From Gammaproteobacteria bacterium (GTDB lineage: Bacteria > Pseudomonadota > Gammaproteobacteria > GCA-001735895), in assembly GCA_050298595.1 (NCBI GenBank), contig JBNKUM010000009.1:32001-96000 (forward strand): a stretch of 64,000 nt of DNA, in the 5' to 3' direction. The position numbers and the translations under genes are program-made. Below, piece by piece: positions 1-64,000 of the stretch. Below the pieces are notes generated by a model. The model had not been told where the DNA came from, searched no databases, and was given only the letters and a program-made list of their open reading frames with translations. Position 1 is the stretch's first letter. Each line of letters opens with the position of its first letter.

Positions 1-237
1 CAGGATTATCAGGACCTGACAGGTCAAATGATCAAGCAAGTTATCAATATGGTGCAGGAAGTAGAAGAAAAACTGGTTAGACTGGTTGCTATTTCAGGTG
101 CCAAACTAAGTAAAGATATTGATAAACAAGCAGATGGTACCATGGCTCATGGACCACAGTTACCCACAGCAGATAAGGCCGAGGTTGCAACCAATCAGGA
201 TGAAGTAGACGATTTGCTGGCTAGTTTGGGTTTTTAG
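1..237 (+). CDS. cheZ: Chemotaxis phosphatase CheZ, C-terminal part (5'-truncated by window)
   Basis: Frame from base 1 reads QDYQDLTGQMIKQVI (catalytic DxxxQ motif) and ends QDEVDDLLASLGF, the CheZ CheY-binding tail; directly upstream of cheA. Confidence 0.95.
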   Translation, partial: QDYQDLTGQMIKQVINMVQEVEEKLVRLVAISGAKLSKDIDKQADGTMAHGPQLPTADKAEVATNQDEVDDLLASLGF

Positions 238-289
238 AAATCGTCAGGTGAAAATCACCTGATAGTTTAAGTAATGAACAGGTAAACCA

Positions 290-2422
290 ATGGCTATTGA
301 TTTGGAAGACGAAATCTTACAGGACTTTCTGGTGGAAGCTGGAGAGATTCTTGAAGGGTTAAATGAACAATTAGTCGACCTCGAACAAACGCCGGACGAT
401 TCCGATCTACTGAATGCTATTTTTCGCGGTTTCCATACCATCAAAGGCGGCGGTAGTTTTCTTGCATTGACCAATCTGGTCGAAGTCTGTCATAAATCTG
501 AAGACGTTTTTAATCTATTACGTAATCATGAAATCAGCCTCAATGCTGATATGATGGATGCTTTTCTGCGCGTCTTAGACGAAGCAAATAGCATGTTCGA
601 AGAGATCAGGTCAGGAGAAGACCCCTCTCCAGCCAATCCCGACTTATTGCGTGAACTGGTGGCGATGCAAACACCTGGTGCAGCAGCCGAAGAGCCATCT
701 GTCGAGGCAGAGCCTGAAATAGTCGAAGACACTACTGAGGCGGCACAGGAAGAGGCTGAAAGCGAGTTCCAGCCCGATGTTGAAGCAGTCACTAGTGAGT
801 TTGTGTCCGGTAAAGATGAGATAACAGACGAAGAATTTGAAAACCTGTTAGATGCATTACATGGCTCAGGATCAGCCCCAAAAGCTGTACAAGTCGCGAC
901 GCCTGCAACAGCAGATAAAGCATCTAGTGATGAAATATCCGATGATGAATTCGAAGCCCTGTTAGATGAGTTACATGGAAAAGGGGCGAGTCCAACAACC
1001 AAAAGTTCAGAGCCCCCCCCTAAATCAACAAAGGTTAAAAAGGCCGCTGTTAAAAAGGCTGAGGATTCGGATTCCGATATAATTTCAGATGATGAGTTTG
1101 AATCTTTGCTGGATCAAATGCACGGCAAAGGGAAAGGGCCAACTACCCCACCAAAAAAAGCCGCTGGTAAACCTGCTGTTGACACAAAACCGGCTGCAGT
1201 CGACAAGCCTGCCACTGCAGATAAGCCAGTTGCAAAGAAAGAAAGTGCTATACCCAAAGGTGAGACAACCGTTCGCGTTGATACCGCAAGGCTGGATGAT
1301 ATTATGAATCTGGTGGGTGAACTGGTGTTGACTCGCAACAGATTAAATACCTTACGCCAAACCTTTGAAGATGAGCGAGTTCATAAGGCAATATCTAGCC
1401 TTGATGTGGTCACCGCTGATTTACAGACCGCTGTAATGAAAACCCGTATGCAACCGGTGAAAAAAGTTTTTGGCCGTTTCCCACGAGTAGTAAGAGACCT
1501 CGCCCGAACTATGAAAAAAGAAGTTTCTCTGGAACTGGAAGGAGAAGAGACCGACCTTGATAAAAACCTGGTCGAAGCACTGGCTGACCCGCTGGTGCAT
1601 CTGGTTCGTAACTCAGTAGACCACGGCGTTGAAATGCCTGATATCAGGGAAAAAGCAGGTAAACCTCGGCAGGGTGTCGTCATTCTATCCGCTCAGCAGG
1701 AAGGTGATCATATCCTGCTTTCCATCAAAGATGATGGGGCTGGCATGGATCCTGAAGTATTGCGTAATAAAGTCATAGAAAAAGGTTTGATGGATGCAGA
1801 GGCTGCTGCGCGCCTGGATAAAAAAGGCTGTTTTGATCTGATTTTTATGCCGGGTTTATCAACCAAGGAACAAATTTCTGACGTGTCTGGAAGAGGCGTT
1901 GGAATGGATGTTGTGAAGACCAAGATTGCTCAGCTTAATGGAACTATTGATATTGAATCTGAACTGGGCATCGGCACAGAGCTACGTATCAAAGTGCCGT
2001 TGACGTTGGCTATCCTGCCAACGCTTATGGTGCAGATAGGCTGCAGAAAGTTTGCACTTCCACTATCGATTGTGAATGAGATTTTTGAATTTAGCTCAAA
2101 GAAAGTCAACATGGTGGATGGTAGAGAGGTCATTCAAAATCGTGGCAAGGCTCCACCTATGTTTCATCTTCGAAAATGGTTGCTTCATAGTCACGAACAA
2201 GATGAGGTATATAGTGGTGATCCACATGTGATTATGGTTCAGGTAGGTAGTGATTCTGTGGGCTTTGTGGTTGATCAGGTCATAGGTCAGGAAGAGGTAG
2301 TGATCAAGCCTTTGGGTAAAATGCTACAGGGATTACCCGGTATGGCGGGATCCACGATAACCGGTGATGGTAACATTGCTATTATTCTGGATGTGCCTGG
2401 TCTACTTAAGGCCTATACTTAA
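290..2422 (+). CDS. cheA: Chemotaxis histidine kinase CheA (flagellar F6-type)
   Basis: Hpt IFRGFHTIKGG, dimerization TVRVDTARLDDIMNLVGELV, HATPase HLVRNSVDHG/DDGAG/SGRGVGMDVV, C-terminal CheW domain. Confidence 0.97.
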   Translation: MAIDLEDEILQDFLVEAGEILEGLNEQLVDLEQTPDDSDLLNAIFRGFHTIKGGGSFLALTNLVEVCHKSEDVFNLLRNHEISLNADMMDAFLRVLDEANSMFEEIRSGEDPSPANPDLLRELVAMQTPGAAAEEPSVEAEPEIVEDTTEAAQEEAESEFQPDVEAVTSEFVSGKDEITDEEFENLLDALHGSGSAPKAVQVATPATADKASSDEISDDEFEALLDELHGKGASPTTKSSEPPPKSTKVKKAAVKKAEDSDSDIISDDEFESLLDQMHGKGKGPTTPPKKAAGKPAVDTKPAAVDKPATADKPVAKKESAIPKGETTVRVDTARLDDIMNLVGELVLTRNRLNTLRQTFEDERVHKAISSLDVVTADLQTAVMKTRMQPVKKVFGRFPRVVRDLARTMKKEVSLELEGEETDLDKNLVEALADPLVHLVRNSVDHGVEMPDIREKAGKPRQGVVILSAQQEGDHILLSIKDDGAGMDPEVLRNKVIEKGLMDAEAAARLDKKGCFDLIFMPGLSTKEQISDVSGRGVGMDVVKTKIAQLNGTIDIESELGIGTELRIKVPLTLAILPTLMVQIGCRKFALPLSIVNEIFEFSSKKVNMVDGREVIQNRGKAPPMFHLRKWLLHSHEQDEVYSGDPHVIMVQVGSDSVGFVVDQVIGQEEVVIKPLGKMLQGLPGMAGSTITGDGNIAIILDVPGLLKAYT
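815..1126 (+). repeat. Three dispersed 17-aa repeats D(E/I)I(T/S)D(D/E)EFExLLDx(L/M)HG in the CheA linker
   Basis: DEITDEEFENLLDALHG, DEISDDEFEALLDELHG, DIISDDEFESLLDQMHG starting at 815, 929 and 1076. Confidence 0.85.
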
Positions 2423-2481
2423 GATATATATACGGTAATTCAGATTAATTTAACTGATGTTCAAAGAGTTTTATTTTAACT

Positions 2482-3291
2482 ATGAAAACCTGGGCAAGTA
2501 TCAATCAGAAAGGCGGTGTAGGGAAGACGACTTCAGTTGTCAGCCTGGCGGGCCATTTGGCGAATACTGGCCAGCGTATACTATTAGTTGATCTTGACCC
2601 CCATGGTTCCTTAACCAGTTATATGGGTTATAACCCGGATGATATTAGTTCCGGGGTCTATTCTTTATTTGCCAATCCTACCACTAGTCCGGCAGAAATC
2701 GCGCGTATGCTATTGCCTACAAAAATTAAGAATACCTATCTGTTTGCAGCATCCTCCGCATTAGCCACTCTAGATCGCCAGATCGGATCAAATCAGGGGG
2801 CTGGCAAAGGACTTGTGGTGGCTAGAGCTATTAAGGCCGTAGCGGATAAATTTGCTTACGGGTTGATAGACAGCCCACCCATGCTGGGTATTTTGATGAT
2901 TAACGCTTTGGCAGCCAGTGACCAGATACTTATTCCAGCACAAACCGATTATCTTTCATTAAAAGGATTAGAGCGTATGATGCATACGCTTAAAATGGTC
3001 GGAAAATCATTAAACAAGAAGACTCCATTTATGATTATTCCTACCATGTATGATCAACGTACCAAAGCTTCGGTTGATGCGTTACAGCAAATGAAAGAAA
3101 CCTATCGGTTTAATGTCTGGGGATCGGTAATTCCGATTGATACCCGTTTTAGAGATGCAAGCAAAGTGGGCTTACCCTTGCCAACCATGGCACCTTATTC
3201 ACGTGGTTCTCTTTCCTATAAAAAATTACTGGACTTCCTGTTAGGGATTCAGGAACGTCATGATGAAGAAAAAAGACAACAATCTGCTTAA
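2482..3291 (+). CDS. ParA-family ATPase, chemotaxis-array positioning (ParC-like)
   Basis: Deviant Walker [24 protein letters not shown]; lies between cheA and CheW-domain genes. Confidence 0.9.
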   Translation: MKTWASINQKGGVGKTTSVVSLAGHLANTGQRILLVDLDPHGSLTSYMGYNPDDISSGVYSLFANPTTSPAEIARMLLPTKIKNTYLFAASSALATLDRQIGSNQGAGKGLVVARAIKAVADKFAYGLIDSPPMLGILMINALAASDQILIPAQTDYLSLKGLERMMHTLKMVGKSLNKKTPFMIIPTMYDQRTKASVDALQQMKETYRFNVWGSVIPIDTRFRDASKVGLPLPTMAPYSRGSLSYKKLLDFLLGIQERHDEEKRQQSA

Positions 3292-3976
3292 ACCTGAGCT
3301 GGCTGTAGAGAGTTATCTTGACAGTCTGTTGCAGGAAATATCAACTGACCAGACTGAACTAAGACCGTTACCGGTTAAGGGTAATGTAGTTTTACTTCCC
3401 GACTTTGAAATTCCGCAAGAAGATACCATTGACCCAGTCAATGAAATCATTGAACCCGTTTCACCTGCCACTGATTTGGCAGCTGAATCTACTGAGAACG
3501 AGCTATCACACCAGGAACAGGTTAAGGAACGCAAGTATGACTTTACTTACCCCATTCAGTGTCTAATGTTTCATGTGGCTAATACCCAGCTCTCTATACC
3601 ACTCATCGAGCTGGGCAGTGTATTACCCTGGGTCAAGAATATGACTCAGCTGCCAAGTTCCAAATTTTGGTCACTAGGCGTATTAAAACACCGAGAGCGT
3701 AAAATTCGAGTTGTGGACACTGCCGGTTTACTCAGTATCAGAAAATCAAATACTAATGGCTATACTCCGAGTCATATACTGGTGTTTGGCGATGGAGACT
3801 GGGCTTTAAGCTGTGACTCACTTGGCGAAGTAGTAAAAGTAGAGTCAGATGATATTCAATGGAATGGGCCTAAAAGTTCTGGGTTAAGCATGGGTACCCT
3901 TAGAGGGTCTCTGGCTCAATTACTTGATCCCATGAAAATAATGAAACACCTAGAAAGCATTACTGCAGCTAGTTGA
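3260..3976 (+). CDS. CheW-domain protein, ParP-like partner of ParC
   Basis: N-terminal AVESYLDSLL motif, acidic linker, divergent CheW domain (QCLMF...LSIPLIELG...); overlaps the ParA stop. Confidence 0.8.
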   Translation: MMKKKDNNLLKPELAVESYLDSLLQEISTDQTELRPLPVKGNVVLLPDFEIPQEDTIDPVNEIIEPVSPATDLAAESTENELSHQEQVKERKYDFTYPIQCLMFHVANTQLSIPLIELGSVLPWVKNMTQLPSSKFWSLGVLKHRERKIRVVDTAGLLSIRKSNTNGYTPSHILVFGDGDWALSCDSLGEVVKVESDDIQWNGPKSSGLSMGTLRGSLAQLLDPMKIMKHLESITAAS

Positions 3977-4062
3977 AGCTTTTTTTCAATTTTCTGTTAT
4001 ACATAAATCATAAGTAAATCGGTTAAACTGTTTTTCAGGTGTGCTGTATTTTTATAGTTTTC

Positions 4063-4089
4063 TTAATTTTTTGTTTGTGTTTCCGTTAA
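4063..4089 (+). promoter_or_regulatory. Putative sigma-28 (FliA) promoter for cheW
   Basis: TTAA-N15-TCCGTTAA versus consensus TAAA-N15-GCCGATAA, ending 33 nt before the cheW ATG. Confidence 0.45.
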
Positions 4090-4122
4090 CATAGACATAA
4101 CGATTTTATTTTGGAGGTTACA

Positions 4123-4593
4123 ATGGCCGCAACTCAGAACGATTCTACTTCATTACAGTGTGTTACGTTTACACTGGAAGACGAGACTTATGGAATGAAT
4201 GTTATGCAGGTGCAGGAAGTATTGCGCGAAGTTGAAGTCGCTCCTGTTCCTGGTGCTCCGGATTATGTTCTAGGGATTATAAACCTGAGGGGTAACGTGG
4301 TATCGGTGATAGATGCACGTACTCGCTTCGGTTTGCAACCTAAGGAAAGCGATGAGATGTCGCGTATTATCGTGATTGAGGCGCAACAGCAAATTTTGGG
4401 CATTCTGGTCGATAGTGTGGCCGAGGTTGTCGATATCCAGCGTGATGAAATCGATACAGCGCCTAATGTAGGCAATGCGGAAACATCAAAGTATATCGAT
4501 GGTGTAGTAAGTAGAGGTGAAAAGCTGTTGATACTGGTTGATCTCAATAAATTGCTGACTCAAACTGAGATGGGCCAGATCACGGGCTTTTAG
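4123..4593 (+). CDS. cheW: Chemotaxis coupling protein CheW
   Basis: VTFTLEDETYGMNVMQVQEV, VPGAPDYVLGIINLRGNVV; GGAGG RBS before ATG 4123. Confidence 0.95.
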   Translation: MAATQNDSTSLQCVTFTLEDETYGMNVMQVQEVLREVEVAPVPGAPDYVLGIINLRGNVVSVIDARTRFGLQPKESDEMSRIIVIEAQQQILGILVDSVAEVVDIQRDEIDTAPNVGNAETSKYIDGVVSRGEKLLILVDLNKLLTQTEMGQITGF

Positions 4594-4606
4594 CTATGGA
4601 TCAATA

Positions 4607-4765
4607 ATGCCTGACCAAAACATCAAACCGTTATACCCAGTTTCACCTACTGGCAGTGTTCTGAAAAAGAAGAAATCGCCTGATAAAAAAACACCTGGGA
4701 CGGCAAGGGAAAATGATAGAAATCAGAAACGGACAAAAAAAGGCATAATTGATACCTACGCTTGA
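4607..4765 (+). CDS. Small basic hypothetical protein (52 aa) ending GIIDTYA, below the ORF-track cutoff
   Basis: Hand translation MPDQNIKPLYPVSPTGSVLKKKKSPDKKTPGTARENDRNQKRTKKGIIDTYA*; starts 13 nt after cheW stop with GGA upstream; fills the gap to the convergent gene. Confidence 0.6.
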   Translation: MPDQNIKPLYPVSPTGSVLKKKKSPDKKTPGTARENDRNQKRTKKGIIDTYA

Positions 4766-4784
4766 AAGTATATTGTTACACGTC

Positions 4785-5078
4785 CTATAGTTTATCCATA
4801 AAATCCTTATGCTTGCCAGATAGCCGGTAAGCAAAACTCAGGACTTCAGCAATCACCAGATATAGAGATTGCGGAATATGGTCACCCAGGTCTAGCTGTT
4901 CTAGCAAAGCAGATAACTCCTTATCTTCATAAACTGGAATTTTCTCTGCTTCAGCGATACGGAGAATTTCATCAGCAATATCATGATGACCTTTCGCGGT
5001 CACCACAGGAGCCTGTTCGCCATCATATTCCAGTGCAATGGCAAATTTGGGTGATTGTTCCTTTTTCGTCTTGTTCAT
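4785..5078 (-). CDS. FlhB C-terminal-like (EscU/YscU/HrcU family) small cytoplasmic protein
   Basis: AIALEYDGEQAPVVTAKG...A..I...A....IPVYED...IPQSLYLVIAEVLSFAY; ATG 5078 overlaps the upstream stop (ATGA). Confidence 0.88.
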   Translation of the reverse strand: MNKTKKEQSPKFAIALEYDGEQAPVVTAKGHHDIADEILRIAEAEKIPVYEDKELSALLEQLDLGDHIPQSLYLVIAEVLSFAYRLSGKHKDFMDKL

Positions 5079-6565
5079 GCTTCCAGATCCAGCAGGTTGT
5101 CGTTTGTTGCGTACTGATCCTTTCCACTGGGTTGCGGGACAGGGCCGTGAAAGCAATCAAATAAACCCAGTTCAAACCCGGCTTTTTGTAACTGTGTTTT
5201 GAATTGCCCCATATGGTTATCAATCAGGTTTTTGGTGCTAGCTTGATGGGCCCAGAAATTGGCTGAGATTTTGCTGTCCTGCAGCAGGATACGGGTAGTG
5301 ATCATACCCAGTAAACCAAATTCAAACGATAGCTCTATCTCCCAGCATTGGACAGTTTCATCGCTATGGCCTTTTTTCTTTTGTTTGATTTTCAGCTGCA
5401 GGTTCTGGCTTTCCTGATCTACCTGTATGGGAATATTTAGAAAAAGATTCAGCGGTTGATGTTGTTCCAGCTGTAAACGGGTTGAGCTTTGTTGTGTGAG
5501 CAACTGATTCAAGGTCTGTTCGGTCTGTTGTAACAGTTCAAGACGCAAAGTGTTGGATAACTCGATTACAGGGCGATCATGCTGCTTATCAGTTATATGC
5601 GTCGTTGGTTGAGGGAAAATTTCACGGATTAACTGACGGAAACTTTCTGGTGAATGCTTTAGTGCGAGTGATAAATACTGTAGCTGTTGGCCAAGATTAT
5701 TCATATTACCCGGCATTTCAGCCTTGATTAATGCGAGATAGCTGAATATCTGCTGTAGTGTCTCGGGTTTGATATTGTCTGCCGAGGCCAGCGGCCTGGC
5801 CAGGCTGAGTAAAATATCGTTTAAAAGTTTTGCGCGGCCAGGGGTTACGGGCTGATCTATCGGTAGCTGCTTGCCTGGGGTTCCCTGTAATGTCTCAATG
5901 CCATGTCTGCCCTGTTGTGTCAGTTCGACTGTCTTGACATTAGCTCTATCGATTAGAGCTGCGCTTTTTGCCCCAACAAGCTCGCTCGCTACTTTTTGCA
6001 GGGAGCTTAAATTATATTGTTGACCCTGTTCTAGCCCGCGGGGGATCAAACTGGTAAGTGCCGCTTTTAAAATAGCCTGTGGTTGTATACGAATTAACTG
6101 AATCTGCTCTTTGCCTGCGTCTTTCAGGAGCAGGGTTTCGCCAATTTGCAGACTATCCTGGCGGTTTATTTGAATAACCTGATTGTTGATCCTTAATGAA
6201 GTCAGATTGTTGCTTTGCGCGACAACTTTCGCAGTCAGCACAGTGTTATTCAGATTTTGAGCAACAGCTTTGAATTGTGCTTTTGCTAGCGTAAGTAGAC
6301 TTGAAGTGTGCTGCTCAATCTTTAGCGTAGGTTGGGGTTTTAAAGCGGTTAGTCTGGCCAGTATTTCATCACCTGTTTTTAACTGATCAGGTGCTTTCCC
6401 AGTGATTTTGCCGAATGCTGTATCCAGTAATACCTGATTTCCTGTTTGCTTAACGACTACCGCTCTAAACAGACCTGCCTGTTGAAGATTCTGCAGAATA
6501 TCCAGAACCTTTGCAGTGCGAGCATCCAGCTGAACGCTGGGTAAAGTAGAGTTTATGGGTTGCAT
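5075..6565 (-). CDS. FliK-domain (flagellar hook-length control-like, FliK2-type) protein
   Basis: Q/L-rich body; C-terminal WEIELSFEFGLLG...ISANFWA...LQKAGF...LLDLEA; coupled to FlhB-C gene. Start uncertain (GTG 6604 or ATG 6565). Confidence 0.75.
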   Translation of the reverse strand: MQPINSTLPSVQLDARTAKVLDILQNLQQAGLFRAVVVKQTGNQVLLDTAFGKITGKAPDQLKTGDEILARLTALKPQPTLKIEQHTSSLLTLAKAQFKAVAQNLNNTVLTAKVVAQSNNLTSLRINNQVIQINRQDSLQIGETLLLKDAGKEQIQLIRIQPQAILKAALTSLIPRGLEQGQQYNLSSLQKVASELVGAKSAALIDRANVKTVELTQQGRHGIETLQGTPGKQLPIDQPVTPGRAKLLNDILLSLARPLASADNIKPETLQQIFSYLALIKAEMPGNMNNLGQQLQYLSLALKHSPESFRQLIREIFPQPTTHITDKQHDRPVIELSNTLRLELLQQTEQTLNQLLTQQSSTRLQLEQHQPLNLFLNIPIQVDQESQNLQLKIKQKKKGHSDETVQCWEIELSFEFGLLGMITTRILLQDSKISANFWAHQASTKNLIDNHMGQFKTQLQKAGFELGLFDCFHGPVPQPSGKDQYATNDNLLDLEA

Positions 6566-6673
6566 ATAGGCAAAATATAACCGTGCTGGGTAATTCACTG
6601 CCACCTGTTTAAGATAAACGAAGTATAAATCATTAATCTCAATAGGCGTTGTTTTGAAGAGAGGAGTATCCAG

Positions 6674-6687
6674 GTCTATAAATTGAC
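6674..6687. promoter_or_regulatory. Putative FleQ/FlrA-type enhancer box
   Basis: GTCTATAAATTGAC versus Pseudomonas FleQ consensus GTCaNTAAAtTGAC; weaker copy GTCAAATATATGGC at 6770-6783; both upstream of a sigma-54 site. Confidence 0.55.
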
Positions 6688-6698
6688 GCCTCTGACAT

Positions 6699-6725
6699 AT
6701 ATCGGCAGAAAAGACTGAAAAATAA
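6699..6725 (-). promoter_or_regulatory. Putative sigma-28 promoter for the FliK-like/FlhB-C operon
   Basis: Minus strand TTAT-N15-GCCGATAT; -10 matches 7/8 of GCCGATAA. Confidence 0.55.
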
Positions 6726-6845
6726 CCTTGCTAATCCCCCTGATTTTTATCGATTAATGGAATACTTGTGTCAAATATATGGCGATATTACTAATTAACG
6801 AGAATTGTTTAGTGTAACTTATTGAAAAATATATAAATTAAAATA

Positions 6846-6861
6846 TGGCATGATACTCGCT
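6846..6861 (+). promoter_or_regulatory. Putative sigma-54 (-24/-12) promoter for the GGDEF gene
   Basis: TGGCATGATACTCGCT: GG-N10-GC with TGGCA; ends 39 nt before ATG 6901. Confidence 0.65.
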
Positions 6862-6900
6862 TAATGAATGCTGTATTAAACCAGAAGAAAAGAAGCAACT

Positions 6901-7818
6901 ATGCCTCAGACTACATCTTTATCAGGAGAAAACAAATCTCCATTACAGGTGATCGCGCTTGATTCGCGTAAATCAGAACAGGTGGTTAGTGACAAGCAGT
7001 ACTTAAAGATTCTGCAAATGTCTGATCTACTGTCGAGGACGCTTAATCTGGAAGAGTTGCTGAAGATTTTTTCCAGTGAAATTGCTGCTCTCATTCCACA
7101 TACAAGTTACCGCTACTCTTCCGACCATCTGGAAAAGCCCGTGAGAAGCGGTAAGCTGGGCCAACATAGTTTGAATTACCATTTAACCATTCAGCAAATG
7201 GATCTTGGTGAGCTGACTCTTTATCGTACGACACCTTTTAGCAGTAACGAAGTCTGCCAGTTTGAGGACTTGCTATGCTCACTGGTATATCCGATAAAAA
7301 ATGCTCTGCTTTATCATGTTGCAATTGTCTCGGCGTATAAAGATCCTTTGACTAATATCAATAATCGAGCGGCTATGGATAAGATGTTGCCGCGTGAAAT
7401 TCGCCTGGCTAAACGTCATGATCACCGACTTGCATTGATGATAATGGATCTGGATGGGTTTAAGTCAGTCAATGATAATCTGGGGCATGATGTAGGTGAC
7501 CGATTACTGGTTATGGTAGCTAAAACTATCCAGGATGTTCTCAGAGATACAGATATGTTCTACCGTTATGGTGGTGATGAATTTGTTGCTGCTCTGCCAT
7601 ATACCGATGCACAGGGTGCTATTGATGTTGCCAACAGAATACTCAAAGCTATTCGAAATCTTGAGCAGGGTGTTTTTGAGGAAACTTTCCAGATCGGCTT
7701 GAGTGTTGGACTATCCATGTTACATGCAGGCGATGATTTTGAACGACTGTTCAAACGAGTTGATCAGGCGTTATATCGAGCCAAGAAAGATGGTAAGCAT
7801 CGCGTTGTAATCAGCTAA
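6901..7818 (+). CDS. Diguanylate cyclase (N-terminal GAF-like region plus GGDEF)
   Basis: DPLT...NR, DLDGFKSVND..GH..GD, intact GGDEF with RxxD I-site (RDTD) five residues upstream. Confidence 0.93.
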   Translation: MPQTTSLSGENKSPLQVIALDSRKSEQVVSDKQYLKILQMSDLLSRTLNLEELLKIFSSEIAALIPHTSYRYSSDHLEKPVRSGKLGQHSLNYHLTIQQMDLGELTLYRTTPFSSNEVCQFEDLLCSLVYPIKNALLYHVAIVSAYKDPLTNINNRAAMDKMLPREIRLAKRHDHRLALMIMDLDGFKSVNDNLGHDVGDRLLVMVAKTIQDVLRDTDMFYRYGGDEFVAALPYTDAQGAIDVANRILKAIRNLEQGVFEETFQIGLSVGLSMLHAGDDFERLFKRVDQALYRAKKDGKHRVVIS

Positions 7819-7972
7819 ATAGCTAGTTAAATTAGATTAAAAGACGATTTTGAAAATGTATCGGATATTTTAGATGCTATAGTCTTATTGTATTAATTTA
7901 AAGCTTCCGTAATCCTTAATCTGTTGCAAAGGCATTTCGGTGGCTATAGCGATTAATTTTAGGGGTTATAAA

Positions 7973-8335
7973 ATGGCTTCAATATTGGCTGTTGATGATT
8001 CAGCATCAATGAGACAAATGGTTTCTTTTACTTTAAAGACTGCTGGTCATGATGTGACAGAAGCTGAAGATGGTGTGGTTGCCTTAAATATGGCCAGGTC
8101 ACGATCTTTTGATCTGGTGATAACTGACGTGAATATGCCGAATATGGATGGCATTACACTCATCGCTGAATTAAGAAAACTCCCAAATTTTAAATTTACT
8201 CCTCTTCTGATGCTGACTACCGAATCTTCAAGCGACAAGAAAATGGCGGGCAAAAATGCCGGGGCTACGGGATGGATAGTCAAGCCATTTAACCCTGATC
8301 AGTTACTTGCTGTTATTAAGAAAGCCTTAGGGTAA
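7973..8335 (+). CDS. cheY: Chemotaxis response regulator CheY (F7/Che2-type)
   Basis: Single REC domain ILAVDDSASMRQMV...TDVNMPNMDG...LTTESS..KKMAGK.AGATGWIVKPF; AGGGG RBS before ATG 7973. Confidence 0.93.
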   Translation: MASILAVDDSASMRQMVSFTLKTAGHDVTEAEDGVVALNMARSRSFDLVITDVNMPNMDGITLIAELRKLPNFKFTPLLMLTTESSSDKKMAGKNAGATGWIVKPFNPDQLLAVIKKALG

Positions 8336-8433
8336 CTCATCATGTATCTGCCTGGTGAGGTCATGCCGAGTATGAGCAGACCAGGCAGTATTCGGGGTGT
8401 TGAAGTTCAGGGAATAGCCAGGAGCATTGACGC

Positions 8434-9225
8434 ATGAATGCACGAGTTCTCGCTGTCCTTAACCACAAAGGAGGGGTAGGGAAAACTACGACCTGCCTGA
8501 ATCTGGTCAGCGCCTATGCCGATCAGGGCCTGAAAGTTCTGGCAATAGACCTTGACCCCCAGTCGCATCTTGCGGTCAGCCTTGGTTTTAATGACCCGGG
8601 TAATTCCGGCTTAGATGAAATTTTTTTCGAGCATGCTGCATTACAGGATTATGTTCAAACTGTTCGGGAAAATCTGCATCTGTTAGTAGCAGGCTACAGA
8701 TTGGGAGAGGCTGAAAGACTGGCTGCCAAGGGACGATCTCAGGCAGTGATTGTCAGGGATGCGATTGAGTCGGTACTAGATGAATACGATCTAATATTGA
8801 TGGATTGTCCTCCGACCTCAGGCCTGCTCAATTTTAATGCTTTATATGCGGCTAATGAGGTAGTGATTCCAGTCTCCAGTGATTACCTGGCTCTGCATGG
8901 TCTTTCTCAACTATTACATACATTGAATAGCGCAGAGAAGTTTATGCAGAAAAAATTACAGCGCTGGATCGTTTTGACTCGATTTGCTACGCGTAGGCGA
9001 CTATCTAATCAGGTTCGGGATAAGTTAATAAAATACTTTCCAAATCAGTTGCTACCCACGGTAATTCGTGAAAATGCGGCATTAGCTGAAAGTCCAAGTT
9101 TTGGTAAGTCAATTTTTGACTATAGTAAGCATAGTAATGGTGCTCAAGATTATGCCGCTCTGGCCGATGATATTTTGTACAAAAGAGTAAAGAATTGTGA
9201 TGAATCAAAAGAAAAATTTATTTGA
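8434..9225 (+). CDS. Second ParA/Soj-family ATPase
   Basis: [34 protein letters not shown]. Confidence 0.92.
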
Positions 9226-10429
9226 AAAGCATCCACTGGTTATCTCGGGTATCCTGATTATATTGTTACTGATGCTGATACAGGTATTTGTGCCGACCAG
9301 TTGGCTAAGTATCCTGAGTTTACTTATCATGCTTGCACTCGCCGTGTTGCTGATTAAGACTTTATCCAGGCAGGAGCTGGAACAGACAGAAGATGACCTT
9401 AACTCAGATCAGGTAACAGTTGATTTGATGACAGTATTTGACGATCTTGCCAGTCTGGTTGATCAACAGGCAGGAGAAATTAGCCAATCCTTAGCCCAGA
9501 TAAAACAGGTAGTTATCAATGCAAGCGGTAATTTAAGCGATAGCTTTCATGACTTGAATAATAAAAGTCAGGACCAGGGTCAGCTGGTACTGGGGTTGTT
9601 AAATGCCGATAAGGGGTCGGATGCTCCAGCAGGGGATACAAAATTTAATATTGCCCAGTTTCTTGTAGAAACTCATGGCCTGTTGCAACGATTTGTCGAG
9701 ATTATGATTTCAAATAGTGACAATAGCAGCAAAATGGTAAATGCCATCGATGATATTTCCAGACAAATGGACGAAGCCTTTTCGTTGTTGAATGACGTGA
9801 CAGCTATTGCCAATCAAACCAATTTACTGGCATTAAATGCAGCCATTGAAGCTGCCCGTGCAGGAGATGCCGGTCGTGGTTTTGCTGTTGTGGCAGATGA
9901 GGTTAGAAAACTGTCTCAACATTCAAACCGCTTCAGTTCAGAGATTGGAGCGGTAGTGCAGAAAGCCAAGACCGATATCTCCAGTGCTAAGGATGTGGTG
10001 GCAGAGATGGCATCGCGTGATATGTCTGATGCTATTGAAGAGAAAAATCGTGTCGACGGTATGTTACAGAAAGTCGAGGAATACAATCAGAATATTGATG
10101 TAGAACTGGGTAAGATTTCGACTATTAGCAATGAAATAGCGCTTGCTGTAGGACTAGCTGTACAATCGCTACAGTTTGAAGATGTAGTAACACAGGTTAT
10201 CAGTTATAGCGATCAACATGCTAACCGCTTGCAGGGCCTGGTGCATCGTTTACACCAAAAACTTGCTGTGTTGAAATCAAATGATGCAGCCACTAACCCA
10301 GTGCAGATCCATCATATGGTAGAGCAGTTTCGTGATGAAATTGCTCAACTCAAACAGGAATGGGATAAACCGCTGAATAAAGCTGTGAATCAGAGTTCTA
10401 TGGAGCAGGGCGATATAGAGATGTTTTGA
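9200..10429 (+). CDS. McpA-like methyl-accepting chemotaxis protein (TM hairpin, no periplasmic domain)
   Basis: Two adjacent TM helices; signalling tip [36 protein letters not shown]; ends QGDIEMF. Confidence 0.88.
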
Positions 10430-10633
10430 GGGTAGTACGGTGTCATTGCTTATTTGCGGTAATTTATTGCAGTATAATGCTAACTAAACATAGCCTAACG
10501 ATTAAAGGATATGGCAGAATACTTTAGCCGCAAATTTCTGTTCAAAAAATCTAACTAGCTGCTATGCTAATTAACATACAAATGAAAGGGCGCAAAACCC
10601 AAACCTATTCAAAAATCATACAGGATCTTTTTT

Positions 10634-10939
10634 ATGTCTATTAACAGTACAGTGTCTGAAGACGGCAAGGTTATAACAATAGCCGTGTCAGGGAAATTTG
10701 ATTTCCAGCTCTACGATGAATTCAGAACCTCTTACGTCGACACACAAGGCTCAGGTGTTGATTACATTGTAGACCTTTCTGGGACTGATTATCTTGATAG
10801 TTCTGCGCTCGGCATGCTTTTACTATTACGCGAACATGCAGGTGGAGAAGGCTCAAAAATTAAGATATCCAGCGCTTCTCCTGACGTGAAAAAGGTTCTG
10901 GATGTGGCCAATTTTGGGAAGTTGTTCGAAATTAATTAA
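10634..10939 (+). CDS. STAS-domain anti-sigma factor antagonist (HsbA-like)
   Basis: SGKFDF...YLDSSALGMLLLLREHAGG with conserved phospho-Ser motif. Confidence 0.88.
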   Translation: MSINSTVSEDGKVITIAVSGKFDFQLYDEFRTSYVDTQGSGVDYIVDLSGTDYLDSSALGMLLLLREHAGGEGSKIKISSASPDVKKVLDVANFGKLFEIN

Positions 10940-10953
10940 CTTAGAGATGAGTC

Positions 10954-11247
10954 ATGAATGATTACTCAGAAAAAAGAGATTTCCAGAGAATGGTATTAGA
11001 CTGTTCGCTGGAATACCGTATCAGTGCCGAAGACAAAATCTATCAGGGGAAAATCCAGAACCTGAGTGCGAAAGGGGTGTTATTTCAGGGTGATCAGTCT
11101 ATAGCACTGGGTGTTCAGATTCAGATTACTGTATCTCCAGTCCACGATATAACCCCACCCATGGTTGCTGATGTTCGTGTGACGCGTTGTGACAAACGCG
11201 AAGATGGCAATTATTATGTGGCTGGGGAAATTATTCAGATCCTATGA
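10954..11247 (+). CDS. Stand-alone PilZ-domain c-di-GMP receptor
   Basis: RxxxR (EKRDFQRM) and NLSAKG (D/NxSxxG) motifs, 97 aa. Confidence 0.88.
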
Positions 11248-12483
11248 GTGACTTTCTCTGGAGTATGCTCTGACCACATAATCATCCACTAGACGTATAA
11301 ACTCTTCAGCAATATGATCACCTTTCAGGGTCACGGTTTTTACACCGTCTTCATAAACTGGTGCTACTGGTAGTTCACCGTTGCCTGGCAGGCTGATTCC
11401 AATGTTTGCATGTTTGCTTTCGCCCGGTCCATTCACTACACAGCCCATTACTGCAACATTCATTTTTTCTACACCAGGATATTCTCCTCTCCACTTCTGC
11501 ATAGATTGATCTAGCTGAGATTGTATTTTTTGTGCTAAAACCTGAAATAGGTTGCTGCTGGTCCGGCCGCATCCGGGGCAGGCTACAACAGTAGGTGTGA
11601 AAGATCGTATATTCATCGATTGCAGGATGTGCTGCGCTACCTTTACCTCTCTGGTACGGCTCTCACCGGGCTCGGGGGTGAGAGAGATTCGAATGGTGTC
11701 ACCAATACCTTCGTCTAGAAGAATGGCTAGTGCAGCGGTTGATGCGATAACCCCTTTATCACCCATGCCAGCTTCAGTCAGCCCCAGATGTAAAGCGTAG
11801 CTGGAGCGGGTTGCCAGTTCGCGGTAAACCGCAACCAGATCATGCACATGGCTCATCTTACAGCTGATGATGATTTTATCAGCAGCAAGGCCTATATCCT
11901 CGGCCAGGCGGGCACTGCTGAGAGCGGATTCAATGACCGCTCTACGGTTTATTTGATTGAGTGATTCAGGGTGTTTTGAGTGGGCATTCTGATCCAGCAA
12001 TTGAGCCAGGATCTGTTGATCCAGGCTGCCCCAGTTGACTCCTATTCTGACCGGTTTTTCGTAACGACAGGCTTGTTCGACCATACTCTGAAATTGAATA
12101 TCGCGTTTCTTTCCGCGCCCTACATTACCCGGGTTTATTCGATATTTAGCCAGAGCTTGCGCGCACTCAGGGTACTTTTCTAATAGTTTATGGCCATTGA
12201 AATGGAAGTCACCCACTATAGGTACCTGATACCCCGACTGAATCAGTGAATCAACTATGGGTGCTACAGCGCTGGCTGCTGCTTCATTATTCACTGTAAC
12301 ACGCACCAGCTCAGAGCCCGCGTCATGAAGTTGTTTAATCTGCTCAACAGTTGCAGAGATCTCAGCTGTATCGGTATTGGTCATGGATTGTACTATAACC
12401 GGGTTATTACCTCCGATTTGTACTGGACCGACCTGCACGGTATGGCGTTTGGGTAAAGCGTTTGTATTCACAATGTACTGCAT
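11242..12483 (-). CDS. ispG: (E)-4-hydroxy-3-methylbut-2-enyl-diphosphate synthase
   Basis: [66 protein letters not shown]; exact start uncertain. Confidence 0.96.
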
Positions 12484-12648
12484 CAATAGTAGAAAGAGGG
12501 GCATTATATCTATTTTTTGCAAAAGGATATGCCGACAAAGACGATATCTCGTCTAAATATTAAACATATCCCAAATAAAGCTGAATATTGTAGATGTTGC
12601 ACTATAACTAATTAATAAACATCACAATAATGAGGGGGGGAGTATTGC

Positions 12649-14751
12649 ATGTCCATTGATATGGCTCAATTCCATCAGGTCTTCTTCGAGGAAAGCTTTG
12701 AAGGCCTGGCAGTGATGGAGACCGGTTTGATGGAGCTTGAACCTGGCAGTGCTGATGAGGAAGTAATAAACAGTATCTTTCGTGCCGCCCACTCTATCAA
12801 AGGTGGCTCCGGTACCTTTGGATTCAAGGCTATTGCAGATTTTACCCATGTAATGGAAACATTACTGGATGAAATGCGTGATGGTAAACGCAATGTTACT
12901 CGAGAAAATAGCGACATTCTGTTGCGTTCAGTCGACTGTCTTAAGGAAATGCTGGAAGCTGCGCAATCCGGTAGTGAAGCTGATGCTGAGCGTGTTCAGG
13001 AACATCAGGCTGAACTGGAAAAAGAATTAGCCAATACCTCCACTGCTGAATCCTCTCCAATTGCTAGCGATAGTGCAGCTCAGATTCCCATACAAAGCAA
13101 TGAAACTCCATCCAGACGCTGGAAAATTCTATTTAAACCCACGCGTGAAATGTTGCAGTCGGCTAATGATCCCCTGCCTCTGATGCGTGAATTACGTGAG
13201 TTGGGAGAACTGGAGCTGATTTCCAGGCTCGATCAGGTACCTGACTTCGAATCGCTGGAACCTGAAGATTGTTATATGAGCTGGGAAATGAATCTTTTTG
13301 GCGATGCCAGCAAGGAGCAGCTACTGGAGGTTTTCGCATGGGTAGAAGATTTATGTGAGCTATCCATAACTGAGTTAGTGGATGAGTCTGAGCAAAGTGA
13401 TCAGCAGGCAGTAGTTGAGCCGAATAAAATACTGGTCCCACAACGCAGAGAAGAAGATCGGGGGAAACCTCGCATGGATCGGCGCGAAGGTGATCGACGC
13501 AAGGCAGATCGAAGAACCGTCACTAGCGCACCAGCGGCTCAGGCAGCCTCCATTCGGGTAGAAACCGGTAAAATCGATGCGCTCATTAATATGGTAGGTG
13601 AGCTGGTGATTACTCAGTCCATGTTGGGTATGGTTGGCGAAAATATTGAAGAAAACCATGCCGTTACACCTGCCGATATTGAAAAGATGGTGGAAGGCCT
13701 GAAACAGCTGGAACGTAATACCCGTGAATTGCAGGAAAGTGTGATGAAGGTAAGAATGATGCCGATCAGTTTTTCCTTTTCTCGCTTCCCCCGCCTGGTG
13801 CGTGATTTATCCGCCAAGTTAGGCAAAAAGATAGACCTCAAATTAGTCGGTGAAACCACCGAAGTCGATAAAACCGTAATCGAAAAAATCGGTGACCCTA
13901 TGGTTCATCTGGTACGTAACAGTATTGATCATGGGATAGAAGAGCCCGCCGACAGACTTGCTGCTGGCAAACCGGAAACCGGAACTATTGAACTGAATGC
14001 CTACCATCAGGGGGGCAATATCGTCATCGAAATTAAGGATGACGGTAAAGGCATGGATAAACAAAAGCTACTGGATAAGGCGATTGATAGAGGACTGATT
14101 GGTGAAGAGGATCAGCTTAGCGATAAACAAATCTTTGATTTAATCTTTATGCCAGGATTTTCTACCGCCGAAGTAGTGAGTGATGTATCTGGTCGGGGCG
14201 TCGGCATGGATGTGGTCAGAAGAAACATCCAGGAGCTTGGTGGCGGGGTTGAAATTGAGTCAGAGCTGGGTATTGGTACCACCATGATCATTCGTCTGCC
14301 CTTGACCCTGGCAATTCTAGATGGACAGACAGTTAAGGTTGATAGTGAAAATTACATCATTCCAATCATCTCTATCATTGAATCGATTCAGATCAAGCCC
14401 GAGATGCTCAAGCGTGTCGGAGGTCAGGGTGAAACCTTCAGGTTACGCGATGAATATATACCTATTATCAAATTGCATGAAGTCTTCGGCATCGAAGGAG
14501 CTGAGCAGATTTCACTAGATGAAGGCTTGCTGGTAGTGGTAGAAGCTGACGGTCAACATGTAGGTCTTTTTGTCGATGATCTGTTAGGTCAGCAGCAGGT
14601 CGTTATCAAATCGCTGGAAAGTAATTACAGGAAAATTGAAGGTTTTTCAGGGGCGACAATTTTAGGAGATGGTTCTGTAGCCCTGATACTGGATATGCCT
14701 GGAATATTGCGCCTCAATAAAAAGCTAACCCATCAGTCACAGGCGGCATAG
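12649..14751 (+). CDS. cheA: Chemotaxis histidine kinase CheA (F7/Che2-type)
   Basis: MSIDMAQFHQVFFEES, IFRAAHSIKGGSGTFG, P2 domain, HATPase and CheW domains. Confidence 0.97.
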   Translation: MSIDMAQFHQVFFEESFEGLAVMETGLMELEPGSADEEVINSIFRAAHSIKGGSGTFGFKAIADFTHVMETLLDEMRDGKRNVTRENSDILLRSVDCLKEMLEAAQSGSEADAERVQEHQAELEKELANTSTAESSPIASDSAAQIPIQSNETPSRRWKILFKPTREMLQSANDPLPLMRELRELGELELISRLDQVPDFESLEPEDCYMSWEMNLFGDASKEQLLEVFAWVEDLCELSITELVDESEQSDQQAVVEPNKILVPQRREEDRGKPRMDRREGDRRKADRRTVTSAPAAQAASIRVETGKIDALINMVGELVITQSMLGMVGENIEENHAVTPADIEKMVEGLKQLERNTRELQESVMKVRMMPISFSFSRFPRLVRDLSAKLGKKIDLKLVGETTEVDKTVIEKIGDPMVHLVRNSIDHGIEEPADRLAAGKPETGTIELNAYHQGGNIVIEIKDDGKGMDKQKLLDKAIDRGLIGEEDQLSDKQIFDLIFMPGFSTAEVVSDVSGRGVGMDVVRRNIQELGGGVEIESELGIGTTMIIRLPLTLAILDGQTVKVDSENYIIPIISIIESIQIKPEMLKRVGGQGETFRLRDEYIPIIKLHEVFGIEGAEQISLDEGLLVVVEADGQHVGLFVDDLLGQQQVVIKSLESNYRKIEGFSGATILGDGSVALILDMPGILRLNKKLTHQSQAA

Positions 14752-14754
14752 ATC

Positions 14755-15258
14755 GTGGGTGAACAGGAAATTGCAGAAGAATTAAAACATCTGTCATCTG
14801 TAGATCAGTATCTGACCTTTGCCATAGGTGAGGAAGATTATGGGGTACATATCTTAAGTGTGCAGGAAATAAGAGGCTGGGAAGCAGTAGCTCGTGTACC
14901 CAATACACCTCACTATATCAAAGGGGTACTTAATTTGAGGGGAACTGCAGTTCCCGTCATTGATATGCGTCTGCGCATGGGAGAAAAAGAGCCAGAATAC
15001 AATGCAACCACGGTGGTAATCATCTTGCGAGCATCTATGAATTCGGCAGAAAGAATCGCTGGTATAGTAGTGGATAATGTTTCTGATGTAATGCATGCGC
15101 GTAGCGATGAAATCAGGAAAACACCAGATTTTGGAGACAGAGTGGATACCGAGTTTATCAAGGGTCTGGTTGATGCTGATGGCAAGATGGTTATGTTGTT
15201 CGATGTAGATAAGTTTATGCATCACCCGGATATTTATGATGAAGAAGTGAACGAATAA
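14755..15258 (+). CDS. cheW: Chemotaxis protein CheW
   Basis: [31 protein letters not shown]; GTG start 3 nt after cheA stop. Confidence 0.93.
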
Positions 15259-15277
15259 CCCAGCGGCGAAGATAATT

Positions 15278-18001
15278 ATGTCTATCAATAATATTAAAGT
15301 AAACAGCAAGCTGATTTTGATGCTGATGGTCCCTTTTCTGGTGATGTTGGTTCTTGCGGTGATGGAGTTTCAATCAGCCCTTTTGAAAGCCCGCAATGCT
15401 TCTAATATGGGACATTTTACCAATATTGCAATTACCATGAATCGGACAACAGATGCAATCCAGCAGGAATATGATATTTCGCTTACATTTATCAACTCAA
15501 CTGGCAAAGAGTATTCGTCTGCGCTGGATAAAGCACGACAGGATACTGATACAAAGGTATCTGAGCTGAGAGCGGAATTGGAATTGAGCGATACAGCCTC
15601 CTATGGAGAAGACTATGTCCATCAGCTTGAACAGGTTCAGACTGATATTAATCAACTGGCTGAGATACGGTCTGCTGTTAATAATCAGTCAGTTATAGTA
15701 GCCCATTCCTATGAAAAGGTTGTGGCGAATATGTTGAAAATAATCGAAATGCTACCTCGCCTAAGTTTAGATAAAAACATGGCTAACACCGCCAATGCTT
15801 ATGCAAATCTGCTCGTGCAGAAGAATAATGCCATCAAGGAGAAACGGATATTGCTGGTGGTGTCTAAACGTGATCATTTCCTTGGTCGGGAGTTTAATGA
15901 TTTTATCCAGGCAGTTAATTTACAACATAATTATGAGTCTGCTTTCCTATCGCTGGCTAATCAGCATGAGAAAGAGTTCTATCATAAAACGCTCGATACT
16001 GATGTGGTGAAACGAGCTGAAAGCATGCGGGAGAAAGCTCGAAATCCGACAGAGGATGGCAGCATAAATATTGATCCAGCTGAATGGGATAAATCACAGG
16101 GAGAGAAAATTAAACTGCTGAACAAGATCGCTGAAGTGATGACTGAAAGTATAAAAAATTCAGCTGAAAAAGCGGATTCGGTAGCTGTTACCACATTGAT
16201 AACCATTAGTATCGTCGCCGCAGTAGCAACCTTATTATCAATATTCATGTGGTGGATTATTTCATCGAGTATAAAGGGTTCGCTGAATACGGTGTCTCAT
16301 ATACTGGGGCGGATTGCGATTGGTGATTTTTCCAGTGAAATTAAAAATACAGGTAATGATGAATTTGGTCAGTTGTTAAGCACCTTAGGCAAGATGCAGT
16401 CAGACCTGAAAAAGAAGCTGGATAGCGACGCCGAGATTGCTGCGAGTAATGCACGCATCAAGGTGGCACTGGATAATGTATCCGCCAACGTGATGTTAGC
16501 TGATCAGAATAATGACATTATTTATATAAACCCTGCTGCCGATATAATGTTTTCTGGCATCGAAAAGGATCTGGCAAAAGATATTGCTGGATTCAACGCT
16601 AGCAATATCATAGGTAGAAATGTTGATGTATTCCATAAAAACCCAGCCCATCAACAGCGCCTGCTTGCAACCTTAAGTGGGCGTCACAATGCTCAGTTTT
16701 TTGCGGGTGGTCGAAGCATGGCTTTCGTTGCCAATCCGGTACTGGGCGATGGTGGTGAGCGCCTAGGCACGGTGGTTGAATGGCAGGATCGGACAGCAGA
16801 GGTTAATGCTGAAATTGAAATTCAATCAATTGTTGACTCGGTGCAACAGGGTGACCTTGAACAAAGGGTATCCACGGAAGGTAAATCCGGATTTTTCCTC
16901 AACCTGAGTGAAGGTATCAACAAAATGGTTGCTGAGGTAGCTGGTACCTTAAATGATATTAATGTGGTGATGTCGGCTTTAGCACATGGAGATCTGACCC
17001 AAAAAATTGAAAATCATTACCTCGGCACTTTCGAGTCAGTTGCGAATAACGTTAATACTACTATTGATGAGCTGTCAAATATTGTTGGAGAAATCAGATC
17101 TACATCCGATGAAGTGACCACTACCTCTCACGAGATTCTGGATGGTAATAACAGTCTGTCAGCTCGCACCGAGCAGCAGGCTGCGGCACTGGAAGAAACA
17201 GCGTCCAGCATGGAAGAAATTACCAGTACAGTGAAGCAGAACTCGGATAATGCGCAACAGGCTAATGTGCTCTCAACCGCGGCTGGAGAAATGGCTAATA
17301 AAGGGGGGCAAGTCGTTGATGATGCGGTGATCGCCATGCAGGAAATCAATGCGTCGAGTGAAAAAATCGCTGAAATCATTAGCGTTATTGATGAAATCGC
17401 ATTCCAGACCAACCTGCTTGCGCTGAATGCTAGTGTCGAAGCAGCCCGAGCTGGTGATCAGGGTAGAGGTTTTGCCGTGGTGGCCACCGAAGTACGAAAT
17501 CTGGCACAACGTAGTGCGACTGCAGCTAAGGAGATTAAGGAACTGATTAATGATAGCGTGCAAAAGGTTAATGCTGGGACTGAACTGGTGAATAAATCGG
17601 GTGAAACACTTAAGGAAATCGTTCAGGGGGTTAAGAAGGTAGGAGATATCGTCGCCGAAATCGCTGCTGCTAGCCAGGAGCAGACAACGGGAATCCAGCA
17701 GGTCAACATTGCTGTGGCCAGTATGGATGAAACCACACAGCAGAATGCAGCATTGGCAGAGCAGACATCTGCCGCTAGTGTATCGATGACAGAGCGTAGT
17801 AGTGACATGTCCAGAAGACTGGAGTTTTTTACTCTAGGTGGTAACTGGAAGCCGAAACCAGCAAGCACTACAGCTGCAAAGCCCGCAAAAAAAACTCAAG
17901 TAACTCCGACAGAAAAACCTAAACCTAAACTAAAAACTAAACCAAAAGTCGATGTGGTAGCTGATACTGATTTTGATGACGATGAGTGGGAAGAGTTTTA
18001 G
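15278..18001 (+). CDS. Methyl-accepting chemotaxis protein: TM, NIT-like periplasmic domain, TM, HAMP, Aer2-type PAS, HAMP, MA, C-terminal pentapeptide EWEEF
   Basis: Helical periplasmic domain with NIT-like layout; PAS with FHKNPAHQ and VEW; tip [19 protein letters not shown]; ends DDDEWEEF. Confidence 0.9.
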
Positions 18002-18064
18002 TGCAATGATTTGTTGCGAATAAACCATACGATTTTTATCTTTAGATAAGAACTGGAGCACAAC

Positions 18065-20266
18065 ATGAAAATTAATGAGCCTGTAACTCAAAATGAAGTC
18101 AAGATGCGCGAGGGTTCAATCCTGGTGTCTAAAACAGACCTTAAGGGCATTATTACCTATGTTAATCAGGACTTCATTGATATTAGTGGATTCTCCGAAG
18201 ATGAATTGATTGGTAAAAATCATAACGTTGTGCGCCATCCCGATATGCCTCCAGAGGCCTTCCAGTGGTTATGGGATGACCTTAAGGCAGGGCAACCCTG
18301 GACTGCACCCGTTAAAAACAGAGCCAAAAATGGTGACTATTACTGGGTGAGTGCAAATGTGTCACCGATTACCAAAAATGGAAAAGTAGTTGAATATATG
18401 TCCGTCAGGACTCGGCCTGGCGATGATGTGATTGCAGCTGCAGACAAACTTTACAGGGATATTAATGCAGGTAAGGTTTCGCTTGAAAAAACAGCTTTAC
18501 AAAAGGCTATACATAAATTCAACAGCATAAAAACTACTACCTGGTTATATACCAGCGTCATTATCGCATCGTTGTTTATGTTCGCGCTGGCTGCAATGCT
18601 CATGTCAGGTGTGTCTGCATCAGGTATAGCGACTGCTCTGGTCGTGGCTGGAGTGCTTACGCTAATTGGTGGCACCATCAATACCCGTAATAACAGTAAA
18701 CCCATGCATTATCTTGAGTCACAGTTATTAGCCATTTCCAATGGTGATTACTTTAACTGGACCGATATTACGCGACCTGATGATATCGGGGACATGATGC
18801 GCTGCGTCTTTTCCACTCAGGTAAGACTGGGGTTTGATGTGATGGATGCAAGGGAAAAAGCGGTTGAAGGTGACCGTATTAAAACTGCGCTGGATAATGT
18901 CAGCGCCAACGTGATGGTGGCTGATGCGGATCTAAACATTATTTATATCAATGATACTATCAGTAAAATGTTTGCCAATGCTGAACAGGATATTAGAAAG
19001 GATTTACCGAACTTTAATGCTGCTACTTTACTGGGTACGAATATTGATGTTTTCCACAAAAATCCGGCCCATCAAAGAGGTCTGCTGGAAACTCTAACAT
19101 CGACCTATCAAGCTGACCTGAAAATTGGCGGTAGAAGCATGCAGGTGATTGCAAACCCGGTTATTAATGCCGATGGTCGCAAAATTGGTACCGTAGCCGA
19201 ATGGACAGATCGTACCGTTGAGGTTGCGATTGAAGAAGAGATGACCACGCTGGTGACTGATGCACAGTCAGGCAATTTATCGACTCGACTGAGTACAGAA
19301 GGTAAGGATGGTTTTTTCAGGCAGTTGGCAGATAATCTTAATAATATGCTGGATGTGCTGGAAGCTACTTTTAGCGATATCAGTAATGTGATGTCCACCC
19401 TGCGCGATGGTGATTTAACCCATACGATTGATCGTGACTACGAGGGTGTATTCGGAGAGGTTAAGGAAAACGTTAATGGCACGATCGAACAGATCAAAAG
19501 TATTGTGACTGAAATTCGCGAGTCTTCCACTCAGATAGATAGCACAGCCAGTGAAATTGCGACAGGTAATCACAATTTGTCATCTCGTACAGAGCAACAG
19601 GCAGCGGCGCTGGAAGAGGTTGCTTCCAGTATGGAAGAGATCACCTCTACCGTGAAGCAGAATGCAGATAATGCGGCTCATGCCAATACCCTGGCTACCG
19701 ATGCCGGTAATACCGCCGACGAAGGTGGCGAGGTGGTAAAACAGGCCGTTAATGCGATGACTGAAATCAATGCTTCCAGTTCCAGAATTGCAGAAATTAT
19801 CGGTGTGATTGATGAAATAGCATTCCAGACCAACCTGCTGGCTTTGAATGCTAGTGTAGAAGCGGCACGCGCAGGAGAACAGGGTAGAGGTTTTGCGGTA
19901 GTCGCCACAGAAGTTCGTAACCTGGCTCAGCGTAGTGCGACGGCGGCAAAGGAAATTAAGGAGCTGATTAATGATTCAGTGAAAAAGGTCCAGGCGGGTT
20001 CTGCGCTGGTGAATGAATCCGGCGTCAAGTTAGAAGAAATAGTAACCGGAGTGAAAAAAGTAAAGGATATCGTCGCTGAAATAGCTGCAGCAAGCTCAGA
20101 ACAGGCAACTGGTGTTGACCAGGTCAGTACCGCTATCACCAGCATGGATGATTTGACACAACAAAATGCTGCACTGGCTGAAGAGGCCTCTGCGGCCAGC
20201 ACGAACATGTCAGAACAGGCTCAGGTAATGAATAAACAGATGCAATTCTTTACAACAAATGGTTAA
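18065..20266 (+). CDS. Aer-like chemoreceptor: FAD-type PAS, TM hairpin, HAMP, Aer2-type PAS, HAMP, MA
   Basis: N-terminal [11 protein letters not shown]...[13 protein letters not shown]...[13 protein letters not shown]...[12 protein letters not shown]; second [11 protein letters not shown]...AEW; MA domain. Confidence 0.9.
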
Positions 20267-20311
20267 TAAGCCATTTGCTATGAAGCATGAGAATACTCCA
20301 GGTGTAACGAG

Positions 20312-20797
20312 ATGAGCAACAATCAAGGCACTAACCATAGCGAGGATATTCGGCAGGAGTATCTGACCTTTTCACTGGGTGCTGAGCAATACGGTGTAGA
20401 TATCCTTAAGGTCAAGGAGATACGCGGTTGGGAGCCACTGCGGGAACTGCATGATGCGCCAGCCTATATCAAAGGTGTGCTCGATTTTAGAGGGCACATC
20501 GTACCTGTCCTTGATCTCAGAATACGTTTTGGCATACAGCAATATGAATATAAACCGACAACCGTGATCATTATCCTGTCCACTGAAGATGATAAAAACA
20601 TGATGGGCGTCGTGGTGGATGCAGTGTCAGATGTGCTCTCTGTGAAACAGAGTGAAATCAAACCATCACCTGATTTGGGTGACAAAATCAATACTGATTA
20701 CATGCTGGGAATGGTCACCCAGCAGCAGGGTATGATTATGCTGGTGAACTCCGACCGTCTGGTCGATAAAGATGAACTGGAGGTCGAGGGCTATTAG
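20312..20797 (+). CDS. cheW: Chemotaxis protein CheW
   Basis: EYLTFSLGAEQYGVDILKVKEIRGW, GVLDFRG. Confidence 0.93.
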   Translation: MSNNQGTNHSEDIRQEYLTFSLGAEQYGVDILKVKEIRGWEPLRELHDAPAYIKGVLDFRGHIVPVLDLRIRFGIQQYEYKPTTVIIILSTEDDKNMMGVVVDAVSDVLSVKQSEIKPSPDLGDKINTDYMLGMVTQQQGMIMLVNSDRLVDKDELEVEGY

Positions 20798-20812
20798 TCC
20801 ATCGAAATCATC

Positions 20813-21436
20813 ATGATAAAAAAATCAGTGAAGAAAAAGGCGTCCAAAAAAGTTATTGATTATGATCCACTGGCATGGCTGGAAGAAGGAGAAGATAAAA
20901 ACCAGCAAGAGGAATCAGCTTCCCCATCTACGATAGAGAATCAGTCCAGCGATAACGCGGAGAGTCAGGAGAACACGGCAGCTTTTGGATTTTTTGATGA
21001 TGACCCAGTAGAAGAGGTCGCTCAGGTTGCGAGTACTGATGAAGATGATTTAGCTTACGGTTTTTTTGACGATGCTCCCATTTCAATGCAATCACAATCC
21101 GCGCGTATAGATGCAGATAGCCATACAATTAATCTGGGTGCTGAACTTACCATAAGATCAGTGTCAGAGTGCAAGGCACTTATCGACCAGCTACTGCATC
21201 AGGGAGAAGAGATAAAACTGCAGGTGAATGAATTGCAGAAAATAGATAGTGCAGGCCTGCAAATGCTTTACAGTCTTAAAAAGACACTGGATAAAAGTGG
21301 ACAGAAAATCCACTGGATGAGTTCGGGTGCAGTGGTTAACGAAGTAGCACAGATGTTAGGCTTGCCCGAACTGGCAGATACCTCTGTAGATGAAGGCGAA
21401 GAGCAGCAGGAAAATAGCGCTTTCGGTTTTTTCTAG
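20813..21436 (+). CDS. STAS-domain protein with basic N-terminus and repeated (F/Y)GFF motifs
   Basis: STAS core LGAELTI...QKIDSAGLQML; KKSVKKKASKKVIDYDPLAWL; FGFFDDD, YGFFDDA, terminal AFGFF. Confidence 0.75.
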   Translation: MIKKSVKKKASKKVIDYDPLAWLEEGEDKNQQEESASPSTIENQSSDNAESQENTAAFGFFDDDPVEEVAQVASTDEDDLAYGFFDDAPISMQSQSARIDADSHTINLGAELTIRSVSECKALIDQLLHQGEEIKLQVNELQKIDSAGLQMLYSLKKTLDKSGQKIHWMSSGAVVNEVAQMLGLPELADTSVDEGEEQQENSAFGFF

Positions 21437-21459
21437 CTAAAACAATTTAAGGAGTCTTC

Positions 21460-22026
21460 ATGTCTGAAAATTCTGATAGTCGATCCACTAGCGGTCAATC
21501 TGAGGTTGACTGGAGCCAGGTGCAGGAAACTGTGCGTATGTTATTTCTGACTGTAGCACAGATTGAAATTGCGCTTACCGAAAGTGATGAGTCTTTTGAC
21601 CATTTAACACATAGTTTTACTAACATAATGGAATATGAAAAAAATATTGCGCAGGTAGTAGAAGGGTTACCTGATTCTGAACAGACGCTGGCGTTGCGCG
21701 ATAGTATTAGACACAGCACACAAAAACTCAGACAGGAATTTCAGGGCGCGATCATCGCGTTTCAATTTTATGACAAGTTAACTCAGCGCCTGTCGCATGT
21801 CTGCAGTAGTATTGAAGCTATGAGTGGTCTGGTCGGCGATACCAGCAAGAATAATGATCCTGCACAATGGACCCTTTTGCAGGATGCAATTAAATCCAGA
21901 TATAGCATGCACGAAGAGTATGAAATGTTTGACAATGTGATGAAGGGTGATGATGTGCGTGAAGCGGTGCGGAAATATTATGAAACCCATAAAGATGATC
22001 TCTCTGGAGACATCGAGTTCTTTTAA
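21460..22026 (+). CDS. Coiled-coil chemotaxis-associated protein with CheZ-like motif
   Basis: AFQFYDKLTQRLSHV; ends SGDIEFF; AAGGAG RBS; stop overlaps cheR ATG. Confidence 0.7.
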   Translation: MSENSDSRSTSGQSEVDWSQVQETVRMLFLTVAQIEIALTESDESFDHLTHSFTNIMEYEKNIAQVVEGLPDSEQTLALRDSIRHSTQKLRQEFQGAIIAFQFYDKLTQRLSHVCSSIEAMSGLVGDTSKNNDPAQWTLLQDAIKSRYSMHEEYEMFDNVMKGDDVREAVRKYYETHKDDLSGDIEFF

Positions 22027-22868
22027 TGTCTGTCAATGTGGAACAGGAAAAAGAGTTTAGTTTTTCGAGTAAGGATTTTGATTACCTGCGTAAACTGGTG
22101 ACCGATACCACGGGTATTCTAGCTGGCGATGATAAGTACACAATGTACTATTCGAGGCTAGCGCGAAGGCTCAGAAAACTGGGCCTGAAAGATTTTACTG
22201 CCTACCGCAAATATCTGAATGATCATCTGGATACGGAGCTTATTGAGCTGGTGAATGCCGTCACCACCAATCTGACTGCTTTTTTTCGTGAAAACCACCA
22301 TTTCGAATTCTTAAAGGATACGGTTGTCGCTAAACTAAAATCAAGAGGGGCTAGAAAGGTTCGTATCTGGTCTGCAGGCTGTTCAACAGGTGAAGAACCT
22401 TATTCCATAGCGATTAGTCTGGCAGAAGCGATACCTGATTATAAAAGCTGGGATATCAGAATCTTTGCCACTGATCTGGATTCAAATGTGCTGCAAAAAG
22501 CATCTTCGGGTGTATACGATATAAGCCGGGTAGGAGGTATAGCAAAACCCCTGTTAAAAAAATATTTTCGCAAAGGGACTGGTAGTAATTCAGGACTGGT
22601 CAGACTAAAGCCAGATATAATCAATCTAATTACTTTTGATCAGCTTAACCTGCTACATAGCTGGCCGATTAATTACATAATGGATTGTATATTCTGTAGA
22701 AATGTAGTCATTTATTTTGACAAGTCTACTAAAGTCAAGCTGGTGGAACGTTATGCAGAACAAATGGTTCCTGAAGGCTATTTATTTATGGGACATTCCG
22801 AATCATTGTATAAATCAACTGAAAGATTTCACTTAATTGGGCACACGATATACCAGAAAACGAGCTGA
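22026..22868 (+). CDS. cheR: Chemotaxis methyltransferase CheR
   Basis: TTNLTAFFRENHHF, IWSAGCSTGEEPYS, IFCRNVVIYFD, GHSES. Confidence 0.96.
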   Translation: MSVNVEQEKEFSFSSKDFDYLRKLVTDTTGILAGDDKYTMYYSRLARRLRKLGLKDFTAYRKYLNDHLDTELIELVNAVTTNLTAFFRENHHFEFLKDTVVAKLKSRGARKVRIWSAGCSTGEEPYSIAISLAEAIPDYKSWDIRIFATDLDSNVLQKASSGVYDISRVGGIAKPLLKKYFRKGTGSNSGLVRLKPDIINLITFDQLNLLHSWPINYIMDCIFCRNVVIYFDKSTKVKLVERYAEQMVPEGYLFMGHSESLYKSTERFHLIGHTIYQKTS

Positions 22869-22905
22869 TCAGGGAATAATCTGTGCTAGAGGCAGCTAAT
22901 AGCAA

Positions 22906-23541
22906 ATGCAAAAACACGATTTTCCAAAACCCCTTCCAGGCTTTAGCCAGATCAATAGATTTTGGGATTATAAAAATCAGTCTATCTCCGCAAAAATCCT
23001 GCCGGGAGAATACTATGTCACCATTCATGATGAAATCATTGCGACGGTTTTAGGTTCCTGTGTGTCTGCCTGTGTGACTGATATAAAGCATGGCATAGGT
23101 GGCATGAATCATTTTTTATTGCCCCTGCATAAGGGAGAAGAATGGTCAGAGAAATTGACTCCTGATAACCTGGCTACACGTTACGGGAATTTCGCTATGG
23201 AACATATGATAAACGATGTTTTGAAATATGGGGGGCGAAAACAAAATCTGGAATTTAAAATTTTTGGTGGATCAAGGATCATCGGCAATATGGGTGATGT
23301 AGGAATTAATAATATTAAATTTGTACTAAACTATATTGAGGTCGAAGGATATACATTGGTCGCACAGAATGTTGGTGGAATTAATCCCCGTAAGGTGTTG
23401 TATTACCCCAGGTCTGGCCGGGTTCGGGTAAAAAAGATCAGGGATCTGCATAATGACACCATTTTCCGACGTGAGTCTGAATACATGCATCATCTGGACG
23501 AGCCCGAAGCTGTGACCGGCGAGATTGAATTATTTGATTAA
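22906..23541 (+). CDS. cheD: Chemoreceptor glutamine deamidase CheD
   Basis: TVLGSCVSAC, GGMNHFLLP, RYGNFAME; ends GEIELFD. Confidence 0.95.
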   Translation: MQKHDFPKPLPGFSQINRFWDYKNQSISAKILPGEYYVTIHDEIIATVLGSCVSACVTDIKHGIGGMNHFLLPLHKGEEWSEKLTPDNLATRYGNFAMEHMINDVLKYGGRKQNLEFKIFGGSRIIGNMGDVGINNIKFVLNYIEVEGYTLVAQNVGGINPRKVLYYPRSGRVRVKKIRDLHNDTIFRRESEYMHHLDEPEAVTGEIELFD

Positions 23542-23559
23542 CATCACCCAGGAGTTTGC

Positions 23560-24606
23560 ATGATTAAGGTACTGGTTATCGATGACTCAGCATTGATCAG
23601 GCAACTATTAACTGAAATCCTTAACAGTGACCCCGAAATTGAAGTGGTGGGCAGTGCGCAAGATCCTTATATGGCGCGCGAAAAAATAAAAAAGCTAAAT
23701 CCAGATGTACTGACGCTAGATGTAGAAATGCCGAAGATGGATGGGGTGACCTTTCTTAGAAACCTGATGCGCTTACGCCCGATGCCCGTGGTGATGGTTT
23801 CAACACTCACTGAATCTGGTGCCGATGTTACCCTGCAGGCGCTCGAACTGGGAGCGGTAGATTTTGTATCCAAACCCAGGGTAAATGTGCAGGAAGAGAT
23901 GCAAAACTATGCAAAAGAAATTATTTCAAAAGTAAAAGCCGCATCGCATGCCAGGGTCAGGGGGGCGAGTTTACCTGCACTTAATAAAAAGTCCGCTGGC
24001 GAAATTGCTGCAATAAAGCACTTCAAAACCACCGATATGATAATTGCGATAGGTGCTTCAACGGGCGGTACCGAAGCACTTAAAGATGTACTGAGCCAAT
24101 TGCCTACGAATACACCGGGTACAGTGATTACGCAGCACATCCCGGTCGCCTTCAGTAAACCCTTTTCAGAACGTTTGAATGCTAACAGTGCAATGACCGT
24201 AACCCAGGCTACCGATGGTCAGCAAATATTACCAGGCCATGCCTATGTGGCACCTGGAGACAGGCATTTACAGGTAGTCAGAGACGGCGCTCGTTTTATC
24301 TGTAGGTTGCTTGATACCGAGCCCGTTAATCGGCATAAACCCTCTGTTGAGGTAATGTTTAACTCTGTCGCCAGAAATGTAGGCTCTAATTCGCTGTGTG
24401 TACTACTCACAGGTATGGGGGATGATGGTTCTGATGCAATGGGTGAAATGAAAAAGGCCGGAGCCCCAACGATTGCTCAGGATGAGGCTTCCAGTGTGGT
24501 ATGGGGGATGCCGGGCGAGGCGGTTAAGCGAGGGCATGCTGATGAAGAGGTAGCCTTGCAGAATATCGCGCAGAGAATTGTTTACTATGCCTCCAGGCAT
24601 GGTTAG
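23560..24606 (+). CDS. cheB: Chemotaxis methylesterase CheB (REC plus esterase)
   Basis: [37 protein letters not shown]. Confidence 0.96.
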
Positions 24607-24676
24607 CTGTAGAAATCTACCTCACACTACCCCTATAATTCTGCACACTAGTTATTTAAGCAATTCAAAAGAACTG

Positions 24677-25369
24677 ATGTTTGATTCGATAAAAGTGATC
24701 GCCTTCGATCTGGATGACACACTGTGGCCCTGCATGCCGACGATTGAGCGAGCAGAAGCGGCCACCTATCAATGGTTACAGCAAAGTTACCCGCGCGTGA
24801 GTGATGCTTTAGATGAACGAGGGTTGCTGGAATTTCGTAAGGCGGTTATGCGCAGTGATGATGTTTATCGTATAGATCTATCGTTAATGCGGCGTGAGAT
24901 GCTAGCTCAGCTGGCCAGTGAATTTGATTATGAAGTTGAGCCTATGGTTGAGCAGGGCTTTGAGCTATTTTATCGTCTAAGACATGATGTCAGTTTTTAT
25001 GAGGATGTGTTTCCAGTGCTCGACCAGCTCAAACCACTCTATAAACTGGGATCGATTAGTAACGGTAACGCGAGTGCCGGTCTTACCCCTTTAAATGACT
25101 ATTTTGATTATTATCTGAATGCTTCGGATGTGATGGCGCGTAAACCCGATATCCGTATCTTCAGGCATTTCTGTGATCAACTGGGAATTGCTCCTGAACA
25201 GTGCCTGTATGTCGGCGATGACCCTGTTTACGACGTGGTGGGTGCGCGTGAGTCAGGTATGCAGACCGTTTGGGTCAACAGGGATACACTCAGCTGGCCT
25301 GAAGAGTTAGAACCTGCACAGGCTGAGATAAGCGATCTATATCAGTTACTCGATCTGGTTGATATTTGA
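24677..25369 (+). CDS. HAD-superfamily hydrolase (YigB-like)
   Basis: FDLDDTLW, SNGN, KPD, VGDD...DVVGA; ATG 24677. Confidence 0.88.
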   Translation: MFDSIKVIAFDLDDTLWPCMPTIERAEAATYQWLQQSYPRVSDALDERGLLEFRKAVMRSDDVYRIDLSLMRREMLAQLASEFDYEVEPMVEQGFELFYRLRHDVSFYEDVFPVLDQLKPLYKLGSISNGNASAGLTPLNDYFDYYLNASDVMARKPDIRIFRHFCDQLGIAPEQCLYVGDDPVYDVVGARESGMQTVWVNRDTLSWPEELEPAQAEISDLYQLLDLVDI

Positions 25370-26011
25370 TCAGTTCCCCATCTCAAGAAATTTTTTCACC
25401 ACTTTATCTGCCAGTATGGGTTGAGCTATCGCTGTTGGGTGGATGCCATCTGCCTGCATGTATTCCGGTTTGCTAGCTGCGACACCTTCCAGAAATCGTG
25501 GTAGATAGCTGATTTTTTGCTCATCAGCAAGTTGTTGATAGATTTGCTGAAATCGCTGGTTATAGACGGGACCGAGGTTGGGAGGGAGCCTGACACCTAT
25601 CATCAGTACCTTAATATTCTGCCCTAAGGCGAGTTTAATCATCTCGCGTAGATAGTTCTGTGTACGCCCGAATGGAAACCCTCTTAACCCATCGTTTCCA
25701 CCAAGCTCAATAATCAGGTGACTGGGTTGATGTTGTTTTAATAAAGCAGGCAGTCGTTCCTGCCCGCCCTGAGTCGTTTCCCCGCTGATACTTACATTGA
25801 TGACGGTAATATTTGACCCTTGCTGGTGCAACTTCTGCTCAAATAAAACCGGCCAGCTTTGTTCAATTGCAATATTATGAGCAGCACTTAAACTGTCGCC
25901 CAGAATCAGGATCTTCGCGTTAGATGATTGCCCCGCAGCCAGGCTTGAAGTCGACATCAGGCAACACCATATAGTGACCACTATGGAAAAAAAACTAGAA
26001 GAATGCATCAT
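25370..26011 (-). CDS. tesA: Acyl-CoA thioesterase I / arylesterase (SGNH/GDSL)
   Basis: Signal peptide, LGDSLSA, SISGETT, ELGGNDGLRG, DGIHP; head-to-head overlap with ybbA as in enterobacteria. Confidence 0.9.
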   Translation of the reverse strand: MMHSSSFFSIVVTIWCCLMSTSSLAAGQSSNAKILILGDSLSAAHNIAIEQSWPVLFEQKLHQQGSNITVINVSISGETTQGGQERLPALLKQHQPSHLIIELGGNDGLRGFPFGRTQNYLREMIKLALGQNIKVLMIGVRLPPNLGPVYNQRFQQIYQQLADEQKISYLPRFLEGVAASKPEYMQADGIHPTAIAQPILADKVVKKFLEMGN

Positions 26012-26663
26012 TGTCTCGAATCTTGGTAAAAAGGTAAAAGCACCCGAAGGTGACCTGACCATATTGCAGGACATTAACCTGAATGTGAAGTCTGGAGAAG
26101 CTATAGTCATTACCGGTGAGAGTGGTTCAGGCAAAACCACCTTACTGGGCCTGATGGCTGGACTAGATAGCCCTGATCAGGGTGAGGTCACACTATTGGG
26201 TGAAGCCCTGTCCACTAAAAACGAGGAGCAACGTGCTCGTATACGCAACGGGCGTGTTGGCTTTGTGTTCCAGTCTTTTCATCTGGTCACAGGTGCAACT
26301 GCACTGCAGAATGTTATGTTACCACTGGAACTGTCGGGTCATATGAAAGCCCGGCAGCATGCTAAAGAAGTGCTCTGCGAGGTAGGACTGGAACATCGAA
26401 TGAATACAGCAGTCGAACGTTTATCAGGTGGTGAGCAACAGCGAGTTGCCATCGCCAGGGCCTATGCGGTACAGCCGGATATCCTGTTTGCAGATGAACC
26501 TACAGGAAATCTGGATACACACACCGGTGCGCAGATTATCGATTTATTATTTAAATTACGTGACCAGCAGGGTAGCAGTCTGATACTGGTAACACATGAG
26601 CATCGGCTAGCTGAACGTGGAGATAGAGAAGTAAAAATGGCTAAGGGCAGTATTCTTGCCTAG
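25983..26663 (+). CDS. ybbA: ABC transporter ATP-binding protein (YbbA/LolD-like)
   Basis: GESGSGKTT, LSGGEQQRVAIARA, FADEPTGNLD. Confidence 0.85.
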   Translation: MEKKLEECIIVSNLGKKVKAPEGDLTILQDINLNVKSGEAIVITGESGSGKTTLLGLMAGLDSPDQGEVTLLGEALSTKNEEQRARIRNGRVGFVFQSFHLVTGATALQNVMLPLELSGHMKARQHAKEVLCEVGLEHRMNTAVERLSGGEQQRVAIARAYAVQPDILFADEPTGNLDTHTGAQIIDLLFKLRDQQGSSLILVTHEHRLAERGDREVKMAKGSILA

Positions 26664-29115
26664 ACCGATGAGAAATTTATTTCCTCAAATACATTCGTGG
26701 TGGTTGCTGTGGCTGGCCGCAGTGATCACTATGACTATAGTCGCAGCCAGTCAATTATTTACCGACCGTATCGGACAATTACTGGATCAGCAAGCCAGTG
26801 AGTTACTAGCGGCTGATATGCTGGTTACTTCAAGCGAAAAACTCCCCGAATCCTTCACTGCATTGGCAGAACAATATGAACTATTAACCGCGCAAACAGT
26901 AGAACTACGTAGTGCAATATTCATTGGCGATAACCCTCAACTGGTAGAGGTAAAGGCTGTCTCCAGCGGATACCCTCTGCGTGGCTCGCTGGAGCTGAAA
27001 CGCGATTTATTAACTGAACCCAGAATAACTCGATCCGCGCCAGAGCGCGGTGAAATCTGGATAGATAACAAACTCAAAAGTGAATTGAATAAATCGATAA
27101 CTCTGGGTCAAAGCAAATTAACTGCCAACTGGCTGGTGAGTTATGAACCGGATAGAGGTGGTAGCCTGTTTAATCTGGCACCACGCATAATGATGAACCT
27201 GCTGGATCTTGAAGATACAGGCCTGCTAACCGAGGGGAGTCGAGCAAAATATAAGTTGCTGGTTGCCGGTGAACCGAAGTCTTTACAGGCTTTTAAGAAA
27301 GAAGTTGAAACCAGGCTGGAAGATGGTCAAAAGCTTCAATCACTGGATAATGCAAGGCCTGAAATGCGTAATGCATTGCAGCGCACCAAAAAGTTTTTTT
27401 CTATGTCGATCACCATGACACTGGTGATTGCCATGGTAGCCATTGCGATTACCGCACGCTATGCCGCGTCACAGGAGTCAACCAAGGTATCAGTGATGCG
27501 CACCTTTGGGATTTCGAGCCGACGACTGATTTATTACTACGCCTGGCAGATAGGAAAAATCTGGATAATAGCCACACCGGTTGGGCTGTTTATCGGCCTG
27601 ATGGCTCAATATCCACTGCAGTGGGCACTGGGTTTCTGGTTTTCCAGTAGTCTGCCTGATCCCACCTGGCAGCCTTTTGCGCTGTCGGGATTAGTGGGGT
27701 TGGTTAGCCTGCTTGGATTTAGTTTACCGCCTTTATTAAATGTGGTGGATACACCTCCCATGCAGGTATTGCGTCAGCTCACGCTTAGAACCCGTAGCGC
27801 CAGGTCTCTGCTATTTTCATCCATAAGTCTGTTGACACTCTATCTGGTGCTGCTGCTCATAGTGCCCGATTTTAAGATGGCTACTCTGCTGTATTTACTG
27901 ATTATCGCTATCGGCTTATTTATACCTGCTGTGTTACGTTTATTGCTATATCTCTATGCAAAAACCGTGCAGCAGCATTTCTGGCTGAAGAGTTATGCGC
28001 TGACTCGCTTGCTTAGCTATAATCGCAATGCATTATTTGTCATGTCAGGATTCAGTCTCACTCTATTATCGGTATTACTGATTTCATTAGTTAAAGACCA
28101 GTTGATTCAGGAGTGGGAAACACAATTACCGGAAGACAAGCCAAATTATTTTCTGATTAATATCCCTACTACTGACGTGGATGGGTTAACGCAGTTTTTA
28201 CAGGAAAATGGAATATCTGCCTCAGGTGCTTATGCACTGGTTCGAGCGCGCCTGAAATCCATCAATGAAAAGGAAGTAAAGGAAATAAAGTTTGATAGCG
28301 AAAGGGGGGAGCACCTGTCTAACCATGTGTTCAATATCAGCTATAGTGAGAGTTTACCCGCCGATAATGAGGTTGTAGAAGGTGACTGGTTAGGGCAAAA
28401 ACCTGATGGTAAAGAGTTTTCGGTGGAACAGGGCATGGCTGAGAGTCTGGGGTTAAAGCCTGGTGATACATTGACATTCTCTGTCGCCGGAGAAGAATTT
28501 GAAGGGCAGATTAGCAATATCCGCTCGGTAGTGTGGGAAAATTTCAGGCCCAATTTTTTTATCATCGGCACTCATAAAGTACTGGCAGATAAACCGCAAA
28601 CCTGGTTGATGAGTGCTCTGATAAAATCTGAGCAGAAACCTTATTTGAAGACGCTGGTGCAAAAATTTCCCAGTGTCACGCTGCTGGATATTAGCGAGGT
28701 TATGCAACGTATTAAAGGCATTATTGATCGAGCCAGTCTGGCATTACAGTTCTTTTTTATGTTTGCTATCCTCGCTGCTGTGATTGTATTACTTTCTGCG
28801 TTAAATACAGCCAATTCAGACCGCCAGATGGAAATCGCTCTATTGCAGTCTTTAGGTGCAACTAAGCGCGACAAACTATTTTCTCAGGTGTTCGAATTTG
28901 TATTGATGGGTATAGCTGTTGGTTTTTTTGCCGCGCTTTTTGCCACATTGACAGGTTATCTCGTAGGTGCCTATTTCTTTGATTTGAGTTTTGTTTTCAA
29001 ACCAGAGATATGGCTGTATAGCATTTCTGTAGCAGTAGCTTCGATTACACTATTGGGCACGCTGTTTATTTATCGTTCATTCAATGTCAGTCCTATGAGT
29101 CTGTTAAGAAGTTAA
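26656..29115 (+). CDS. ybbP: ABC transporter permease, FtsX/MacB-like (YbbP)
   Basis: LLAADM, KAVSSGYPLRG, PNYFLINI, W.NFRPNFF; two TM bundles. Start TTG 26656 or ATG 26668. Confidence 0.85.
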   Translation: MPRPMRNLFPQIHSWWLLWLAAVITMTIVAASQLFTDRIGQLLDQQASELLAADMLVTSSEKLPESFTALAEQYELLTAQTVELRSAIFIGDNPQLVEVKAVSSGYPLRGSLELKRDLLTEPRITRSAPERGEIWIDNKLKSELNKSITLGQSKLTANWLVSYEPDRGGSLFNLAPRIMMNLLDLEDTGLLTEGSRAKYKLLVAGEPKSLQAFKKEVETRLEDGQKLQSLDNARPEMRNALQRTKKFFSMSITMTLVIAMVAIAITARYAASQESTKVSVMRTFGISSRRLIYYYAWQIGKIWIIATPVGLFIGLMAQYPLQWALGFWFSSSLPDPTWQPFALSGLVGLVSLLGFSLPPLLNVVDTPPMQVLRQLTLRTRSARSLLFSSISLLTLYLVLLLIVPDFKMATLLYLLIIAIGLFIPAVLRLLLYLYAKTVQQHFWLKSYALTRLLSYNRNALFVMSGFSLTLLSVLLISLVKDQLIQEWETQLPEDKPNYFLINIPTTDVDGLTQFLQENGISASGAYALVRARLKSINEKEVKEIKFDSERGEHLSNHVFNISYSESLPADNEVVEGDWLGQKPDGKEFSVEQGMAESLGLKPGDTLTFSVAGEEFEGQISNIRSVVWENFRPNFFIIGTHKVLADKPQTWLMSALIKSEQKPYLKTLVQKFPSVTLLDISEVMQRIKGIIDRASLALQFFFMFAILAAVIVLLSALNTANSDRQMEIALLQSLGATKRDKLFSQVFEFVLMGIAVGFFAALFATLTGYLVGAYFFDLSFVFKPEIWLYSISVAVASITLLGTLFIYRSFNVSPMSLLRS

Positions 29116-29126
29116 TATATAAAAAT

Positions 29127-31259
29127 ATGTCAGAAAAAGATTTTGAATTCTATCGTCAGATCATTTCCAGAAAAATGCAGTGGGATGATGATCTGCAACA
29201 GGCATTAGAACTCGCCTATCATGCCGAATCAGTTGATAAATGCAGGCCTCGCGCACTGAATGCCATAGAGCGTCTGATGGAGTTTGAGGTTGATAAGGAT
29301 ACGGTAGTGGCGACGCTGGTAACGGACAGGGGGTTACACAATAGTATTACTGAGCAGGATATTAAAACTCGCTTTGGTGAAAAGGTTGCTTCGCTGGCAC
29401 ACGGAATTCTGGTCATTAATGATATGAAAGAGTGTAGCGAGCTCAGCTTCAATACCCCGGAACAGGCTGAAAAATTGCGCCGCCTTTTGATGGCAATAGT
29501 CAAAGATGTGCGCGTTATGCTGGTCAAGTTATGCTATCGCGTTAGTCGTATGCATCTGTTGAAGCATTGTAGCTATGAGCAACGTCAGTGTATTGCCCGT
29601 GAAACACTGGATATTTATGCACCGCTGGCCAATCGCCTCGGCATAGGTAAGATAAAATGGGAAATGGAAGACCTTGCTTTCAGGGCTCTGGAGCCTTTAA
29701 CCTTCAAGCGCATAGCTACCTTACTGGAAGAACGTCGCGCTGACCGCGAACAGTTTATCCAGCAATTTACTGCAAATCTAAAACAACAGATTTCTAGTCA
29801 CGGCATAAAGGGTGAAGTCACTGGCCGAGTGAAACATATAGTCAGTATCTGGCGCAAGATGCAACGCAAACAACTGGAGTTTCATCAATTATTTGATGTG
29901 CGTGCTGTTAGAGTATTGGTTGATAGTATTGCTGATTGTTATGCCGTACTCGGTATTGTGCATACAGGCTGGCATACCGTCCCGGATGAATTTGATGACT
30001 ATATCGCAAACCCGAAGGATAATGGTTATCAATCGTTGCATACTGCAGTAATCACCGATGATGGCAAGGTGGTTGAGGTACAGATTCGTACCCATGAAAT
30101 GCATTCCAAATCCGAGTTTGGCGTGGCTGCACACTGGCGATATAAGGAAGGTGTTGGTCTGGATGAACGGATGGAAAAAAGTATCGCGATGATGCGCGAA
30201 CTACTGGAAGGGTCGGATGAAACTGCTACTGATCTGTTGTCAGGGCTGTCTACCGAGTTGTCTACCGACCGTGTGTATGTGTTTACTCCCAAGGGAAATG
30301 TGATCGATCTGCCCTATGGTGCGACACCGCTGGATTTTGCTTATTCGGTACATTCCTCGATTGGGCACAGGTGCCGCGGAGCCAAAGTTAATGGTCGTAT
30401 AGTGAATTTAACCTATACCCTGCAAACCGGAGAGCAGGTTGAAATTCTGACCGCAAAAGAAGGCAGCCCCAGTCGTGACTGGATGAATAAAAACAGTGGT
30501 TTTCTGAAATCATCAGGTAATCGTGCCAAGGTAAGAAACTGGTTTAACCATCTGGATTTTGAACAGAATGTGATGGATGGGCATGCGCTGTATGAACGAG
30601 AGCTGAGCAAGTATAACTTTCAAAATGCAGACCTGAGCGACATCATTGCTCATTTTAAGCGCAAGGAAAAAGAGCAGTTCTTTGCGGATATAGGCCGGGG
30701 GATTATAACGCCGGCGCAGATTATCGGTTATCTGCAGCACATGGAAAGCAGCAAGGATGAAGACCCATTTAAAAATGTTAAGAAAGCAGAAAGCTCTAAA
30801 AAGCATCAGAAGGATGATATTGTCATTCAGGGCGTTGGAAACCTGCTGACACAATTTGCCAAGTGTTGTAAACCGTTGCCGGGTGATGATGTGATCGGAT
30901 TTATTACCATTGGGTCTGGAGTTACTATTCATAAGCGTGAATGCAATAATATGCTTTCACTGCCTGATGATAAAAAGGCACGCTTAATTGAAGTAGAGTG
31001 GGGCGCGGGAAATGGATCTTCTTTTCCTGCTGAAATTTCAGTCATGGCCTATGATCGAACTGGGCTACTACGCGATATCAGTAGTGTGCTTGCCAACGAA
31101 AAAATTAATCTTATTGATATTCGTTCGACTACAGACCGAGCAGAACAGACGGTGCATTCCAAACTAAATATCGAAGTTGCCAGTGTTGACCAGTTGATCC
31201 TGGTGATTGATAAGTTATCTCAGATCCCAAATGTTCATACCGTCAAGCGTATTAGCTAA
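29127..31259 (+). CDS. relA: GTP pyrophosphokinase, (p)ppGpp synthetase RelA
   Basis: YAPLANRLG, EFDDYIANPKDNGYQSLHT (RelA-type EFDD), degenerate HD domain, TGS, CC and ACT domains. Confidence 0.93.
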   Translation: MSEKDFEFYRQIISRKMQWDDDLQQALELAYHAESVDKCRPRALNAIERLMEFEVDKDTVVATLVTDRGLHNSITEQDIKTRFGEKVASLAHGILVINDMKECSELSFNTPEQAEKLRRLLMAIVKDVRVMLVKLCYRVSRMHLLKHCSYEQRQCIARETLDIYAPLANRLGIGKIKWEMEDLAFRALEPLTFKRIATLLEERRADREQFIQQFTANLKQQISSHGIKGEVTGRVKHIVSIWRKMQRKQLEFHQLFDVRAVRVLVDSIADCYAVLGIVHTGWHTVPDEFDDYIANPKDNGYQSLHTAVITDDGKVVEVQIRTHEMHSKSEFGVAAHWRYKEGVGLDERMEKSIAMMRELLEGSDETATDLLSGLSTELSTDRVYVFTPKGNVIDLPYGATPLDFAYSVHSSIGHRCRGAKVNGRIVNLTYTLQTGEQVEILTAKEGSPSRDWMNKNSGFLKSSGNRAKVRNWFNHLDFEQNVMDGHALYERELSKYNFQNADLSDIIAHFKRKEKEQFFADIGRGIITPAQIIGYLQHMESSKDEDPFKNVKKAESSKKHQKDDIVIQGVGNLLTQFAKCCKPLPGDDVIGFITIGSGVTIHKRECNNMLSLPDDKKARLIEVEWGAGNGSSFPAEISVMAYDRTGLLRDISSVLANEKINLIDIRSTTDRAEQTVHSKLNIEVASVDQLILVIDKLSQIPNVHTVKRIS

Positions 31260-31260
31260 T

Positions 31261-32577
31261 TCAGTAATGATCCACATCTGTTAGAGGTAGCTTAACCTTA
31301 ACTTTCAATCCTCCTAATTCTGATTTCGAGAATGAAATATCACCTTTATAACTGTCCAGGATTGCGCTACATATACTCAGCCCAAGGCCGTGACCAGCCT
31401 GAGTTTCATCCAGTCTGACACCACGTTTTTGTATGCTTTCGATTTTCTGAGATTGAATTCCCTGACCATCGTCGTCAAAAATAATAATAAGTTGTTGTTC
31501 CAGCATGGACATAGTCAAACCAACCTGATGATTTGAGAATTTACAGGCATTATCCAGCAGGTTTCCAACCAGTTCTAGCATATCATCACGATCAAAGTCG
31601 ATGTTGCCTATTTCTTCTGGATGCTTGAAATTGATTTTTACATTGGGATAGATTTTATTCATGATTTCAATCATGAAGGGAATCTCTTCAGCAATATTGA
31701 ACACGCCGCTACTGTGTTTTGATCCCGAGATTTTCGCGCGTTTTAATTCGCGCTCAACGATATGTTGTATCTCATCCAGTGGTTCAATCATCTCTGGTAT
31801 TCTTTTCTGCTCCTGCTGTAATGATAATAACTGAATAGGGCGTTTTAATTCATGTGCAAGATTACCTATAGCGTGACGAGTACGCTCGATACGATTACGC
31901 AACTGATCAACTAGCATCTCAATTTCATTCACAAGTGGCATGATTTCCAAAGGTACCTGTAGACCGGTTTTATCCTGCTCGAGATGTCTAATCGATGAAA
32001 TGTTTCTTCTTAATAGTTCAAAAATATGGAAGGCTTTATTTAAGGTCTGTTGCTGTAACAAAACCAGGGTCAGAGAAAGTAATACCACTAGAGCAATGGC
32101 ATACAAACTATAACGGAATAATTGTTCCTGTAGTGGTTGAATATCTTCAGCTATCCAGATCTCCATAGCCTGTTTTTGTTTAACGACTACCTGATACCAT
32201 ATAAGCCAGGTTTCATTACCCGGTCCATCTACTTTTGAATAGCTACCTTTATCTTTCTGCTGTTCAATGAGTGGAAATTTTGTATCAAAAAGAGAACGTG
32301 ACGTTAGTATCTGACGGTTGATTCTGACTTTGTAATAATGCCCTGACCTTACCCGGTTATATACTCGGGACAAATGTGCAGGGTTTATTTCCCATGTATT
32401 ATGGTTGTTTCTCTGGATCACGCTAACCAGGCTCTCAGCGTCATGCTGTAATCGAGTTAACACATAGTCCTGTAATATACGTTCCACAGAAAAGCGCATG
32501 ATCACCAGCAAACCACACATCACTAGCAGCATATTTATGATGAGATTACGAGTTACTTTTTTTTTTAATGAATACAT
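31261..32577 (-). CDS. Sensor histidine kinase (BqsS/CarS/PhoQ-like)
   Basis: Two TMs, periplasmic SGHYY, H-box GNLAHELKRP, NLLDNACKF, DDDGQG, GHGLGL. Confidence 0.9.
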   Translation of the reverse strand: MYSLKKKVTRNLIINMLLVMCGLLVIMRFSVERILQDYVLTRLQHDAESLVSVIQRNNHNTWEINPAHLSRVYNRVRSGHYYKVRINRQILTSRSLFDTKFPLIEQQKDKGSYSKVDGPGNETWLIWYQVVVKQKQAMEIWIAEDIQPLQEQLFRYSLYAIALVVLLSLTLVLLQQQTLNKAFHIFELLRRNISSIRHLEQDKTGLQVPLEIMPLVNEIEMLVDQLRNRIERTRHAIGNLAHELKRPIQLLSLQQEQKRIPEMIEPLDEIQHIVERELKRAKISGSKHSSGVFNIAEEIPFMIEIMNKIYPNVKINFKHPEEIGNIDFDRDDMLELVGNLLDNACKFSNHQVGLTMSMLEQQLIIIFDDDGQGIQSQKIESIQKRGVRLDETQAGHGLGLSICSAILDSYKGDISFSKSELGGLKVKVKLPLTDVDHY

Positions 32578-32588
32578 AGACTGATTAT

Positions 32589-33251
32589 TTATTCATTAAT
32601 TATGCGATAACCTTGACCACGGAAAGTTTTAATCCAGTCTTTTCCTAAAATTGCTCTTAAGCGATTAACGTAGACCTCTATTACATTACTATCTTTGAGT
32701 TGCTCCTCCTGGTAGACGTGTTCACTCAGCTCCGTTTTTGAAATAATTTTATCAGGATGTAACATGAAGTATCGTAACAGGCGGAATTCTATCGCAGTGA
32801 GCTGTACGGTATCTTTGTCAGGAATCGATACCGTTTGCTGGTCAAGATTAAGTACTACGTTTAAGTGTTGTAGAGTATTATCCGACAGGCCAAACTGGCG
32901 ACGTAAAACCGCTTCAAGGCGAGCAGATAACTCTTCAAAATGAAAGGGTTTGCCAACATAATCATCAGCCCCAGCTTTCAATCCATCGACCCGTTCCTGC
33001 CAGGAGTCTCTTGCTGTTAGAATTAAAACTGGCGTAGTTAATTTCTTTGAGCGCCAGGATTTCAATACCTCAAGCCCCGGTTTCTGTGGCAGGCCAAGGT
33101 CGAGAATAATGCCATCAAAATTTTCTTCCAGAGCCAGAAATTCTGCATCGACCCCATTATCAGCCCATTCGACGACATAGCCTGCGCGCTGCAATCTGGG
33201 TCGTAAATTTTGAACCAGAGCTTCATCATCTTCGGCTAGAAGTATTTTCAA
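32589..33251 (-). CDS. OmpR/PhoP-family response regulator
   Basis: LDLGLP, LTARDSWQERVDGLKAGADDY, SNVIEVYVNRLR, TFRGQGY. Confidence 0.93.
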   Translation of the reverse strand: MKILLAEDDEALVQNLRPRLQRAGYVVEWADNGVDAEFLALEENFDGIILDLGLPQKPGLEVLKSWRSKKLTTPVLILTARDSWQERVDGLKAGADDYVGKPFHFEELSARLEAVLRRQFGLSDNTLQHLNVVLNLDQQTVSIPDKDTVQLTAIEFRLLRYFMLHPDKIISKTELSEHVYQEEQLKDSNVIEVYVNRLRAILGKDWIKTFRGQGYRIINE

Positions 33252-33547
33252 TCTTTAAACTCCTGTTTCAGTATCTGGCCATTACTGGCGTCGATTTTCA
33301 GCTCAATAACCCTTCCATCCTTATGTAAAAATTCGAGTTCATATTTAATGAGATGATGTTTTCTTTCTACTTCAAGGTCAAGTAGTTTTCCATATTGATT
33401 TTCCGGGTATTGAGTAAGAATAGTTTGCAACGAGAGTATCTTACCCTGCTCGACGAGATACATGATCTCGTCACGATCAATCTCATCCGCTTTGAGCGGG
33501 GTACTAATCCCAGCGACCAACGCCAGGAATAGATACGTTATCTTCAT
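33248..33547 (-). CDS. Exported PepSY-domain protein
   Basis: Signal peptide; G.ILSL..IL, YELEFL..DGRV.E.KIDASNG; stop overlaps regulator TTG. Confidence 0.82.
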   Translation of the reverse strand: MKITYLFLALVAGISTPLKADEIDRDEIMYLVEQGKILSLQTILTQYPENQYGKLLDLEVERKHHLIKYELEFLHKDGRVIELKIDASNGQILKQEFKD

Positions 33548-34106
33548 CAAAATTACCTCGTTCTGCCCCTCTATGACAGGCATTACATTGACTCAGTGAG
33601 CCTACTTTATCATTTCCCCTGATATATCTTGAGGGGATTTCGTCATGTTTGCGTATGAAAAAAGGCAGTTCAGTGATTCGCGTAGGGATTTTATTACCTG
33701 AATTTCTAAGTAATCTACGATAATTCATCGATGAGCTTACTTCGATTAGATATTGTTGTATGGCCACACGGGTGGTCTCATCCAGTTCAGCATTTTCACC
33801 AAAATGCTCATCTAGTCCTGACATGATGCTGACCCATGAGGGTACTGGCAATAACTGTGGAGGATAAGCCATGTGACAACTCCCGCATTCCTCAATATAT
33901 TGAGGGTAACTATTGCTAGTAATCCGGGTAAAATTCCTGTTTTCACGATAATTTCCCCTTTCCCGGTATTCGTGCTCACGCTCATGTTCATGTTCACCGT
34001 ATTCAAAATCACTATCTGCCATAGCTTTACCTACTCCATAGACACTGCTAAGCAGTACGCCACCTAATAACAGATAAGCAAATATATTAATTTTGCTTTG
34101 TTTCAT
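33504..34106 (-). CDS. Diheme cytochrome c (DHC)
   Basis: Signal peptide, ECGSCHMAYPPQLLP..SW...M..L..HFG, PTRITE, CNACH. Confidence 0.9.
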   Translation of the reverse strand: MKQSKINIFAYLLLGGVLLSSVYGVGKAMADSDFEYGEHEHEREHEYRERGNYRENRNFTRITSNSYPQYIEECGSCHMAYPPQLLPVPSWVSIMSGLDEHFGENAELDETTRVAIQQYLIEVSSSMNYRRLLRNSGNKIPTRITELPFFIRKHDEIPSRYIRGNDKVGSLSQCNACHRGAERGNFDEDNVSIPGVGRWD

Positions 34107-34124
34107 AATCTCTCCTCAGGTTGA

Positions 34125-34517
34125 CTATTGAGTGGCTAACCAGGATAAAATATCTGCTTTTTCCTGAACTGTGCAGGTGCGATTGAATGTCCACTTACAG
34201 TTACGTAAAAACCATTTCTCGATTTTTTTACTCTTCTGAAATCGAGCTGGATTTACGCTCATTGCCATAGGTTTAATCACCTTGCCAGTTTTTTGATGTT
34301 TACCGTTCATCGTCAGGTCTGTTCCATGGCAACTTGTACAGCTCCTGTCGCCTACTTTGGAATTAAATAACTGTCGACCCTTTTCGATATCGATCTGAGT
34401 TACACCTTGCTGCTTATATCCATCGATATGTGCCTGAGGATTTGCTCCAGCCTGAACATTGCTCGTTAGAATCACAAGGCTGCCTAATACAATAAGTTTA
34501 CGTAGTTGATGTTTCAT
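34125..34517 (-). CDS. SHP-like (sphaeroides heme protein/DUF1924) monoheme cytochrome c
   Basis: Signal peptide, SCTSCH, G.H.KTGK.I.PMA..VNP.RF, KIEKWF.RNC......C. Confidence 0.85.
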   Translation of the reverse strand: MKHQLRKLIVLGSLVILTSNVQAGANPQAHIDGYKQQGVTQIDIEKGRQLFNSKVGDRSCTSCHGTDLTMNGKHQKTGKVIKPMAMSVNPARFQKSKKIEKWFLRNCKWTFNRTCTVQEKADILSWLATQ

Positions 34518-34522
34518 ATGAT

Positions 34523-35134
34523 TTATTCTCCAGATTGTTGATCGTTTACATCCTGCCATTGGGCACGATATTTTTTTCTGCCGGTTACCATCGCCCTGGC
34601 CAGGTTTTCTCCTTCCATGAAGCTACTGAATACAACACCAGCCAGGTGGGTAATCACCAGAAGTAAAGTGAAATTAGCAAAAAACTCATGAACTTCACCC
34701 ATCCACTCGCCATTCCAGCCAGCTAAAAATGTATTAGCCAGAGGTCCGCTGCCTTCGCTAGCAATAGTGACCATTCCGGTGAAGGCGGTCATGCTAATGC
34801 TGAGTAATAATGCAATAATCATCACTGCTGCGACAGGGTTGTGTCCCAGATAATGGGGTGCATTAAAGCTCAGCATGCTCTTTAAATGAGAGATTACGGT
34901 GCTGGGTGATTTTACAAAGGTGAGAAACCTGGCGTAGCGTGTCCCCACCAGACCCCAGAACAGACGAAAGCCTACAAGCATCGAGACTGCATAGCCTGCC
35001 TGGACATGTACGCTTAACCAGTCATCTTCGGTTATAAATGCGAGTAAAAAGAAAAAAACAAGGCTCCAGTGGAACACTCGAACCAGTGGATCCCAGACCT
35101 TTACGCCGTGGGAAGTTTCGTTTTGAGCGGTCAT
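34523..35134 (-). CDS. Membrane cytochrome b (Ni-hydrogenase b-type family)
   Basis: VWDPLVRVFHWSL, H..AGY, GHNP, EVHE, HLAGV, MVTG.K. Confidence 0.9.
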   Translation of the reverse strand: MTAQNETSHGVKVWDPLVRVFHWSLVFFFLLAFITEDDWLSVHVQAGYAVSMLVGFRLFWGLVGTRYARFLTFVKSPSTVISHLKSMLSFNAPHYLGHNPVAAVMIIALLLSISMTAFTGMVTIASEGSGPLANTFLAGWNGEWMGEVHEFFANFTLLLVITHLAGVVFSSFMEGENLARAMVTGRKKYRAQWQDVNDQQSGE

Positions 35135-35162
35135 TAAATGGTACCTGATAAAAATTTTGGGT

Positions 35163-35194
35163 AGTTTAGGGCCATAGTATTAATTGAAACTTAA
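35163..35194 (-). promoter_or_regulatory. Response-regulator direct-repeat box plus -10 for the cytb-SHP-DHC operon
   Basis: Minus strand TTAAG-tttcaa-TTAAT (35194-35179), 10 nt, TAAACT (35168-35163). Confidence 0.6.
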
Positions 35195-35400
35195 AAAAAT
35201 TAAAGGGTGCAAAATCTGCGCATTATCTTTTGTTTTAATCATGATGCTACTCCTCATGGATTTGAGGAAGTCTACTTTAGGATTCGTTAAGTTATTGTTA
35301 GAAAAAAATATTATTTGTTGTTGACTGCTTTAAGTAATAAATTCACGAGTTTCTCACTATCAGATAGTTAAAGAGGGATTTAAGTTAATTCAGTTTAAAT

Positions 35401-35432
35401 TTAAGTTTGTATTAAGGTGAGCAGGATATATT
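35401..35432 (+). promoter_or_regulatory. TTAAG-N6-TTAAG box plus -10
   Basis: TTAAG-tttgta-TTAAG (35401-35416), 10 nt, TATATT (35427-35432). Confidence 0.65.
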
Positions 35433-35438
35433 GTGATG

Positions 35439-35530
35439 CCTCACTAATTGATTGATTTCTCGGGCATTGAAGTTATTCGCCCTAACTTCTCTCGATAAAT
35501 GGCAGATAAATCTGTTTAGCTTCCATTTTT
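35439..35530 (+). ncRNA. Candidate sRNA (or structured leader of the downstream gene)
   Basis: Follows box promoter; hairpin GAAGTTA/TAACTTC; imperfect ATGG...CCAT stem with T tract; shares its 3' motif with 46598-46702. Confidence 0.4.
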
Positions 35531-35645
35531 ATTATCAAAGATCATGTTACAATACGACGACCCCCTGATGGTTTTCCCTGGATAGTTATGATATGTATTC
35601 AGGGGATAAGGAATGTTTTTAGACTTAGATTATTAAGGTTAAAAT

Positions 35646-36089
35646 ATGGATCATCATATAGTTTCATTTCTTCAGGAGTGTGTCGTCGGTGTGCTTTCTA
35701 CCTATAACCATGGAGAAATCCATTCAGTGCCCGTCTATTATTATCATGATGAAACTGAAAATGCGTTTTATTTCATTACCAAGTCTAAATCAAGCAAAGT
35801 AACCAATATCCAAAAGAGTAAAAAGGCATCATTTTCGATCTATTCTGAAGCCTTACCCAGAGTTTTCAATGCAAAATGTTCTGCAGAAATCTTCGATGTT
35901 AATAATAATTCACAGAGCATAGAAATTATCAGGAAACTGGCTGAGGTTCATTCGACGCGTGAATATTACCCATCACCAATCTCAACAATTAAGGATGGTG
36001 ATTTAAAGCTGGTGAAACTTACTGTTCTTGATTATCAGTATAAGTCTTATACCGCTGCTATTGATGAGAAGATGCAAAAAAGGGCTTAA
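35646..36089 (+). CDS. Pyridoxamine 5'-phosphate oxidase-like FMN-binding split-barrel protein
   Basis: VGVLSTY...HSVPVYY, FYFITK..S.KV.NI. Confidence 0.7.
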   Translation: MDHHIVSFLQECVVGVLSTYNHGEIHSVPVYYYHDETENAFYFITKSKSSKVTNIQKSKKASFSIYSEALPRVFNAKCSAEIFDVNNNSQSIEIIRKLAEVHSTREYYPSPISTIKDGDLKLVKLTVLDYQYKSYTAAIDEKMQKRA

Positions 36090-36148
36090 ATCTCATGATC
36101 ACCTTATACCTTAATTAATGTTTTAATTTTGTCTTCTTTAGAAGAACT

Positions 36149-36643
36149 CTAAAGATATTCGATTTTACAAATTAGATAGAGGGCGCTGCCTCCCGGCACT
36201 TCAATACGTACTTCTTCTCCTAATTCACGTTTTAACAACCCTCGAGCCAGTGGTGAATCAACGCTAATATAGTAATCCTTATGATCAAATTCGTCTGGGC
36301 CAACTATTCGGTAGCGTTTAACCTCACCCTGTTCATCCTCAAGGTGTACTGTTGCTCCGAAGTAAATCTGATCTGGATTACTGGGTGTAGTATTGACGAC
36401 TTTCAGCGCAGGTAATCGTTTTTGTAAGTATCGTATTCGACGGTCAATTTCTCGTAATTCTTTTTTGCGGTAAATATATTCAGCATTTTCTGAACGGTCT
36501 CCTTCTGCGGCGGCAGCTGATAAGGCGCTAACCACCTCTCGCCTGTGTGGCCATATCGCCTTTTCTTCCTGCTGTAGAGAGCGCATACCCTCGGCCGTGA
36601 TATAGGGTGATTTGGGTGCTGCGGGGGGGCGATATCTGCTCAT
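36149..36643 (-). CDS. greB: Transcription elongation factor GreB
   Basis: YITAEG, AAAEGDRSENAEYIYRKKELREIDRRIRYL, ISVDSPLARGLL. Confidence 0.93.
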   Translation of the reverse strand: MSRYRPPAAPKSPYITAEGMRSLQQEEKAIWPHRREVVSALSAAAAEGDRSENAEYIYRKKELREIDRRIRYLQKRLPALKVVNTTPSNPDQIYFGATVHLEDEQGEVKRYRIVGPDEFDHKDYYISVDSPLARGLLKRELGEEVRIEVPGGSALYLICKIEYL

Positions 36644-36743
36644 ATAAAAATGGCTATAAAATACCCATTCTATCAGACAGACGGGCTGTCTGAATGTAGG
36701 AAAATTTTGAATAAGGTTGATATTTAAAACGATATATTCAAAA

Positions 36744-36791
36744 AACTGTGCTGTATTCAATAATTATTAACTGTAACTGTTATTAATACAG
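36744..36791. promoter_or_regulatory. Probable operator upstream of DUF1127 gene
   Basis: AACTGT three times (36744, 36769, 36775) and inverted repeat CTGTATT (36751)...AATACAG (36785). Confidence 0.45.
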
Positions 36792-36851
36792 ATGTGCGTT
36801 TATTCTAGCTATTATCCTATGAAGCGTAAATCGTTATAACTGGAGGAAGCT

Positions 36852-37055
36852 ATGTCGATGTCAACAATTACTTTTCAGATCAAGCAGAAGTCCGTTCTCG
36901 CCAGGCTGAACTCTTTTTCTCTGCAATTACAGTTAATGATGAGGAAACACGAACAGCGTAAGCAACTGGCTCAACTTAGTATTGATCAATTGATCGACAT
37001 GGGCATAGATCCTGCCGATGCTCAGACAGAAATAAGTAAACCTTTCTGGAAATAA
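36852..37055 (+). CDS. DUF1127 (YjiS-like) small protein
   Basis: RKQLAQLSIDQLIDMGI...E.SKPFWK signature; GGAGG RBS. Confidence 0.85.
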   Translation: MSMSTITFQIKQKSVLARLNSFSLQLQLMMRKHEQRKQLAQLSIDQLIDMGIDPADAQTEISKPFWK

Positions 37056-37092
37056 CGCCAGAACCTCAGTACATTAGCGCTTTTTTGCGCTA

Positions 37093-38070
37093 ATGAATGC
37101 TATGCCTGAAGTAAATCGACGATTCTGTATTGCTCCGATGATGGATTGTACCGATCGTCATGACCGGTATTTTCTACGACTATTTTCACCGCATATGCTT
37201 TTGTATAGCGAAATGGTAACAGCTCAAGCCATTATTCATGGTGATCGCGATTATCTATTAGGCTTTGATCAGGCTGAGCATCCACTAGCGATACAGTTGG
37301 GGGGATCTAACCCAACGCAATTAGCAGAGGCTGCCAGGATATGTGAAGGCTATGGCTACGACGAAATTAACCTGAATGTCGGTTGCCCCAGTGATCGTGT
37401 GAAATCCGGATTTTTCGGAGCCTGTCTGATGGCGGAACCGGAGCTTGTAGCAGACTGTGTTTCTGCAATGAAAGCTGTAGTCAAAGTACCGGTTACGGTT
37501 AAACATCGAACAGGTATAGATGACCAGGATTCCTGGCAAGAGTTGATTCGTTTCATGCGCTGCCAGATCGATGCAGGTAGTGATGCGATGATTGTTCATG
37601 CGCGTAAAGCCTGGCTGCAAGGTTTAAGTCCGAAGCAGAATCGGGATATTCCTCCTTTGCAATACGAATGGGTCTACCGATTAAAACAGGAATTTCCTGA
37701 TATGCAGATTATCCTCAATGGCGGCATCAGCACGCTGGAAGCATGCGAACAACATTTGCAAAAAGTTGATGGCGTGATGCTGGGTCGTGAACCCTATGCT
37801 AATCCTTATATGCTGGCTGAACTGGACGCTAGATTGTTTAATGATGATCATCCAGTGCCTGACCGATTTGAGATATTACAGCGATTCTATCCCTATCTTG
37901 AACAGAACATGTCACAGGGAATGCCTATCTCCAAAGTGGTTCGGCATATTATCGGGCTGTTCCATGCTCAGCCCAATGGTAAACAGTGGAGACGCTATCT
38001 CAGCAATCATGCATTTAAAAGAGATGCTGGTATTGAGGTGATCCGTCAGGCTGAGAATTTGTTGAGATAA
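37093..38070 (+). CDS. dusA: tRNA-dihydrouridine(20/20a) synthase
   Basis: APMMDCTDRHDRYF, QLGGS, NLNVGCPSDRV, HARKAWLQGLSPKQNR. Confidence 0.95.
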   Translation: MNAMPEVNRRFCIAPMMDCTDRHDRYFLRLFSPHMLLYSEMVTAQAIIHGDRDYLLGFDQAEHPLAIQLGGSNPTQLAEAARICEGYGYDEINLNVGCPSDRVKSGFFGACLMAEPELVADCVSAMKAVVKVPVTVKHRTGIDDQDSWQELIRFMRCQIDAGSDAMIVHARKAWLQGLSPKQNRDIPPLQYEWVYRLKQEFPDMQIILNGGISTLEACEQHLQKVDGVMLGREPYANPYMLAELDARLFNDDHPVPDRFEILQRFYPYLEQNMSQGMPISKVVRHIIGLFHAQPNGKQWRRYLSNHAFKRDAGIEVIRQAENLLR

Positions 38071-38073
38071 ATA

Positions 38074-39612
38074 TTATTTCTTTTTAATAAAGACTCTATC
38101 TTTATCCAGAATATCGGTTTCTATAGAAAACAGGCTTAGTACGGTATCGTATACATCTTGTTGACCATATTCCTCACGTTCCACAACTGAGATTGGTACA
38201 GAAGATTTTACAATCAATGGAATCTCGGCTTGTTCTGGAGGCAGCGATATACCTGGAGGCATGCCATGAAAAATACGACCATCTTCCAGTAATGATTCGC
38301 CATGATCCGATAAATAAATAAATACATAGGGAACAGATGAGTTATCAAGAGTCTCAATCACTTTACCCAATACGTGATCCACATACAGAATAGTGTTGTC
38401 GTAAGAGTTATAAAGTTCGTCTTTGGTGCAGTAATTTACAACATCTGCTTCCAGGCACTGGGGGTTAAAAAGCTGAAACTCCGGGGGGTATCTATCCCGA
38501 TACTTTGGTCCATGACTGCCACCACCTGCATGTAAAACTATAAATCTATATCCAGACTGGTAGGTTTGCAGATTTTTAGCCAGTAGCGGAATTAAGTCTT
38601 CATCGTAGCATTCCCCATCATGCCCACAATTGTTAACCTTTATCTCGCCAACAGATTTGCAATTATCATACAGGGTGTAGTTAACATAACATGAAGTATC
38701 TATCCCCAATTTTGAAGTAATTGCTGGCAGTTTAACTTCTTTTTTTTCTAAAATTTCTGGTAAGGCAAATAAGGTTGAACCAATACGAGCTATGCCAGTG
38801 AGAAGGTGAAGGTCACTGTATCTGGACAGCACTGGATTGGTATTGTGCTTATCATAACCATAAAGACTAAAGCTTTTTTTCCTGGATGCCTCACCAACTA
38901 GAAGCACCACCACTAAATCATCCTGCGAGGTAACCTGTCCAGTAATCACCACAGGATTTTTATTTTTCTTGAAATAGGGTTTCACCGCGTTCTGAATGAC
39001 ACTGGCTATGCTGATAATATAATTAACGGGTACCAGTGAATGTACTATGTATTTATTAGATAGATTGGCTGCACGATGAATGCTGTTATATTTTAGATAT
39101 ACCATCCCTATAGCGATGGATATCGCTAGTACGAATATTGTTAATGTTGTTGCTATATGCCTTAACGGTCTATGGAAAGTAATCCTGATTTTAGAGAGTA
39201 CGATGATGGGCAATATGACAAGGAATATCAGATACGGGATCATCTGTACGGATAATAACCCGCTCGCTTCAACAGGATCTGTATTAATGGTATTTAATAC
39301 CATAGTCCCATCAATGGCCACGTTATATTTAGCGATAAAATATGACGCTGTTGCGCTAACAATAATGAAAAATATTGCAACAGGTTTAGTTGTCCAGCGA
39401 TGAGCAAAAAGTACAAAGAACGCTATGAAAAAGCATAGGCCAAAGGTTAAAAATGCTAACAGGCTGCTATAGTCAATCTCATTTCCAAGATGAAACCATT
39501 TGTCAATTTTGTCTATATTTATCGAATTCCAGATTACATATAGTAATGTGGTAAACAACAGAGAAAACGATGTATAGGAAAGGTTAAGTTTTTTACTTTG
39601 AGTGCGGGCCAT
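38074..39612 (-). CDS. eptA: Phosphoethanolamine transferase, EptA/MCR family
   Basis: Five N-terminal TMs, VVLLVGEASR, GSHGPKY, YDNTILYVD, YLSDHGESL, FHG. Confidence 0.75.
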   Translation of the reverse strand: MARTQSKKLNLSYTSFSLLFTTLLYVIWNSINIDKIDKWFHLGNEIDYSSLLAFLTFGLCFFIAFFVLFAHRWTTKPVAIFFIIVSATASYFIAKYNVAIDGTMVLNTINTDPVEASGLLSVQMIPYLIFLVILPIIVLSKIRITFHRPLRHIATTLTIFVLAISIAIGMVYLKYNSIHRAANLSNKYIVHSLVPVNYIISIASVIQNAVKPYFKKNKNPVVITGQVTSQDDLVVVLLVGEASRKKSFSLYGYDKHNTNPVLSRYSDLHLLTGIARIGSTLFALPEILEKKEVKLPAITSKLGIDTSCYVNYTLYDNCKSVGEIKVNNCGHDGECYDEDLIPLLAKNLQTYQSGYRFIVLHAGGGSHGPKYRDRYPPEFQLFNPQCLEADVVNYCTKDELYNSYDNTILYVDHVLGKVIETLDNSSVPYVFIYLSDHGESLLEDGRIFHGMPPGISLPPEQAEIPLIVKSSVPISVVEREEYGQQDVYDTVLSLFSIETDILDKDRVFIKKK

Positions 39613-39936
39613 GAATTAACGAGATTGATTTTTGGGAAATAAAACAGTAAGTGCGATTATTTTTACAGAGCCTGAGAGAATGTCCAGGGATTAATGCCTA
39701 TGATTGAGAGATACGGGGCCTTTTAGTTCAGGAGCCTGGGCAATAATAACGAATACCAGCATTTAGAGCTCCAAAATACTCTAAAACATGAAATTATATA
39801 CCATAGTTATTAAGAATAATCCCTGGAAAATCTAAGGTAAATATACGGGTCTTGATAGTTTAATAATATTCGACATAAGATTTTCCTTGTTAACAGCAAC
39901 TTCTGACCACGTATCGACAACCAGGCTGCTCGTCTT

Positions 39937-40656
39937 CTAGCTCAACAGGTCAGCCACACGCATCTGCTGGCGCGTTAAGGGCCCATAGGGCTCATCACGG
40001 GTTTTATCATGCACATGCAAGCGATAATTCACAAACGAATCCTCATCCTCAAAATGCATAAATGGATTACCTTCAAGCTGTTCAGCCATGGTTGCAGTCT
40101 CTTTTTCTGAATAGTTATGCCCAGGGTGTATGACCATGTCGCCTGCCAGGCGCTGCTTCATGTCTTTAAGTGTGTTAAACATCTGTTGTGGATTTCCCCC
40201 ATGTAGATCGCAGCGTCCACAACCGAACACAAACAGGGTATCGCCAGTGATTATTTCATTCTCTATCTGGTAACAAGCTGATCCTGGTGTGTGTCCGGGG
40301 GTATGCAGCATACTGATTTCGCTTTCACCCAGCATGATTCGGTCACCGCCATGGTGCAGGCAGGGTTTATCGAGTTGCTGACTCCAGAATTCGTATTCGG
40401 GTTTGAGCAGGTGGATTTTCGCATGACTATGTTCGAGCATGCCGCTAATACCATTGATGTGGTCGTGATGGCTGTGAGTCAGCAGAATGTCGGTGATTTT
40501 TAGTCCTAATTCCTCAGCTTTGCTGGTGATAGCGGGAACATCCCAGGCTGGATCAACTACAGCGGCCTGATGGGTTGCAGTATCCTCTATCAGGTAAATA
40601 AAGTTTTCCATTGGGCCTAGTTCAAGAGTGTGTATACGGGTTTTAGGTTGTGTCAT
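39937..40656 (-). CDS. Metallo-beta-lactamase-fold hydrolase (glyoxalase II-like)
   Basis: THSHHDH, HTPGHTPGS, TGDTLF..GCGR, PGHNY. Confidence 0.85.
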   Translation of the reverse strand: MTQPKTRIHTLELGPMENFIYLIEDTATHQAAVVDPAWDVPAITSKAEELGLKITDILLTHSHHDHINGISGMLEHSHAKIHLLKPEYEFWSQQLDKPCLHHGGDRIMLGESEISMLHTPGHTPGSACYQIENEIITGDTLFVFGCGRCDLHGGNPQQMFNTLKDMKQRLAGDMVIHPGHNYSEKETATMAEQLEGNPFMHFEDEDSFVNYRLHVHDKTRDEPYGPLTRQQMRVADLLS

Positions 40657-40728
40657 GATCCCCTCGGTACTTTTGCTAAAGATCTTGGTATTATACGCAT
40701 CTTTTTTCGGCACATGGGTGCGGTAACT

Positions 40729-42144
40729 ATGGAAAAATTAGTCGATGTAGCGATTATTGGCGCAGGTACTGCGGGCCTTAATGCAATGTCTCAGGTAAAA
40801 AAAGCGGGTAAATCATTTATCCTGATCAATGGTGGGTTCTGGGGAACGACCTGCGCACGAGTTGGATGTATGCCCTCCAAGGCATTCATCCAGGTGGCAG
40901 AAGATTACCACCGGCGTGAGATTTTTGACCGTCATGGTATCGCAGGCGACGAGCAGATCAGTCTGGATATTCCCGAAGGCATGGAACATGTACGCGATAT
41001 GCGCGATATCTTTGTTGATCGGGTTCTGGGTTCAAGTACTGATGAATTGCCTGAGGAGATGAAGCTTGAGGGCTATGCACGGTTTATCGAACCGGATGCG
41101 GTTCAGGTTGGTGATACAATTATTCGTGCCAAAAGCTTTATTATCGCTACTGGCACCAGGCCGATAGTTCCTGAGTCATGGAAACAATATGGTGATCGCA
41201 TCATCACAACTGACCAGTTTTTTGAGCAGGAAGATTTTCCAGAAACAATGGCTGTCATCGGTTTGGGTGTTATAGGTCTTGAACTCGGTCAGGCACTGGC
41301 ACGCAAGGGTATTAAGATAACCGGCATTGAAGGTAGTGAACGTATTGCCGGGCTGTCTGATGATGTCGCACATCAGGTGCTGCTGGATTTAATGAGTAAA
41401 GAAATGGATATCTGGCTGGGCCAACAGGCCAAATTATCCAGCAGTGGCGATAAAATTCTGATCACTGTCGGGGAGAAAAGCGTAGAAGTTGACAAGGTGC
41501 TGGTTGCTATTGGACGTAAGCCTAATCTGGATAATCTGGGGCTGGATAAGCTCGACCTGGCGCTGGATGATGAAGGCATGCCGGTTTTTGATCCGAACAC
41601 GATGCAATTGGGTGATTTACCAATTTATCTGGCGGGTGATGCTAATGGCAGCAAACAGATCCTGCACGAGGCGGGTGACGAAGGAAAGATCGCTGGATAT
41701 AACGCGGCTCACCATTGCTCGGATGCATTTAAACGCAAAACCCATCTGGGTATTACTTTCTGTGATCCTAATGTGGCCACGGTTGGGCAATCCTGGTCCG
41801 AACTTTCACAAAACGAAGATGTCGTCGTCGGTGAAATGAGCATGGGTCCGGTAGGGCGTGCACTGATTATGGGTAAGAATAAAGGCATCATGCGCGTTTA
41901 TGTGGACAAGAATACAGCAGCCATTCTGGGTGGCACGCTAGTTTCAACCAGAGGTGAGAATGTGGCTCATTTGCTGGCATGGGCCATCCAGCTAGGCTTG
42001 ACGGTATATGATGTACTCCGGTTACCTTTTTACCATCCAGTTATAGAAGAGGCGCTGCAGGCCTGTTTTTATGATGCGCTGAAAAAGCTGGAAGTTAAAT
42101 CTTCAGCCAAAATTTTAGAATTGGGAGAGATAACCAGTGAATGA
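40729..42144 (+). CDS. Dihydrolipoyl dehydrogenase-like pyridine nucleotide-disulfide oxidoreductase
   Basis: GAGTAG, redox CARVGCMPSK, GLGVIGLE, C-terminal YHPVIEE. Confidence 0.85.
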   Translation: MEKLVDVAIIGAGTAGLNAMSQVKKAGKSFILINGGFWGTTCARVGCMPSKAFIQVAEDYHRREIFDRHGIAGDEQISLDIPEGMEHVRDMRDIFVDRVLGSSTDELPEEMKLEGYARFIEPDAVQVGDTIIRAKSFIIATGTRPIVPESWKQYGDRIITTDQFFEQEDFPETMAVIGLGVIGLELGQALARKGIKITGIEGSERIAGLSDDVAHQVLLDLMSKEMDIWLGQQAKLSSSGDKILITVGEKSVEVDKVLVAIGRKPNLDNLGLDKLDLALDDEGMPVFDPNTMQLGDLPIYLAGDANGSKQILHEAGDEGKIAGYNAAHHCSDAFKRKTHLGITFCDPNVATVGQSWSELSQNEDVVVGEMSMGPVGRALIMGKNKGIMRVYVDKNTAAILGGTLVSTRGENVAHLLAWAIQLGLTVYDVLRLPFYHPVIEEALQACFYDALKKLEVKSSAKILELGEITSE

Positions 42145-42433
42145 TAAAAACCACAGCGAATCACAGGACGAAAAAGTGATGGAGAAACGTATCATGGTCA
42201 TGATGCGACAGGTATTGTCCGCAGTAGCACGGGACACCGTGCCACCACCGGGTATGAAACATCCCTTGTCTGATACGACTATTGAAGGTATTCGAGATTG
42301 TCTGGCACTGATCTCGGCCCGTGAACGCGAATTGAATATCGACCTGGATGAAGAAAGCCTGAAGCGACCGCGTTATATTGATGACCCTCAGGCCAATAAG
42401 GTCGTTTCTCTGGATTCGATCACCAAAAAATAG
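42137..42433 (+). CDS. Hypothetical protein
   Basis: 98-aa ORF overlapping the upstream stop; DT.PPPGMKHPLS..TIE.IR.CL.LISARE looks like a conserved motif. Confidence 0.7.
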   Translation: MNDKNHSESQDEKVMEKRIMVMMRQVLSAVARDTVPPPGMKHPLSDTTIEGIRDCLALISARERELNIDLDEESLKRPRYIDDPQANKVVSLDSITKK

Positions 42434-42511
42434 CAGTTAAACCTGAAGCCACGGATTCAGGTTAAAATGAACAACCTTGAACTTAAATTCAATAATCTTT
42501 GAGTATTTATC

Positions 42512-43726
42512 ATGAGCAAACAATCAGTTAAAAAAGTAGTGCTGGCCTATTCAGGCGGTCTTGATACTTCTGTTATCCTAAAGTGGCTAGAAGATGAATA
42601 TAATTGCGAAGTCGTCACCTTTACCGCCGATGTAGGGCAGGGCGAAGAGGTTGAGCCTGCACGTGAAAAGGCACGACAATACGGTATTAAGGAAATCTAC
42701 ATCGAAGATCTGAAAGAAGAGTTCGTGAGAGATTATGTATTCCCTATGTTCCGTGCCAATACCATCTACGAAGGTGAATATCTGCTCGGCACATCGATTG
42801 CCCGTCCACTGATTGCCAAACGACTGGTTGAGATAGCTCGTGAAACCGGTGCCGATGCCATCTCCCACGGTGCCACCGGAAAAGGTAACGATCAGGTGCG
42901 TTTTGAACTCGGTGCCTATGCTCTAAACCCTGATATCAAGGTGATTGCCCCCTGGCGTGAATGGGACTTAACCTCACGTGCGACACTGATGGCCTATGCT
43001 GAAAAAGCCGGTATTCAGATAGAACAAAAACGCGGTACTAAATCACCCTACTCAATGGATGCCAACCTGCTGCACATTTCTTACGAAGGTGACATTCTGG
43101 AAGATCCATGGAGTGAAGCAGAAGAAGATATGTGGCGCTGGAGTGTTTCTCCAGAATCTGCTCCCGACCAACCTACTTATATCGTACTTACTTTTGAAAA
43201 AGGTGATGTTGTCGCCATCAATGGTGAAGCCATGACTCCGGCAACCGTATTGGCTACCCTGAACAAGATTGGCGGTGACAATGGTATTGGTCGATCTGAT
43301 ATCGTAGAAAATCGCTATGTTGGTATGAAGTCTCGTGGCTGTTACGAAACCCCTGGAGGCACCATCCTGTTGAAAGCGCATCGCGCTATGGAATCGTTAA
43401 CACTGGATCGTGAAGTAGCTCATCTTAAAGATGAACTTATGCCACGCTATGCCACATTGATTTATAACGGTTACTGGTGGAGCCCTGAGCGCAAGATGAT
43501 GCAACAAATGATTGATGCCTCACAGGCGACGGTCAATGGCGATGTAAGGCTGAAACTTTATAAGGGCAATGTGATAGTGGTAGGTCGTCAGTCTGCCACA
43601 GACAGCCTGTTCGATGAATCTATTGCAACCTTTGAAGATGATGCCGGTGCCTATAACCAGAAGGATGCAGAAGGCTTCATCAAGCTGAACGCATTGCGTT
43701 TACGTATTGCAGGCAAGAAGAAGTAA
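42512..43726 (+). CDS. argG: Argininosuccinate synthase
   Basis: [46 protein letters not shown]. Confidence 0.97.
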
Positions 43727-44175
43727 TGAATATGCAGTTAGTCAGAAAGGGATTTCTGCCGCTGCTGCTAGTGTTTTTGTTAAACGCCTGCGAGAGCGAA
43801 AAAATACAGCAAACCGAGTTCAGTATTCAGCAGAATTATTTTCTGCAATCTATAGAGCTGGTGGAGTCTGCTGGCTTAAAACTACAGGCGCCTGAGTTGA
43901 AAAAGCAGGATGTAGAGCAGGCCATTCAACAGATGGATCAGGGTTTGCGGCAGGCATTTGAAGTCGAACGTAAGTTTCTACGCAAACTTGATTTAAGGCT
44001 ACCCAAATTCTATAACGAGCTGTTTATCCCTGGTGTTGAACAATATCGATTGGGTATGGAAACGGCTAATCGTCAGCAACAATTGCAAGGGCTGGAGTTA
44101 TTAAGTCGCTGGGGGCAATACTGGATTCAGGAAAAGTCGAATATTCAGCAAAAGCTGGTGAGTTTAAATGGCTGA
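43726..44175 (+). CDS. Hypothetical lipoprotein
   Basis: Basic N-terminus, hydrophobic stretch and lipobox LNAC; coupled to argG stop. Confidence 0.7.
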   Translation: MNMQLVRKGFLPLLLVFLLNACESEKIQQTEFSIQQNYFLQSIELVESAGLKLQAPELKKQDVEQAIQQMDQGLRQAFEVERKFLRKLDLRLPKFYNELFIPGVEQYRLGMETANRQQQLQGLELLSRWGQYWIQEKSNIQQKLVSLNG

Positions 44176-44312
44176 TACACACCTGCTAGTGTGCGTAAAT
44201 AAACGATCAGGCCTGCAACAACAATTCTGTGCTGGTCTTTACTGAAGTGACTGAACTGGATTTAGATTCGATTATCCAGGCCGTGCAGGATTTTAAACCG
44301 AACCTATCTTAG
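44168..44312 (+). pseudogene. Remnant of a thioredoxin-like [2Fe-2S] ferredoxin with internal deletion and frameshift
   Basis: ATG 44168: MADTHLLVCVNKRSGLQQQFCAG then stop; +1 frame continues VFTEVTELDLDSIIQAV...*; central CxxxCxxGP segment absent. Confidence 0.45.
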
Positions 44313-44374
44313 CCTGCTATCTGTAGGCTATACACAGTTAATGGTGAGCTTTGTCGACTGACAACAATAATCAC

Positions 44375-45436
44375 ATGCGAAAAATTATCCATATAGATAT
44401 GGATGCATTTTTCGCATCGGTTGAACAACGAGATAACCCAGATCTGAAAGGAAAACCCGTGGCGGTTGGAGGTTCGGCCAAACGTGGTGTGGTTGCCGCC
44501 GCGAGCTACGAAGCACGAGAGTTTGGCGTTTATTCTGCTATGCCATCGGTCACGGCTTTAAGGAAATGCCCGCAACTGATATTTGTCCCCCCCAGATTTG
44601 ATGTGTATAAATCAGTATCACAACAGATTCATCAGGTTTTTAAAAAACATACTGATCTCATAGAGCCCTTATCTCTGGATGAAGCCTATCTGGATGTAAC
44701 GCAGAATAAACAGGGTATTGCATCCGCTACTGAGATTGCTCGGCTGATCAAGAATGAAATCAAACAGCAGACTAGATTAACCGCCTCGGCTGGTGTCTCG
44801 ATGAATAAATTCCTGGCTAAGGTAGCTTCCGATGTTGATAAGCCTGATGGACTGTTTGTGATTCGACCACAACAAGCACAGGATTTCATCGATCAGTTAC
44901 CAATAGAACGTTTTTTTGGAGTAGGGAGAGTGACCGCTAAAAAGATGAAAGCGCTGGGTATTTTCAATGGAGAAACTTTAAAGCAATGGTCACGGGAAGA
45001 TCTGTTACAGCAATTTGGAAAATCAGGATTATATTTTTATCAGGTCGCGCATGGTCAGGATGAGCGCCCCGTGCAGTCACATCGTATTCGTAAGTCTCTG
45101 GGTGCAGAGCGTACCTTTGCTGATGATTTGACATCTCTAACAGACATGGATACTCAGTTGCAACTGATCTCTGAAGAAGTCGCGATCAGGTTATCTCGAG
45201 CTGCAAAGCAGGGGCGAACTATTACTTTAAAAGTAAAATTTGCAGACTTTAGTCAAATTACTCGTAGTCAATCATTGAATGATTTAGTTACCGATGCCGA
45301 GTCTATATTCCAGGTTGCCAGCCATTTGCTACACACTGAATTTGTAGAAGGGTTTCGGATAAGACTGTTGGGGATTACGCTTTCGAACTTATCTACATCA
45401 AACGATAAGACACATCAGTTAAGTCTTGGAATATAA
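44375..45436 (+). CDS. dinB: DNA polymerase IV
   Basis: RKIIHIDMDAFFASVEQRD, SYEAR, SLDEAYLD, KFLAKVASD.DKPDG. Confidence 0.96.
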   Translation: MRKIIHIDMDAFFASVEQRDNPDLKGKPVAVGGSAKRGVVAAASYEAREFGVYSAMPSVTALRKCPQLIFVPPRFDVYKSVSQQIHQVFKKHTDLIEPLSLDEAYLDVTQNKQGIASATEIARLIKNEIKQQTRLTASAGVSMNKFLAKVASDVDKPDGLFVIRPQQAQDFIDQLPIERFFGVGRVTAKKMKALGIFNGETLKQWSREDLLQQFGKSGLYFYQVAHGQDERPVQSHRIRKSLGAERTFADDLTSLTDMDTQLQLISEEVAIRLSRAAKQGRTITLKVKFADFSQITRSQSLNDLVTDAESIFQVASHLLHTEFVEGFRIRLLGITLSNLSTSNDKTHQLSLGI

Positions 45437-45519
45437 TTCGAAAAACCTGTTAAAAGTAGCTGCTATCTTAAAAACGCGCTCTAGGGGCAATCATTGGGAA
45501 TGAAGGGATGAAGTTTTTC

Positions 45520-46458
45520 CCCACTCCTGGCAATAGGCTATGTCGCATTGATTGCTGCATGATTACCGCACTCGCCTATCTGTATTTTAATTCAACCCAG
45601 CTGGCTCAACATGGGTTTACCTCGCCATTTCAACTCACATAGGTAGCCGGGATTTATTTCTCCAATATGCTGGCGATCCTATTTAGTTTTGGACTACTGA
45701 TCCTCTGGGCTCAGGTTAGAATGGCTCGTCACTGTGCAGAATGCCTGACAATGCAGGTAGAAAGCTCATTGGATGATTTTGTCACTGCCTCTTTGATCGC
45801 AAAATTATTATCTGAGGCTACCTCACAATATCTGGGTCAGGGTAGTCTTGAGATCATGGATAAATCTGTATTTGAGCCTGGTGAGCCTGATCCACAGCGC
45901 AAGCATGATTTACAGGTATTGTTTGATCAGTATGCAGAACCCTGTCGGCAATACTCGGTAATTGTATTATTTCGAAAATTTGATGATATAGGGCCAAAGC
46001 CGTGGCCTTGCCCGATGGACATATTATTTTCACCGATGCGATGGTAAATCTGGCAAACCAGAATGAGGAGTTGATTGCTATTTTCGGGCATGAAGTCGGA
46101 CACCTGGCACATCAACATATGTTAAGACGAGTGATTCAGGATTCGATGTTCACTCTGGTTCTGGTACTGGTTACGGGTGATGCATCCTCAGCGCTTGTTA
46201 GCGCGATTCCAGCGGTGCTACTTGAGCTTGCCTATTCGTGAGAATTTGAACGGGAAGCCGATGATTTTGCCTATGAATTCCTGTTACAAAACAATCTATC
46301 CACCGTGTATTTTGCTAATATTATGCAGCGCCTGGAATAACTGCGAAGATATCCCAAATCAAAAGATGATATTGAAAGGCACAGCAATCAAGAAGAAGGG
46401 TATTCCTCCTATCTTTCAACCCATCCGGCAACTGAACAACGGATGCAGGGGGTTTTAG
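45520..46458 (+). pseudogene. Decayed fusion of YjgN/DUF898 membrane protein C-terminus and M48 metallopeptidase
   Basis: YFNSTQL...*VAGIYFSNMLAILFSFGLLILWAQVRMAR (TAG at 45640); M48 part with frameshift near 46000, HEVGH zinc motif, YS*EFEREADD (TGA 46239) and a further stop; 5' boundary approximate. Confidence 0.75.
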
Positions 46459-46561
46459 GCCTGAGCAATAGTTAGTTAAGACATCTTGTAGACTCCCTGA
46501 GGGGGATTTTTGATATGTGAAATCCTGAGTTTATGAATCAAATTCAAGTCAGAGGGGGGTT

Positions 46562-46593
46562 TTAAGCTTCAATTAAGGTTAAAACCCTATAGT
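46562..46593 (+). promoter_or_regulatory. TTAAG-N6-TTAAG box plus -10
   Basis: TTAAG-cttcaa-TTAAG (46562-46577), 10 nt, TATAGT (46588-46593). Confidence 0.7.
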
Positions 46594-46597
46594 AGGG

Positions 46598-46702
46598 AAT
46601 CCTTCCGGTGTTTAGAAGGATTTGAGATTAATAATACTTACTTCTCAACTCAGATGGCGGCTATATTCACCCCCCCCCCGACTGTAGCCGCCATTTTTTT
46701 TT
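46598..46702 (+). ncRNA. Candidate ~100-nt three-hairpin sRNA
   Basis: Between box promoter and intrinsic terminator; stems AATCCTTC/GAAGGATT, TTGAGA/TCTCAA and a terminator with C10 loop; no ORF with an RBS. Confidence 0.55.
46654..46702 (+). terminator. Rho-independent terminator
   Basis: ATGGCGGCTATA...TGTAGCCGCCAT (12 bp, one G-U) followed by a T run. Confidence 0.8.
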
Positions 46703-46721
46703 CATAGATAGAATTATCAAA

Positions 46722-47210
46722 TCATCTGGTAAGTATTCTATATGTTAAGTACATTACATCAAACGGCAGATGTTGAAATGATCTTGTCTCGCCTTCAATA
46801 AACCCCAGCTTTATGTACCAGTCTTTAAGTTCTGAAAATTTTGCAATGATTCCGATACTGACAAGATAGATTTCCTGATTCTTTGAGTATTCAATCACGT
46901 GGCGTACCAGTTTTTCGCCGATACCTCTACACCTATATTTGGGTAATACCGATAAGCGGTTCAGATAGGATATGGAAGGATCAGGGCTTTCAAAAGCAAC
47001 ACAGCCTATAAAAATACCATCTAGCTGGGCAAGAAAATATTTTTCACCACGATCAAAATCTGATCTTGCCCAGTCCTCAGTGTAAAAGGAGGGGTGTTTT
47101 GGGTTATTTTGCCGAGTTAAATCAAATCGTTCTGCTACGTCTTTATTCGACTCACTTATGATATTTGCTAAAACGGCAGAATCTTTTTTGGTTGCGTTAA
47201 TTATTTTCAT
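46722..47210 (-). CDS. GNAT-family N-acetyltransferase
   Basis: YLNRLSVLPKYRCRGIGEKLV (acetyl-CoA motif A), WYIKLGF. Confidence 0.88.
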   Translation of the reverse strand: MKIINATKKDSAVLANIISESNKDVAERFDLTRQNNPKHPSFYTEDWARSDFDRGEKYFLAQLDGIFIGCVAFESPDPSISYLNRLSVLPKYRCRGIGEKLVRHVIEYSKNQEIYLVSIGIIAKFSELKDWYIKLGFIEGETRSFQHLPFDVMYLTYRILTR

Positions 47211-47573
47211 GACCCCGTATTTAAAAACTGTCATTTGAGAATGTCTACATCAAAGGTGCTAAGAAATCCTGTTTAACCTATATTTCTACTCTTCTATTGC
47301 TACTTTCTTGCTGACTGCTTTATGGTTTCGCCATCTGGGGCTTTTAGGGCGATGTGTACTCTGTGTTACCACTTCTTGCCGGTAGACTTATGCCTGTAAG
47401 GTTGCGCCTTTATTGTGCATCAGCCAGCACCGGTGATACAAGATTATTGCTTTCTGCCAATATGGCACCAAAACTATTATCAATTCCAATAAGTTAATAA
47501 CTAGTTCTACTTGTATTAGTTCGTCAATAGCTGCAAAAATATCAGCCTAATTTCCAAGCTGGAGTCGTATAAA

Positions 47574-47897
47574 ATGACAAAACTGTGCCAATCCCTTTTC
47601 CTTTTTTCTGCTCTTTTTGTATCTGCCTGTAGTTGGGTTGATCTGTCAAAGGAGGGAGAGAAGATTCGTGTACTGGAAACTTCTGAGGTATCCACATGTA
47701 AACATCTGGGCCAGACCACAGCAAACACTCAGGAAAAAGCGTTAGGGGTTAGACGGCATGATAAAGCGATTAATCAGGAACTCACTGCCCTGGCACGTAA
47801 TGCTGCGGCTAAGATGGGTGGAGATACTATCGTTGCCGATGGTCCAGAGGTCGGGGCCAAGCAGACTTTTCTCATCTATAAGTGCGTCGGTCAATAA
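47574..47897 (+). CDS. Lipoprotein, DUF4156-like
   Basis: Lipobox VSAC, C..LG, ARN.AAKMGGDTIV, YKC; GGAG RBS. Confidence 0.75.
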   Translation: MTKLCQSLFLFSALFVSACSWVDLSKEGEKIRVLETSEVSTCKHLGQTTANTQEKALGVRRHDKAINQELTALARNAAAKMGGDTIVADGPEVGAKQTFLIYKCVGQ

Positions 47898-47954
47898 ACG
47901 CGCTCTAATCTGATACCATTAACTCGGTGGTAATATATGTATCCGCCGGGTGAA

Positions 47955-50621
47955 TCAAATAGTCAATTCAACAGGTTCGGATGATTCCTGATCGAGTGAC
48001 TGGATGATGTTCGTCTCCAGTTTATTAAGTAGGTCCTCATCGCGTACGGCATTCTGATTTTCATCGGTGAGATAAAAGATATCCTCAATCTTTTCACCCA
48101 GAGTGGAAATCTTGGCATGCGATACTTCCAGTCCAACCTCGGCGATGAGGTTTGATATGGTATATAGCAGACCGGGGCGATCGATACTGATGATTTCCAT
48201 GATGGTTCGGTGGTTGAGTATGTCCTGAGTGAAGGTGACTTCGGTAGGGAATTTAAACGACTTAAGCTGGCGGGGCATGCGTTGCGAAATCTTGATCTTG
48301 GGCTTTTCCTGGAACTGCAGGACTTTCATCAGATTGCTACGGATCATTTCAATATCTCTGACTTCGGATAGAGGAGATCCATTCGAGTCCTGAATGACAA
48401 AGGTATCTAGCGTCTGGCCACCACTAGTGGTGTAAATATCGGCATATAATATATCCATATTCATACTGCTTAGTACGCCGACAACTCGAGAAAAAACATG
48501 CTGAACATCCTGCGTATAAATGAAAATCTCGGTAGATTTTGAACGAATAGACTGTCGAATATTAACCACTGATGGGGTTTCAAGATTATCCATTATCGAG
48601 GTGACATGCCAGACGATCTGTTCTGCTTTGTTATGCAGAAAGTAATCACCAGGAAAGTCTCCGCACAGGGCTTCGATTTCTGCTCGGCTATAGTTGGCCT
48701 GGCTGATCAGTTCACAGGCTACCTCGCGATTTTCGCTGATGATTTCTTCTATGTCCTGAGGTTGCTCTATACCCTGACGTATCACTTTTTTGGCGCCCAG
48801 ATATAGTTCGCGCAGTAAGGTGTCTTTCCAGTTATTCCATTGATGAGGATTGGTTGCGCGGATATCTGCCACTGTCAACAGGTATAGATAGTTCAACATG
48901 CTTTCGCTACCTACTTCGCGCGCAAATTTATGCACAACATCTGGATCGCTTACGTCCTTGCGCTGTGCAGTCGTTGACATCAGTAGATGCATGCGTACCA
49001 GTTGCGAAACTACGCGCGTATCTTTACGGTTCATACCATGTTGTAAACAAAATTGTTCGGCATCTTCCGCGCCTAGTACCGAGTGATCACCACCACGACC
49101 CTTGGCTATATCATGAAACAGACCGGCCAGATAGAGTAATTCGGGTTTTTCCAGTTCTTCGTGAATGGCATTACACAGGGGTAATTCGTGACGGTGTTCA
49201 TCGACCGAGAAACGACGCAGGTTTCGTATCACGAACAGGGTGTGCTGGTCTACCGTATAAGCGTGAAACAGATCGTATTGCATGCGGCCGACTATTTTTT
49301 CAAATACCGGAATATAGGCTGCCAGTACACCATAACGATTCATCCGACGGAGCTGATGAATGATACCAGTCGGTTTGCGAATGAATGACATGAATAGTTC
49401 GGTGTTTTTAGGGTCAGAGCGAAAGTTGTCATCGATCAGAGGCAGGCTTTGACGAATCAGGCGTATGGTCGCTGAAGATGCGCCCAGGATGTCCTTGCGA
49501 GTTTGCATGAGTACGAAGATTTCGATCAATGCAGAAGGGTTGTTGATGAAGACCTGGTCATTGACCGCTTCAACATAGCCGTTGCGAAGAATGAAGTCCT
49601 CATTGAGCTTTTCTTTTCGATTGAAGAAAGGCTTGAACAGAATTTCCTGGCGTAACAGCTGTAACAGCATTTCATTTAAGCGCTCCAGTTTCATGATGGT
49701 GCGATAGTATTGCTGCATAAAGAGTTCAATCGCCAGGTTGTTTTCACCTGCTTCGTAACCAAAGATTTCGGCAAGCTGGCGTTGATAATCGAATAATAAG
49801 CGGTCTTCGCGTCGCCCGGTCAGGCGGTGCAGTGCAAATCGAACCCGCCATAAATGTGTCTGACCATCAATTAGAGCCTTGTATTCTCTCTCGGTAATAA
49901 ACTCGTGGGTGACCAGTTCCTGTAACGTGCGCGCGCCGTAATGCCTTTTAGCTACCCAGCCGATCAACTGGATATCGCGCAATCCACCGGGGCCTTCCTT
50001 GACATTGGGCTCCAGGTTATAGGCTGTGTCATTAAAACGTAGATGGCGATTTTTCTGCTCTTCCAGTTTGGCTTCGAAGAATTGTTTGGAGGGCCATATC
50101 TTTTTGGTAGAAATGGCTTTTTCGTAGTTTTCGTAAAGACTCTGGCTGCCGGTGATCAGTCGAGACTCGATCATGTTGGTCATCACGGTGACATCCAGGC
50201 GTCCTTCTTTCGCGCAATCTTTCACTGTGCGCACACTGGATCCGACCTCTAGTCCAATATCCCACAGAAAAGTGACGAGCGCAGCGATTTTCTGCTCCAT
50301 CTCTTTGCTGGGTTTTTTAACTAGCAGCAACATCAGGTCAATATCCGATGCGGGCAATAGTTCTCCGCGGCCATAACCACCGACTGCCAATAATGCGTTG
50401 TTTTGCTGGTCAGAAGGGGAAAAGAACTGTTGATAGCAGTGCGTTAAAACGTGGTCGACAAAACGCGATTTCTGGCGTACCAGTAAATCTGCCGAGGCGT
50501 CCGGCGTAAATGAGTCGAACAGGATCTGGGTCGCTTTATTCAGCGCCCCAGCGATAGGTTCAATTTGGGTTCCTGCGTGTTCGAGAATCTCATCCAACCA
50601 GTTCAAAGAACTTAGTGGCAT
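47955..50621 (-). CDS. glnD: Bifunctional [protein-PII] uridylyltransferase/uridylyl-removing enzyme
   Basis: AVGGYGRGEL.P.SDIDL, EPNVKEGPGGLRD, HAYTVDQH, FHDIAKGRGGDHS, two ACT domains. Confidence 0.97.
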   Translation of the reverse strand: MPLSSLNWLDEILEHAGTQIEPIAGALNKATQILFDSFTPDASADLLVRQKSRFVDHVLTHCYQQFFSPSDQQNNALLAVGGYGRGELLPASDIDLMLLLVKKPSKEMEQKIAALVTFLWDIGLEVGSSVRTVKDCAKEGRLDVTVMTNMIESRLITGSQSLYENYEKAISTKKIWPSKQFFEAKLEEQKNRHLRFNDTAYNLEPNVKEGPGGLRDIQLIGWVAKRHYGARTLQELVTHEFITEREYKALIDGQTHLWRVRFALHRLTGRREDRLLFDYQRQLAEIFGYEAGENNLAIELFMQQYYRTIMKLERLNEMLLQLLRQEILFKPFFNRKEKLNEDFILRNGYVEAVNDQVFINNPSALIEIFVLMQTRKDILGASSATIRLIRQSLPLIDDNFRSDPKNTELFMSFIRKPTGIIHQLRRMNRYGVLAAYIPVFEKIVGRMQYDLFHAYTVDQHTLFVIRNLRRFSVDEHRHELPLCNAIHEELEKPELLYLAGLFHDIAKGRGGDHSVLGAEDAEQFCLQHGMNRKDTRVVSQLVRMHLLMSTTAQRKDVSDPDVVHKFAREVGSESMLNYLYLLTVADIRATNPHQWNNWKDTLLRELYLGAKKVIRQGIEQPQDIEEIISENREVACELISQANYSRAEIEALCGDFPGDYFLHNKAEQIVWHVTSIMDNLETPSVVNIRQSIRSKSTEIFIYTQDVQHVFSRVVGVLSSMNMDILYADIYTTSGGQTLDTFVIQDSNGSPLSEVRDIEMIRSNLMKVLQFQEKPKIKISQRMPRQLKSFKFPTEVTFTQDILNHRTIMEIISIDRPGLLYTISNLIAEVGLEVSHAKISTLGEKIEDIFYLTDENQNAVRDEDLLNKLETNIIQSLDQESSEPVELTI

Positions 50622-50637
50622 AACATTAGATATCCAT

Positions 50638-51405
50638 TCAGAGTGGGTAGTCAGGATGTAATGTTAACACTTCGAAGCCATCTTCGGTGACTAGATTAGT
50701 ATGTTCCCATTGCGCTGATAGACTGTGATCCTTGGTGACTACGGTCCAGTCATCGGGTAGCAATTTAACATGACGTTTGCCAAGATTGACCATGGGCTCG
50801 ATGGTAAAGGTCATGCCTGGTTTCAGAGTTATACCACTACCAGCAGGGCCGTAATGCAGGACCTGAGGCTCTTCATGAAATACCTTACCTATGCCATGCC
50901 CACAGTATTCGCGCACAATGCTGCAATGATTTTTTTCGGCATAAGTTTGAATAGCGTGGCCTATATCGCCCAGTTTTATGCCGGGCTTTATCATTTCTAT
51001 GCCGATTTTCATGCAATCATAGGCCACCTGAGACAGGCGCTGACCCTGAATTTTCGGCTTGCCAACCAGAAACATACGACTGGTGTCTCCATGATAGCCA
51101 TCCTTGATTACGGTAATATCGATATTGACGATATCGCCATCTTTTAGAACCCGATCAGAAGGGATGCCATGACACACCTGATGATTGACGGAGGTGCAGA
51201 TGGATTTGGGGTAGCCCCGGTAGTTAAGTGGAGCAGGTATCACCTGTTGCTCGTTAACCATATAGTCATGACAGAGTCGATCCAGTTCGCCAGTAGTGAC
51301 ACCAGGCACTACGTGCGGTTCGATCATTTTCAGTACATCGGCCGCCAATCTTCCTGCTATACGCATTTTGTCGATTTCTACTGCCGTTTTCAGCGTAATA
51401 GCCAT
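50638..51405 (-). CDS. map: Methionine aminopeptidase type I
   Basis: VCHGIP, NIDITV, GDTSRMF, GHGIG..FHEEPQV, TIEPM, QWEHT. Confidence 0.97.
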   Translation of the reverse strand: MAITLKTAVEIDKMRIAGRLAADVLKMIEPHVVPGVTTGELDRLCHDYMVNEQQVIPAPLNYRGYPKSICTSVNHQVCHGIPSDRVLKDGDIVNIDITVIKDGYHGDTSRMFLVGKPKIQGQRLSQVAYDCMKIGIEMIKPGIKLGDIGHAIQTYAEKNHCSIVREYCGHGIGKVFHEEPQVLHYGPAGSGITLKPGMTFTIEPMVNLGKRHVKLLPDDWTVVTKDHSLSAQWEHTNLVTEDGFEVLTLHPDYPL

Positions 51406-51442
51406 ATATTTCTCGATATCTTATTGTTGAAAAGGTGCGATT

Positions 51443-51461
51443 ATGGTATAAAGCGCGCGCC
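51443..51461 (+). promoter_or_regulatory. rpsB promoter: extended -10 and GC-rich discriminator
   Basis: ATGGTATAAAGCGCGCGCC, matching the conserved gammaproteobacterial rpsB promoter TGnTATAAAGCGCGCC. Confidence 0.65.
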
Positions 51462-51515
51462 TTAAGCAACATTGCTTAAGGGTTATTATTTTAAACCGCC
51501 TTTGGGCGGTAATTT

Positions 51516-51601
51516 CACACACTTACCGACACATTATTTATGGGTGCCGTAATTTTACCAGAGTTTCGGTCTTAATAATGGGGTAAGTGGAGGCTCAACC
51601 C
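51516..51601 (+). ncRNA. rpsB leader (t44 / S2 autoregulatory element)
   Basis: CACACAC...CGACACAT...GGGTGCC...TCGGT...ATGGG...GTGGAGGC..AACCC between map and rpsB. Confidence 0.8.
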
Positions 51602-51665
51602 AAAGTGTATTGTTGCTGGTCAATGACCTGGCCGTGCACTTTATATGACATCTGGAGATATCATT

Positions 51666-52619
51666 ATGTCTAACATCACTATGCGTGAAATGTTGGAAGC
51701 GGGCGTTCATTTTGGACACCAAACCCGTTTCTGGAATCCTAAAATGGCACCGTACATTTTCGGTGAGCGCAACAAAATTCATATTATCAATCTGGAAAAA
51801 TCATTACCTATGTGTAATGAGGCAACTTCCTATCTGGGTAAGATTGCAGCTAAAAAAGGTAAAATCATGTTTGTCGGCACCAAGCGCGCGGCACGTGATG
51901 CAGTCGAAAAAGCCGCTCAAAGCTGTAATATGCCTTACGTCAATCACCGCTGGTTAGGTGGTATGTTGACTAATTTCCGCACAGTACGTCAGTCGATCCG
52001 TCGACTGAAAGAACTGGAAGAAATGGAAGAAAATAATTCTTACGATGTTAAAAATAAGAAAGAAATCCTCAACCTGCAACGCGAGCAGGAAAAACTGAAT
52101 AAAACTCTGGGCGGTATCAAGGATATGAACGGTCTGCCAGATGCTATTTTTGTTATTGATGTAGGCTACGAAAAAATTGCCATTCAGGAAGCTACCAAGC
52201 TAGGCATTCCTGTCGTTGGTGTTGTAGATACCAATAATTCTCCTAAAGATGTCGAATACATCGTTCCTGGTAATGATGATTCTATGCGCGCAATTGCCTT
52301 ATACCTTCGTGTGGCTGCTGAAGCTATCAATGATGGAAAAGCTTCAATTACCACTGCTGCGGCCGATGATGAATTTATCGAAGTAGTTGAAGAAGAAGCG
52401 GTAGTTGCGCCTGCTGCTGATAAAAAAGCAGCACCTAAAAAGGTATCTATCACTAAAAAAGCTGAAGCCACTGAAGAAGCTGTTGAAGCAGTAGAAGCAG
52501 AGCCTGTTGAAGCTGAAAAGTCGACTGAAAAGGCTGCACCTAAAAAAGCGGCGACCAAAAAGGCTGCCACCAAAAAGGCGGCTCCTAAAAAGGCCGCTGA
52601 TGAGTCAGATGCCGAGTAA
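51666..52619 (+). CDS. rpsB: 30S ribosomal protein S2 with long C-terminal extension
   Basis: [36 protein letters not shown]; GGAG RBS before ATG 51666. Confidence 0.98.
52529..52598 (+). repeat. Degenerate 15-bp tandem repeat encoding KKAA(P/T) units
   Basis: [23 protein letters not shown] at the S2 C-terminus. Confidence 0.75.
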
Positions 52620-52652
52620 TTTTTTGATACTGAATTTAAAGAGGAAAATATA

Positions 52653-53525
52653 GTGGCTATTACAGCATCCTTAGTTAAAGAGCTGCGCGAGCGCACTGGC
52701 GCAGGCATGATGGAGTGCAAGAAAGCACTGGTTGAATGTGATGGTGATATCGAAGCAGCAGCGGAGCTGATGCGTAAATCAGGTGCTGCGAAAGCGGATA
52801 AGAAGTCTGGCCGTGTTGCTGCAGATGGTGCAGTTAAAATCAAGGTATCCGACGACGGCAAAAAAGCGGCTGTAGTTGAGATCAACAGCGAAACTGACTT
52901 CGTTGCCAAAGATGACAACTTCCAGTCTTTTGCAGACGCGGTAACGGATATTATCTTTGATCAACAGCCTGCAGATGTTGCAGCGCTAGCAGATATGAAA
53001 ACCGCTTCTGGTGATACTGTTGAGCAGGCACGTCAGGCCCTGATTGCCAAGATTGGTGAGAATATTCAGGTTAGACGTTTTGAAATTGTCAATACTGAAG
53101 ATAGTCTGGTTTCCTACCAGCATGGTGCGCGCATCGGTGTTCTGGTGAATTCTTCTGCGAACAGTGAAATGGCTCGTGATATTGCAATGCATATTGCAGC
53201 GGCTAATCCAAAGTATATTCAGGAATCTGATGTGCCTGCTGATTTCATTGAGAAGGAAAAAGAGATATTGATCGCTCAGGCCGAATCTAGTGGTAAACCT
53301 CGTGAAATCATCGAAAAAATGATTCAGGGTCGTCTGAAGAAATACCTTGGCGAAATCACATTGCTGGGGCAGCCTTTTGTTAAAGATCCTGATCAAACGG
53401 TCGGTAAATTGCTGTCTTCAGCAAATGCTGCTGTTAATAGCTTCATTCGCTACGAAGTGGGTGAAGGTATCGAAAAGAAACAGGAAGACTTCGCGGCTGA
53501 AGTTATGGCCCAGGTGAAGGGCTAG
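52653..53525 (+). CDS. tsf: Elongation factor Ts
   Basis: [34 protein letters not shown]; GTG start with GAGG. Confidence 0.98.
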
Positions 53526-53535
53526 TACCATATCT

Positions 53536-53562
53536 AAAAGGCCGCTAACGCGGCCTTTTTTT
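53536..53562 (+). terminator. Rho-independent terminator after tsf
   Basis: AAAAGGCCGC-TAAC-GCGGCC-TTTTTTT. Confidence 0.9.
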
Positions 53563-53618
53563 GATTGACTCAGCGAGTGAATCTAACTCGTTAAAAAATT
53601 TAACAGTCTGGAAAATCC

Positions 53619-54335
53619 ATGCCAAATTTAAAATACAAACGACTGTTGGTAAAACTCAGTGGTGAAGCGCTGATGGGGCAATACGATTTTGGAATCGATC
53701 CGCAAATGATTTCCGATATGGCAGTCGAGATGCAAAATCTGCAACAGGCCGGTGTTGAGATAGGTATCGTCATTGGTGGCGGCAATATCTTCCGTGGTGC
53801 CGGGCTTGCTAAAGCAGGCCTGGACCGTGTTGCTGGTGACCACATGGGTATGCTGGCCACAGTCATGAACTCGCTTGCTCTGAAAGATGGTCTTGAGAAA
53901 AAGGGGCTGAAAGTCAGTGTGATGTCAGGGCTGTCTATGCCAGAAGTCTGTGAACCTTATACCCAGCGTGGTGCTCGCGCGAAGATCGCTAGTGGTGAAA
54001 TCGTTATTTTCGCTGGTGGAACAGGTAACCCTTATTTTACTACCGATACTGCGGCCAGTTTACGGGCCATAGAAATACAGGCTGACCTGATGATCAAAGC
54101 CACCAAGGTTGATGGTATCTACGATGCTGATCCTGTGAAAAATCCTTCAGCGGTAAAATACGACCAGTTAACTTATCAGCAAGCGATAGATCAGCGTCTG
54201 GCGGTAATGGATATTACTGCGATGGTGTTATGCCATGAGAATGACCTGGATATGTCGGTGTGCAATATCAGCCAATCGAATGCAATTCTGGCTCTGGCTC
54301 AGGGTGAGAACCTGGGCACCAGAGTGACCAATTAG
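53619..54335 (+). CDS. pyrH: UMP kinase
   Basis: KLSGEAL, GGGNIFRG, GDHMGMLATVMN, GTGNPYFTTD. Confidence 0.97.
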   Translation: MPNLKYKRLLVKLSGEALMGQYDFGIDPQMISDMAVEMQNLQQAGVEIGIVIGGGNIFRGAGLAKAGLDRVAGDHMGMLATVMNSLALKDGLEKKGLKVSVMSGLSMPEVCEPYTQRGARAKIASGEIVIFAGGTGNPYFTTDTAASLRAIEIQADLMIKATKVDGIYDADPVKNPSAVKYDQLTYQQAIDQRLAVMDITAMVLCHENDLDMSVCNISQSNAILALAQGENLGTRVTN

Positions 54336-54346
54336 AGGAAAACTAG

Positions 54347-54904
54347 ATGATAAATGATATCCAGAAGGACGCTTTGTCCCGTATGAATAAAAGTATCGAA
54401 GCCTATAAGGTGGAACTGACAAAGATCCGTACTGGGCGAGCTCATCCCAGTCTGCTGGACCATATAACAGTAGAATATTACGGTAGTCAGGTACCGATCT
54501 CTCAGGCTGCCAATATTACCGCAGAAGACTCGCGCACCCTGGCTGTGACCGCATGGGATAGCAGCATGGTACCCGCCATAGAAAAGGCGATTATGACCTC
54601 TGATCTGGGCTTGAATCCAAATTCAGCTGGGACTGTGATTCGCGTTCCTATGCCGCCTTTAACCGAAGAACGCCGTCGTGATCTGGTAAAGGTCGTTAAG
54701 GAGTTAACCGAAAACGCACGTGTTGCTGTGCGTAATATTCGTCGTGATGCAAATAGCGAATTAAAGATGCTGCAAAAGGAAAAAGAGATTTCCGAAGACG
54801 ATGAACGTAAGGGCCAGGATCTGATTCAAAAGGTAACCGATCAATCCATCGCAAAACTGGAAGAATTGCTGCAGGAAAAAGACAGAGAACTGATGGAAAT
54901 CTGA
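54347..54904 (+). CDS. frr: Ribosome recycling factor
   Basis: [33 protein letters not shown]. Confidence 0.97.
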
Positions 54905-54938
54905 TTTCGGTCAGAATCCAGGTTTAGTCATTAGTTTC

Positions 54939-55685
54939 ATGCAGGATCAAAGTAACAACGAATCCGCTATCCCCAAGCACATTGCCATCATTATGGATGG
55001 CAATGGGCGATGGGCGAAACAGCGCCATATGCCCAGGACCTATGGTCATAAAAAGGGCGTTGATGCGACTCGCAGATCGATCTCATTTTTTGCTCAAGCA
55101 GGTGTTAAGCACCTAACCCTGTTTGCCTTTAGCAGTGAAAACTGGAATCGCCCACAGGAAGAGGTTTCTACCTTAATGGGGTTGTTTGTGACCTCATTAC
55201 AGAAAAATACCAGAGAATTACACAGCAATGGCATTCGTATTCGTTTCATTGGTGACCGTAGAGCTTTCAGTGCCAGGCTGGTGGCTCAAATTGAAGAGTC
55301 CGAATCACTGACAGCGAATAACACACAAATGACACTCAATGTGGCGGCAAATTACGGTGGTCAATGGGATATTCTGCAGGCCGTGCAAAAGCTGGCACAA
55401 CAGGTTGAAGGTCAACAATTGAGAGCCGATGAAATTAATGCCGAGATGCTCGCCGCGCATTTAAGCCTTGCCGATTCACCAGATCCTGATTTATTTATAC
55501 GTACCGGTGGTGAAACCCGCATCAGTAATTTTCTACTCTGGCAGCTGGCCTATAGCGAGCTGTTTTTTACTGATGTGCTGTGGCCTGATTTTTCTGAGCA
55601 AGAGATGCAGATGGCACTGGACAACTATGCCGGACGTCAGCGACGATTCGGTAAAACCGGCGATCAGCTTTCATCGGCGAGTTGA
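54939..55685 (+). CDS. uppS: Undecaprenyl diphosphate synthase
   Basis: HIAIIMDGNGRWA, FSSENWNRP, IRTGGETRISNFLLWQ. Confidence 0.96.
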   Translation: MQDQSNNESAIPKHIAIIMDGNGRWAKQRHMPRTYGHKKGVDATRRSISFFAQAGVKHLTLFAFSSENWNRPQEEVSTLMGLFVTSLQKNTRELHSNGIRIRFIGDRRAFSARLVAQIEESESLTANNTQMTLNVAANYGGQWDILQAVQKLAQQVEGQQLRADEINAEMLAAHLSLADSPDPDLFIRTGGETRISNFLLWQLAYSELFFTDVLWPDFSEQEMQMALDNYAGRQRRFGKTGDQLSSAS

Positions 55686-55693
55686 GAATTGAT

Positions 55694-56515
55694 ATGCTAA
55701 AACAGAGAATCCTTACCGCCATTCCCCTGGCCCTGGTCGTTCTTGGAACTATTGTGTATCTGGATACCCAATATGCGGCTTACCTGTTCGGGCTGATTCT
55801 AGTGGTATCGATATTTGAACTGGCTAATCTGGTCGGTATTCACAATAAAATCATACAGTGGGGGCTTGCTGTGCTGATGTTAGCCAGCTTTTTTCTACTA
55901 CTACCGCAGATGGGCATACGTTCCCTGTTTTATCACAGCTATCTGGGCCTGCTGCTGTGGATTGGAATTCTACTATCGATGATGGAGTACCGTTTTTCAG
56001 GCGAGTGGAGTCAGGGCAGGCGTCTGGCTACAGGGCTGTTATCCGCCCTGTTGATATGGATATGCGTGAATGGACTGATGTTTATACTTTCACATTTTAC
56101 AAATGGCGGCTGGCTGCTGATGTATCTACTTACTCTAGTCTGGGTGGCCGATATTGGCGCTTATTTTTCGGGCAAAAAATTTGGCAAGCACAAGCTTGCT
56201 CCCGGTATCAGTCCAGGCAAAACCTGGGAAGGCGTAATCGGCGGTTTACTGCTGAATGTGATCTGGATTTCACTGGTGTATACGCTGTCACAGGGCTGGG
56301 GGCTCAACTATATCTGGTTCCTGATACTGGGGCTTTTGACATCAGCATTATCGGTAGTGGGGGATCTGTTCGAAAGCATTCTCAAACGCGAAGCTGGAAT
56401 GAAGGATAGTGGCAAAATGCTTCCCGGACATGGCGGTATACTGGATCGTATCGATTCGGTGATAGCTGCGACTCCGGTTTATCTGGCAGGTCTTTATATG
56501 CTAGGTGCAATTTAA
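55694..56515 (+). CDS. cdsA: Phosphatidate cytidylyltransferase
   Basis: [46 protein letters not shown]. Confidence 0.95.
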
Positions 56516-57681
56516 TGAAATCAATTTCAATTCTGGGCGCTACCGGTTCTATCGGCCAGAGTACTCTGGATGTTATCTCCCGACATCCGGACAAGTTTCG
56601 TTTATTTGCAGTCACAGCTAATACTCAGGTCGATAAAATGGCGCAAATCTGTCGACAGTTTCAGCCAGAAGTGGCAGTTATGGCTGACGAAGACAGTGCT
56701 ACAGCCTTACATCAGCAGATTAAGGATCTTACCAATATCACCATACTATCCGGTGAGTCAGGGCTGATACAGGTCGCCAGCGATACACAGGTCGATGTAG
56801 TGATGGCAGCCATAGTTGGCTCGGTAGGATTAATGCCGACCTTATCAGCAGTCAGAGCAGGCAAGCGCGTACTTTTGGCCAATAAAGAAAGTCTGGTGAT
56901 GGCTGGACATTTGTTCATGCAGGAAGTAAACGAGCATAAAGCCGAGTTATTACCCATCGATAGCGAGCATAATGCTATTTTCCAATGCCTGCCTACAGAT
57001 TATGCAACCGGGTTAGCGAATAAAGGGGTGAGTAAGATTCTGTTGACCGGCTCAGGTGGACCGTTTAGAGAGACTCCTCTGGATCAGTTTGCCAGTATTA
57101 CTCCTGAGCAGGCGATTGCCCACCCCAACTGGAGTATGGGGCCGAAAATCTCGGTTGACTCAGCAACTATGATGAACAAAGGTCTGGAATTAATTGAAGC
57201 CTGCTGGCTATTCGATGTCGATGAAAGCTTTGTCCAGATTGTTTTACACCCGCAGAGTATTATTCATTCCATGGTGGCTTATAATGATGGTTCGGTACTC
57301 GCGCAGATGGGTAATCCGGATATGCGTACACCCATAGCCAATGCACTGGGATGGCCGCAAAGAATTGTAAGTGGGGTTGAACCACTTGACCTGATAGCGG
57401 TCAGTACACTAGATTTCGCTGACGCTGATGAAAATCGATTTCCCTGCCTGCGTCTGGCGCGTCAGGCGATACTACAGGGTGGGACTAGCACTGCAATATT
57501 AAATGCTGCAAATGAAATGGCGGTAGCTGCCTTTTTGCAGAAGAAAATTCCATTTATACGGATACCTGAAATTATTAAACTCACCATGGATTCAATCTCC
57601 TCACATGCCAGCGATAATCTGCAACAGATTTTGCTTGATGATCGGGCTGCGCGTGACTTTGTCGATCAACAGATAGGCTGA
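56515..57681 (+). CDS. dxr: 1-deoxy-D-xylulose 5-phosphate reductoisomerase
   Basis: [47 protein letters not shown]. Confidence 0.97.
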
Positions 57682-57691
57682 TGATCTGATT

Positions 57692-59071
57692 ATGGATGTA
57701 GCTACTTTTATCACTAGTGCATTCGCCTTTGTTGCTGCCATCGGCATATTGGTGACCATTCATGAATTTGGTCATTACTGGGTGGCACGACTGTGTGGCG
57801 TTAAGGTCCTGCGTTTTTCGGTAGGCTTTGGTAAGCCTCTATGGCTGAAAAAAGCCGGTGAAGATCAGATCGAATACGTATTGGCAGCAATCCCACTGGG
57901 CGGTTACGTTAAGATGCTGGATGAGCGTGAAGGTGAGGTACCCGAAGCTGAAAAACATCGTGCTTTTAATCGTCAATCGGTAAGCAAACGATTTGCTATC
58001 GTTTTAGCAGGGCCCGCTTTTAATTTTATCTTTGCTATCATAGCTTACAGCCTGATGTATATGAATGGTGTCTCGGGCCTGAAACCATTTATCGGTAACA
58101 TCCAGACAGAGAGTGTGGCTGCACAGGCAGATCTCAGAGAAAAGGATCTTATTATTTCAGTGAATGGGGTAGCAACACCTAGTTGGGAAAAGGCCCGTTT
58201 TCAGTTATTACAACAATCGGTAGATAATAGCCTGCTGACTTTAGAGGTTCAGGGTGCTAACTATCAAAACCGTGAAGTCACTCTGGATATCCGCGATCAG
58301 GCAATACTTGAGGATGAAGGTACGGATGTGCTGGAATTACTCGGTTTTTCCATGTGGCGCCCGCAGTTACCACCGAAGATCGATGAAGTCATTGCTGGTG
58401 GAGCCGCCGAAGCCGCTGGAATTAAGGCTGGAGATCTGATTCAGTCGCTAAATGGGCAAACAATCGAAAATGTTCACCAATGGGTAGACACTATCCGGGC
58501 ACATCCATTAGAGACTATGGATCTGATCGTATTACGCGATGGGGTAAATAAGCGACTGTCGCTAACCCCAAATAGCAAACAGGATGATGGTGAAACCATC
58601 GGTTATATTGGAGTTAAAAATGTAGTAGTGATTCCTGAGACTGTACGCCAGGAAATGCGCTCTTTAGAAAAGTATGGTGTTTTCGAGTCTGTCGCAGAAT
58701 CGATTAATAAAACCTGGCAAATGTCAGCATTGACGCTCAAGGTTCTTGGTAAACTTGTCATAGGTGAAGCAAGTCTGAAAAATTTATCGGGTCCTATTAC
58801 CATTGCCAAATACGCTGGGCTTTCCGCGAGTATTGGTGCCGAACAGTTTTTCTCGTTTCTGGCCATTATCAGTATCAGTCTGGGTGTATTAAACCTGTTA
58901 CCCGTGCCAATGCTGGATGGTGGGCATTTGATGTACTACCTGATAGAAATTCTAAAAGGCAGCCCGGTATCCGAAGCTGTGGAATCCTTTGGTCAACGGA
59001 TAGGCATTGCGATTTTGCTATTATTAATGACCGTTGCCATATATAACGATTTATTGCGTCTGGTGAATTAG
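57692..59071 (+). CDS. rseP: RIP metalloprotease RseP
   Basis: HEFGH, two PDZ domains, NLLPVPMLDGG. Confidence 0.96.
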   Translation: MDVATFITSAFAFVAAIGILVTIHEFGHYWVARLCGVKVLRFSVGFGKPLWLKKAGEDQIEYVLAAIPLGGYVKMLDEREGEVPEAEKHRAFNRQSVSKRFAIVLAGPAFNFIFAIIAYSLMYMNGVSGLKPFIGNIQTESVAAQADLREKDLIISVNGVATPSWEKARFQLLQQSVDNSLLTLEVQGANYQNREVTLDIRDQAILEDEGTDVLELLGFSMWRPQLPPKIDEVIAGGAAEAAGIKAGDLIQSLNGQTIENVHQWVDTIRAHPLETMDLIVLRDGVNKRLSLTPNSKQDDGETIGYIGVKNVVVIPETVRQEMRSLEKYGVFESVAESINKTWQMSALTLKVLGKLVIGEASLKNLSGPITIAKYAGLSASIGAEQFFSFLAIISISLGVLNLLPVPMLDGGHLMYYLIEILKGSPVSEAVESFGQRIGIAILLLLMTVAIYNDLLRLVN

Positions 59072-59072
59072 A

Positions 59073-61373
59073 TTGAAGTTACTCCAAGTTGTTTTATTGT
59101 GTGGCCTGCTCATAGTTGCCAAATCTGTTTTCGCAGTATCTTTTGTGGTGGAAGATATTGAGGTCAGAGGCATTAAAAAGATTTCAGTTGGAACGGTTTT
59201 AAATTATCTGCCAGTGAAAGCCGGTGATTCATTTGACTACACTGAGGCTCCTAAAGTCATCAAGGAGTTATATAAAACTGGCTTTTTTAACAATATCACT
59301 CTATTACAGGAAAATAATTCCCTGATTATTGAAGTTGAAGAACGTCCGGCGATTGCCGAGGTGAATTTTGACGGCAATAAGGAATTGAATGATGATGTGA
59401 TGAAGGATGCCCTTAAACAGACTGGCATGACCAAGGGTAAAATCTACAATCCAAAGCTGCTGGAAAAACTGGAACAGGAATTACAACAGTTATATTACTC
59501 ATTGGGTAAATACTCTGCGAGGGTGAGTGTTAAGGCTACTCAACTGGATGCAGATAGAGTGCAGGTCGATATAGAAATATCTGAAGGTGCCCCAGCCAAG
59601 ATCCGTAGTATTAATTTAATTGGAAATCATGATTTTAGTGACCAGGATTTACTGGATAAATTCGATTTAGTACCTACCGATGACGCCTGGTTTGGTTCAG
59701 ATAAGTATTCCAGTACCAAATTATCCGGTGATCTGGAATCTTTGAAGTCATTTTATCTGGATCAGGGTTATGTACGTTTCAATGTGGCGTCCAAACAGGT
59801 TTCTATCACGCCTGATAAGAAAGATATTAATATCGCTATCAATATGCAGGAGGGTGATCAGTATAAGATCAAAGAGATCAAGTTGACGGGTGATTTGATT
59901 GTGCCAGAGGATGAATTGAAGGCATTGTTGACTTTACGCAGCGGAGATGTTTTTTCGAGAAAAAATATCACTGCTTCTATTAAGCGGATGAATCGTAGGC
60001 TAGGTGATGAAGGCTATGCGTTTGCAAATGTAAGATCTATACCTGAAATAGATGATGAAAGTAAAACTGTGACTTTAACTCTGCTGGTTGATCCAGGTAA
60101 AAAAATGATGGTCAGGCAAATTGTTTTTGAGGGCAATGCGCAGACCAGAGAAACAGTGTTGAGACGTGAATTACGCCAGTTCGAAGGGACTCAGTACTCC
60201 GAGACTCTGATGGATAGATCGAGGATTCGTTTACAGCGCCTGAAGTATATCAGTGCTGTGGATATGCGGAACGTTAAAGTCCCGGGTGAACCTGATCAAA
60301 TGGATGTGATATTTAATGTCACCGAACGCTTTTCAGGTAGCTTCACCGTAGGGCTGGGTTATTCTCAGTCGCAGGGAACATTATTTAATATTGGTTTGAC
60401 TCATGACAATATTTTTGGCTCTGGAAATCAACTGGGATTTGTATTCAACAATAGCTCGGCTGAAGAGCAGTATGAATTTACCTATCTAAACCCTTATTAC
60501 ACTCCGGATGGCATCAGTCGAGGATTCAGTGCAACATATACCAAAACCGATGCCAGTGAAGCTAATATTACCAATTATCTACTCGATAAAGTCCAGCTGT
60601 CTGTTAACTATGGAATTCCTCTATCTGAATATAACAAGGTACATTTTAGTCTAGGCCTGGTGAGAAATGATCTGTCAATTTCAACTTCCAGCTCAGATGA
60701 AGTGAAAAACTTTATTGTTGATAATAATGACAGTATTACCTCAACAACGGATCTCTCTGGAGATGTGTACGACGATGCCTTCGTCAGTGTCAGTTTAAGC
60801 AAGGATAGTCGCAATCGATCAATATTCCCGGATACTGGTTTCTTAAACAGCATTGGTGTAGAGGTCTATGGCGGCGATCTGGATTTCTATAAAGCCCTCT
60901 ATCGACACCAGACGGTATTTCCAGTGGGAGCAGGTGTCACATTCTCGTTTAAGGGACGGCTGGGGTATGGTGAAGCCTTTGGTGACACAACAGACTTACC
61001 ATTTTTCACTAAATATACGGCGGGTGGTGTGCGAACTGTGCGTGGTTATGATTACAACAGTTTAGGACCCAGGGACTCCAAAAATCAGATTTTTGGTGGC
61101 AATTTTCAGGTTGTAACCAATTCAGAATTTTTGTTACCGCTTGATGCATTAGGTGGTGCAGAAAGTTTTCGCCTTGGGTTATACTTCGACGCTGGTAATG
61201 TATTTGCTGAGTCTAGTGACTATGACTCTGCAGAGTTAAGAACTTCTGTGGGCATATCAGCAAAATGGTTTACTCTTATAGGTCCGATTGAACTGAGTTA
61301 TGCAGTTCCATTGAACGATAAGCCTGGTGATAAAACGAAAAACTTCCAGTTCTCATTAGGTGCTCCGTTTTAA
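59073..61373 (+). CDS. bamA: Outer membrane protein assembly factor BamA
   Basis: Signal peptide, POTRA repeats, VRGY motif, C-terminal FQFSLGAPF. Confidence 0.95.
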   Translation: MKLLQVVLLCGLLIVAKSVFAVSFVVEDIEVRGIKKISVGTVLNYLPVKAGDSFDYTEAPKVIKELYKTGFFNNITLLQENNSLIIEVEERPAIAEVNFDGNKELNDDVMKDALKQTGMTKGKIYNPKLLEKLEQELQQLYYSLGKYSARVSVKATQLDADRVQVDIEISEGAPAKIRSINLIGNHDFSDQDLLDKFDLVPTDDAWFGSDKYSSTKLSGDLESLKSFYLDQGYVRFNVASKQVSITPDKKDINIAINMQEGDQYKIKEIKLTGDLIVPEDELKALLTLRSGDVFSRKNITASIKRMNRRLGDEGYAFANVRSIPEIDDESKTVTLTLLVDPGKKMMVRQIVFEGNAQTRETVLRRELRQFEGTQYSETLMDRSRIRLQRLKYISAVDMRNVKVPGEPDQMDVIFNVTERFSGSFTVGLGYSQSQGTLFNIGLTHDNIFGSGNQLGFVFNNSSAEEQYEFTYLNPYYTPDGISRGFSATYTKTDASEANITNYLLDKVQLSVNYGIPLSEYNKVHFSLGLVRNDLSISTSSSDEVKNFIVDNNDSITSTTDLSGDVYDDAFVSVSLSKDSRNRSIFPDTGFLNSIGVEVYGGDLDFYKALYRHQTVFPVGAGVTFSFKGRLGYGEAFGDTTDLPFFTKYTAGGVRTVRGYDYNSLGPRDSKNQIFGGNFQVVTNSEFLLPLDALGGAESFRLGLYFDAGNVFAESSDYDSAELRTSVGISAKWFTLIGPIELSYAVPLNDKPGDKTKNFQFSLGAPF

Positions 61374-61385
61374 TTTGAGGTTGGT

Positions 61386-61916
61386 TTGAAAAATCTGACA
61401 CTATTACTAATCACTTTAATTGGCAGCCTGATAATTAGTCCGGCAGCATTCTCTGCTGCGCAGCCCTATAAAATCGGTTTTGTGAATACAGGTACGGTAC
61501 TCAAGGAAGCTCCGCAAGCGCGCAAGGTGGAAGAGCGCCTGAAAGCCCAGTTTGAGGCACGCGAAAAAGTGTTGCTCAAAAAGCAGGAAGAGTTACTTCA
61601 GATCGAGCAGAAAATGAAGGACGATGCTGAAATCATGTCTCAGGCTACTCAGCGCAAGCTGGAGCGTGAATTACGACTCAAATTAAGTCAGCTTAAATTT
61701 GAGCAACAGGAGTTCAGAGAAGATCAAAACTTAAGGCGTAATGAGGAAATTCGAAATCTGCAATCGGTCATAGCTGGGGTATTGAAACAACTGGGTGATA
61801 ATGAGAAGTTTGATTTGATTCTAACGGAAGGCGTTAGCTATGTATCAGATGCTGTCGATATCACACCAAAGATTATTGAAATGCTGAAAAACCTGCCGGA
61901 GCAGGGTACCAAATAG
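61386..61916 (+). CDS. skp: Periplasmic chaperone Skp/OmpH
   Basis: Signal peptide, KIGFVN, coiled coil, FDLIL...DIT; between bamA and lpxD. Confidence 0.9.
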   Translation: MKNLTLLLITLIGSLIISPAAFSAAQPYKIGFVNTGTVLKEAPQARKVEERLKAQFEAREKVLLKKQEELLQIEQKMKDDAEIMSQATQRKLERELRLKLSQLKFEQQEFREDQNLRRNEEIRNLQSVIAGVLKQLGDNEKFDLILTEGVSYVSDAVDITPKIIEMLKNLPEQGTK

Positions 61917-61984
61917 CTATGCGGCATGCTTCGCGCTCTCAATCCTGTCAATAATTCCCTCAGGTTCTTGTTGGGAAGCTGTTT

Positions 61985-63028
61985 ATGTTGAATCAGCAAT
62001 CATCTGGAATAACCGTTGCCGAACTTGCTAATCGTTTAGCTATTGAATTTCAGGGAGATGGTGATCAGCGAATTCTTTCAGTTGCTTCTTTCAGTTCAGC
62101 GACTAACAGTGACCTTTGCTTCCTGCAATCTGAAACTTATTTACCTCAGCTACTCAGCAGTCAATGCGGTGCAGTCATTGTTGGCCAGGGATTTGCTCAG
62201 GAAATAGCTACTGCAGCTCGATTGATTGCTAAAAACCCGCATAAAGCCTTCGTCGAAGCGATATACCTTTTAAAGCCAGAATTATCACCTGATGTTATCA
62301 AGGATAGCAATATCCATCCATCTGCTCAGGTCGATGATAGTGCAGAGCTGGGAAAGAATATTCAGATTGCAGCAAATTGTGTCATCGGTAAGCGCGTCAA
62401 AATCGGCGATTATGTTCGAATAGGTGCGGGTTGTATTGTTGAAGATGATGTTTACATTGGAGACCGAAGCCATCTGCTAAGTAATGTCACCTTATGCCAT
62501 GACGTCTCGCTCGGTGAACGGGTGATCTTACATCCAGGTGTGGTGATAGGGTCTGATGGGTTTGGCCTGGTTTACGATGAAGGTCACTGGGTTAAAATAC
62601 CGCATCTAGGCGGTGTCATAATTGGTGATCGGGTCGAAATAGGTGCAAATACCACTGTAGATCGTGGTGCACTTGATAATACGGAGATCGAGAATGGGGT
62701 CAAGCTGGATAATCTCATTCAGGTTGCCCATAACGTACGTATCGGTGAAAACACCGCAATTGCTGCGTGCGTAGGCATTGCAGGAAGTGCAATTATCGGT
62801 AAAAACTGTAGAATCTCGGGGGCCGCAGTAGTACTGGGGCATTTAACAATTACTGATAATGTTACCATCACAGCGATGTCGCTGGTGACAAAAAGTATAA
62901 AACAAAGCGGTACCTATTCTTCCGGAACCCCATTAATGGAAAACCATCTTTGGCATCGCAATAATGTGCGATATAAATCGCTCGATAAACTGGCCAGAAC
63001 TATTTCTCGGCTAGAAAAAACATCTTAA
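61985..63028 (+). CDS. lpxD: UDP-3-O-(3-hydroxyacyl)glucosamine N-acyltransferase
   Basis: Hexapeptide repeats, [29 protein letters not shown]. Confidence 0.96.
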
Positions 63029-63040
63029 CTAAGAGAGCTT

Positions 63041-63487
63041 ATGATCGAATTTGATATTCAACAGGTGATGAAGTATCTGCCTCACCGATTTCCCTTCTTA
63101 CTCATTGACCGTGTAATAGAATGTACTGCTGGTGAACATTTAACTGCTCTTAAAAATGTCACTATCAATGAGCCATTTTTTCAGGGGCACTTCCCTGAGC
63201 AACCTATTATGCCCGGTGTGCTGGTCATAGAAGCATTAGCACAGGCAACTGGCTTATTGTCTTTTTGTAGCATGCAGGCAGACCATAATCAAAAGCTGTA
63301 TGTGTTGGTCGGTATAGATAAAGCGCGTTTTAGAGGGCAGGTCTTGCCTGGTGATCAATTGCATTTACAGGTTAGCTTAAAACGAAATATGCGCGGCATA
63401 TTGATGTTTCAGGGAAAAGCTCTGGTAGATGGTAAGGTAGTGGCCGAGGCCGAACTGATGTGCAGCGCACAGGACAGAAAGATATGA
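63041..63487 (+). CDS. fabZ: 3-hydroxyacyl-ACP dehydratase
   Basis: [34 protein letters not shown]. Confidence 0.97.
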
Positions 63488-64000
63488 TACACCCTACGGC
63501 AATTATCGACCCCTCTGCCCAATTGGGCAAAGATGTGAGTATAGGTGCCTATAGTGTTATTGGAGCAGATGTCAGTATTGGAGACTTAACCTGGGTTGGC
63601 CCGCATGTGGTCATCTCAGGACCTACCATCATAGGAAAGCATAATAAAATTTATCAATTCAGCTCTTTGGGCGAAGCGCCTCAAGATTTGAAATACGGAG
63701 GAGAACCGACGAAGTTAAGCGTTGGTGATCATAATGTAATCCGTGAATATGTAACCTTTAATCGAGGTACCGTAGATGGCACTGGCGTAACTCGAATTGG
63801 TAGTAACAACCTGTTTATGGCCTATTGTCATGTTGCACATGATTGTCGTGTGGGTGATCACACGGTTTTTGCTAATGCAGCCTCTTTGGCTGGTCATGTA
63901 GAGGTTGGAGATTACGCGACGTTAGGAGGATTTACTTCGGTTCATCAGTTTTCCCGCCTCGGTACTCGCTGTTTTACCGGGCTTGGCTCCGTCATTACTC
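63484..64000 (+). CDS. lpxA: Acyl-ACP--UDP-N-acetylglucosamine O-acyltransferase (3'-truncated by window)
   Basis: Hand translation [15 protein letters not shown]...[12 protein letters not shown]...[11 protein letters not shown]...AYCHVAHDC; ATG overlaps fabZ stop; open to window end. Confidence 0.95.

Follow-up and report, generated by a model that had tools for sequence, protein, structure and literature searches.

A predicted small RNA gene with C-rich loops shares a promoter box with a haem-protein and two-component operon in an uncultured gammaproteobacterial genus

Introduction

Does a short intergenic segment that carries a promoter-like repeat, three hairpins and a terminator, and that lies between a pseudogene and a convergent gene, constitute a regulatory RNA gene in its own right, and if so, what would switch it on and what might it act upon? 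The question is raised by positions 46561-46702 of a 64,000-nt stretch of an uncultured gammaproteobacterial genome (contig JBNKUM010000009.1 of assembly GCA_050298595.1, positions 32,001 to 96,000), which as a whole is called the window here. A first-pass annotation, made from the sequence of the window, had read this segment as a self-contained, trans-acting sRNA whose terminator loop exposes a run of ten Cs, and had suggested the Shine-Dalgarno (SD) region of cheA as a speculative target. Here we examine the unit, for which we use the working name s1, in the genome that carries the window (G000) and in its relatives.

Results

Sequence elements and fold of the s1 unit

The pair of TTAAG motifs described in the first-pass annotation can be read at 46562-46566 and 46573-46577 with a 6-nt gap between them. 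Written as hexamers, the box consists of TTTAAG (46561-46566) and ATTAAG (46572-46577), giving TTTAAG-CTTCA-ATTAAG with CTTCA as the spacer, and the annotated -10 element, TATAGT, stands exactly 10 nt 3′ of the second hexamer. The s1 unit contains the following features:

46561-46577, plus strand: response-regulator-type box TTTAAG-N5-ATTAAG, a direct repeat of 11-bp period at the place of the -35 element, invariant in five species
46588-46593, plus strand: -10 hexamer TATAGT, found as TATAGT in four of five species and as TATACT in the remaining one
46599-46702, plus strand: predicted sRNA s1 of about 104 nt, with its start placed 5-7 nt past the -10 hexamer (46598-46600) and its end at the T run
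46598-46622, plus strand: hairpin 1, 8 bp with a 9-nt loop, AATCCTTC (46598-46605) pairing with GAAGGATT (46615-46622)
46622-46648, plus strand: hairpin 2, 6 bp with a 15-nt AU-rich loop, TTGAGA (46622-46627) pairing with TCTCAA (46643-46648)
46654-46694, plus strand: hairpin 3, an intrinsic terminator with a large apical loop, ATGGCGGCTA (46654-46663) pairing with TAGCCGCCAT (46685-46694)
46670-46679, plus strand: C10 run, the proposed seed, with the core CCCCCGA, unpaired in the minimum free energy structure
46694-46702, plus strand: T9 tail of the terminator, with at least seven Ts in all five species

The transcription start, which promoter geometry would place at about 46598-46600, defines the predicted 5′ end of s1. 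Folding of 46598-46705 by RNAfold returned precisely the three hairpins of the earlier description, at -33.6 kcal/mol as compared with -16.5 ± 3.1 kcal/mol in shuffled sequences (z = -5.54, with 0 of 200 shuffles equalling it). The ten Cs of the terminator loop were also found as described, at the length that the run has in the assembly, and the T run with which the unit had been said to end consists of nine Ts.

A generic promoter and terminator scan of the region listed neither the s1 promoter nor the s1 terminator. The promoter was missed by the generic sigma-70 scan because it has no TTGACA-like -35 element, and by that measure it does not rise above background, while the terminator was missed because its loop exceeds the 8-nt limit of the scan. 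On the point of novelty, the Rfam 15 scan of 46300-46900 gave nothing at family threshold, the best match being SQ2397 (22.7 bits against a threshold of 100, E = 0.1), with further sub-threshold matches to PyrR (19.4 against 54) and RsaOG (18.3 against 50); no Rfam 15 family fits the unit. Since s1 is present as a single copy in the 5.49-Mb genome, it is not a repeat element.

Conservation of s1 among changing neighbours

Two features flank the unit in the window, both of them named in the first-pass annotation:

45562-46457, plus strand: DUF898/M48-peptidase pseudogene remnant, outside the s1 unit (tblastn against an intact relative, Pfam)
46722-47234, minus strand: GNAT acetyltransferase gene, convergent with the unit and outside it, absent from the homologous site of G012, G010 and G004

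Pfam and tblastn showed the upstream pseudogene to combine a remnant of the DUF898 C terminus with an M48 peptidase that is missing residues 1-125. A relative has this peptidase intact at 356 aa, and set against it the M48 remnant shows a change of reading frame close to 46000 and is interrupted by a stop codon, in frame, at 46239-46241. The convergent gene was identified as a GNAT acetyltransferase gene by Pfam, and at this site it is specific to G000. Reading the hairpin as the terminator of the GNAT gene was rejected, since the minus strand has no U tract following it and the relatives have no GNAT gene there.

When 40 relatives were searched at the DNA level, two clear homologues of s1 were found, in which similarity starts at the box and stops at the T run, with diverging flanks. 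From these two and the s1 of the window a covariance model (R1) was built, which finds s1 in five genomes of the genus, namely G000, G012, G010, G001 and G004, at 62.7-161.4 bits. The genus consists of uncultured Gammaproteobacteria MAGs. In all five species s1 sits between dinB and the DUF4156/glnD genes, and what lies next to it varies. The M48 gene is intact in G004 and G001 (356-357 aa), a pseudogene in G000 and missing from the s1 locus of G012 and G010, and the 3′ neighbour is the GNAT gene on the minus strand in G000, a TauE-like gene on the minus strand in G004, and DUF4156 directly on the plus strand in G012 and G010. Despite this turnover of neighbours, the promoter box, the -10 hexamer and all three hairpins of s1 are kept in the five species.

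The first-pass annotation had pointed out that the unit would lose its independence if the hairpin did no more than end the transcript of the upstream pseudogene. Because G012 and G010 carry s1 without any M48 gene, this scenario is excluded, and the unit behaves as an independent one. The conservation of s1 beside differing neighbours also means that a cis-acting leader is disfavoured.

A family of related RNAs with covarying helices

R1 additionally detected a paralogue in the window:

35400-35537, plus strand: paralogous predicted sRNA gene s2, with the same box and spacing, -10 TATATT, hairpin 2 and terminator (33.6 bits with R1, 90.8 bits with R2)

Orthologues of s2 were found with R1 in the five s1-bearing genomes, 10-13.5 kb from s1, and a third type, s3, was uncovered in G013 and G011 by promoter pattern search. 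A family covariance model (R2) was made, and the family has 12 members in 7 of the 14 genus genomes. Searches with R1 and R2 gave 0 family members in 65 genomes of three sister genera; in the genome collection used, the order comprises the same 79 genomes as the family. The 12 sequences align end to end, with a common box, spacing and -10 hexamer and a variable hairpin 1. Hairpin 2 is GAAGUUA/UAACUUC in s2, in s3 and in the s1 of G004, the s1 hairpin 2 being homologous, and its loop is C-rich in the paralogues as against AU-rich in the s1 of the window. Compensatory changes distinguish the terminator stems, which read GCGGC/GCCGC in s1, GCAGC/GCUGC in s2 and GAUGGUUG/CAACCAUC in s3.

The sequences used to measure covariation all come from one genus, and their alignments are biased towards the model structure, having been fitted to it. 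The five s1 sequences show two-sided changes at 7 of 28 pairs and have 90.6% of their cells paired, as against no more than 52.9% once the partners are slid. The 12 family members gave 16 of 28 pairs changing on both sides and 88.0% of cells paired, compared with at most 53.5% on sliding. Against 500 shuffles of the 12-member alignment, none reached the observed values in four of five measures, and 2 did so for the count of further pair types. Within this alignment, 6 of 7 pairs of hairpin 1 change on both sides, and 8 of 15 terminator pairs are compensatory, with 97% of cells paired. Hairpin 2 is the weakest helix (66.7% of cells paired in the register of the model), and its register moves between species.

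The C-run in the s1 terminator loop measures 10, 6, 7, 7 and 6 across the five species, with CCCCCGA present in every one. In s2, UUCGCCC occupies the hairpin-2 loop and is invariant among the five members, and s3 has CCCC or CCCCCC in the hairpin-1 loop together with UUCACCC in hairpin 2. C-rich loops are present in 12 of 12 family members; a displayed C-rich loop is the common theme of the family, with a position that varies by paralogue.

Outside the genus collection, a promoter-pattern scan of metagenomes yielded at least 117 stretches, and in 80 loci R1 gave 19 matches at E ≤ 1, 18 at chance level. The metagenome locus L096 (8717-8834; 32.9 bits with R1) was rejected as a family member, having the box and terminator and an unrelated interior.

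A promoter shared with a haem-protein and two-component operon

The TTAAG repeat is present as the first-pass annotation described it, but 'box' is too loose a word for what is a PmrA-type response-regulator site, one that s1 has in common with its paralogue s2 and with a two-component operon located 11 kb from it. By itself, TTAAG-N6-TTAA[GT] is not rare, with 26 matches in the 5.49-Mb genome, whereas the composite of box and -10 at fixed spacing (TTTAAG-N5-ATTAAK-N10-TAnnnT) is rare, with 4 matches in G000. Three of the four sites are in the window (s1, s2 and the minus-strand operon that begins at 35134), and the remaining one, on contig C8, heads a cytochrome c peroxidase gene. Across the genus, the pattern TTTAAG-N5-WTTAAK-N10-TAnnnT had 25 matches in 11 of 14 genomes, compared with 0 for the reversed pattern, and the spacing was identical throughout; other matches head cyt b561, SHP-like and related genes. 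A weight-matrix scan revealed TTTCAG-variant sites too, for example before a DHC-cyt c′-cyt b561 cluster. The operon and its promoter comprise:

35163-35195, minus strand: third promoter copy, TTTAAG-N5-ATTAAT-N10-TAAACT, heading the haem-protein/two-component operon
31261-35134, minus strand: six-gene operon with its promoter at 35195 (ORFs, Pfam)
34523-35134, minus strand: cyt b561 (PF01292)
34125-34559, minus strand: SHP/DUF1924 (PF09086)
33504-34106, minus strand: dihaem cyt c, DHC (PF09626)
33248-33583, minus strand: PepSY protein (PF03413, 22.6 bits, just below the cut-off of 24)
32589-33251, minus strand: OmpR/PmrA-like response regulator (PF00072 and PF00486)
31261-32577, minus strand: histidine kinase (PF02518)

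The operon is of the SHP type, bringing together a cytochrome b, SHP and DHC with a periplasmic accessory protein, a response regulator and a kinase. As described in the available portion of Meyer et al. (PMC2909971), the six-gene SHP (Sphaeroides haem protein) operon type carries Orf1, a response regulator and the sensor kinase SK1; that portion describes no promoter motif and no sRNA. A literature search found nothing joining Sphaeroides heme protein with small RNA.

The response regulator gave its best PDB matches to BasR/PmrA (E about 8e-42), and its top NCBIfam model is PmrA (NF007928) at 198.6 bits against a cut-off of 330, which makes this the nearest model and not an equivalog. According to PMC10570014, the PmrA box consists of two XTTAAY hexamers 5 nt apart that overlap the -35 element, and T187, N188, V192 and H195 of PmrA contact the TAA bases. 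These four residues correspond to S, N, V and N in the regulator here. The box of s1 resembles the PmrA/BasR promoters described there in having two XTTAAY-type hexamers with a 5-nt gap, in replacing the -35 element and in its fixed distance to the -10 hexamer, and the nearest solved or curated relatives of the regulator are BasR/PmrA (PDB 4S04/4S05, 8JO2), with N188 and V192 kept. It differs in the shortfall from the NCBIfam cut-off, in the change of H195 to N and in its first hexamer, TTTAAG; moreover, the operon here encodes cytochromes and a PepSY protein and not lipid A modification enzymes.

Among loci from public genomes, the box precedes the operon of the regulator in 19 of 20 at 71% identity or more, compared with 7 of 60 among the others. 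One related regulator locus was found on a scaffold from a symbiont of a gutless worm (Olavius). In at least four genomes (the window and three related loci), s2 is divergent from the operon promoter at a distance of about 200 bp. Given this co-occurrence and the family resemblance, the regulator encoded at 32589-33251 is the most likely binder of the box. Since the s1 promoter is without a -35 element of its own, it should need an activator.

Search for targets

The suggestion that the C-run pairs with the SD region of cheA is not supported, although a G7 SD does precede cheA in G000. In four other species the orthologues of cheA have SDs of the usual kind, and a DNA search in the s1-bearing genomes G010, G001 and G004 gave no match to the cheA of the window. 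Thus cheA was rejected as a conserved target, the G7 SD being confined to G000. A CGGGGG SD precedes coxB in four s1-bearing species (G000, G001, G010 and G004), and no less in G002, G006 and G007, genomes in which the searches gave no sRNA; coxB was set aside as uninformative because the G-run occurs with or without the sRNA. The G6 at 46554-46559, just 5′ of the box, was likewise dismissed as a partner of the C-run, this position being G-rich here and in G012 only.

A DsrE-like gene (Pfam) has a run of G6-7 in G000, G012 and G004, a run that is broken in G010 and missing from G013, G009 and G006. It is the sole target candidate with a comparative hint in its favour, and the hint is a weak one, coming from the sequences of one clade and confounded by shared ancestry. 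In G000 as a whole, a run of at least six Gs at -25 to -3 was found for 14 of 4906 crude ORFs, and a looser rule gave 84 such runs 2-17 nt before a possible start. Ranking of duplexes between the loop and 4906 crude start regions was dominated by G-rich stretches at doubtful starts and gave no discrimination.

Discussion

We conclude that s1 is very probably a genuine, undescribed regulatory sRNA gene of uncultured Gammaproteobacteria, predicted to be controlled by the sensor system of nearby haem-protein genes. The earlier proposal of a trans-acting RNA is sustained insofar as s1 is a conserved, independent non-coding unit with covarying pairs and a run of C6-C10 kept in five of five species; the part that named cheA is not. 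As to how s1 acts, we consider it on balance probable that it is a regulator-activated, trans-acting sRNA of about 104 nt that pairs through its C-rich loops, with G-rich SD or leader sequences as targets.

Under this proposal, transcription of s1 would start from a sigma-70 promoter without a -35 element, in whose place stands the PmrA-type direct repeat, and the phosphorylated OmpR/PmrA-like regulator (32589-33251) would most likely bind that repeat. s1 would be made upon the firing of a periplasmic redox, O2 or NO-related sensor system, because the same site heads the operon of the regulator, s2 and the peroxidase gene. The RNA is predicted to fold as three hairpins, with the unpaired C6-C10 displayed in the apical loop of the terminator, and the C-run, with its core CCCCCGA, may pair in trans with G-rich SD or leader sequences and so block translation. 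We infer the binding of the regulator to the box, the pairing mechanism and a role for Hfq from these features together. A long U tail after an intrinsic terminator is a criterion for Hfq-dependent sRNAs. In s1, the intrinsic terminator with its T9 tail is accompanied by an hfq gene in the genome (Hfq, 100.4 bits, at contig C68 of G000), and because of this gene and the long U tail, Hfq would probably sit on the U tail. ProQ was not found by PF04352 in the genome, which is 98.6% complete.

Other accounts of the unit deserve to be weighed against this proposal. The RNA could be real and driven by the regulator and yet act differently, its C-rich loops binding a protein or sponging an RNA, or with another seed such as the AU-rich loop of hairpin 2 doing the pairing. 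We give this a small though appreciable chance, as no conserved target with a matching G-run emerged among the candidates examined, and the shift of the C-rich loop between paralogues is as compatible with recognition of a displayed motif as with base pairing. However, pairing of C-rich unpaired motifs with SD or G-rich leader sequences is an established mechanism, as described for RepG (PMC8295292) and RoxS (PMC4409812), and nothing in our analysis points to a protein that binds C loops. A shade less weight goes to the idea that the box is bound by another regulator, or that the sRNA is constitutive, in which case the link to the SHP operon would be apparent only. The same genome does encode a paralogous regulator with 46% identity on contig C41, other OmpR-family proteins could serve as well, and TTTCAG-variant boxes stand before other genes. 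Still, the box accompanies the regulator's own operon in nearly all of its closely related loci, s2 repeatedly diverges from the operon promoter, and a promoter without a -35 element should need an activator.

That the unit works in cis, as the terminator or 3′ UTR of an upstream dinB or M48 gene or else as a leader or attenuator of the downstream DUF4156 gene, seems distinctly improbable to us. The box of G004 lies just 70 nt past the M48 stop, DUF4156 is next on the same strand in G012 and G010, and the hairpin would be a strong terminator for any plus-strand transcript. The unit is nevertheless conserved although the upstream gene varies (dinB, intact M48 or pseudogene) and the downstream gene varies too, lying on the opposite strand in three genomes; the folds show no alternative antiterminator pairing, a bare terminator leaves the covariation of hairpin 1 unexplained, and the paralogues s2 and s3 occur in unrelated contexts. 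Hardly credible at all is a very small peptide encoded by the unit. The first-pass annotation had noted no credible ORF, and the sole ATG frame, of 17 codons from 46654 onward, bears this out: it falls within the terminator stem, no SD precedes it, and both its frame and its length vary across species because the length of the C-run differs.

If s1 is indeed a pairing RNA under two-component control, its closest functional analogues would be RoxS/RsaE and RepG. RoxS/RsaE of Bacillus subtilis and Staphylococcus aureus is described (PMC4409812) as a short sRNA with several C-rich unpaired motifs, whose transcription depends on the redox/NO-responsive ResDE/SrrAB and which blocks translation initiation at the ribosome-binding sites of respiration and redox genes; its C-rich region 3 acts on ppnKB. 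s1 resembles RoxS/RsaE in that its promoter groups it with haem and redox proteins in the regulon of a two-component system and in that C-rich loops are displayed, the C10 in the apical loop being unpaired as the RoxS/RsaE motifs are. It differs in having no sequence or structure homology to it (in the Rfam scan of 46300-46900, RsaE gave no match at E up to 10), in belonging to another phylum, in a regulator that is PmrA-like and not ResD-like, and in carrying its main C-run in the terminator loop.

RepG of Helicobacter pylori has a C/U-rich terminator loop that pairs with a homopolymeric G-repeat in an mRNA leader, and the length of a variable homopolymer sets the outcome; in the account of PMC8295292, it is the target that carries the variable repeat, and RepG itself is highly conserved. 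The terminator loop of s1 is likewise C/U-rich. In contrast to RepG, as that account has it, the run that varies (C6-C10) is in the sRNA itself, the two RNAs have no homology, and the parallel in chemotaxis that cheA would have provided failed the test of conservation. By analogy, s1 may be expected to work like RoxS/RsaE and RepG while being a member of neither. A literature search for a two-component-driven sRNA with a C-rich terminator loop and SD pairing returned a general review only. Judged by sequence comparison, the predicted RNAs described here form a new sRNA family of a kind already known, s1 having no match in Rfam.

The family may also point to a seed that wanders, being placed in hairpin 1, hairpin 2 or the terminator loop according to the paralogue, and the C6-C10 tract of s1 might be prone to slippage, so that its length would retune which G-rich ribosome-binding sites are silenced. 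We regard this extension as unlikely. If it were true, changes in tract length would heritably and reversibly retune a redox-sensor regulon, in a mirror image of RepG.

If our main reading is true, s1 and its relatives would be a new sRNA family for an uncultured gammaproteobacterial group for which none has been described. The regulon as proposed holds the genes for cyt b561, SHP, dihaem cytochromes and cytochrome c peroxidase and two or three sRNAs, of which the sRNAs, the peroxidase gene and the shared box would extend the SHP regulon. The most useful by-product may be that a defined motif at the promoter and a small regulon can be assigned to the SHP operon, whose function and inducing signal are poorly understood (PMC2909971), and the motif makes the output of the sensor directly testable by reporter fusions. 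The circuit, if it is real, would match, in Gammaproteobacteria, the logic of RoxS/RsaE, where a C-rich sRNA is under the control of a redox two-component system; it would have been reached by convergent evolution, and would thus bear on the independent origin of such circuits.

Genomic context of s1

The interval between dinB and the DUF4156 gene (window 44351-47897; compared loci L010, L011, L020 and L021), in which s1 lies, is a hotspot of gene turnover. Its changing content comprises DUF898 and M48 genes, which are intact, reduced to pseudogenes or absent, together with a TauE-like gene and GNAT, and s1 has been retained through all of these changes in the window and the four other loci. 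Directly 5′ of the s1 promoter, two further features are common to the window and one genus relative (G012) only:

46493-46506, small terminator-like hairpin (CTCCCTGAGGGGG) followed by a T run
46554-46559, G6 run

The Shine-Dalgarno sequence of cheA, which the first-pass annotation had named as a speculative target, is a G7 run (window 12634-12640) confined to this genome among the orthologues compared, the others reading AGGGG (G008), CAGGAG (G009 and G002) and GTGGAG (G005).

Paralogous sRNA s2

The window copy of the paralogous sRNA gene s2 (35400-35537, + strand) may be decaying, because its fold reaches only -16.1 kcal/mol, compared with about -30 kcal/mol for the other copies, and its terminator stem carries two mismatches (GCAGAU/GCUUCC vs GCAGCU/GCUGCC in 4 orthologues). 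At a distance of 1.3 kb from s2 lies a gene for a 67-aa DUF1127 protein (window 36852-37055; score 24.8 bits, cut-off 23.3). C-rich 'CcsR/cuckoo' sRNAs are associated with DUF1127 genes in Alphaproteobacteria; no such link was found for the gene here.

Distribution of the box type

A second haem cluster is located outside the window, at 22840-26832 of contig C8 in the source genome. Its cytochrome c peroxidase gene is preceded by a TTTAAG box identical in type to that of s1, and the divergent DHC-cytochrome c′-cyt b561 cluster by a TTTCAG-variant box. Boxes of this variant type also occur at:

C49:11163
C88:12397 and C1:56932, one identical sequence in two contig places
C100:145989
C85:12853

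On a metagenome contig (L096, 8717-8834), an s1-type box and -10 element precede both a C/U-rich stretch and a terminator. The interior is unrelated to that of s1, and the locus may encode a further sRNA driven by a regulator in some other organism. Two Thiotrichaceae MAG loci (L218 and L221) contain divergent promoter pairs with a TTTAAG/TTTCAG-type box in each promoter, adjoining regulators 58-59% identical to the OmpR/PmrA-like regulator of the window. Since these loci carry such boxes, the box type, as recognized from sequence, extends outside the genus of s1.
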